This document shows positions 1 to 64,000 of a stretch of 64,000 nt of DNA, one piece after another (the stretch's first letter is position 1; every line of letters begins with the position of its first letter). Origin of the DNA: Eledone cirrhosa (Eukaryota); contig OZ024741.1 in NCBI GenBank assembly GCA_964016885.1, forward strand, positions 145,328,001-145,392,000, in the 5' to 3' direction. The translations under genes and the position numbers were made by a program. Under the pieces are notes generated by a model. The model saw only the letters and a program-made list of their open reading frames with translations, had not been told where the DNA came from and made no database searches.

Positions 1-990
1 ATGTTCGGAGACTTAAGTCAACCAAAACATGAAGTACACATATACACACACCCTACATACGTACGAACCTGCATACTCACACAGACGCAAAACTCCCGTA
101 TACACATAACCAAACCATATGTACCAGAATAAAAAATAAAAAAATGATACGCCATAACATAAACAATCAAATATACGTACGAGAAGGTATACGTACCTTC
201 ACGAAACATACGGGTAATATATACTTACCTATGCAAATAAGTAATGATATAAACAAAACATATACTTAGCTCCCACATCAATACGTAAAATATCCACGTA
301 TAGATCGTACTATCCGTTAGGGTATAACGTGGGGCTGTAATACAGGAAAGTTTTGTGCAATTTATGTTTACAAGCCGAAATTGCCTCAGATTTTTTGTTT
401 AAGATGTGATCTGTGGCGTAGAGTATTTCCAGGGCCTCAGCGGCGCAGAATCACATGGTCTTTTATTTCCGTTATACGACCTAGCCCTAGCTAGGATCTC
501 CCAGTGTAACTTATATTGGGTGTGGCTGTCTTTTAGACTCCAGATATAAGCTGAAAGTGACGTCATATTCCTTCTTAGAGGGTAACGAAAAGAAATGTAT
601 GCGTGTAAAGACGCTGCTTGAATCTATTGGCGGTTAACCCTATGTAGGCCCTACGGGACGTGGGTGTTACAACCTTACATTTGTAGACAATGTTACTAGA
701 GAGGCATTTCCCGGATAGGGGCAATCAACCCGATTCCTACAATTACAGTTAGTACTAACTACAGGGTTGCACGTGTTCCTACGGCTAGGTAGTTTAGCTA
801 AATTTGAAGCTGTGATGTTATGTGCAAGGTTAGGAGTCGTAGAGTAAGAAATTTTAATAGTATTTCTATTAAAAATTTTACTATATTTATGTGTAGGAGG
901 AAAATGCTTCGTAATAAGGGAAAGAAAGATCTTAGATAATGGTGTGACCACCTCCATATTATATGGTGGGTTATACCATATGGTGGGTTA
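1..990 (-). mobile_element. Penelope-like element (Naiad-type) 3' fragment: linker + GIY-YIG endonuclease + 3' UTR, running off the window start
   Basis: Minus strand reads YNPPYNMEV..KHFPPTHKYSKIFNRNTIKISYSTTPNL..CNCRNRVDCPYPG, then after a frameshift NIVYKCKV..AYIGLTANRFKQR..SLSAYIWSLK..WEIL; same motifs as 21200-22050. Confidence 0.85.
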
Positions 991-999
991 TACCATAAA

Positions 1000-2289
1000 C
1001 GTAGGGCCTACATAGGATTAACCGCCAATAAATTCAAGCAGCGTCTTTAAACGCATACCCATTCTTTTCGTTACCCTCTAAGAAGGAATATGACGTCACT
1101 TTCAGCTTATATCTGGAGTCTAAAAGACCATGTGACCTCTGCGCTGCTGAGGCCCTGGAAATACTCTACGCCACAGATCACATCTTAAACAAAAAATCTG
1201 AGGCAATTTCGGCTTGTAAACATAAATTGCACAAAACTTTCCTGTATTACAGCCCCACGTTATACCCTAACGGATAGTACGATCTATACGTGGATATTTT
1301 ACGTATTGATGTGGGAGCTAAGTATATGTTTTGTTTATATCATTACTTATTTGCATAGGTAAGTATATATTACCCGTATGTTTCGTGAAGGTACGTATAC
1401 CTTCTCGTACGTATATTTGATTGTTTATGTTATGGCGTATCATTTTTTTATTTTTTATTCTGGTACATATGGTTTGGTTATGTGTATACGGGAGTTTTGC
1501 GTCTGTGTGAGTATGCAGGTTCGTACGTATGTAGGGTGTGTGTATATGTGTACTTCATGTTTTGGTTGACTTAAGTCTCCGAACATTCGTGTATTTACAT
1601 GTAGGTATGTGTGTGCGCTTGTTATATACGTATTTATTTATTTATATACGTTTATATAATTATTTATTTATTTGTATACACGCATACACACACACATATT
1701 TATATGTGCGTGGTTTTGTATACCTATGGTAATTGTTTTGCGTATGCTTGTGTATGTACGTATTTGTTTGCGTGTATGTATTTATTTCTTTCTATTACTT
1801 CTGTATTGTATTTATTTACTTTGTTCTTAACTCTGTAGCGGAGATTCATTCGGTCTCCTAGTTAAAATTTTAGTGTACGACTTCTGCTATACCATTTACG
1901 TGGTTTTGTCTTTGCGTGCTATTGTTCTCCACGCTCCACATATGACGTATTATCTTCGTTTTTTTCGTTCGTTCATTGCCAGAGAACGTCTCTATGAACC
2001 ACCTAAGAGAACATTAGTCTACGACCTCTTTTATACCATAAACGTTGTTCTGTCTTTGCGCGTAATTGTTTTTCACCGCTCCTATTAATGACGTATCTTA
2101 TTCGTTTTTTCCCGTTCTTTGCCAGCGAACTTTTCCACGAACCAAAGTATCGTCTTCCTGTCTTCCTCCGGTTGCAACGTTTTTTGAAATATCCACTTCT
2201 GCGTTTACAGATTGACTTTGTTAGTTTCAGAAGATCCCGTTAAGGGTGAATGCAGCGATTCTTTGCTTAAACTTTAATCTGTTATTTTA

Positions 2290-2290
<1 letters not shown>
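1000..2290 (+). mobile_element. Inverted second copy of the same Naiad-type PLE (EN C-terminus, 3' UTR, hammerhead, end at (TA)n)
   Basis: 1127-1586 is the reverse complement of 1-460 (identical 63-aa ORFs 18..209- and 1378..1569+); 1001-1128 mirrors 531-655; reads AYIGLTANKFKQR..CDLCAAEALEILY..LNKKSEAISACKHK. Confidence 0.85.
2223..2273 (+). ncRNA. Type I hammerhead ribozyme motif, A4 core variant, degenerate (GAAT)
   Basis: agttt CAGAAGA t-ccc-gttaa-ggg-t GAAT gcag..ttgc TT aaact; near-identical to 10003-10054. Confidence 0.55.
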
Positions 2291-2328
<38 letters not shown>

Positions 2329-2333
2329 TAGGT

Positions 2334-2382
<49 letters not shown>

Positions 2383-2393
2383 TAGGTAGATAG

Positions 2394-2424
<31 letters not shown>

Positions 2425-2544
2425 TAGGTAGATATATTTATACTTGTAATGACTGACAAAGCTGACAGAACATGAGATGAGGTATGTTTAATTGAAACCA
2501 ATTTGTAATCATATATCTGAAGCTAAAACGTTTTGAAAGACAGA

Positions 2545-2800
2545 AATTATATAGGGACCATTTTGTTTTGAAAGCTTGTAACAGATGTGAATATAGGGAG
2601 AACTCTGTTGTTACAACTTCTATGGAGGAGGATGGCAAGAATTTTCACATTGCCACAAGCTGTAATATAAATATAGGGAGCATTTTGTTGTTACAGCTTG
2701 TAGCAATGAGAATATAGGGTGCATTTTGTTGTTACAGCCTGTAGCAATGAGAATATAGGGAGCATTCTGTTTTTACAGCTTATAGCAATGTGAAAGTTCC
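2545..2800. repeat. Degenerate ~40-bp tandem repeat
   Basis: Repeated unit gaatatagggagcattttgttgttacagcttgtagcaatga. Confidence 0.75.
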
Positions 2801-3043
2801 TGTCATCCTCCTCATTATCCCCCCCCTCTTCATGCTAGGATGGGCTGGACAGATGAGATATTTTGAGGCAATGTTTCTGAGACCAGATACCAACTTACTG
2901 TTAATGTCTAAGTATAGTAGGTACCAGTAATTTTCAGGGAAAGGCTTTACAGCTGGATGTGTTATTTATATGAGACAGACAAAAATCTTATAAGTTACTT
3001 TAAATATTGGTGTTAAACTGACGTATCACACACTATACATATG

Positions 3044-3201
3044 TAGTTGGTGTTAGAAAGGGCATCCAGCCATAGAAAACCTGTCAGAAACAGTTCTGTA
3101 TGAGTGAGACACGGTCTCCTGACCAATCTTGCCTCAAGTGGGACAAAACCGTCCAACCATGCTAGCGTAGAAGATGGACGTTAAACGATGATGATGATGA
3201 T
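3044..3201 (+). mobile_element. RTE 3' end fragment
   Basis: gttggtgttagaaagggcatccagc core and (GAT)n tail shared with the RTE 3' UTRs. Confidence 0.75.
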
Positions 3202-3336
3202 ATATATACACACACACATATATACATGTATATATTTTTTATTCATTTTCCATGCTTGCATGGGTTGGATGGGTCCTTTTCAACACAGCATCTCTCTACT
3301 CATAGTCTTCTGTGAAACCAACTGTGAAATTCAGTG

Positions 3337-3395
<59 letters not shown>

Positions 3396-3405
3396 GTTTT
3401 TAATA

Positions 3406-3766
3406 ATGTCTCATTCTGTTGGACCCTTCCTAAAAACTAACCTTCTAGTATTATTATTAATTAATTATTCTAGAACCTTCCTGCATCTCGCTCGCTAACT
3501 CTGTGAGCATTTTGCTCCTTCTGGGTTCCCAAGGACAGAATTTATCTATCTATCTAATCTCTCTTACGGACGATATGTCGATTTTGAGAATGTAAGCAAA
3601 ACACTTCTTTCCTTTTGCCCGTAGTTGACTCAATAAGCAATATTTTTAACTTTTATTTATGCCAGTCTAGAATTCAAATTCTCCGTTTTTCTCTCGGGTT
3701 TTCAATTACTATTTTCCTAAGTAGGAGAAGGCTAGTTTTTAGGAAGTGTCCAACAGAATGAGACAT
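3406..3766. mobile_element. ~360-bp element with ~40-bp terminal inverted repeats (MITE or PLE inverted end)
   Basis: atgtctcattctgttggacccttcctaaaaactaaccttct ... agaaggctagtttttaggaagtgtccaacagaatgagacat. Confidence 0.65.
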
Positions 3767-3770
3767 ACTC

Positions 3771-5680
3771 CATCATCATCATTTTACGTCCGCTTTTCCC
3801 TGCTTGCAAGGGTGGGGCGGGTCTTATTCAGCACAGCATCTCTCCACGGTCTTTCGTCATCTCCACCATGAGCTTCAGCGATCTGAGGTCTGTTCTCACC
3901 ACCTCTGCCCATGTTTTTCGTGGTCTACCTCTACCACGTCTTCCTTCAACTGGCATTTCCTGGCACTTCTTCACCCATCGGTAATCCTCCATGCGCATCA
4001 CATATCCATACCACCTCAGTCTCCTCTCTCGTACACTACATTCTATCCCTCTCAGACACAGTTTCTCTCTCAACATATTCATGATGGGTCATTCACGCAC
4101 ATTGACATTGCACATCCAACGGAGTATGCTTGCCTCATTTCTCTCCAGCCGTCGCATATCCTCTGCAGTTGCTGCCCATGTCTCACTACCATACAGCATC
4201 GCGCTCCTCACACAGGCATCATATAACCAGCCTTTCGTACGCAGGGAGAAACACTTCGTCAGCAGAGGAAGCAGCTCCCTAAACTTCTTCCAACCCATCC
4301 TTATTCTACATACTATGGCCTTGGAACATGCTAATCTGATCTCCTAGGTACCAGAAGCTATGCACCACTTCTATAGCACCCACCTGTATTTGAACAATGT
4401 GTCTATCAATGCGACTTCTACTGTCTAATTTCCCTGTACATCTACTGCATACGTATTTCTCCCTACCTGTTTGTTTGCCTGCTATCCCGCTACATCTCTT
4501 GTGTACCCAGGATCTGCATTGTGTGCATTTTATAGAATTTATGCCAGTTTCTTTTCTGCATATCGAACATGGCCATTTCCCTGACGGAATCAGAGTTTTG
4601 TCCTCTTTTCTACTCATCAACACTTTTGTCTTAGCTAGGTTCACTCTCAGTCCTCTTGATTCCAACTGCTGTTTCCATAGCCAGAATTTATTCTCTAGCT
4701 CCTCTACTGATTCTGCTATAAGAACCAGATCGTCAGCATAGAGAAGTTCCCATGGGCAGCCAGTCTTAAACTCCTCTGTTATGGCTTGGAGGACTATAAT
4801 GAACAAAAGCGGGCTGAGGACCGAACCTTGATGTACGCCTACTTGTACCTGGAATTCCTCCCTAAATTCCATTCCTACTCTGACTTTACTGACAGTACCT
4901 CTGTACAAAGTTTGCACTGTCCTCACAAGCCATTCCTCAACACCTAATTTCCTTAGGGACCACCAGATGACAGATCTGGGTACCCTATCAAAGGCCTTCT
5001 CTAGGTCAACAAAGGCTTATTTTTCTCTAAGAACCTCTCTTGTAATTGTCTCACCAAGAAGAGGGCATCTATTGTACTCTTCCCAGGCACAAAACCAAAC
5101 TGCATCTCATCTAGTTTGACCCTTTCTTTAATTAATTGTGCTAATATCCTTTCTGCCACTTTCATAACCTGATCCATCAGTTTTATACCCCTATAATTGC
5201 TTCTCTCCAGAGCATCCCCTTTACCTTTGTAGCAATTTATGAGAATACTGCTGCACCAGTTTTGGGGTATGACACCACCATATATAGCCTGATTGATTAT
5301 GCGTGCAACTAGTTTAGTGCCTACGTCCCCTGATGCCTTCAGCATCTCAGCAACTATCCCCGATGGTCCAGCAGCCTTACCATTTTTCATTTCCTTAATT
5401 GCCTCTTGGACCCTATATTCGTCAATCTCAATAGCTGGTCCCTCTGTCGGATCTACTGAGGGAAATTTCTCTCTCTCCCATTCGTTCTCCACATTCATCA
5501 GTTTCTCTTAATGACATTTCTAGGCCTCCTTTTTCTGATCATTCGTGACACTAAGTACACCGGCATCATTCCGGACACATTTATCTCAAACAACATCCTG
5601 ATTTGCATTGACACACTGCCTTGCAATGTGGAACACCGCACCCCTCTGATCTTCCCGTCGCAGAACATTGGCAAACCTCC
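3771..5680 (-). mobile_element. RTE-clade LINE, 5'-truncated, frameshifted
   Basis: ORFs 5001..5498, 4306..4926, 4089..4298, 3828..4082: KAAGPSGI, QFGFVPGKST, GVHQGSVLSPLLF, LYADD, PHD cysteines, LYGSETW, RRLRWYG; (CAT)n at 3771. Confidence 0.95.
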
Positions 5681-5759
5681 TACTCTCGTTTTCCATCCAT
5701 AGGGGTATTTTACCAGATTTTTTATACTGTTATTTATTGCAACCAACTGTATTTACAGT

Positions 5760-6640
5760 TACTTCTGTACCTGAGTTTCTTACATATATATAACATAGCC
5801 TACAGAATGTGTTCCTGGATTCTCAGAACTTTCCAGTCGAGAGATATCCACACCATTATCCTTCTCTTCTCTACTTTTGCCTGACACCACCTTGAATACT
5901 GTTGTCCACTGTGGTCCCCCCACACGAAACAAAGTATTTTGAAAATTGAAGCAGCTTAAAAGTAAATCACAAAAAATAGATGGCATGATAGGCCTTTACT
6001 ATTTAGGGCGGTGGATTGGCAGTATCGGTAGAGGGTCGGACATCATGCTTTGACGCATAGAGTTACGGCCCTTGTCATTCTGAGTTCAAATCCCGCCGAG
6101 GTTAACTTTGCCTTTCATCCTTACGGGGTCGATAAAATAAAGTACCAGTAATACACTGGGATAATTGCTGGCTTTGTGCCAAAAGTAGAAACAACTGTTT
6201 AGGGTTGACTGGTAAAGCTCAAATTCTATTCTCTCTAACGCCGCCGTGAGTGCTAAGTTATCTGCATGTGGAAAATATTCCATCAGCATTGCTCAAATGA
6301 TGTTGGCATCATCTTTAAAGTACACTTAAGGCTTGGGCTCCATGCTATCCGCCCACAACAAAAATCAAATTCTCATCTCATAACATTATGGCACAATTGT
6401 ATCACCTCAACTGGTCCCACACTCTTTTGCATTGTACAAAAACATTAAAACAGAAACATACCTTATAAAATTCAAAAAGTCTTTGGACAAATTCCTGCAA
6501 AAATCCCAGATATGTCTCCATAAACAATTACTCTCTACTTGAGTGGGCCATGGTGTCCAAATCCTGATTTGAAAGACTTCACCAGGTAGTGTTAATAAGT
6601 TAGACATGGTTTGGGCCAATATTGACCAACACCTATCAAA
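5760..6640 (+). mobile_element. Degraded CR1/L2-like LINE C-terminus interrupted by a SINE
   Basis: Reads WILRTFQSRD..HHLEYCCPLWSPHTKQSILKIE and, after the SINE, YSL*RRRE..MWKI..FKKSLDKFLQK. Confidence 0.75.
6005..6193 (+). mobile_element. tRNA-derived SINE (family 1) with TSD
   Basis: A-box-like ggattggcagtatcggta, B-box gagttcaaatcc, central gcctttcatccttacggggtcgataaa; flanking act(a/g)tttaggg at 5998-6008 and 6194-6204. Confidence 0.85.
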
Positions 6641-7496
6641 GTTATATATATATCATCATATTTTTCTGTCTATTTTCTGTTTGCATATGTCATTATATAT
6701 ATACAGTATATACACATACACATACAAGGCTACAAAGCTACAAAGTTATGCGTGTATGTGTGTGTGTGTATATAAATATATATATATATAGGTGTGTATA
6801 TCTGTGTCTACATTTATAAATATATATCTATATACAGCAGACGTATATACACATCTAATAGATATATCAGGCATTGTCATTTGCATGTGGAGATTGTCAG
6901 CTGGCAATATATGCATGACTTAAAATTTCTATAAGCAGTATCTATTTTGAATAACAGTTAAGTAACTGGATTTTATAAAAAAATTATGCTTTCATTCTAT
7001 ATTACGAAAAGCACTGGATTTTGGATTCCTATATGATATATTCCATCTTAGATGAAATTATATTATCTTTTCCTTTAACAAAATTTTTGAATCTAAAATC
7101 TTTATTTGTTTCTTGTGAATGTTTCTAAATGAACTTTTCCAGAATAAATTCTATATTTAAATGTGTTTGAGGTAATTCTCACATAAATAGTAGAATTGTT
7201 GTAAGTAGTAATTGTACATTGGTGCAGTAAATCTTTAGTCAAACAATAAAACAGCAGAGGTAGTTGTTTGGTAAGAGTAAAATTACAGCAATTTGTGTGT
7301 TTATTGATTGAGGATTTTCTTGTTTATTAAGCTTATAGGTATGAAAATATAATAAATTATGGCCAAAGTTTGGGAGACTAGAATAGTATAACACTATACT
7401 TTTTGTCGAACATCAAATGGAATTTATATCACTCTATCTATTTATTTGTGCGTGCATGTATGTATATATATATATATACATATATTCATATATATA

Positions 7497-9082
7497 TTGT
7501 TGACTTGGAGATAGCCTTTGATAGAGTACCCCTCTCCATTATCTAGTGAGCTCTTAGAAAACTAGGCGTTGATGAATGGCTTGTGAGAGCTATACAAGCC
7601 ATGTATCAAAAAACAGTCAGCAAGGTTAGAATTAACAACGAATATAGTGAAGAGTTTAGCGTAAAAGTTGGTGTTCATCAGGGCTCCGTCCTTAGCCCCC
7701 TACTATTTATTATTGCCCTTCAGGCTATAACAGAGAAGTTCAAGACCGGCTGCCCATGGGAACTCCTATACGCAGATGATCTAACGCTCATAGCTGAATC
7801 AATGGCTGAACTAGAGAAGAAATTCCAAACATGGAAGCATGGCCTAGAATCAAAAAGCCTTAAAATTAACCTGTCTAAGACTAAAGTTCTAGTTTGTAGA
7901 AAGGAAAATAGGCACTGGTCCCATCTGGGAAATGATCATGCTCAGTGTGTAGGAAAGGAGTAGGCAGAAACTCCATTTTATGTCCCAAATGCAAAATATG
8001 GGTGCATAAAAGATGTAGTGGGATCAAAGGTAAGCTAACTAAGAATATAGATTTTATATGTGGCCGGTGCTCAGGTGCAATAAGTAGCAGCAAGTGCTCA
8101 CAGAATACTAGCTCATTCCATTGCACAGATGGTTCTATAGAAATAGTGGACACCTTCCTTTACCTGGGTGACAAAATCAGCAGTGGCGGAGGGTGCTCTG
8201 AAAGTACAGTAGCTAGAGTCAGAACGGGATGGAAAAAGTTCAGAGAGCTATACCACTATTGGCCGCTAAAGGGTTCTCTCTAAAAATGAAAGGCAGGCTG
8301 TATGATGCCTGCATACGAACAGCAATGTTACATGGCAGTGAGACTTGGGCATTGTGTGCAGAGGATATATGCAGACTGGAGAGGAACGAAGCTTGCGTGC
8401 TCTGTTGGATGTGTAATAGTAATATACGTGAACGGCAAAGCATAAATGTAATAAAGAAGAAATTAGGAATAAGAGGAATCAGATTTTGTTTACTCGAGAG
8501 AAGACTACGTTGGTATGGTCATGTGATAAAAAAGTGCAGGGCGATAAAAATAGACGGTAGCCACGGAGTAGGCAGACCCAGAAAAACCTGGGACGACTTG
8601 ATAAATTCCAACCTCACACACTTACATCTCTCCAAGACAATGTCACTGGACCGAGATCTTTGGCGCTACACAGTAATACAGAAGACCCGCCTTGCTTAAG
8701 TACAAAGCGAAACCTACAGTCAGTAGGCACCTCTTAAAAAAAATACACACCCGTCCCACTACCCCCACCCCAACCACACCACCCCTTCCGATGTAAAGTT
8801 ATGTTGGTACCACAACATACAGTCCAAAATAAATGAGGTCGTGTAGGTGTCACAACAAAAAAACACAAAGTCCACGCTGTAATGTGGTCATGTAGGTAAC
8901 ACGGTAAAAACCTCCCAGTCCTCACTGTAAACGTGGTTGGTGTTAGGAAGGTCATCCAGCCGTAGAAAACACGACAGACAGTCCTATACGAGCAAAACAA
9001 CCAATCTTGCCTCAAGTGGGAAAATTGCCGTCCAAACCCATGTAAGCGTGGGAGATGGACGTTAAACGATGATGATGATGAT
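7497..9082 (+). mobile_element. RTE-clade LINE, 5'-truncated, frameshifted
   Basis: VDLEIAFDRVP, ORFs 7583..7963, 7945..8283, 8229..8699; 3' UTR ending (GAT)n; (TA)n on both sides. Confidence 0.95.
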
Positions 9083-9094
9083 ATATGTATATAT

Positions 9095-9288
9095 AACAAA
9101 GGAATTGTGGTAAGGAAACAGATGGACCATAACGCACCAGAGTACTCAATACTTAGGATAGTAGAGTGGGAAATAGGAAAAAGTATGACCCCAGCGGCAG
9201 AGCTGAAGCCGTTTCAACGGCTATTTCTGTCCAGAAATAGCCGTCTAAACGGCTTGAGCTCTGCCATCGGGATCATACTTTTTCCTAT
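9095..9288. mobile_element. Asymmetric foldback (family B; half-hammerhead pLTR relic)
   Basis: Hairpin with apex ctatttctg-tc-cagaaatag; homologous to 11135-11267 and 19176-19385. Confidence 0.75.
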
Positions 9289-9360
9289 ATATATATATAT
9301 ATATATATGTATATGTATATATAAATGTACACATATATATATATACACGCATATATATAT

Positions 9361-9830
9361 ATGATGATGATGGTTTTCCCCTCATTAGCGAGTACGGCCA
9401 TTGCACGATATAACATTAAAATTATTATTAATTAATGCTACCATGCAATGCCTGTGCATGAAGATTTTTTTTAAAGTGAGGAAAAACTGTGCACTGAGCC
9501 AATCCCATTCTCTGAGCGACAGTAGCTATCAACATCATCGGTAACTCCTGAGCTGCAGGTTTTATGTCGGAGTTATCCCAGTTTCCTGAGTTGCCTCCTC
9601 TTAGAAGAATGCCTTGACAAAAGCTAGGCGTCCTTCACTCCCAGTGGTTTACTCGCACAATAGGGTATCCAGCCCAGTTATTTCTATGTCCCCGTGCATA
9701 TACATACACATACATACATATATATACATATTTACACATTTCTGGATGGCCGGTGAGTCTTATGAGTTATTCCGCCCTTTGTCAGGTTTTGTTTTTTGTC
9801 CTGCAGGGTGTCCAAAATCACCCTTCTCAA
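9361..9830 (-). mobile_element. Diverged member of the non-autonomous RTE-like family
   Basis: Shares cctgcagggtgtccaaaatcaccc, gccttgacaaa(a/g)gct and the gccgtactcg 3' end with 57571-58163. Confidence 0.65.
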
Positions 9831-9839
9831 AATCACACA

Positions 9840-9908
<69 letters not shown>

Positions 9909-10002
9909 ATAATAATAAATTTAAAGACTAAAATCCAAAGAGGGCTCGATAAGGATAAATATATATCAAATATATAAGAACCGTAGAGAAAATATTTATA
10001 AT

Positions 10003-10054
10003 AAGTTTCAGAAGATCCCGTTAGGGTGAAAGCAGCGATTCTTTGCTTAAACTT
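10003..10054 (+). ncRNA. Type I hammerhead ribozyme motif, A4 core variant
   Basis: aagttt CAGAAGA t-ccc-gtta-ggg-t GAAA gcag-cgattct-ttgc TT aaactt; all three stems pair. Confidence 0.7.
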
Positions 10055-10064
10055 TAATCTGTTA

Positions 10065-10118
<54 letters not shown>

Positions 10119-10294
10119 TGATTATATATATATATAGGTGATTATATATAATGTATGTATATATATATATATCTATTTCAAAAGGATAACCTCCTTCAAA
10201 TTCGGTCAACACACAAGCAGGTAATACATACATCAAAAGGCAGCCCTCTTAGAGAGACAGAGAGTGAAAGAGACAGATTAGGAAAATTACATCT

Positions 10295-10358
<64 letters not shown>

Positions 10359-10806
10359 AAAGAGAAACAAAGGGACGGGCAAGCAGGTAATACATACATC
10401 TAAAATCATTTGGATACAAATATCATAATATAATGGTTGCAGAACAAAAGTACAGACAAATATAATAATGTATGTATCCCACACACTTTTTCTGTCGTCG
10501 CTCGCATAAGTAACACACACACACACAAATACACATACTTTCACACCTGATTTCGCCAATTGCCGGATAACCTCTAAACAAAACACACAGACACACATAT
10601 GCACATACACACATACACAAACTCACATACACATACGCAAACACACATATCTATACTTTATATGTATGTATGTATGTAAGATCATTCCCCCTCTCTATTA
10701 TTTAACTGCTTTACTCTCTCTGTCACTCTTCACTCTCTATATGACAACACTGTTTCAGTTTCCGTATCTCCCTTCAATATATATATACACACACACACAC
10801 ACACAT

Positions 10807-10892
<86 letters not shown>

Positions 10893-10934
10893 AGAGAGAT
10901 TTAGAGAAAGATTAGGAAAACTACACACACACCT

Positions 10935-11134
10935 NNNNNNNNNNNNNNNNNNNNNNNNNNNNNNNNNNNNNNNNNNNNNNNNNNNNNNNNNNNNNNNNNN
11001 NNNNNNNNNNNNNNNNNNNNNNNNNNNNNNNNNNNNNNNNNNNNNNNNNNNNNNNNNNNNNNNNNNNNNNNNNNNNNNNNNNNNNNNNNNNNNNNNNNNN
11101 NNNNNNNNNNNNNNNNNNNNNNNNNNNNNNNNNN
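10935..11134. other. Assembly gap (200 N)
   Basis: Run of N. Confidence 1.
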
Positions 11135-11265
11135 AGAATTAGCCGTCGAAACGGCTTGAGCTCAGCCTCGGGGTCCTACTCATTCCTATTACCCACTCTA
11201 CTACCCTAAGTATTGGGTACTTTGGTGCGTTATGGTCCACCTGGTTCCTTACCACATTTCCTTCG

Positions 11266-11267
<2 letters not shown>
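11135..11267. mobile_element. Family B foldback arm abutting the gap
   Basis: agaattagccgtcgaaacggcttgagctcagcc.. plus tail; reverse complement of the 19176-19313 arm. Confidence 0.75.
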
Positions 11268-11301
<34 letters not shown>

Positions 11302-11798
11302 GTAACATGTATCCCAGTACAACATGTCTCATGGTCGGGTCGTTGGCGACTAAACTGGCAACCCCACCAAGGTTTCTTGGTGAGGAGGGTGACTTTGGAC
11401 ATCCTGCAGGACTAAAAACAAAACCTGTCAAAGGGCAAAGGAGCTCTTAAGAGTCAATGGCCATCCAAAATCACCAGGAGAGATGACCCCTCAGCCTTTG
11501 TCAAGGCAGAATTCTAGGAGAAGGAAAACTCTGATATAACACCTGCAACCCTGATGGTATCCAATGATGTTGACTTGTTCTTCTTTTTGGTAAATATCAT
11601 CTTGGTTAAGAGAGTGGGACTGGCTTTGTGCAGTGCCTTTGCTCACTATAAAAGCTTCACGGCACAGGCATTGCTTTATATCTGGAGATCTCTCTGCACT
11701 TGTCATCACATTGTACCATGGGCCCAGCACTATGTGTCAATAATTGTCACAGGTGTAGTGTTTGTACCAGAGTTTTCAAGTCGCTGGCTGGACTTAAA
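11302..11798 (+). mobile_element. Non-autonomous bipartite RTE-like element (3' end lost)
   Basis: Near-identical to 57571-58163 (matching ORF translations); ends in [15 protein letters not shown]. Confidence 0.8.
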
Positions 11799-11879
11799 TG
11801 TAAGTATGTATGTATACGTACATACATATATGTATACAGATGTACAGTAGCATGTATATATATACATACAGGTACACAT

Positions 11880-12030
11880 ATATATATGCACGTATCAGTT
11901 TACCGAACATTTATTATAATGCTCGGTTTGTTCGTTTGTAAACAAACAAACAGCCTGAATTACGCCGTACAGTGTTTAGGCAACCACGTCACCTTTTTGT
12001 TCAGCACTGACATATATGTATGTACGTATA
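11880..12030. mobile_element. Family C foldback arm (single)
   Basis: tttaccgaacatttattataatgctcggtttg..gccgtacagtg shared with 18945-19080 and 25570-25750. Confidence 0.65.
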
Positions 12031-12068
12031 CATACATACTTACATATATATATATAAATAAATAAGTA

Positions 12069-12221
<153 letters not shown>

Positions 12222-12255
12222 GGATTTAAATGGATACAGTTCAGTTAAAAGGAAT

Positions 12256-12376
12256 TTATTGACACGTGTTTCAATAACAGTTACATAACCTGAAAACAGC
12301 TGCTATCTACAAAGTATTAGTTATGCAGACATTCAATATTTCAATGTTATTATCAACTGTCATTTCATCAGAATAA
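12256..12376 (-). ncRNA. Minimal type I hammerhead with ~92-nt stem II, in a PLE-like 3' end (about 12217-12720)
   Basis: ttatt CTGATGA aatgacagtt...aactgttatt GAAA cacgtg TC aataa; palindromic stem III, GUC site, overlapping AATAAA, then (TA)n. Confidence 0.85.
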
Positions 12377-12730
12377 TTTTATTGAGAACCTGTTTGGTTT
12401 TTATAGAGAATATTAGGAAGGTGGGGTGAGGTTGTTAGAAGAATAGTTAAGGGAGTGGTTTTTTGATAGCAGTGAGAATTTTTGGTGGCAGTGAGTAATT
12501 AGATTCCCATCTGTTGTTTTGACATTTTTATAGAATATATTATTTAGCGTTGGTTATTTTTCTAAATCTATAGAAGGATTAGAGATAGTATAGATATGCA
12601 TGGTTGGTTTTGTGTTTGCACTTAATTAATATTCAGACTTAAACTTTACTTTCAAGTGTACGTATCCTTTCGCCCATGCATTCACACACAAACATATATG
12701 CACACCTCTACAAAATACATATACTCACAT

Positions 12731-12770
<40 letters not shown>

Positions 12771-12900
12771 GCAAAAGTTCTATTTAAAATTGTTGGGATA
12801 CAACAAGTAAATATTTTATAACTGATATAAAGCACTCGACAAGTTTTTGGAGTAGATATACGATATTAATAAATGGAAACTATATTTATAAAACCATATT

Positions 12901-12965
12901 TATTTCATTATACATATTTCAGGAATACCAAATTAAAATATGGTATGCCTTCATCAGACAAAATA
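12901..12965 (-). ncRNA. Minimal type I hammerhead in a PLE-like 3' end (about 12775-13110)
   Basis: tattttgt CTGATGA aggcatacca..tggtattcct GAAA tatgta TA atgaaata. Confidence 0.85.
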
Positions 12966-13106
12966 CAATATATAAACAGTTTTATAAATAATTTTGACGT
13001 ACCCTATTAAATGCAACCATTATTTTTGGAAGCTGTCTGGATAGTATTATATCTATATATATACATGGAAAGTTATATTTAAATTGTTGGGTTAACAACG
13101 AGTAAA

Positions 13107-13372
<266 letters not shown>

Positions 13373-13394
13373 TAGGGACTGGGGTCAATATCAT

Positions 13395-13575
13395 TCCACT
13401 GCAAAGTGGTCGTGGAGGTGCCACGGCAAAAAAAAGGACCCAGCACTCGCTGTAAATGAGGTTGGTGTTAGGAAGGGCATCCAGCTGTAGAAATCAAGCC
13501 AGAATCAGTTCCTGTCCCACCCTTGCAAGCAGGGAAAAAAAGCGGACATAAAATGAAATGATGAATGATGAAATG
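13395..13575 (+). mobile_element. RTE 3' end fragment
   Basis: Matches 32915-33075. Confidence 0.75.
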
Positions 13576-13956
13576 ATATATATATATATATATACATACA
13601 CTTTATTAAGTAACTGATGTTACATGATTATTTCTGTTTCGCTTCTCTTAGAATCTGGTCACAAATTAAAAAGAGAAAATATATTCTAGGTTTGAATGGA
13701 GGATTCTTGTATCATAATTTGCAAAATAGTAGGGGCTGTGATCAGCTACCTACTAATCAAATCATTCCAGTCAACAAACACTGTACTTGTACACTAACTG
13801 ATCAAGCACATCTATACATATATATTCATTTTATTCTTTTATCTGCCTAAGATATGTTATGCATATTCTTCTAGTGTGGATAGGTATGTTTTTTTTTGGG
13901 GGGGGGGGGGGGATCTGTGAATATAAAGCAAAGGCTTTAATACTTTTGATACCAAC

Positions 13957-14173
13957 CCAGCCAAAACTGGATCTAGTTCTGTGAAATAAAACCATCCATT
14001 TCAAAGGGGTTCCTATTTAAAACAAAATTTCTAACATAATTTTAGATAAGAACAATATATTAAATTATTATAGTACTAATGAAATAATTTATAATTTTGG
14101 TAAATAATTCAAAACTACATTCATTAATTGAAATACATTATATTTCATTAGCAATATGGATGAAAAAGTTAAT
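13957..14173. mobile_element. Degenerate TTAA-flanked MITE
   Basis: ttaatacttttgataccaacc..aaaaagttaa; similar to 54219-54427. Confidence 0.5.
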
Positions 14174-14619
14174 TAATTGCTGCCTCTATATGTCCTTTCT
14201 TTGCATTCTTCAAAGTGACTTCTAGAAAATTTAAGTTTCTAATATCAAAAGGATTTTTTTCACTATTTTTATTGGAAACCCATGGTAATTGTGGTTTAGT
14301 GGGAGAAAATATATCTTTTAGAATATCAGTCATCATCACTGTTTAACTTCTATTTTTCATTGCTTGCATGGTTTAGACAAGTGTGACACTTTGAGCATGT
14401 GTTATTTATCATACTATAGCCATGGATTGATCAGTGCCTTTTGAGTGAACTTGATAGATAAACAAAAGGTAAGTAAACCTGTTGTATATGTGTGTGAGTT
14501 TCTGTATATATAATCTTCATCATCATCATTTAATGTCCACTTTCTCTGATTGCAAGGGTTGGTTCGGTCTGCATAGACCAAGTCAGTATTGAACAGTGTA
14601 TGAGTCATGATTTACACAT

Positions 14620-14780
14620 GTGTGCGTATGTATGGAGAGGAAATATCAGGTGTAGTGTTGGCGAATTTCAGGAAGCATGGCAGTTTTGAAGGATGCAGTG
14701 TCCCAACAGCTAACAACTGATGCAGGCAGTTTGTTCCATGCTTCAGCAACTCTGAGCATGAAGTCTGATTTTGATTTAGT
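14620..14780 (-). mobile_element. CR1-like LINE 3' end relic
   Basis: Minus strand reads RVAEAWNKLPASVVSCWDTASFKTAM. Confidence 0.7.
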
Positions 14781-15257
14781 ATAAGCTGCATTGTGCACAA
14801 GAAGTATTTATTATTCAATTAATTACATAGCAAAACAAATGCACCTTAGGCATATTAGACGATACGTTTCAATGAATTTCTACTTTGTGTTTGGCATAAA
14901 TAGCAACTACTATAAATTCTTTCTGTAGGTGGAAGTACTAAGGGCAGTTGTCTATTGATGAATGACCAAAAAGCCACAGAATGCACAAGGGCAATATCTT
15001 ATGTGTTTCTGTGTTCAGAACAAAAAAAAAAACAAAAACAAAAAAACATGTTCACACCTGTTTGTACTCCCAGCAAGGTATATAAAACCCTATGGTTATA
15101 TCTACATTAAATTTATCTTAGATCTTGTTACACACACATAATGCTTAAGATGGCTATCTTTAGAAGGAAGATAACTTAATATATATGTCAAGCCTATGCT
15201 TTCATAAAGATAATTAAAAGTAAATAAAAAAGAACATTTTTTTCGTTCTACATGGCA

Positions 15258-15647
15258 GAATACAATAAATGTAATCTGAGTTTTTTGAATATTAATAATA
15301 ACATTCGATTCGTTTGTAATTATGCAAGCAAGCCTCAATTTTATAGCCATGTCAGTAGAATGAACCCTTCATTCTTGCTCTTGTGTTGGCATATGAACAG
15401 AACTGTATTTTTGAAAATAGCATATATTTTCACTAGCTCTGACAGTTTGGCAGGTGAACAATGAGCTGTACTGATGAAGGGTGATACCCAGAAACATTAG
15501 TGTCTGCAGTTCAGGTCACATACCAACACAAGAGCAAGAATGAAGGGTGGGTTCATTCTACTGACATGGCTATAAAATTGAAGCTTGTTTGCATAATTGC
15601 AAATGAATCGAATGTTATTAATATTCGAAAAACTCAGATTACATTTA
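15258..15647. mobile_element. PLE-like pLTR relic with ~140-bp inverted arms
   Basis: 15266-15406 mirrors about 15505-15647; short homolog at 53650-53700. Confidence 0.75.
15462..15513 (+). ncRNA. Minimal type I hammerhead ribozyme
   Basis: tgagctgta CTGATGA a-ggg-tgata-ccc-a GAAA cattagtg TC tgcagttca; 9-bp stem I, GUC site. Confidence 0.88.
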
Positions 15648-15854
15648 ATTAAAAGTACAATTCCTCAAAGTAATATTGACTAGTTTTATCCATGTTAGGA
15701 ATCTTCCAGTGTACATAAATTCAGATCTTGTTTAATATGTTCAACTGTTTCTGTTATGTGTGTTGCCATTAACACTGTCAATAAATCTTTACATAATTAT
15801 TGAAAACTCATTATCACTTACCCTAAAATTAATAACAGCATTATTCAAACTACA

Positions 15855-15981
15855 CGTCCCTTTACGATCTGAGTTCAAATCCCGACGAGGTTGACTTTGC
15901 CTTTCATCCTTACGGGGTCGATAAAATAAAGTACTAGTAATGCACTGGGTAATTGCTGGCCTTGTGCCTAAAGTAGAAACA
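15855..15981 (+). mobile_element. 5'-truncated SINE family 1 with 15-bp TSD
   Basis: attattcaaactaca at 15840-15854 and 15982-15996. Confidence 0.85.
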
Positions 15982-17371
15982 ATTATTCAAACTACATACA
16001 TCCAAACTCTCTCATGCACTCATGATTCTACCACCAACTGCTATCTTCTTTCTCATTATATAGGAGTACTTGTCTATGGTTTAGATTGTCACATCAAATT
16101 AATGATAGGAACGCCAGTTTAAAAGTTTTCACTGCAATCCCTTCAATTATTTATTAGCCTTCTTTCACCTGTATATATCTTAATTACAGCCTTTTAATTA
16201 TATTTGCTTTTCTCAAACTCCATATTTTCTATTTTACAGATAGCTCCCATGATAATTAAATTTATTATATCTCATACTCACTATTCTATTTTATTTCCAG
16301 AAGGTCAAGTATGTGTATTGGAATTGAATTAAACATAATATATATTACTGGTAATTTATCATCTCATTGGTGGAAAGATAATGGGTTAAGGGAGCCCACC
16401 CTCAACTGTTATTTGAGCTCAGGGCATACATGTATTTAATAATATTTTTAGAAGTAAAATCATTTATACAATTAAGTATTTTACTTAGAAGATACAGCTA
16501 GGTGGTAAAGGATCCACAATTCTAATCCACAGAAAAAGACCTGTAAATCTGTTTCTGAGTAAGACTATTTATCAGCGCCTTTATATCAACATTATAGGCT
16601 CCCAGGCAAAGTAATGCACTGGAGTTCTTACATACACAATCACACCATATGTAAGTTAACATTGGAACCTTGTCAAGGTGGGCCTACAGGTAATCCTCTC
16701 CAGGATCAGATTAAGTCGTTTTGAAGCCCAAAGCATTAAAAAAATTATCGTGCACCCACCCCCGTATATAAAGTCTGTAAAATAATTTTTTTGTTTAATG
16801 TGTGTGTATATGGGGGTGGGGGTGGGTGGGGTGGGTGACAAATATATTTAATTTGAATAAAATAGTAGTCCTCTTCCCTTGATGTCCTATGCATATGCTT
16901 ATTTTCCTTAATGGTTAAGCAAGTCTTAGCATTGTCAACACATACACAGGTAAAGATAATCATCATGTATCTATTTGCAGCTAAGTAAATAATCCAGCAA
17001 TTGTTAACTATCAGATACTTGGTAGCACCAACCAGAAGACATGAACCATGCCCCTGTCAGTCTATAAGAGGATATTCTAGCAATATTTGCTAAGTTGACT
17101 TCATCAATTAGAAGTAAAAACAGAATTATTTTTAAAGAATTTATTATGATTTATTTGCATTATTCAAATAGAAAATATCTTTTAAAAATGTTCCTTCCAT
17201 GACACTCAACTCAAAACTGTTACATAACTATCTTTGCCCCTTAAAGTTAATTTTATTATACCAAAACTAGCTTGTTAACTCAATTTTAACACTATTTAAT
17301 TCTATATATACCATCATCATCATCATCATACTTTTTACACTTGTGTATGTATTATATATATATATATATAA

Positions 17372-17717
17372 TACAGAGTACCCGAGCTCCCATGGGTACA
17401 AGCTGAAGCATATAGACAATATGCCCCCACACCCCCCACCGCAAGGTGGTCGTGGAAGTGCCACGGCAAAAAAGCACCCACCCCACACTGTAAAGTGGAC
17501 GTGTAGGCGCCACGAAAAAGCACCCAGCACTCACTGTAAATGAGGTTGGTGTTAGGAAGGGCATCTAGCTGTAGAAATCAAGCCGAATCAGTTCCTGTAT
17601 GAGCAAGGCTTGGTCAGCCGACCAGACACTGCCCACAACAGGACAACCCGTCTAACCCATGCTAGCGTGGAAGAACGGACGTAAAACGGTGATGATGATG
17701 ATGATGATGATGATGAT
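17372..17717 (+). mobile_element. RTE 3' UTR-only copy
   Basis: Near-identical to 32848-33187; (GAT)n tail; between (TA)n tracts. Confidence 0.9.
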
Positions 17718-18109
17718 ATATATAAAATGCGTATAATACATATACACATACATATTCAACATTCTTTGCAAAATATTTTGATTTATTAGTGACAAAATTT
17801 CATGAAAAATTAAATCTTCCAACACCTTTGAAAATGGTGTCAATACTTCATTTAAGTTTCTTCATTGTTTGTTTTTTAACAGCAGAATTTTAATTAAGTC
17901 ATAATTATCATTAGCAAGTGGTATTGTGTTGCAGCATGAGACTTTAACTTCACACCGTTATCTATAGCACGTGCTTCAATTTCCCCTGTGGAAACAAAGT
18001 TCTGATACTGGTAATGAATATACATACATACATATACACACACATACATATATGTGTATGTATATATGTACATACACATGCATACATACATACACATACA
18101 TATACATTA

Positions 18110-18182
<73 letters not shown>

Positions 18183-18217
18183 CATTCATACACACATATA
18201 TATATATATATATATAT

Positions 18218-18307
18218 GGAAAAGAAAGAAACGAAATTTTATTTCTCACTCTTAGTACGGCTGATACCTAAATATCAGCATTTATACGTACATACATACA
18301 TGTGTAC

Positions 18308-18367
<60 letters not shown>

Positions 18368-18867
18368 GAATGTTTTTGACTGTGGTTTCTTGTAAACAAA
18401 CATTCGCCTCATTCTGACGTCACTAGCCCTGTCTTTCCTCATGTGCGTTTTTCATAATCACGCATGATGGTGAAATAGCCAGTTTTAAAATTCCTTTTTT
18501 GGCATATAAATCTATGAGAGTCCTGGTTATCGAGTTGAGCTCTGCTGACGATTGAAATCCAACCGTGACCATCTCCACTGAAAGTTTTCATGAAATAGTC
18601 TTTAAGACTATACAGAGCATTTGAAGTTTTTCAAAATTGAAGGATGAGTATTTTAGACTTTATTTTATCATGAGTTAAGGGTCTATTGATTTTTCCCTGG
18701 ATTTCACTAAATTCTGTGGATGAATTTATATCCTGATTCTCTTTGAGATAAGTTTGAATTATTTTTCCCACATCTTACGTTAACTATTTTTCCCATTTTG
18801 ACGCTATAGTCGCATATATGTTATTAAATACTGTTAGCTTCTCGCTACAACAATTTCTATACCTTTC

Positions 18868-18923
<56 letters not shown>

Positions 18924-19153
18924 GTACATACACACATATATATATGTACGTATGGGTTTACCGAACATTTATTACAATGTTCGGTTTGTTTGTAAACAAA
19001 CAGCCCGAATTTGGGCTGTTTGTTTACAAACAAACCGAACATTATAATAAATATTCAGTAAACCCATACGTACATATATATATGTGTGTATGTACGTATA
19101 TATATACATATATATATGTCTGTACACATATATGTATGTACGTATAAATACTT
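18218..19153. mobile_element. Family C asymmetric foldback interrupted by a ~500-bp insert in its internal (TA)n
   Basis: Tail 18218-18310 and arms 18922-19153 are contiguous in the 25425-25827 copy. Confidence 0.7.
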
Positions 19154-19175
19154 ATATTTATATATATATATATAT

Positions 19176-19385
19176 AACGAAGGAAATGTGGTAAGGAACC
19201 AGGTGGACCATAACGCACCAAAGCACTCGATACTTAGGGTAGTAGAGTGGGTAATAGGAACGAGTAGGACCCCGACGGCTGAGCTGAGCTCAAGCCGTTT
19301 CGACGGCTAATTCTGGACTAAGTTAGTCCAGAATTAGCCGTCGAAACGGCTTTAGCTCAGCCGTCGGGGTCCTACTCATTCCTAT
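19176..19385. mobile_element. Family B asymmetric foldback
   Basis: Apex ggctaattctggactaa-g-ttagtccagaattagcc; left arm has an extra ~75-nt tail. Confidence 0.8.
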
Positions 19386-19605
19386 ATATATATATATATA
19401 ACTGCTCTGTAGAACAACTGATGTTGTTACATTGAGCTATTTATCTTACTGGTAATAAGGTAGTAATAAATTACTGTCTTTCACTATTTAGGGTTTAAAA
19501 TATATATAACTATAAAAGGTTTCAGTATATACATAACCATAAATAGTATCCTTAATACTATTAACTGCTCCATACTGTTGAGCTGACATACAATAAATTA
19601 CCAGT

Positions 19606-22053
19606 ATGCTGATCAAAGACCAACTCCCTATGTCAACCAAGAACATACCAATACCATCCAAGAATACATATGAAAAATTATTGATCGACAGTGCAAATTA
19701 TCAATAGAGTGAGATGGAGGACATTCCATTATGATAAAAACAAATCTAGCAAGGTTAATAATAGTAACAAATTTGACTCCTTTGGCTTTAAAACCTTTAG
19801 AAGCCTCCCTCATAACACACTACTAAACTCCTTTGAAAATGACCTAATAAAACTAGTTAAGAATATTAAATACAAAAAGCACCGTAATAAAAACAACACC
19901 TTAAACAAACTTAACACCTCTATTAATGATTTCAAAACTAGTAATAAAATTATTGTACATGCGGACAAAACTAATAACATATACAGCCTAGATTATAATA
20001 CTTATAGAAAGTTTATATATAATGAACTACATAAAAGCTACAAGAAAACTACTATGAAAAACTTAGAAGATATTAATATGGAAGGCTATAATATAGTGTC
20101 CAAACCAGGACTTCAGAGACATACACAACCATATACCCCAAACACCCCCTAGATTCTCTCTGAAGGACCATAAGGAGGACTTCATTAGCAACCCCTCGAT
20201 TAGACTTATCTGCCCTTCCAAGTCTGACATTGGAATTATCAGTAAGATAATTTTAGATAAAATCATCCCACAAATTAAACACAAGATATACCTTAAACAA
20301 TGGGGAAATACAGGTGAAGTGATTGAATGGTTCAAAGATATCAAGGATAACAATTTATTCAATTTGATATCAATTCATACTACACCTCTATTTCCCCTAT
20401 CCTATTAAATAAGGCACTTATCATGGCCATGGACAATAGTGACTTGACTAGACCCCAGGTTGATGTCATACTTTCGGCCCGTAAAACAGTAATCACCTTT
20501 GAAGACCAATTATGGACCCGCAAAGATACGCAAAACAACTTCGACATAACCATGGGATCTAGTGACTCGGCGCAGGTCACTGATTTGGTCGGCCTATATT
20601 TACTTAACGAAATCCATAAGGACCTTCCATACCTCAACGGTGGTTTGTACCGCGATGATGCACTTCTACTTATAGACTATAAAAAATTCAACATAGAAAG
20701 AACTAGAAAACTATTGCACAAATTCAATATAGAAAGAACTAGAAAACAATAACCTTAGTATTACCATGGACAAAAACACTAAAAACGTTAACTTCCTGGA
20801 CGCCACCCTCTACCTAGACTCAAAGATATATACACCTTTCCACAAACCTAATGAAAAACTCATTTACGTAGATACCAAGTCTAACCAACCTAGATCTATA
20901 TTAAACTCTATCTCTAAGGGAGTATCCAATAGAATCTCTAATCTATCCTATGACGTAAACATATTTAGCAAAAACTCGCAATATTATAATCAGGCATTAG
21001 CTAGATCAGGCCATAATATAGAGATCGAGTTCCTACCTACAAAAACACATAGCTACAACATTATTTCGCACAACATGTCCATGAGGAAATTTAGTAATAG
21101 GAATAGCAACACACACACTAATACGGAGGATGCCAACAAGAGTAACCCACACCACAGAAATTACCATAGTACCATAAAAGGAAACAACTCACCAGACATA
21201 AAAAACAAAAATAGAAGAAGAAATAATACATTTTTCAACCCTCCTTTCAATTTAAACGTCTCTACCAACCTACCTAGGGCTTTCTTCTCACTACTAGATA
21301 AAAACTTCCCATCTGGCCATAAGTACCATAGCCTTTTAAACAAAAACACTATTAAAATCTCCTACTCTACTACGCCTAACATAGCATACCACATAGCTAG
21401 TAGCAATAAAAGAAAAATTAATTCTTACTTCCAACAAACTAAATCACAACAGACGATAAACCTTCAAAATAACATTATATCAACTAACCCTAATAACAAT
21501 AGAAATAATAGTAATAGCACTACTGTAAGCAATAACGCTGGGAACGACACCCCCATAACCATAATCCTATAGCTACCATCCAGACTTCTACACAACATAA
21601 TAACCGGCAGACTAACACCCAGAATAATTGTAACTGTAGATCAAATAGAACCTGCCCTTTAGATAAAAAATGCTTAATCAAGGATATCATATACTGCACC
21701 GTCACAACTAGCAACTCTTCTGAAACCTATATAGGCTCTACTTCAAACTGCTTCAAAACCAGATACAATTCGCACCTTCACTCTTTCAAAAACACAGTCT
21801 AGCCAACTCCACTTCACTATCTAGCTACATACACTATCTAAAAACTAAAAATAAATCATATACACTTAAATGGGAAGTGATAGGTAACGCAACATCGTAC
21901 AAACCACCTAATAAATTTTGTAACCTCTGTCTACTAGAGACCCATACTATTATCTTCTCAAACCATAACCTCCTTAATAAAAAATCAGAAGTGTTCGCGT
22001 CTTGCCAGCACCGCTTCCGACACTCCTTCCAAAACTTTAAACCCAATATATAA
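19606..22053 (+). pseudogene. Near full-length Penelope-like (Naiad-type) RT + GIY-YIG ORF with several frameshifts
   Basis: MSTKNIPIPS..RVRW..FGFKT..ADKTNNIY..LKDHKEDF..RLICPSKSDIG..QWGNT..FDI..YTSIS..FDITMGSSDSAQVTDLVG..GLYRDD..VNFLD..FFNPPF..KISYS..CNC..CP..IIY..TYIGST..FKTRY..CNLCLLE..LLNKKSE..CQH. Confidence 0.92.
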
Positions 22054-22110
22054 CTGTTTCTACTTTAGGCACAAGGCCAGCAATTACCCAGTGCATTACT
22101 GGTACTTTAT
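22054..22110 (-). mobile_element. SINE family 1 3' fragment
   Basis: tgtttctactttaggcacaaggccagcaattacccagtg is the reverse complement of the SINE tail. Confidence 0.7.
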
Positions 22111-23590
22111 ATATAACAATGTCAGACTTGAACCCGTCACCACCTCTAGCAACAAACCTCAAGGGCACACCTTACACCACATCTCCACACTCATTGATCC
22201 ACTTTAACGCATATAGTGACATCCTCCTAGTACCTTTTACCCTAGAGACATCCCCATGTACATCTACTTTTAGTATATTTGCCTTCAATTACTTAGACTA
22301 CATTACACCAATATATAATTAATGTAAACTTTAAGCACGGAATTGGTTGTGCTAATATTGTTCTGTGTATGGAGTCCATCATTGGATAAATGGAAGATTA
22401 ATTAATTTATTAACATAAAAGAGCTATATAACCTATATGCTGAGTACAATGAATTATGTACAGGTAATGTATGAGTTATACATACATGTATGACTTGATG
22501 GTCAGATTAGTGTAATTGTAAGTGAGAATTGATCTCTGGTCTACCCTAGTGATATTTAACTTTGCCATGCAATCAGACATGCACTGACCCAGAGCTTACC
22601 AGGAGTCATATATGGAAGTGATTCTAATAAAACCCTGCCAGGTTCTGCGGGTAGACTACACTTACAAAGATCATTGATTTGGAGATCTGACTCTTCATGT
22701 AGAATATTCGGTTGTGGCACTCTATGATAGAAGGTAATCATCCTAATATGAACACCTTTAGTACTTCTTAATAGACTACACTGTAATTTATAGATAAGAT
22801 ACTTAAATTTAGAAACTGTTTATAACCTTATATGATAGGGACTCATTTGAGACACCATTTAATGTACATTAGGATAATAAATTTAGTTATAGAAATCAGC
22901 TAGTTACCTCCCCTTACGCATTAACTCCCTTTAATCACACACACACTTCCGGAAAATAATACGATGTCATTTCTCGCAACAAAAACAACCTGCTCTATAG
23001 AATCGAATTAGAGAACGATAAGCTGAGGTGTTCTAACATGGTTCATCAGGCATCCAATGTTGAATCATCGTGGATTGTGTGAGGGACATGTAGTCTATAA
23101 ATTGCGTTTCCTGGATTGTGAGAGTGGTGGTGTGTGCGAGGACCGTGGCGTTGTTTTGCTTCTCATTTTTAATATTTTTGGTGTTTCTCTACACACTGGC
23201 TTCTATATCATACATATATATAAAAAATGCTTTACCAGTACAGCCCCCATGATGCTCTTGATTGCCCGCTTAGACTGCTTGTATTACATGTAACACCCTG
23301 CCGCACTATAATCTTGTATAAATAGGACACGCATGCATGCCCCACGTGTGACTGTTGCATACACTGGCTACTTCAAACTATCCTCTCGCTTTATCTTCGT
23401 AAACTGCCAATGTTGTATTTTAATATTAACTTTAATTTTTCCCTTTAATATGACTTTAATCTTTGTATGTAAATTGCCATGCTATATTATTATAATGGAT
23501 GTCAACCCACTGTGCATCAATATATACATATGTTTCTATATGTCTCTTGTGTTGGAAAGGAGGTCAAGTATGTAAAAAATCATTGAAAAG

Positions 23591-23639
23591 TTGCTCCGAA
23601 GAATCCAAACCTCGGTTTGGAAGAAATAATTGTAAGTGA
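23591..23639 (+). ncRNA. Minimal type I hammerhead, C4 core variant, at the probable 3' end of the Naiad element
   Basis: ttgct CCGAAGA a-tccaaac-ctcg-gtttgga-a GAAA taattg TA agtga; AATAAA follows, then (TA)n at about 23678. Confidence 0.7.
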
Positions 23640-24024
23640 ATAAATGGTTTAAACAGAACTTTGATTCATGTAATTTCTATATATATATATATACATACAT
23701 TTATATATATACATACATATATATATATTTACATATATATATACATACATATATATATATACATATATATATACATAGATATATATACATACATATATGT
23801 ATATACATACATATTTGTATATACATATATGTATATACATACATATATTTATATACATACATATACATAAATACATTCATATACATACATACACATACAT
23901 ACACACACATACATACACATACATACATATACATACATTCATACATACATACATAATATATCTATATATATATATATTAGTGAAAAAGAACAAAGGAACT
24001 ATTATGACATTATAACAAGTTTAT

Positions 24025-24071
24025 TGCCGACAGCCGTTTCGTCCGACCATATGGTGGGACTTTTCAAGGCA
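24025..24071 (-). ncRNA. Minimal type I hammerhead, U3:A8 core variant, in a PLE-like 3' end (about 23978-25150)
   Basis: tgcc TTGAAAA gtcc-caccatatggtc-ggac GAAA cggctg TC ggca ataaa. Confidence 0.8.
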
Positions 24072-24779
24072 TATAACATGTGATTGTAAGATCATTATTT
24101 ACATCAACGTATAACTCAAGGCTAGCAGTTTGAAATTGTGGTATACATCAGCAGCTCCGCTTGTATAGTTGGGGTCTATATTCTAAGGGGGCTCTTTTAT
24201 ATTAGTTGTCGGGGTCAGGGATTGAAGGTTAAAAATTAGATAATATATAATTTACGCATTAACAGTAAAGTAAAAGACTTGGGATCCCGTAGAAGCACCT
24301 TAAAAAATCCCTCAATAAGTGCATAAAGCTTACAGGCTCCAATAAACCTAATAAACTAGAAGAAATTAAGAGGCTAATAAAATAAAAAATAAAAATATAA
24401 AGTTTCCCTAAAAAAATATATAAAGTTTCCTATGAAATTCCTTCGAGAGAAAAAAATTTTTTTCCGAAAGAAAACAACTTTCTTCCCCCGAGATCACGTT
24501 TACAAATTTCAGAAAACTTACGAAGTTTTGATATTCCCTACTAAGTTGAAAGAAACTAATCAATTAAAGGTTAATTCAAAGAGCCTTCCATAATTCTCTC
24601 AGAAAAGGCCCCTTTAATATTATTAATAGGAACTTCCTCCGAGAGACCCTTCGAAGAATTAAAATTTTAGAGAGCCTTTAAGGATATATATAAAAACGAA
24701 TTGAGGAAAATTATACATTAAAAGTTAAAAATTACGGTATTTGGGATATCCGATGAATTTTCAAAGGGCTGCTTCAACA

Positions 24780-25130
24780 GATACAACTTAGGCATAATAG
24801 ATACAATAATTTAAGTAATTTAAGTAATTTAATTAGGGAGCAATTCAAAGAGTTTATCAAGTTGGGCTAGATTAAAGAAAGTGTAAGTAAGAAAATACAT
24901 AAGCAAAAAGACAATAATTATAAATAATTATTGTCTTTTTGCTTATGTATTTGTGATACATATCATTTATGATTTATGATACAACTTAGGCATAATAGAT
25001 ACAATAATTTAAGTAATTTAATTAGGGAGCAATTCAAAGAGTTTATCAAGTAGGGCAAGATTAAAGAAAGTGGTAAATAAGAAAATACATAAGCAAAAAG
25101 ACAATAATTATTTATAATTATTGTCTTTTT
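24780..25130. repeat. ~160-bp tandem duplication with terminal palindrome
   Basis: atacaacttaggcataatag.. at 24781 and about 24979; hairpin aaatacataagcaaaaagacaataattat / ataattattgtctttttgcttatgtattt. Confidence 0.75.
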
Positions 25131-25424
25131 TCCGTGTTTGGGTGAATGTGTATTGGTTATTGTATTCTATCTTAGTTTACTAGTGTGTGTTTATGTGTTT
25201 GTTGTTATTGTGCTTGTGTATGTATTTATTTATATATATTTATTTATTTATTTATATATATTTATATTTATATATATTTATATTTAATATATTTATATTT
25301 ATATATAATATATATATATTTATATTTATATATACATATATTTATATTTATATATATATATTTATATTTAATATATATATATTTATGTATATTTATTTAT
25401 TTATTTATATATATACATATGAAT

Positions 25425-25518
25425 GGAAAAGAATGAAACGAAATTTCATTTCTCAATCTTAGTACGGCTGATACCTAAATATAAGTATTTATACGTACAT
25501 ACATATATGTGTACAGAC

Positions 25519-25549
<31 letters not shown>

Positions 25550-25823
25550 CATAGACACATATATATATGTACGTATGGGTTTACCGAACATTTATTATAA
25601 TGTTCGGTTTGATTGTAAACAAACACTCCAAATTAAACCGTACAGTGCTCGGCAACCATCAACGATGGTTGCCTAGCATTGTACGGCGAAACTCGGGCTG
25701 TTTGCTTACAAACAAACCAAACATTATAATAAATGTTCGGTAAACCCATACGTACATATATATATATGTGTGTATGTATGTATATATATATGTCTGTACA
25801 CAAATATGTATGTACGTATAAAT

Positions 25824-25827
<4 letters not shown>
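25425..25827. mobile_element. Family C asymmetric foldback (uninterrupted)
   Basis: Long inverted arms with apex ggcaaccatc-aac-gatggttgcc; extra ~55-nt tail on the left only. Confidence 0.8.
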
Positions 25828-25883
<56 letters not shown>

Positions 25884-26120
25884 TATATAGATATATAGAT
25901 ATATATATACATACATTTATATATATACATACATATATATATGTACATACATATATATATGCATACACATATATATATATATATATACGCGATATATATA
26001 TATATATATACATACATATACATACATATATATATACATATATATACATACATTTATGTATATACATACATATTTGTATATACATGCATATGTATGTATA
26101 TACATATATGTATATACATA

Positions 26121-27820
26121 CATCATCATCATCATCATCATCAACGTTTAACGTCCGTGTTCCACGCTTGCATGGGTTTGGACGGGGGTTTTCCCACTTG
26201 AGGCAAGAGTGATTGCCTTGCTCGCATAGGACTGTCTGGCAGGTTTTCTACAGTTGGATGCCCTTCCTAACACCAACCACATTTACAGTGTGGGTCTGAG
26301 AGGTTTTTACCGTGTTGCCTACACGGCCACATTACAGCGTGGACTGTATGTTTTTTTGTCGTGACACCTACACGATCTCATTTGTTTCGGCCTGGATGGC
26401 GCTGCACCAACATAACTTTACATAGAACGGGGTGGTGTGGATGGGGTGGTGGTGGTGGGACGGGGTGTATTTTGTTAGAGATGCCTACTGGCTGTAGTAG
26501 GTTTTACTATGTATTTAGGTAAGGCGGGTCTTCTCTGTTACTGAGTACCGCCAAATGTCTCAGTCCAGTAACATTGTCTTGGAGAGGTGTAAGTGTGTGA
26601 GGTCGGAGTTTATCAGCTCGTCCCAGGTTTTTCTAGGTCTGCCTATTCCGTGGCTACCGTCTCTCTTTATTGCCCTGCACTTTGTTATACAGCTATCGAC
26701 TTTCATGCGCATCACATGTCCATACCAACGTAGCCTTCTCTCAAGTAAACAACATCTGATCCCTCTTATTTCTAATTTTTTCCTTAGTTCGTTTATGCTT
26801 TGCCGTTCACGTATATTACTGTTACACATCCAGCGGAGCATGCAAGCTTCGTTCCTCTCTAGTCTGCGAATATCCTCTGCACACAATGCCCAGGTCTCAC
26901 TGCCATGCAACATTGCTGTTTGTATGCAGGCATCATACAACCTGCCTTTCATTTTTAGGGAGAACCCTTTAGCAGCTAATAGTGGTATAAGCTCTCTGAA
27001 CTTTTTCCAACCAGTTCTGACTCTAGCTACTGTACTTTCAGAGCACCCTCCCCCACTGCTGATTTTGTCGCCCAGGTAACGGAAGCTGTCCACTATTTCT
27101 ATAGAACCCTCTGCGCATTTGAAAGAGCTAGTATTTTGTGGGCACTTGCTGCTACTTATTGCACCAGAGCACCGGCCACATGTAAAATCTATGTTCTTAG
27201 TTAGCTTACCTGTGATCCCACTACATCTTTTATGCACCCATACTTTGCATTTGGGACATAAAATGGAGTTTCTACCTATGCCTTTCCTACACACTGAGCA
27301 TAGCCATTTCCCAGAAGGGACCGCCGCCTTCTTTTCTTTCCTACAAACTAGAACTTTAGTCTTAGCCAGGTTAATTTTAAGTCCTTTTGATTCTAGGCCG
27401 TGCTTCCATGTTTGGAATTTCTTCTCTAGCTCAGCCATTGATTCAGCTATGAGTGTCAGGTCGTCTGCGTATAGGAGTTCCCATGGGCAGCTGGTCTTGA
27501 ACTCCTCTGTTATAGCCTGAAGGGCAATAATAAATAGTAGGGGGCTAAGAACAGAGCCCTGATGGACGCCAACTTTTACGCTAAACTCTTCACTATATTC
27601 GTTGTTAATTCTAACCTTGCTGACTGTTTCTTTATACATGGCTTGTATAGCTCTCACAAGCCATTCGTCAACCCCTAGTTTTCTAAGAGCCCACCAGATA
27701 ATGGAACGGGGGACTCTGTCGAAGGCTTTCTCCAAGTCGACAAAAGCTAAGTAGAGGGGTTTACCTTCAGCTAGGTACTTCTCCTGTAGTTGTCGTACAA
27801 TGAAAAGAGCGTCTGTGGTA
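26121..27820 (-). mobile_element. RTE-clade LINE, 5'-truncated
   Basis: ORF 26560..27972 (real from TTDALF): FVDLEKAFDRV, YADD, PHD finger, RRLRWYGHV; (CAT)n tail. Confidence 0.96.
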
Positions 27821-27891
27821 CATACATATACATAAATACATACATACACATACATACTCACACATACATATACATACATATACATACATAC

Positions 27892-27941
<50 letters not shown>

Positions 27942-28116
27942 TGATGGATATTGAATTGCTATTGTTGATCATGATATGTGATGGAGTTGTAAAGCTACAT
28001 CATATGTTTATATCTACTGACATCTTTGTGTGCTAAAGTTGATTAATTTACTACTGGTTACTAGAAATTGATAGGTAGGCAGGTGGAATGAAATACTCAA
28101 GGCATACGTCTGTGTG

Positions 28117-28165
<49 letters not shown>

Positions 28166-30723
28166 TTACATATATATACAAACACACATATATATATATT
28201 TATAAATTGAGTGCGTATATATATATATAATCCCTAATATATAATATAATGTGTGTTGGATCATTGGTTGGATGTCATGTTTGATAAAAGTGAGACAGAA
28301 AGAGTGAAGAGGGAGAGAGTAATAGAGAAAGATAGTGTATCCTTTGTCAGTTTTAGTTGTCTGATAAACTGAATATTATGTTCATTAAATCAACAATCAA
28401 TTGGCCCAGTATTTCATAGAGATGTGTACTATTAATGTAATACCTGAAATTACAGACATAGCAATTTCTTAATCTCTCAGCCATGTTTATGTTTGCTTGT
28501 GTAAGATGATGGATCTTCCGTCGGCTTTGATGGTGAGCATCAACTATTCATGTGTGAGGGGTTGAGTATTCTTGAAATATGTATGCCCTTAACATAATTC
28601 TCTGGCAGTAATAACATATGACAAGGCTGGACCTTTGAATTACAGGTAAAATTAATTGGATGGGATTCCACATAATTTTCATGTAAACAATTTCACTCAC
28701 AGACTTGAGTCACCCCCAAGACTATGATAAAAGACAAAGATGTTATACAGTGAGATCAAACCCAGACATTTTTGACAGGGATGCAAATTTCTTAACCTCT
28801 CGGCCCTGTCAGTGACTATTTATGGAAGATACTCCTATATTCAATTCAGCTCTCTCCATTTGCAAATCTTCAGAAATGTAACATTGTTTAAACTAATAAG
28901 AGATTTTCCAAAATTTAATTGAATAGCAAAAAAAAAAGCTCACAGGAAATTATATATATTCCAAACAAGTTGGAGTAATCAGAATAATAAGCTTATTTCA
29001 AAATTATGGGATGAGATTTAAAATAAAAATAATTTCAGCGTTTTTTTTCGAAAATGGTTTGTGCAATTTTATTTGTTGCTACACTTACATTGCAAGCGTG
29101 CTGTGCATACAGAATTAGCTTAAAGGCAAGTTAGTTACAAGATCTGTCTATGCTTCGATTCCCTGTTTTTATCTATAAGAATCTGTTTCTGAAGTTTACA
29201 TTCTTTATAAAGTATTCAATATTGATTGGTGTTGACAGAACAAAATATTTTTTTTCTCTATGTATCCAAGCAAACAGAGAGGGGGATATTGTCTGTGTTA
29301 TGTGTATGTATGTGTCATGTGTATGTGTGTGAGTATGTATGTGTCTGTGGGAGAAAGACAGAAACAGAGATAAATCTTACAATTCAAATAAAGTTGCTTT
29401 GTCCACACTCATATTTATGTACAACAAAAACAATAAAAATGTTTTAAGCAATGTTCCCTGTTAAAGCTAGAGTTAGCTGAGTGGAGGGCATAAGACACTT
29501 CTCCAAATTGCCCTATCCTCTAAATCCCCCCTCACCAACCCCATGGCTTCCATTTCCTTTAGCCATGTCTTTCTTAGTTTTATCTTTAGTCATGTTTTTT
29601 GCCATCTTACCATTCCTCTACTTAAATATTAGTAAATACAATTTCTTCATCACTCTTGATATATTACAGTCTTATATATCTACAGTTAGATGTTGTTTCC
29701 TATTCAACTACCCCCTAAATATTGTACACTGTGACATCTTCCAATTTCCTTCTTTTCTTTTCCCTTCTACTCTTTTAGATCCTATAATGATTTAGCAAAA
29801 TAGTCTAAAAACAGAGATGCTAACTTAAATGCTGACATCTTAGTGGACAGATCATTGTGAACATTTGTAATATGAAGACTTTGATATTTAATGTGATACA
29901 ATCATAGTGATGTTTTGTACTTTTCAAGAACATCTTGAAAATGTGGTTTCATGTGGTTCATTAATTTAAATGTTTATAATATTTTTATTAGTGGAAAGAT
30001 CAATGTTTTGTAATTTTCAGGAGCATCTTACAACAGCATAATCATCACCACCACAACCAAAGTCATCATGGTCATTATCATCATATTTCTCATCATTAAC
30101 ATCAGCATTATCTTCTTCATTATAAATATATCATCATCATGATCAGGACTATAAATGATGATGATCATTATCATTTTATATCAATTTTTCAATGCTAGTG
30201 TGGGTTTTACCATCAGCACTAGCAATGGCACATACTGTCAATGATGGCATAGGTGGTTGTGAAGGAGTGCAGTGACAGAGATGTTAGTAACTGGGACATT
30301 GTTACAGTATGGCAACATCTGGCACCAAAGTCACCCTAATTAATTGACAATATAGATTCTATTCAGCAGCTGTGGCCAACAATTAATTAATAATCACATC
30401 ATACCCCTATGTAAAAGAATGACATATATATATATGTGAGTGTATATACCATTCTCTTTATATGTAAGAATGATACACACATATATATGTTATTCTCTAT
30501 ATCTGTAAATTTGCCAGTGATTCCTCTTTCTTTCTCTTTCTATATATGTATAGTTGTGTATAATATATATGTATGTGTGAGTACGGATGTGTGTAGGTGC
30601 TTATATATGTATTTGGATGTTTGCTATGTGTGTAGGTAGTTTATTTTCAATATTCATTAGTTATGTCTCCCTGTACGTTGTGTCTACCTGTCTCTAACTA
30701 TCTATCTATCTATCTATCTCTCT

Positions 30724-30754
<31 letters not shown>

Positions 30755-30756
<2 letters not shown>

Positions 30757-32885
30757 TACTAGAGGCGACGGATGAGGTTTGTGGCTGGAGTAAGACCTCA
30801 AGCAGGAGGAGAGTGACTTGGTGGTGGAACAATAAGGTAGATGAAGCAGTCAAGGCCAAGAGACAGGCATGGAAAGAATGGAAGAACGGGGGGAGCAGGG
30901 TACATTACATAGAGACCAAGAGGGAAGCTAGGCGACAAGTATACTTAGCTAGGAGGGAAGCAGAGGATAGAAAATTCAAGCATGTTTTACAACGTGAGGA
31001 CCAGAAACAGGAGGTATTCAAGATTGCGAGGCAGTGTGTCAGAGATAGTTGTGATGTCATTGGAGAGAAGTGTATCCGGAATGATAAAGGTGAGCTTGCC
31101 CTCACAAGTGCTGAGAAGAAAGATGCATGGAAGAGTCATTATGATAGATTACTAAATGAGGAGAATGCATGGGAAGAAGAGACCCTACCCCACGTAGACC
31201 CTATAGAGGGACCAGCAGTACAAGTCAGCGGCAGCGTAGTAAGTAAGGCAATCAGAGATATGAAGATAGGGAAGGCAACCGGTCCATCGGGTATAGCTGC
31301 CGAGATGCTGAAGGCATCTGGGTCTGTAGGTCACACTATAACCACACGTATCGTTAACCAGGTAATACTAGAGGGGGCCATACCAAAAGATTGGTGCAGT
31401 AGCATCATTGTCAACTGCTACAAAGGTAAAGGCGATGCACTAGATAGAGGAAACTATAGAGGTATAAAGTTGATGGACCAGGTCATGAAAGTAACAGAAA
31501 GAGTTATAGCACAGCTGATTAGGGACCGGGTGAATATAGACGAGATGCAATTTGGGTTTGTTCCAGGGAAAGGCACCACTGATGCGTTCTTCCTTGTGAG
31601 GCAATTACAGGAAAAGTACCTAGCTAAAAGTAAGCCACTCTACTTGGCATTTGTCGACCTTGAGAAAGCCTTTGACAGAGTTCCACGTGCAGTAATCTGG
31701 TGGGCTCTTAGAAAACTAGGAGTAGATGAATGGCTTGTGAAAGCGGTACAAGCCATGTATAGGGGAGCAGTCAGCAAAGTTAGGATTGGCAATGAGTATA
31801 GCGAGGAATTTAGCGTACAGGTTGGGGTCCACCAGGGCTCTGTTCTTAGCCCTCTCCTGTTCATCATAGTCCTGCAGGCAATAACGGAGGAGTTTAAGAC
31901 CGGATGCCCATGGGAACTCCTGTATGCTGATGACCTCGCACTCATAGCTGAATCTATGGTAGAACTAGAGAATAAATTCCAAACCTGGAAGCAGGGACTA
32001 GAGAGAAAGGGCCTCAAAGTCAACATGACAAAGACTAAGGTCCTTATAAGTAGACGAGAAAACAGAACCCAGATCCCCTCAGGGAAATGGCCTTGCTCAG
32101 TATGTAGGAAAGGTGTAGGTAGGAACTCCATTCTTTGCCCCAAATGCAAACAATGGGTACACAAGAGATGTAGCGGGATCTCAGGAAGCTTAATTAAGAA
32201 TGTAGGATTCACATGCAGCAGCTGTGCTGAAACAGCAAGCAAACAGCCACAGGAAACAAGTACCACCAATCTCTGGGAGGGCCCTGTAGAAACAGTAGAC
32301 AGCTTCTGCTACCTAGGTGACCGAATTAGCAACGGAGGTGGGTGCTCAGAAAGTACAATAACTAGGGTAAGAACGGGATGGAAGAAGTTTAGGGAACTAC
32401 TACCACTGCTAGCTGCAAAAGGCTTCTCCCTCAGAATGAAAGGCAGACTGTATGATGCGTGTATCCGAACAGCGATGTTGCATGGTAGTGAGACCTGGGC
32501 GCTGAAGGTGGAAGACTTACGTAGATTAGAGAGAAACGAAGCCTGCATGCTCCGATGGATGTGTAACAGTAATATACGTGAACGACAAAGCATAAATGAA
32601 TTGAGAGAGAGACTGAGCATAAGAGGAATCAAATGCTGCGTGCAGGAGAGGCGGTTACGCTGGTATGGACATGTGATGCGTATGAAGGATGACAGCTGCA
32701 TAAAAAGGTGCAGAGCACTAGAAGTTGATGGAAACCGCGGAGTGGGGAGACCCAAGATGACTTGGGATGAGGTGATAAAAGCCGACCTTACCCAACTACA
32801 CCTCTCAAAATCAATGACACACGACCGTGACTTCTGGCGTCACGCAGTAATACAGGGTACCCGACCTCCCATGGGTACATGCTGA
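30755..32885 (+). CDS. RTE reverse transcriptase (N-terminally truncated) with internal PHD finger
   Basis: WWWN, KATGPSGI, NYRGIKL, QFGF, FVDLEKAFD, QGSVLSPLLF, YADD, C4HC3 at 32094-32225, FCYLG, GSETW. Confidence 0.9.
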
Positions 32886-33183
32886 AGCATATAAACAATA
32901 TGCCCCCCCCCCCACCGCAAGGTGGTCGTGGAGGTGCCACGGCAAAAAAGCACCCAGCCCACACTGTAAAGTGGACGTGTAGGCGCCACGAAAAAGCACC
33001 CAGCACTCACTGTAAATGAGGTTGGTGTTAGGAAGGGCATCCAGCTGTAGAAATCAAGCCAGATCAGTTCCTGTATGAGCAAGGCATGGTCAGCCGACCA
33101 GACACTGCCCACAACAGGACAACCCGTCTAACCCATGCTAGCGTGGAAGAACGGACGTAAAACGGTGATGATGATGATGATGA

Positions 33184-33187
<4 letters not shown>
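30755..33187 (+). mobile_element. RTE-clade LINE, longest copy, 5'-truncated before the APE domain
   Basis: Uninterrupted frame from LLEATDEVCG to the stop at 32885; 3' UTR and (GAT)n; (TA)n both sides. Confidence 0.97.
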
Positions 33188-33253
<66 letters not shown>

Positions 33254-36057
33254 GTATCTGTAACTACCAATATACCTATCCATCTATCTATATCTATCAA
33301 CCTGTTTATCTATCAATCAATCGATATATCTATCATCTAGCTATCCATCAATTTATCTATCCATATATACTTATATCTATAACCATCCATCAATCACTCT
33401 GTCATTGTATCTGTTCAACAATCAATCTATCCATATCTAGTTAGCTGTTAATTTCAATTTGAGACAACCTTCTCCTACCATTCCATTAAGTATACATTGT
33501 TGTTTAATTTGTATCAGAGCAGAGACAAACAGAGGAGGAGCACAAGAGCATGAATGAAACAAGACACAGGATAAAATTCTAAGAGAGAGCACACATCTTC
33601 ACTAAGTATGGTGTTATTTACTGAAACTTGATGCTAACTTGGCACGTTTCCCCTCATTCTGGCAACACATTGCCATTGAAATTGCTTCCATTATCTACTT
33701 TTCTAAACTGACTATGTCTCTTTCTGTTTAAATGTCTTTTATTATTACTACTACTATTACACCTACATACTCAGACTCTACACCCACTGTACATATACAT
33801 ACACAACACAAACAGCCCACAACCCAACATTCCTCCTGCAGTCTTTCTACTGATGGTTCACTGATCAAATTGGTTTTATGGCCATGACACAATATTGATT
33901 GAAATGCTTTCAATCAGCCTATCTTCTGAAGTCTTGTGTAAAAGAATCGACAAATGAAAGAATCAGTTGATGACAGATTTAGAGAAAGAATCATATACTT
34001 CCAGAAAGTTCTCTTACAAAACATTGTCTAACACTTGTCTGCTCATTTCTGTTATATTTCTATTATTCTCTGTTTCAGTTTCACCATTCTGATATGAGGA
34101 ACACCAAACTGTATAGTATTGGCTTCTAGTGAACTATAACTGTATGATAGAGTCAATGCAAGTGAAGGCACATGGCTTAGCAGTTATAGTGTTCAGCTCA
34201 CAATTGTAAGGTCATGAGTTCGATTACAGCAGTATTTTGTATCTTCAAACAAGATACCATTGATCCAGTCGACTCAGCTGGAAAAAAATTCTAAGAGCCA
34301 GCCTTGTAAAAACCTGTGTCATGCCAGAGAACTAGGTTATGGGTCCATGTGACCATGGAATGTTCAGCTACTTGCATGGTAGTTTCATGAACAGACTGTT
34401 CGATTGCTCATACAAATGGAACACTTGACGTTGGAACCATGCCAGTTCCACTTTGAGGTTATTGTCACTAACAATTTCAATGCTTATTGCTGTTGTTGTT
34501 ACAGCTAACACCTATGTATGTTTAGCTTACCCACTATGAGGCTGCATTTCATAAGAAGTTTCACAGTTATTTTAATGATAGGAGCCCTAGAATCATGAAA
34601 AGATTCTCTCTGGAAAGGATGCCAGTCTGTTGTGGGGGATAACTCCTGGCTACTGCTGCAGGTACTCATTTGTTTCAGCTGAGTAGACTGCAGCAACATG
34701 AAATGAAGAATCTTGCTCAAGAAAACAATGTATTGTCAGGTCCAGGAATCGAGCCCATGACCTCATGGTTGTGACTCCAGCACCGGAACACCTATTTGAT
34801 GTTGAAATAGGAAGATCACAATATACGATATCCTCCCTTTGTGCCTCATCAAAAAGAAACCAACCAACAATATATTTTTTATTATGGGAATTGTTTTAGT
34901 TTTGGATTCCCCCACCTTCACACCATTCTTGATATCGCTATTTCTACCTACTCACCTCACAATACTGGGCATGTAAATGATACAACAACCACACAAGAAG
35001 CATTTTCATTCTTTTGATAGCTAATCAGCAAAAACTGTATGTGGTTCTGGGATACAAAACTATTTAAAGGTGCTTTCATTTATTTTGAAATATTCCATCA
35101 TAAATTTATGTAAGAAAGAACCTTTGTTAAGTTATGCTCCAGGCACCAGCTTAATAATGAGAAAGTCACTTTAAGGACATTGTTGAGCCTCCACACAATG
35201 TAGATCAAGTAATCATAATATTTACTGTGCAAACCATCAATAATAATATTAAAAATATGAATATTAACAGTAGTAGTAGTAGTAGTAATGAATTTTATAG
35301 TCGATTTACATATCAGTCCTATAGCAAACGTAAGAAAAAAAGGAAAAAATATAAAAAGCAAAACATGTCTGGTATAAATATATTCAGACTTCGTTGGAAA
35401 GCAAGTGAAAGTTCTTATCATTGGCAAAAGTTTTAGTTGGTCTAAACAAAAGAGTTAATGGTATTTCTGCTGCCAATATTCATTTTATCATGATCTGATG
35501 GAACAGTTAACTATAAAATATCTACAGGACTGATGGATCACTGAAGGAAAAATAAAACAACCAGACCAAAATAGCTGAAACTTACCCAGTTTGATTTTAA
35601 AATTTATTACAGCAATTATATACAAATAGTTTCATTTGTGTGTGTGTGTGTATATGTATATATACATATAATTATACACACATGTACTTATATGCATACA
35701 TACATACATGTATATTTACATGTGTACATACATACACTTCTTTGGCAATATTTGTGAGCAACAACAAATCTAGCAAAATAATATTGAGATACTGTCAATA
35801 TTGTATTTACACACATGTATATACATATGTCACATATACTCACATACACTGATACACATGTGAAACACATACATGCATATGCAAGGAATACAGACATACA
35901 CACACATGGTTAATGACACAAACACATAAATAATTAGAATTAATAGACAGCAGAATTAAATTGGACATCTTCACTAAATATTCAATATAGAACTGACAGA
36001 ACATTTTACATTCACATATGTATGTTGTAGCCATTGTTTTTGTTATTGTTGTTATTA

Positions 36058-36262
36058 GGGCTGTGGATTGGCAGTATCAGTAGAGTGTTGAATAACATAC
36101 TTTGCATAGCCCTTTATATGCTGATTTCAAACCCCACCAAGATTAGCTTTGTATTTCATCCTTATGAGGTCGATAAAATAAAGTATCAGCAACACACTAG
36201 GGTCAATGTAATAAATTTTCCCCTCCCCCAAATTTATTGGCCTTGTGCCTAAATTAGAAACA
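36058..36262 (+). mobile_element. SINE family 1 (diverged)
   Basis: gggctgtggattggcagtatc..tttcatccttatgaggtcgataaaata..tggccttgtgcctaaattagaaac. Confidence 0.75.
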
Positions 36263-38749
36263 GGCAAAGAAGAGCTTTCAGCCATGTCTGTCCAAGATGC
36301 AAGTAGAGTGACAAACTTCATCACATGTGGGATGGATCCAACTATTAACTGAGTCTGTTGTGAAGATCATCCCACCATCTTCCTTTATATGCCTGGTGGC
36401 CATGGCAAAAGATGTGCGGTGGATGTGTTTGAAAGGGTTGAAAACAAACACGTTCCTCTTTGGTAAAACACGGATTAACATTTTCAGATTTCACCTGAAG
36501 AGAAAAATCAGGTCCAAGACATCATCCATAATTCCTACCACAGACATCATTCATATTTCTTGACACATACTCTGTAAACACAACCATGAAACCGCTCTAA
36601 ATACCAGTATAGGAGAGACAGACTTTTTTCATGCTGCAGCTGTCAAATTACACAGTTTCTGTATAATAATAAACAATATCCATTATTATTTGCAGGATTA
36701 CAACCCCATTGCTTAATAATGTACATGAACCAGACTCATTCCCATGTCTAACAGATAAATTTATTTAAAATGCTAGAGTGCTATCCTGCCTAACAAAGCA
36801 AACTCTCTGCAGTCACTGTTAGCCCCAAATAAACCCACTCTGATCCATTTGAAATTACAAATACTTATTAAAGGTATAAAACATTACCTACTAGAAAAAA
36901 TGTGAAAAGCATATACAGGGAAGATGTGTGGTTAAGTGGTTGTGAGTGTTTTGTCCACCATTTTAAGGTTGTGAGTTTGATTCTGACTGTGTCCTTGAGT
37001 AAGACACCTTATTTCACATTGATCTAGTATGCTCAGTAATTCAAATGGTCAGTCTATCATGTAGCATCTTCATTGAGGACTACATCAAAGGTGCTTGCAT
37101 CTGTGAAATGCTCAGCCACTTGCACATTGATTTCCTGACTAGGCTGTTCCATTGTAAAACCAACTGAGAGATTTGTCGTCAAAACGAAAGTCTAACATAT
37201 ATATATATTCCCTATATTATGAATGTGGAAGTAGGCATAGCCAAGTGGTTAAGAAATTTACTTTGCAATTGTGAAGTCTAGGGATTCAATACCACTGCCT
37301 TAGGTTGACACTTGTATTGTGAGTAAAATTGGGTAGATGGAAACTATGAGGAAGTCCATTGGATGGACTGTAGCTGTGATTGAAAGGTCCATCTATATCA
37401 CATATTTTATCACACTGATAAAGCTTGGGAATTCATTAAATATATATACATGTCAGGGGAATACTCAATCACTTACATGTTAATTCACAAGATGATTGCC
37501 CAGTTGATCAAACCACTAAAATCCATCATTGAACCTGATAAAAGTTCCATCATATTATGGAAACAATTTATGTCTATTGATATAAATAAATGAGTTGCTT
37601 CTATTTTGTCCAAGTCTGTCTTTTTCTGAGTGATTTGATTGTTGCCAACAAAGTTTTGCTGCATGACAAGTATAGTCTTTATTGGGCAGTTGAGTGATGA
37701 ACTTTTGGGTCCAGGCTGTCATCTTCTTTGAAGAGTTAGATATGTAGTAAGTTGTTAGTGAGTAGATTTAGCATTTTTTCTGGCTCTCTGTACCATGAGT
37801 TCAAATTCCATTGAGGTAATGTTCCCTTTTATCCTTTTCAGGATCAATAAAGTGTTGCTCCCAATCCAAGTATAGTAAATTAACAGAAATGCTAAAGCAT
37901 CGGTATCTAATACTTTACAGTATCAGTTCTGGTTCTATATTTTCTTAGTTCAAATCCTTCTCCAGTCAGCCGAAAAGCTGTGATACTTCTGCCAAGAGCT
38001 GTGACTAGTAGATAGAATCAGCAAAGGAAAGATGAAGGGCAATATAGTATCCTTGGTCTGATCTGTTAATGGGCCGCTTTCCTTCTTTTTTCCTCTACTT
38101 CTTTGCTGTGTGTATCTGCTTTACCATAGGTTCACTCTATCCTTGCATCTTGAAAGAAGCAACTAAAAAGATTGTTGCAAATAAACATTGCTTCAAAAAG
38201 AATTCCATTAGGAGCATGAACCCACAATATGGACCCACAATATTATCATCTTCATTAACACGAGAAAATGGTCTCAAAATGTTTGTTGCTGCTTCATTGA
38301 GTCATGATTATAAATGTTGTTAATTGGTAGTTTATGAGAATGGTAACTCTGATAAATGTATTTCCTGTACAAGATGTAATGTTCTGGTTGGACTTTTTAT
38401 CTTTAGCAGTCCAAATAACAAACCACTCCTTGTCAAGAATTTGAAGCTTTTTAATTACACTGTTGATTTTTTTCTAAATAAAACTGAGCCACGTCTGCAG
38501 TAGTAGTAGAATTTTTTTCTAGTCATTTTTTTCTTTATATATTTTGGCAGTCTAAGTGACAACCAATTTAAGACTAGCATTTGAAGGTTTTGATTACTTT
38601 ATTATAAAATCTTGGAAGTATTTTAGCATTTTTATGGTTAATTGACTTTTATTTCTAAAAATGAAGAAAAAAATATATATATATTTACCATTTTATGCTC
38701 TGCCACAACCAGGAATATCAGTCTCCCACAGATCAATGGTATTTATATT

Positions 38750-39780
38750 GAAAGCAACACACTAACATCTGACAACAGAGATTGCTGCCCTAATGCTATG
38801 AACACAACTAGACTAAAGCCAACATTACTACAACATTAACATAGCTATTCTGTCAAACCAACAATTACATTAAAAGTACCATTACTGCATCCCTATTAAT
38901 AACAAAAATGCCACAACTATGACAATACCTATATGAATACAACATTAATATTTCTGAAACATCAACATTAGTTATATGACCAACACAATCATAGTAACCA
39001 ACAACAATAACAGTGATATCAAGACAACGTTAGCACAGCAACAACACTAACACCAACAACAACATAACATTATCACAAACACAATACCAATACAAGCATA
39101 AAATCAATAACAAACACAATAATACCAACAACATCAACACTAACATGATATAATCACATAATATATACAACACCAACATAACACCAACACAACATCAACA
39201 CCAAACCATCATCAATAACAACAACGCTAATGCAAACACAGCACAATGTGAACACCAACACAGCAACAATACTGGCACACCAACAACAACTCCAACAGTA
39301 CCAACACAAAAGTAACACCAACATAAAATCAGCACCAACACAGCAACTGCCCTAGCACTAATATTGACATATCCTCACATTACTAAAACTAATACCATTA
39401 TAACAATCAGCACAAAGCATAGAGAGAGTTTCTACCTTGTTGTTTAACTTACTCGAAATAACAGTTAAATTTCCTTCAAAACAGGCCCTATCATCTCTCA
39501 AAAGTAAAGAAATATGTGTCTAGATAATGTAGTCCCAGCTACATTATCTAGACTACATTATTAACAAAAAATAAGTTTACCACAGATAACAACGGCAGTA
39601 ACATTAACACAAACAACAACAATAATAACATAACAGCAACAACATCAACACAAATAATAGTAACAACATCAATCCAAATAACAACAACATTAGCACAAAT
39701 AACACCATTAATAAAGAACAGCCTCACTAAGACAAACAACAACAATAAAAACATCAACACCAACATTATAATAACTGCAA
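38750..39780. repeat. Degenerate (AAC/CAA)n low-complexity tract
   Basis: A/C-rich trinucleotide-derived sequence. Confidence 0.8.
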
Positions 39781-41157
39781 TGTTTTGGACTCCACCCACA
39801 ATCATGCCATCTCAGAGTTGGCAACTTCTCTTAACATGCCACTCTTAATGATATCATTAAATATAGCTAAGACACAGCTGGCTTCCCATCACAGCTGGGA
39901 TTTGTAGGATTAGACTATTCGATAGGTTTCTTGTCAAACTCATATCAATGAAACATCTGCTGTCTGAGACCTGAAACCATCTCCCTACTCACTTCAATCA
40001 AAATGGAGATGGCCATCTGCAAGAATAAACCTCATTAGTTTGATTGGCTCTTATAGTACATCCCCCTCATCACACTCCAGTGTAATGCATTTGCCAATTT
40101 TCAACCACTGTCAAGTATATACAAGTTTTCAGAATAGGTGCAACATATCCTTGTATCTTGTAAGAGGCAACTAAAAGGGTTGGCATTAGTAAGAGCATAT
40201 AGTAGTAAAACATTGTTTCAAAACATTTCATCCAACTCATGCCAGCATGGAAACCCCCCCCCCCCATAAAACTGATGATGATGGTGATGATGATGGCCAT
40301 GAAATATTTACATGATATACTTTCTTTGCTTTTTACACAATAAAATTAACTATGATGTAACGGGCATAGAATGAAACTAACAACGCTGCACCAATCAATA
40401 AAACAACAGCAATGAAATGACACTTATGCAAAATCACCAATAAAACTAGAGAGGAATCAACCTATGTTGATTTTGGCTATGAGTATTTCAGTTATTCGAT
40501 CAATACAGTGGCCTGCTCCTGAAATTAACATCAATATGCAAATGGCTGAATATTCCACAGACCTATATAGCCTTAACATAATTCACAGTGAGATTCCACA
40601 TGACATAATATGTAATAAAAGTCGCCTTTTGAATTACTGGTACAGTCCATCTGATAAATTCCAAAACTGTTTCAATCTATTTAATTTCACTCATAAAGCA
40701 TGGATTGGCATAAATGACACTTGCTCAAAGTGCTATACAGTGGGATAGAACACAGGATCTCACAATTATGAAGTGATCTACTTGACCATACAACCATGTT
40801 GGGTTGTCTTTGAAACAATAACATTGCCAAAATTACTACAAGACAACTACAAATACAAAACAAAAAAGCCAGACACTAACAATACAACTGACAGGAAACA
40901 TTATATAATAAATTGCAGCCATTAAGAAAATGTGAGAGAGTTATCTTGAGAGATAGATATAATACAGCAACATATCTAATTGATGGCAGTCAGAATGGAG
41001 AAGCAAATGATGTTGTTCTTTTTTATATTCAACCAACAAATATGGAAGCAGTAGGAATTTGGGTTTTGGTTTTGTTGGTGATGATGATGATAATAGTAGT
41101 AATAATAATAATAATGGTAAAAATTAACATAATTATAATTACTATTATTATTATTAA

Positions 41158-41272
41158 GGTTGGTGGATTAGCAGTCTTGGTAGAGCATTAGACACACTTT
41201 TTTTGTAGCATAGAGTTTCGGCCCTTTACGTTCTGATTTCAAATTCTGCCGAGGTTAGCTTAGCTTTTCATC
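41158..41272 (+). mobile_element. SINE family 1 5' part
   Basis: ggtggattagcagt..gcatagagtttcggccc..ttcaaattctgccgaggtt. Confidence 0.65.
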
Positions 41273-41657
41273 AAATGCTAAAGAGGTAAGAATGAAAAAA
41301 TATTTGACTAAATCCCTCCAAATTTTTTATTATTTTCAAAATTAATTGAAAACCATAAGCAGTGTATTTCATTAGAAATATGCTAACAAATTAGTTAAAT
41401 TCTACTGATCAGTTTGTCCCTCTGACAAGGTTGCTGGTTTAGATCATTCTATAATTCCTGGTATTTCAGTCTTAATTTTAATTCTGTTTCATATGTAGAA
41501 ATATCACTTTTTTCTTTATTATATAATTGATTACATATTTCTGTCGATATTGATATTTTCTGGGGTTTCTTTTTAATCTCCTTCAGTAGTTCTTCGATTC
41601 TCCATAACTGTCTATTCCTTTCTTTAAGTATAATTTCATTTTTTGTCTTGGTTGCTT

Positions 41658-41751
<94 letters not shown>

Positions 41752-41760
41752 TGTGTGTAT

Positions 41761-41791
<31 letters not shown>

Positions 41792-42819
41792 CATACACAT
41801 ATATATATATATATATACACACAAACATATACTTGCTGTGTTCCTTTTTTGATGTCTATTTTCAGTATATATTCCAACTATCTACCATCTATCTACTTAT
41901 TTCAATTTTCATCTTTTTATCTTCTGTTAAGTCTTCTATGTTATTTCTCTTAGCCGAATTATTCCCTTGAATTATTCTCTTTGTGGATGATGTGTTGTTA
42001 TGGAATGGATTTTTTAATTTAATTTATTGCTTAGTTTAAATGGAGGTCAGTGCCTGTGATACAGTTTAGTGCCTCCATGAATGATGGAAGAAGGGACACT
42101 TCACAGTTTTTATGACTGATAGAGTGGGTTCAGTGTTTTTGGTGCATTTCACAGCAACCATGACTGATGGAGGGAAGGCATTGCTTTTGGCGTACTTCAT
42201 AGCCTCCAAGACTGATGGTTCATTTCACAGCATATATGACCAATAAACATACTACAAACATTTACAAATCCATTTTCAGATTTTTCTGCTAAATCATTAC
42301 AAGATGTTAGAAAATAGTATTCTGAATTAAAATCTCGCTAAGGGTAACTTTGCCTTTCATCATATAGTACCAGTCAAATGCTTAGGTCAATTTAATCAAC
42401 TGTCCCTTCCACCAAAATTATTAACCTTTTGCCTAAATGTGAAAAAACCCATTATTACTCCCTCCCAAATTGACTTCTTGTTGTTTAATTCATCTTTATT
42501 AATGCTTGTCTATACATTGGCTCTTTTATGAAGCATACATCTCTTCTATTCCCATATTCTTAGACTTGAAATTTTACAAGACTCCAATAACTATATTATC
42601 TTATATACATGTGTGCAGGCATGGATGTGTAGTGAAGGATTTTGCTTCACAACCATGTAGTTTTGGGTCCAGTCACACAGCATGTTACATTGGTCATGTG
42701 TATTCTACTAAAGTTTTAGGTTTATCAATGCCTAGTAAATGAAATTTGGCAGATGTAAACAGTAGTGAAGCTTGTATGTATGTATGTACGTCTCTCACTT
42801 GACAAAAGAAAATCTTTAT

Positions 42820-43264
42820 TGGATGGCCTGAGTTCCTCTGCCATTTAACAGGTCTTGTTCTTCATCCTGCAGGGTGTCCCAAATCACCATCCTCACTAAG
42901 TAAGCTTAGTGGGGTTGCCAGTTTAGTTGTCAAATAACCTGACTATGCACAGGTTGAATTGGATCTCTCTAGAAGGTCACTCTGATATAAAACCTGCAAC
43001 TTCGTTTGCATCCAATGATGTAGAATAGTTCTTCTTTTTGGTCAAATTCATTTGATGTTCACAGACTGGGATTAGCACCGTGCAAAGCCTTTCCTCACTT
43101 AATAAAGCTTCAAGCCCAGGCATTGCTTGATATGTGACTTTTTTGTGATGCATGATATTGCTGGCAATAGGTAAGTCCCTAGCAGGATTAGAAAGCCATG
43201 TCTGTGATGCTCATACTTAACTATCAAGCAATGGCATTACTCGAAATCAAGTTGCAGCCATCAT
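42820..43264. mobile_element. Non-autonomous RTE-like element with inverted 5' part
   Basis: About 42830-42963 is the family 5' end on minus; about 42965-43264 is the body and 3' end on plus. Confidence 0.7.
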
Positions 43265-43280
43265 GTATATATATATATAT

Positions 43281-44492
43281 AGAAAGAAAATAAGGCGGCG
43301 GTCCCCTCCGGGAAGTGGCCATGCGCAGAGTGTAGGAAAGGCGTAGGTAGAAATTCCATTTTGTGTCCCAAATGCAAAGTTTGGGTGCATAAAAGTTGTA
43401 GTGGGATCACAGGTAAGCTAACTAAGAACATAGATTTTACATGTGGCCGGTGTTCTGGGGCAATAAGTAGCAGCAAGTGCCCACAAAATACTAGCTCTTT
43501 CAACTGCGCAGAGGGTTCTATAGAAATAGTGGACAGCTTCCGTTACCTGGGTGACAAAATCAGCAGTGGGGGAGGGTGCTCTGAAAGTACAGTAGCTAGA
43601 GTCAGAACTGGGTGGAAAAAGTTCAGAGAGCTTATACCACTATTAGCCGCTAAAGGGTTCTCCCTAAAAATGAAAGGCAGGCTGTACGATGCCTGCATAC
43701 GAACAGCAATGTTGCATGGCAGTGAGACCTGGGCATTGTGTGCAGAGGATATACGCAGACTAGAGAGAAACGAAGCTTGCATGCTCCGCTGGATGTGTAA
43801 TAGTAATATACGTGAACGACAAAGCATAAACGAACTAAGGAAAAAATTAGAAATAAGAGGGATCAGATGTTGTTTACTAGAGAGAAGGCTACGTTGGTAT
43901 GGTCACGTGATGCGCATGAAGGACGATAGCTGTATAACAAAGTGCAGGGCAATAAAGATAGACGGTAGCCACGGAATAGGCAGACCCAGAAAAACCTGGG
44001 ACGAGCTGATAAACTCCGACCTCACACACTTACACCTCACCAAGACAATGTCACTGGACCGAGACCTTTGGCGGTACTCAGTAATAGAGAAGACCCGCCT
44101 TACCTAAATACAAAGTAAAACCTACTACAGTCAGTAGGCATCTCTAACAAAATACACCCCCGTCCCACCACCCCCACCCCATCCACACCGCCCCCTTCTA
44201 TGTAAAGTTATGTTGGTGCCACACCATCCAGGCCGAAACAAATGAGATCGTGTAGGTGTCACGACAAAAAAACACACAGTCCACGCTGTAATGTGGCCGT
44301 GTAGGCAACACGGTAAAAACCTCCCAGACCCACACTGTAAATGTGGTTGATGTTAGGAAGGGCATCCAACTGTAGAAAACCTGCCAGACAGTCCTATGTG
44401 AGCAAGACAATCAGTCTTGCCTCAAGTGGGAAAACCCCCGTCCAAACCCATGCAAGCGTGGAACATGGACGTTTAAACGTTGATGATGATGA

Positions 44493-44496
<4 letters not shown>
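43281..44496 (+). mobile_element. RTE-clade LINE 3' part
   Basis: ORF 43361..44107 from the PHD finger to the C-terminus; (GAT)n tail. Confidence 0.95.
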
Positions 44497-44547
<51 letters not shown>

Positions 44548-45026
44548 GATATATGTACATGCACACACACATATATATATAGTATCTATAATGTATATAA
44601 TATACATATATATGTGTGTGCGTGTATGTACAAGTGTATGTGTCTGCCCGTGTTCCTTCATTATTTGTTCATATTCCATAACTTAACAATAAGACCAGTT
44701 CATCAAGTACTGGGGTTGATATTTTGATAAACTAAAATCCCCTCAAGGCAGTGCCCCCATATGGCCACAGTCTAATAACTGAAACCAGTAAATGAATAGA
44801 GAAGAAAAATGAATAAAAAAAGAATCGTCCTTTAATTCAGTTAATCAAAGAAAAGTAAAATTCCCAATGATGATTTCAAATATATTTTTCTTGCTGCTTA
44901 TTTCTCAATAGTTTCTGATTAGTTCCATCTGTAAGTTTAGTAAATATATATAATATTTTGCTCCCTTTTATGTCCTCAAGCAAATACAAAAAAGTGAAAT
45001 CATCTTACATATATCTAAGCAGTCTT

Positions 45027-45077
<51 letters not shown>

Positions 45078-45128
45078 GTACATATATATATATGTATATA
45101 TATATATGTGAGTGTATGTGAATATATG

Positions 45129-45162
<34 letters not shown>

Positions 45163-46332
45163 GTATCAATATCATGTAAAAGTTTCCTAACCTCTAATGA
45201 GAATATTCAAATTGGCAAATGGACTTCTTTTCTTCAAGTTGCTCTAGTATTTTCTTCAATATTTCTTCTTTTTCTTTTCTTCTCCTGTTTCTTTGTATAT
45301 TTTTTCACTTTTTATTGTGGTTGAGGTGCTGAATAAGATCTAACAAACAACATAATATTGCTCCCAATGGCTCTAGTGTGTCAGTGGTGAGTCAAAAGAA
45401 AAAATTTATAAATAGAACATTTATGAATGCACATAAATAATCCCCCTCATCCTCATCCTCATAATCCCCACCACCACCTTCTCTTCTTCTTCATCTTCCT
45501 AATTTGAGTAACAAAGAAGAAGGAAAAGTACAAAATCCAGAAGTATGGTGTAATTATTGAAATAAAAAGTGAAATGTACTGCCTTAGGTGGCCTGCTATG
45601 AGTTTGCATTTCATTAGTGACTTCTTTGGTATTTAATGAGAGCAGCCTCAGTCCTATTTTGTTCAAAAGCACAATGAATCATCTGGCCCAGGAATCAAAC
45701 CAATGACATTAGTATCAGAAATCTAATATCCTAAACACTAAGCTATGAGCTTTCATCTATTGCAATGCTGAAATATTTCTCTGAATAGTAATGGAGAGTA
45801 AGCTCATCTTTATTTTTATATATATATATATTATTGGACAATAAGTTACATGAATACACCATTCACTGTACAAGAAAGAAAAGCATTTATTACATAATGT
45901 TTACATGTTTCATTAATATGTGAAATTATTACATCTATAAAACGCTAATCGCGAGAAAATATTAGGATAACTCAATCTCCATTATGCTCACAATATCTTC
46001 ACACATCAACATATCAAAACAGAATAATGACTTGAATTGACCATGGTAACATATAAAGAGACGGGACATGCCAATAGGAGAAGAAGGAGAAGAAGGAGAA
46101 GGTATAGTAAGTACAATAGGAATATGCATGCATAGACAAAAAATATTTACTTATTGTCCAATTATAATTACTGCATGGATTATCGATTATGGTACCTATG
46201 GAATATCATCCTTAGAGCAACTTCGAGTGGAAATTCATATGTTGAGTCAAAAACAAATGTATGCTGACACAGTCCTTGATCCATGTTAGTGGGATTCATC
46301 AATTGAAATAACGGAAATGGATTACTAATATA

Positions 46333-46371
<39 letters not shown>

Positions 46372-46486
46372 GAGAGAGAGAGAGAGAGGGGGCACACGGG
46401 CGAAGGATTCAAGAGCACCCGCTTTGTCCATTCCCTTGTCGATTCAATTTGGATTGCCCCAGGAACATAACCTTATTATGTAAGAA

Positions 46487-46561
46487 GCTGTCTGATGATG
46501 CCACGGCACTGGGTACATTGAATCGTGTGGTTGTTGTTGCCATTGAAATACGTATCACAAC
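46487..46561 (+). ncRNA. Minimal type I hammerhead (degenerate stem II) in a PLE-like 3' end (about 46390-46690)
   Basis: gctgt CTGATGA ...44 nt... GAAA tacgta TC acaac; palindromic stem III. Confidence 0.65.
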
Positions 46562-46688
46562 ATTATCATTAAAGAACCTTAATATCTGAAACTACTTCGC
46601 ATTTTTTTATTCTAAATATACTCTGTCACTCCTATGTGGAAAAAGTAATTTGAGTGCTTGAATTGAATTGCATCAATGTTTACTGTAA

Positions 46689-46729
<41 letters not shown>

Positions 46730-47040
46730 TAAACGGAATAGAAAATGCTGACAAATTGTTCACAGTGAAAATAATTTAATTAGGAATAAATGAGAATTAG
46801 TAATTGTATTGGTTAGTATTCAGTTTTGGTTTTAAGTTTTACCGGTTGCGCATTTCTAAATGCTTTTCAAAAATAATTTTGAGATAGAGCGTCCGTGATG
46901 TTTGCTCTGATCTGATTAGTTTTGGGAATTCTACCTGTTTTGATGTTAAAAAAGTGGCTCCAGCGCTATTAAAATTGGTTTTTGCGACAATTCGTGTTGC
47001 AAAAATTCTTGTGGTCAAAACAATTTTGATTGGTCGGTAA

Positions 47041-47898
47041 TATCTTCCTTTCAACTCTTGCCACCCTAGACACGTTAAAATTAATATTCCCTACAACTTA
47101 GCCAAGAGAATCTGTACTATAGTCTCCAATAAAAACACCTGCTACTTACCGCTACAAGAACTAAAGGACACACTCATAGGCAGGGACTACCCTGCATCAC
47201 TAATTGACAATAGAATCCAACGTGCCCTAAAACTCAGTACCCAGGACCTTAGACACCCTAAAGTAAATCAACCGAAACTAAAAGCTCTTCTATACATCTC
47301 CACACACAACCCCCTCAACAATGAGGCCTTTGACACCATCCTCCAGAACATCCCTGTGTTGAAAAAGGACCATAGAATGAAGCAAATCCTACGAACACAC
47401 GATATCATAAAGAGCAAAAGACAATCTAAGTCAATGAAAAACATCCTAACACATGCCAAAGTACTGCCAACCACAACAACGAAACCCACAGTAAAAAAAT
47501 GCGATAGACCCAACTGTGGCATTTGCATCAACCTAATAGAGGGTTCGGAATTCTATTTCAAAGAAGGACAACGTTTTATAGTAAAACACAATTTCACATG
47601 TGCATCGGAAAATCTAATATATGTATTAACTTGCTCAGGTTGTCGAGAACAATACATAGGCCAGACCCAAAACAGCCTCCGCCAACGCATGACTGTCCAT
47701 AGATCCCAAAGTAAAATACGGGAATACAGGAAAATACCACTGAGTGAACACATTGATACCTGTGCTGCCCAAAATCATCCCAACTTCAGAATCTTTCCCC
47801 TCTACAAATTTAAAGATAATGCCACCCACACCCAGCGCATCAGCAAGGAATCTTACTTTATTAACAAATACGGACCCCGTCTAAACACTTCTCCCTAA
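47041..47898 (+). CDS. PLE RT thumb + Zn knuckle + GIY-YIG endonuclease (partial, open frame)
   Basis: YLPFNSCHPRHVKINIPYNLAKRICTIVS..KCDRPNCGIC..CASENLIYVLTCSGCREQYIGQT..RQRMTVH..ESYFINKY.PRLN. Confidence 0.9.
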   Translation, partial: YLPFNSCHPRHVKINIPYNLAKRICTIVSNKNTCYLPLQELKDTLIGRDYPASLIDNRIQRALKLSTQDLRHPKVNQPKLKALLYISTHNPLNNEAFDTILQNIPVLKKDHRMKQILRTHDIIKSKRQSKSMKNILTHAKVLPTTTTKPTVKKCDRPNCGICINLIEGSEFYFKEGQRFIVKHNFTCASENLIYVLTCSGCREQYIGQTQNSLRQRMTVHRSQSKIREYRKIPLSEHIDTCAAQNHPNFRIFPLYKFKDNATHTQRISKESYFINKYGPRLNTSP

Positions 47899-48198
47899 GA
47901 CGAACCCACAACATACACACGTCAACATACATACCTACATCAGCACACATCTCTACCCACATATAAACACAATGACATACGTAAACACACATGTTCTATG
48001 GTGCAACACAAATATATATATATATATATATAGTGAATATATGTATATATATATATATATAGTGAATATCATTTCACACCTTTTATTGTTAAGGTTTTTG
48101 ATGTTCTATTGAGAGAATCGATTTTACTGAAAATATCGAATAATGTACACCATTTTACCAGGGAAAAAAATACTGGTCCACCCACACACACACACCAT

Positions 48199-48243
<45 letters not shown>

Positions 48244-48317
48244 TATATATATACACACACACATACACACGCCTTCATTAACATACAAAGAGACTTATAC
48301 ACACACACACACACACA

Positions 48318-48559
48318 CACTTCTCCGTATAAGACAAGAGCTGAAAAATATCTTTTAACATGTTAAAATATGCCTCACTCACTTACAGACACATTCCTAC
48401 TGACCATCCCTCTACCACGAATTACTCTGCTACACACACACACACCCACTTCTCCGTATAAGACAAGAGCTGAAAAATATCTTTTGACATGTCAAAATAT
48501 CCCTCACTCACTTACAGGCACATTCCTACTGACCATCCCTCTACCACGAATTACTCTGC

Positions 48560-48563
<4 letters not shown>
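48318..48563. repeat. ~128-bp tandem duplication in the PLE 3' UTR
   Basis: cacttctccgtataagacaagagctg..attactctgcta twice. Confidence 0.85.
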
Positions 48564-48651
<88 letters not shown>

Positions 48652-48996
48652 TCTTAATAGGCATTTGAACTGTCAACAGGCTGCGGTTCGCACACACATC
48701 CCTGCTAACCATTATCACAACAACGAACACTTTACTACTACTACACACACACACACACACACATATTTATTGTGAAAGAGTCATTTCTCAGTCTTGGCGC
48801 AAAATCAATTTTTTACATTCACATGACCTCTACCGACCAATCAAAATTGTTTTGACCACAAGAATTTTTGCAACACGAATTGTCGCAAAAACCAATTTTA
48901 ATAGCGCTGGAGCCACTTTTTTAACATCAAAACAGGTAGAATTCCCAAAACTAATCAGATCAGAGCAAACATCACGGACGCTCTATCTCAAAATTA

Positions 48997-49033
48997 TTTT
49001 TGAAAAGCATTTAGAAATGCGCAACCGGTAAAA
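48997..49033 (+). ncRNA. Degenerate hammerhead-like motif (U3:A8, GCAA); mirrored at about 46837-46874 (-)
   Basis: ttt TTGAAAA gcattt-ag-aaatgc GCAA ccgg TA aaa. Confidence 0.4.
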
Positions 49034-49180
49034 CTTAAAACCAAAACTGAATACTAACCAATACAATTACTAATTCTCATTTATTCCTAATCAAACTATT
49101 TTTCACTGTGAACAATTTGTCAGCATTTCCTATTCCGTTTACCAATATATAATAACTTGTGTGTTACACCTCTATTCTTT

Positions 49181-49220
<40 letters not shown>

Positions 49221-49370
49221 GAGGTTATATTTAATTTGTTGGGATACAACAAGCAAAATATTTTTATAACTGATATAAATTATCGGAGTAAATATACAGG
49301 AGATTCCAACCAGAATGGTTGCATTTTTTAAGGGTATGTCAATATTTATTTATAAAACTAAACTATATTA

Positions 49371-49436
49371 TATTTTATCTGATGAAAGCGCACCATAGTT
49401 TGCTCTGGTGGCCCTTGAAATATGTATAATGAAATA
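49371..49436 (+). ncRNA. Minimal type I hammerhead, same family as 12901-12965
   Basis: tattttat CTGATGA aagcgcacca..tggtggccctt GAAA tatgta TA atgaaata. Confidence 0.82.
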
Positions 49437-49474
49437 AATATGGTTTTATAAATATAGTTTCCATTTGTTAATAT

Positions 49475-49505
<31 letters not shown>

Positions 49506-49596
49506 ACTGAAGTAAAAGTTAAGGGGAAATATCCAGGAGTAAGAGCACTCAGTCCATAGGACGAGTTTAGTATAAATAATTACAGCAGTGACATAA

Positions 49597-49646
49597 ACAG
49601 GTACTCAAGTTTTGTTGGGTTCTGGGCCCCAATTCATTCAGCCTGT
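49597..49646 (-). ncRNA. Hammerhead with extra core nucleotide (CUGAAUGA), G12 mutated
   Basis: acagg CTGAATGA attggg..cccaac AAAA cttgag TA cctgt; homolog at 63357-63406. Confidence 0.6.
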
Positions 49647-50037
49647 CATGAGAAAAATAAAAATGAAGATGGCCATCTATGGTTGATCGTGCTTTCTCTA
49701 TAGGGATATAACAGAAGAGCTTATGCAGGGGCAGTTAATTTAGAAAAAAAGTATAGAAAAAAGGGTTATTTTTAAAAATAGGGTAAGATACAAAATTGAC
49801 TGTGGTCTCTCAAGAGTTATCTCCCTGTATCTTACCCTATTTTTTAAAATAACCCCTTTTTCTATACTTGACCATATAGTTGACCATAATGTGATAGTAG
49901 GAAAAGCACTCTATGTAATACAGCTCATTCATCTTTAATGTTGAATCCTGTTAGTGGTGCAGGAACAGAGTAAATTATTATTGAATAAAATGACAGGAGG
50001 CTGGACTGGTGAAATTCCTTCAAAATTTTATTTTTGC

Positions 50038-50100
50038 AAATACTATATACATTTCAGTAGCCAGGTTACCCAGAATCCTGGTGACATCATCAGGTCACTT
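50038..50100 (-). ncRNA. Degenerate minimal type I hammerhead
   Basis: aagtgac CTGATGA tgtcaccagg..cctggctact GAAA tgtata TA gtattt; AATAAA follows. Confidence 0.6.
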
Positions 50101-50109
50101 TATTCAATA

Positions 50110-52294
50110 TCATGATCGTTTCACGTCCATGTTCCACGCTTGCATGGGTTTGGACGGGAGTTTTCCCACTTGAGGCAAGAGTGGTTGTCTTGCTCGCATA
50201 GGACTGTCTGGCGGGTTTTCCACAGCTGGATGCCCTTCCTAACACCAACCACATTTACAGTGTGGGGCTGGGAGGTTTTTACCGTGTTGCCTACACGGCC
50301 ACATTACAGCGTGGACTGTCTGGCGGGTTTTCTACAGCTGGATGCCCTTCCTAACACCAACCACATTTACAGTGTGGGGCTGGGAGGTTTTTACCGTGTT
50401 GCCTACACGGCCACATTACAGCGTGGACTGTGTTTTTTTTTTGTCGTGACACCTACACGATCTCATTTGTTTCGGCCTGGATGTTGTGGCACCAACATAA
50501 CTTTACATTGAAAGGGGCGGTGTGGATGGGGTGGGGGTGGTGGGACGGGGGTGTATTTTGTTAGAGATGCCTACTGATGTAGTAGGTTTTACTTTGTATT
50601 TAGGTAAGGTGGGTCTTCTCTATTACTGAGTACCGCCAAAGGTCTCGGTCCAGTGACATTGTCTTGGAGAGGTGTAAGTGTGTGAGGTCGGAATTTATCA
50701 GCTCGTCCCAGGTTTTTCTGGGTCTGCCTACTCCGTGGCTACCATCTATCTTTATTGCTCTGCACTTTGCTATACAGCTGTCGTCTTTCATGCGCATCAC
50801 GTGACCATACCAACGTAGCCTTCTCTCGAGTAAACAACATCTGATCCCTCTTATTTCTAATTTTTTCCTTAGTTCGTTTATGCTTTGCCGTTCACGTATA
50901 TTACTATTACACATCCAGCGGAGCATGCAAGCTTCGTTCCTCTCTAGTCTGTGTATATCCTCTGCACACAATGCCCAGGTCTCACTGCCATGCAACATTG
51001 CTGTTCGTATGCAGGCATCATACAACCTGCCTTTCATTTTTAGGGAGAACCCTTTAGCGGCTAATAGTGGTATAAGCTCTCTGAACTTTTTCCATCCAGT
51101 TCTGACTCTAGCTACTGTACTTTCAGAGCACCCTCCCCCACTGCTGATTTTGTCACCCAGGTAACGGAAGCTGTCCACTATTTCTATAGAACCCTCTGCG
51201 CAATTGAAAGAGCTAGTATTTTGTGGGCACTTGCTGCTACTTATTGCACCAGAGCACCGGCCACATGTAAAATCTGTGTTCTTAGTTAGCTTACCTGTGA
51301 TCCCACTACATCTTTTATGCACCCATACTTTGCATTTGGGACATAAAATGGAGTTTCTACCTACGCCTTTCCTACACACTGAGCATGGCCATTTCCCGGA
51401 AGGGACCGGCGCCTTATTTTCTTTCCTACAAACTAGAACTTTAGTCTTAGCCAGGTTAATTTTAAGGCCTTTTGATTCTAGGCCGTGCTTCCATGTTTGG
51501 AATTTCTTCTCTAGCTCGGCCATTGATTCAGCTATGAGCGTTAGGTCATCTGTGTATAGGAGTTCCCATGGGCAGCCGGTCTTGCACTCCTCTGTTATAG
51601 CCTGAAGAGCAATAATGAATAGTAGGGGGCTAAGAACAGAGCCCTGATGGACACCAACTTTTACGCTAAACTCTTCACTATATTCGTTGTTAATTCTAAC
51701 CTTGCTCACTGTTTCTTTATACATGGCTTGTATAGCTCTCACAAGCCATTCGTCAACACCTAGTTTTCTAAGAGCCCACCAGATAATGGAACGGGGGACT
51801 CTGTCGAAGGCTTTCTCCAAGTCGACAAAGGCTAAGTATAGGGGTTTACTTTTAGCTAGGTACTTCTCCTGTAGTTGTCGTACAATGAAAAGAGCGTCTG
51901 TGGTACTTTTGCCTGACACAAACCCGAACTGCATTTCATCTAGATCGATTCTCTCTCTGATTAGTTGCACTATTACTTTTTCCGTGACCTTCATGACCTG
52001 GTCGATTAATTTAATCCCTCTATAGTTACTCCTATCTAGGGCGTCTCCTTTACCCCTGTAACAGTTAATGATGATGCTGCTACGCCAGTCCTTCGGAACA
52101 ACCCCATTCTGTATGACTTGGTTTACTATCCGGGTGACCATGGTGTGTCCCACCGTTCCAGAGGCCTTCAGCATCTCAGCAACTATTTCCGAAGGCCCAG
52201 CCGCCTTACCCGTCTTCATATCTTTGATTGCCTTACTTATTATACTAGCTTCAACTAACACTGCTGGTCCCTCTATTGGATCGATCTGGGGTCA
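50110..52294 (-). mobile_element. RTE-clade LINE, 5'-truncated; ~112-bp duplication in the 3' UTR
   Basis: ORF 50600..52261 (YTDD in place of YADD), PHD finger; ggactgtctggcggg.. repeated at 50201 and 50313. Confidence 0.96.
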
Positions 52295-52352
52295 ATAATA
52301 TATATATATAATTCTCATTGTCATTAGAATCGATACCTTAGAAAATAATATA

Positions 52353-52542
52353 TTGTTTCTACAATAGGCACAAGGCCAGCAATTATTCCAGTTTATTACT
52401 GGTACTTTATTTTATCGACCCCCGTTAGGATGAAAGGCAAAGTTAACCTCGACGGCATTTGAACTTAGAATGGCAAGGGCCGTAACTCTATGCGTCAAAG
52501 CATGGCATCCGACCCTCTACCGATACTGCCAATTCACCGCCC
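52353..52542 (-). mobile_element. SINE family 1 with TSD
   Basis: Reverse complement of 6005-6193; flanking ccttagaaa(a/t)taatatattg. Confidence 0.88.
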
Positions 52543-52809
52543 TTAGAAATTAATATATTGATACCTTAGAAAATAATATATTGCCAGTAGTATATACCTG
52601 AAGATGCATGGCCCAATGATTTGGGTGTTGAGTTCATGACTGTAAAGGCATGGGTGCATTTTCTGAACCAAGCAGCAAGGTGTGTCCTCAAGCATGACAT
52701 TTCATTTCATGCTGCTTCAATCCACTTAGATGAAAAATGCATATCAGGAGCAACAGCAGCAAATGATTCATCCTGCAACTGACTGGAATCCTGGCCAGTG
52801 TATAACTGC

Positions 52810-53764
52810 CTATATGTTTCAGTTAATTTTGAAAATTTGGGGGAATTTAATAAAATAACTAAGTTTTCCATTTGTATGCTGATGTTTAGAACATTACTTC
52901 AAAAGATAATTCTAAAATATGCATTCTCAAATGGCTCGATCAAATCAAATCAAATTTTACAAGGCAATAGTACTAGATCCCGGGATTAACAACATATAAT
53001 TTTTATTTTCATTTGGATTAAAACAATATAACCTTTTATCTAAAATATTCTACTATAAACTATAAGTAAACAACATTTTATAACACAACGACGACGTCAC
53101 ATTTTGTATATGAGGGTGTAAATCCGTGAATTTGTGTGTTTGCATATTTATTACATAAGTTAGGCTTTAGTAAGTTACATACACATACATCTTCATGTAA
53201 ATATTTAATCAGATACACAGAGAATTAAACACACACACACACATCTACACATACATATGAGATGACTGACAAGTATATGTGTGTGGGTGTATGTGAGGTT
53301 GAATTTAAGAGGCTTCAGTTACCAGTCAAACTAAGTTTTGTTATTTCAATTAGCAAATCTCAGGGTGAATCCCTCAAGGTAGTTGGACTTGATCTCTCTA
53401 CTATTTGTTTCTCCCACGGTCAAATCCGTGTTGGTTGCTCACGAGTTGGAAACAGCACCAATTTATTCATTTGGATGCCAACAAAAAATTGCACAATGAA
53501 TATTGTTTACCCTGAGATGCTTCAAGATTGACAGATTTTCTTTTCTAAATTCTATTATCATTACAATTTTGATATTTTTTAATAAAATGTAGATATTTTG
53601 AAATGATTATGAGAGAAAAAAAATAACTAACAACTAGTTATAATTGACTGAATACAATAAATGTAATCTGAGTTTTTTGAATATTAATAATAATATTCGT
53701 TTGCATGTTTACTAATCTGAATAAGAACAGCAGTAATCTGGGCAACATCGGGTCATTCAGCTAG
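52810..53764 (+). mobile_element. Non-autonomous Helitron with PIF1-type helicase C-terminal remnant (5' boundary approximate)
   Basis: FKRLQLPVKLSFVISISKSQGESL..VGLDL..CFSHGQ..CSRVG..NIVYPE (53300-53531); 3' hairpin-like ctgggcaacatcgg then CTAG|T at 53761-53765. Confidence 0.85.
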
Positions 53765-54218
53765 TATTTAATATAATGGTAAACATTTTATTGTAAATCA
53801 AAGGAAGTTTCAGGTGGTTTAGTAACAAAAGATTTAACAATAGTATAAGTGTATGAATACAATCCTCTATATTGTCTGTGTTATATTAATGTAATAAATG
53901 ATATATTTATCATAAACCAGTAAAAGAATAAAGAATAAACAAATAATACTAACATCGCTTGGGTTTGGCAAATCTCTTGATTGGTTTTAGTGTTAATTAG
54001 TTCATTATGTATTATATTTAACTTTTGTTTTAAATGATAAAAGTAAAATAGAAAAATATTTCTCAAGATTTTGGTCATATTTATTTCAGACATACTATCG
54101 ACATTTAGTAAATTAGCCCTTTTTAAAACGAACATCCCCTAATTTTATGGTACAAAATTGTGTTTTAAAGTGTTTAAATTTATCTCAAAACCTTCATCAT
54201 TTTATATAAGGATCTATC

Positions 54219-54427
54219 TTAACCATTTTGTTACCAACCAGACCAAAACGAGTCTTGATTTTATGAAACAAAACCCCCTTTTTAAATGTTATCCCATTTC
54301 AATTCAAATCTTCCAGCATAATTCTATATAAGAACCTTTTGATAAATTACTATTTTAGTAATAAAATAATTGATGATTTTATTGAAATAGAGTGTATTTC
54401 ATTAGAGCTACAGTCACAAAAGTGTTA
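54219..54427. mobile_element. Degenerate TTAA-flanked MITE
   Basis: ttaaccattttgttaccaacc..cacaaaagtgtta; similar to 13957-14173. Confidence 0.5.
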
Positions 54428-54439
54428 GTTGAGAAATTG

Positions 54440-64000: not shown

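What the first reader, a model, noticed from the sequence alone, without database searches (positions are those of the whole stretch)
19176..19385. Foldback elements made of only the 3' half of a hammerhead (family B)
Seen: three copies (9095-9288, 11135-11267, 19176-19385) give the arm consensus gccgtc GAAA cggc-ttgagctca-gccg TC ggggtcctac. This is GAAA + stem III + GUC + stem I', but no CUGANGA half is present; the arm is mirrored about an apex roughly 15-25 nt upstream of GAAA. Inference: reverse transcription stalls in ribozyme stem II and the cDNA snaps back on itself, so the ribozyme fold would dictate where inverted pLTRs form. Transcripts would be long hairpins, or substrate strands for trans-cleavage by intact copies.
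Basis: partly seen in the sequence, partly recalled or inferred. Interest (0 to 1): 0.75.

Follow-up and report, generated by a model that had tools for sequence, protein, structure and literature searches.

The report
Twin-primed Penelope stumps marking RNA ends
These hairpins are among about 18,000 short head-to-head leftovers of one Penelope-like jumping gene; they likely form when two copying reactions start on the same RNA, run off its 5' end and are joined, so their centres would mark where the RNA begins or is cut by its ribozyme rather than where the ribozyme fold blocks copying.

Summary
The foldbacks are real (two of three window copies; the third abuts an assembly gap). They are terminal-repeat stumps of a Hydra-like Penelope retrotransposon: about 18,300 foldbacks genome-wide, and 6,285 arms keep the missing half as a U3-A8 core (UUGANAA), not CUGANGA. 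48 of 50 foldbacks pair a short-ended arm with a tail-ended arm; the arms share subfamily variants, so each formed anew. Snap-back of one cDNA fails: the tail-less arm often reaches further upstream. A stem II stall fits poorly: ends lie 4-15 nt upstream of stem II's 3' strand, and no arm that read through the ribozyme had a partner stopping there (0 of 14). Best model: two reverse-transcription starts on one RNA, one per target strand, run off the RNA 5' end (likely a transcription start in loop II) and are end-joined. A minor class (308 matches) is centred exactly on the predicted cut site, a likely fossil of in vivo ribozyme cleavage. No RNA data were available. The architecture is known; the mechanism is inferred. 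This scan reached the two-primer, promoter-start reading before on other DNA of this genome.

The parts
19176..19385 (.). Whole foldback insertion in (TA)n: tail-ended arm head-to-head with short-ended arm
19176..19321 (-). Long (L) arm: from loop II through the 3' half of the hammerhead, past the S site, to the end of the tail; has a private 5-nt duplication in loop III
19176..19256 (-). Tail, about 80 nt, between the two fixed 3' ends S and L; in tandem copies it continues into the 5' UTR and ORF of the next unit
19322..19322 (.). Junction: one non-templated base between arms that both reach position -12
19323..19382 (+). Short (S) arm, ending at the S site next to (TA)n
19323..19328 (+). 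Initiator-like TTAGTC; the A at 19325 (position -10) is the commonest arm end and the inferred transcription start
   Evidence: initiator consensus recalled, start site not shown
19335..19370 (+). 3' half of type I hammerhead: stem II 3' strand 19335-19342, GAAA 19343-19346, stem III with palindromic loop, GUC 19363-19365, predicted cut after 19365, stem I 3' strand 19366-19370
9095..9288 (.). Second foldback, other subfamily: L arm antisense 9095-9229, S arm sense 9229-9285, 1-nt microhomology; core letters degraded
11135..11267 (+). Single L arm beginning at an assembly gap (200 N, 10935-11134); partner not visible

Best explanation
The foldbacks are short head-to-head insertions of the terminal repeat of a Hydra-like Penelope retrotransposon, likely made by twin priming: both nicked strands of a (TA)n target would prime reverse transcription on one RNA, one at site S and one at site L, both copies would run off the RNA 5' end, and their ends would then be joined. 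Shown: parent element, two fixed 3' ends, one S plus one L arm per insertion, arms matching within a copy, clustered and paired 5' ends, repair-like junctions. Inferred: twin priming (about 0.85); stop at the RNA 5' end rather than a fold (about 0.8); that the main 5' end is a transcription start at an initiator-like site inside loop II (about 0.65); that the minor class centred on GUC^G records ribozyme-cut RNA (about 0.7).
For: Parent: unfolded arms lead upstream through a 1.15-kb 3' UTR into an RT plus C-terminal endonuclease ORF; the tail runs on into the 5' UTR and ATG. S+L in 48 of 50 positional foldbacks (43 by script, 5 by eye; 1 L+L, 1 unclear, 0 S+S), 7 of 7 long two-armed insertions, 20 of 20 cut-site foldbacks. 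Own arms differ by 0.080 against 0.154 for shuffled pairs, 0 of 10,000 permutations; a subfamily site agrees in 50 of 50. The longer arm ends at S in L092 and L275. Arm ends: 98 of 100 at -4 to -15, none beyond, mode -10. Junctions: 19 inserts, 16 blunt, 15 microhomologies of 50. Read-through arms pair with read-through arms: 13 of 14, 1 tail-only, 0 loop II; chance about 2e-13 if each arm stalled independently. L270 and L193 are ORF-bearing copies that begin in loop II with a short inverted arm. Cut-site class: 308 matches, control 3; of the first 50 loci 21 have both arms ending exactly at the cut with non-templated letters between (12 a single A/T) and 13 have no spacer (counted by hand); 0 of 59 loop II insertions has a partner ending at the cut site, about 13 expected from independent stalls. 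PMC11167929 shows in vitro that a Penelope protein extends both target strands from two internal RNA sites that bound the tail.
Against: No RNA data: start site and cleavage are not shown. The extra-G (cap) test was inconclusive (376 against 109, confounded by templated inserts and by a subfamily with C at -11). The 13 no-spacer cut-site junctions can also be CG microhomology joins, and 16 of the 50 listed do not end at the cut on both sides. The subfamily with many C3.A8 mismatch cores also gives cut-site foldbacks, so the expected loss was not seen; that subfamily is mixed. Two read-through arms carry internal deletions across the ribozyme (L281, L282), so the fold may affect the polymerase; L281 is S+S and L159, L030 are L+L. 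The hammerhead stems show no covariation and no Rfam hit. Later deletion of palindrome centres could blur which arm was longer. The pattern sees only spacers up to 45 nt. In PMC11167929 the start sites have no homology to the target, whereas S and L here are followed by TAT.
Confidence: 0.7

Rival explanations
1. One reading: reverse transcription from the tail stalls at stem II, the cDNA snaps back and copies itself, then jumps to the target at S.
For: Ends cluster next to stem II; some centres are perfect or near-perfect palindromes and six fit a 4-nt snap-back hairpin; PMC3846280 favours self-priming for such palindromes; deletions across the ribozyme in L281 and L282.
Against: In all six hairpin-like junctions the loop sits on the tail-less arm, which cannot template the tail; tail arm further by 3 nt or more in only 12 of 48; 12 tail-less arms with too-short tail arms; S-ended copies with no partner; no mixed insertions.
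Confidence: 0.07
2. Twin priming, but both polymerases stop at a folded or protein-bound ribozyme on a long RNA; RNAs differ in fold state, which makes the two arms agree.
For: Ends are next to stem II and the cut site lies at the base of stem III; agreement of arms can come from a shared RNA state; hammerhead fold is within 3 kcal/mol of the minimum in most copies.
Against: Main ends lie upstream of the stem's 3' strand; sharp upstream edge at an initiator-like motif; L270 passes one full ribozyme and ends at the 5' repeat; cut-site ends exclude C17 on both arms in 21 of 50.
Confidence: 0.15
3. The main RNA 5' end in loop II comes from a nuclease or splicing event (TTTAG/TTCAG resembles a 3' splice site), not from transcription start.
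For: Pyrimidine run plus AG at -10/-9; in D. virilis an intron end abuts the ribozyme (PMC4209133).
Against: A splice would put ends at -8 (3 of 100) whereas -9 and -10 hold 38 of 100; no upstream exon is joined on.
Confidence: 0.05
4. A non-autonomous palindromic element (MITE-like or one master foldback) that spreads as a unit.
For: Constant length and ends, very high copy number.
Against: Junction differs from copy to copy and arms co-vary with the parent's subfamilies; long insertions have the same layout.
Confidence: 0.03

Closest known systems
Insertion unit of EN+ Penelope-like elements: inverted 5'-truncated copy plus one-sided tail (PMC8557442; PMC3846280; PMC2377424)
   Same: Head-to-head arms, tail on one end only, palindromic junction, partial tandems, AT-rich target.
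   Different: Tail about 80 nt (30-40 nt in the papers); most copies are reduced to two 60-145 nt arms; the data favour two primers on a sense RNA over the self-priming on an antisense template proposed in PMC3846280.
Hydra clade of Penelope-like elements, e.g. Hydra-1_Obim (PMC8557442)
   Same: RT then C-terminal endonuclease, DKT, CxCX5C linker, no CCHH, CxxC and CxH motifs, (TA)n target; RT blocks resemble Hydra-1_Obim by eye.
   Different: Unit 3.5-3.6 kb, RWR for RWK, non-canonical ribozyme core; the core 14-mer is absent from the paper's supplement as searched and Hydra-1_Obim has another ribozyme, so this is another family.
Poseidon PAc of Anolis, in vitro (PMC11167929)
   Same: Two internal reverse-transcription starts bounding the tail, downstream of the ribozyme; both target strands extended.
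   Different: PAc starts lie in the ORF and lack target homology; no reads ended at its cut site, whereas here a genomic class ends at the cut site; the parts read do not link the two starts to inverted junctions.
U3-A8 hammerhead variant of Schistosoma Cercyon elements (PMC4209133)
   Same: U3-A8 core pair, long stem II, palindromic loop III, single copies and opposite-strand pairs.
   Different: 6-bp stem III (monomer-competent on paper) and a 39-nt loop II that holds the inferred start site.
LINE-1 twin priming (recalled, no call)
   Same: Second target strand primes internally; inverted piece joined by end repair.
   Different: Here both primers use fixed sites and copy the same stretch, giving a duplication rather than a plain inversion.

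Membership tests
EN+ Penelope-like element (parent) | Single ORF with PLE-type RT and C-terminal GIY-YIG-type endonuclease | tested here: met
   Motifs read in ORFs (GLYRDD; YQC..AYIG); resemble the Hydra alignment by eye. Pfam gave no hit.
EN+ Penelope-like element (parent) | Partial tandems forming pLTRs, inverted 5' copy, one-sided tail | tested here: met
Hydra clade | DKT in place of DKG | tested here: met
   HSDKTGN in L271, L273, L275, L277
Hydra clade | CxCX5C linker; CCHH absent; CxxC and CxH beside conserved E and N | tested here: met
   CNCPDRSSC, CNLC, CKH; one C only before AYIG (criteria)
Hydra clade | RWK motif | tested here: inconclusive
   Reads RWR in the DNA of L092 and L096
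Hydra clade | (TA)n insertion bias | tested here: met
Hydra clade | Canonical hammerhead and length generally under 3 kb (descriptive traits) | tested here: not met
   U3-A8 core; unit 3.5-3.6 kb. Filed as Hydra-like only.
Hydra clade | Placement in the clade by phylogeny | not tested
   Reference sequences were read in the supplement but not loaded into a tree.
Type I hammerhead ribozyme (full-length pLTR) | Core residues, G10.1-C11.1 pair, three stems, NUH triplet | tested here: met
   TGA-N-AAG invariant in 25 of 25 with N7 taking all four bases, U3 in 21 of 25; 94.5% of cells paired
Type I hammerhead ribozyme (full-length pLTR) | Covariation or Rfam model match | tested here: inconclusive
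   No pair changes on both sides; no Rfam match for L172 1200-1520
Type I hammerhead ribozyme (full-length pLTR) | Self-cleavage | not testable with these tools
   Only indirect: cut-site foldbacks
Non-LTR retrozyme | Direct tandem monomers each with a complete hammerhead | tested here: not met
   Inverted half-ribozyme arms (definition)
MITE / foldback DNA transposon | Unit copied from a master with fixed interior and matching terminal repeats | tested here: not met
   Unequal ends, copy-specific junctions, retroelement parent

The most novel reading that the evidence does not exclude
The stumps are a genome-wide fossil map of the element's RNA 5' ends: the promoter starts inside its own ribozyme so that the 5' copy cannot cut, the 3' copy does cut in the germ line, and cutting removes the 3' priming sites, leaving only the 5' ones. 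The ribozyme would then act as a switch from full-length copies to abortive stumps, and twin priming would be the general source of the inverted pLTR and one-sided tail of Penelope elements.
Probability: 0.3. Interest if true: 0.75.

Novelty: new member of a known kind. Interest (0 to 1): 0.5.

Why it matters
How Penelope-like elements make their inverted repeats and one-sided tail, and whether their hammerheads cut in vivo, are stated as open in PMC8557442, PMC3846280 and PMC11167929. One family here supplies about 18,000 separate natural events that favour two primers on one sense RNA over self-priming, and a few hundred that end at the ribozyme cut site. Both points give sharp, cheap tests (5' end mapping; an existing in vitro system). 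The stumps are about 0.12% of the genome; if they keep the start site, each would be an outward-facing two-way promoter (untested).

Tried and rejected
Rfam scan of the window: only low-complexity microRNA matches among the 150 shown of 266; none on a full pLTR. Pfam: no hit for 4 proteins. The systematic arm difference in L004-L029 first suggested a folded master; rejected as a likely selection effect of the rare-word search, since positional samples show matching arms. My first label 'Naiad' (notebook) was wrong: the endonuclease is C-terminal. The ORF at 19685-22053 is not the parent: 38-58% protein identity, no DNA match. Cap-G test inconclusive. Natural-mutant test with the C3.A8 subfamily inconclusive: loose pattern, 242 against control 226. 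A second hammerhead family gave only 13 foldbacks with scattered centres, 2 with an arm starting at its presumed cut site: inconclusive. over-extended four arm ends to -14; corrected. RNA runs: no RNA holder listed. Literature searches found no paper tying twin priming to Penelope inversions; the library lacks most subscription journals, and supplements of PMC11167929 and PMC4209133 were not read and may bear on this.

Full report
Observation. The copy at 19176-19385 is a foldback in (TA)n with a 146-nt antisense arm and a 60-nt sense arm that carries GAAA, stem III, GUC and the 3' strand of stem I, without the 5' half of a hammerhead. The copy at 9095-9288 is a degraded foldback; the copy at 11135-11267 is one arm against an assembly gap. 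The core 18-mer occurs 59,027 times in the 3.0-Gb genome (control 0) and a strict foldback pattern about 18,300 times.

Parent element. Copies that do not fold back continue upstream through the 5' half of the ribozyme and a 1.15-kb 3' UTR into an ORF with RT and a C-terminal endonuclease. It shows DKT, CxCX5C, CxxC and CxH, lacks CCHH and sits in (TA)n, as the Hydra clade does (PMC8557442 section 11). It is longer than most and its ribozyme is not canonical, and no tree was built, so I call it Hydra-like. In tandem copies the 80-nt stretch beyond the short end runs on into the 5' UTR and ATG: it is the Penelope tail. The broken ORF right of the finding belongs to another family.

Ribozyme. 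The 5' half reads ACCCC-YTGANAA-G. 6,285 arms match this core; canonical CTGANGA gives 61 matches, mostly chance. In 25 aligned copies position 7 takes all four bases while its neighbours are invariant, and U3 faces A8 in 21. The U3-A8 variant is described in Schistosoma Penelope elements (PMC4209133). Stems pair in 94.5% of cells but never covary, Rfam finds nothing, and the fold is at or near the minimum energy in most copies. Activity is not shown.

Two ends, one RNA. The family has two fixed 3' ends, S and L. Of the first 50 foldbacks along contig 1, 48 have one of each (43 by script, 5 by eye), 1 is L+L, 1 unclear, none S+S. The same holds for 7 of 7 long two-armed insertions and several ORF-bearing ones. 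Arms of one copy resemble each other more than shuffled pairs (0 of 10,000), so foldbacks arose again and again from single templates. PMC11167929 (parts 1-2 of 4 read) shows a Penelope protein cutting and extending both target strands from two internal RNA sites that bound the tail. That is what this layout predicts.

Against snap-back. A cDNA primed at S has no tail, so snap-back needs the L arm to be first and longest. The S arm reaches further in 21 of 48, the L arm in 17, equal in 10. Twelve of 100 positional arms are S arms reaching loop II joined to an L arm that stops earlier; such joints also appear in short-read contigs. In L092 and L275 the S arm is kilobases longer. Junctions are blunt, microhomologous or carry short inserts. 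Later deletion of palindrome centres (recalled mechanism) could blur this, so snap-back is unlikely rather than excluded. PMC3846280 (passages) had favoured self-priming on an antisense RNA.

Where the arms stop. 98 of 100 ends lie 4-15 nt upstream of the stem II 3' strand, none further, mode at -10 (the pattern sees spacers up to 45 nt). That A lies in T(T/C)AGT(C/A), which fits the initiator consensus (recalled); D. virilis Penelope has a TATA-less internal promoter with an initiator (PMC2377424, passages). About 81 of 100 arms end here and 19 read through. If each polymerase stalled on its own, most read-through arms would have a stopped partner; among the first 30 read-through arms, 14 insertions are two-armed, 13 with both arms reading through, 1 with a tail-only partner, none with a loop II partner; 6 arms have no family partner (three pairs judged from positions only). 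L270 is a 3.6-kb copy that passes its 3' ribozyme and begins in loop II of its 5' repeat. A shared RNA 5' end explains all this; a shared fold state is the main rival. The cap-G test did not decide. Two arms have deletions across the ribozyme, a point for an effect of the fold.

Cut-site class. 308 loci (control 3) join two arms at or near GUC^G. In the first 50, 21 have both arms ending exactly at the cut with non-templated letters between, 12 of them a single A or T; 13 have no spacer (exact, or a CG microhomology); 16 differ (hand count). Twenty that I chose from the exact and no-spacer kinds are all S+L. None of 59 loop II insertions has a partner ending at the cut, against about 13 expected from independent stalls. 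This likely records cleaved RNA used as template. The test with the C3.A8 subfamily was inconclusive, and PMC11167929 found no reads ending at the cut site of its element.

Known and new. The architecture is standard for EN+ Penelope elements (PMC8557442, passages, section 11 and supplement look-ups). The retrozyme preprint (part 1 of 5) concerns direct tandems, which these are not. Seven searches found no paper linking twin priming to these inversions. Earlier notes of this scan, seen after I had stated my reading, reach the same two-primer and promoter-start view on other DNA of this genome; they are not independent support. Verdict: a new family of a known kind whose by-products make an open mechanistic question testable; no RNA evidence yet.

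Noticed in passing
window 19685-22053 (+): Frameshifted Hydra-like Penelope ORF of another family, 300 nt right of the finding; 38-58% protein identity to the parent, no DNA match.
   Followed up: partly
window 1-1586: Long inverted duplication of a third Hydra-like endonuclease region, same head-to-head layout.
   Followed up: no
window 18926-19095, 25548-25778, 11863-11961: Another (TA)n foldback family with variable centre; no hammerhead core noticed; in L242 one of its arms is joined head-to-head to an arm of the family studied here.
   Followed up: no
window 49379-49420 (+), 12917-12957 (-), 46492-46548 (+), 50052-50093 (-), 15471-15494 (+): Canonical CTGATGA...GAAA hammerhead-like motifs of at least three other repeat families; the one at 15471 lies in the loop of an inverted repeat 15266-15647.
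   Followed up: partly
window 3963-5668, 7497-9095, 26004-27743, 30636-33231, 43280-44613, 50109-52291: Several copies of RTE-like LINE reverse transcriptase with a cysteine-rich insert, 66-96% alike (family name recalled).
   Followed up: no
L281 5605-5854 and L282 1049-1564: Read-through arms with internal deletions that skip part of the ribozyme; L281 is S+S with a perfect palindromic centre upstream of the ribozyme.
   Followed up: partly
L012, L075, L085 flanks of the element: Flanking DNA is itself duplicated, inverted in L012 and L075 and direct in L085.
   Followed up: no
window 19342-19346: CGAAA of the ribozyme falls at +18 to +22 from the inferred start, where a downstream core-promoter motif is expected (recalled), so these letters may serve two roles.
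   Followed up: no
L180, L181, L200, L274 (G000:C14, near 25.10 and 25.40 Mb): A multi-copy tandem and inverted array of the parent element appears twice about 300 kb apart; segmental duplication or assembly duplication.
   Followed up: no
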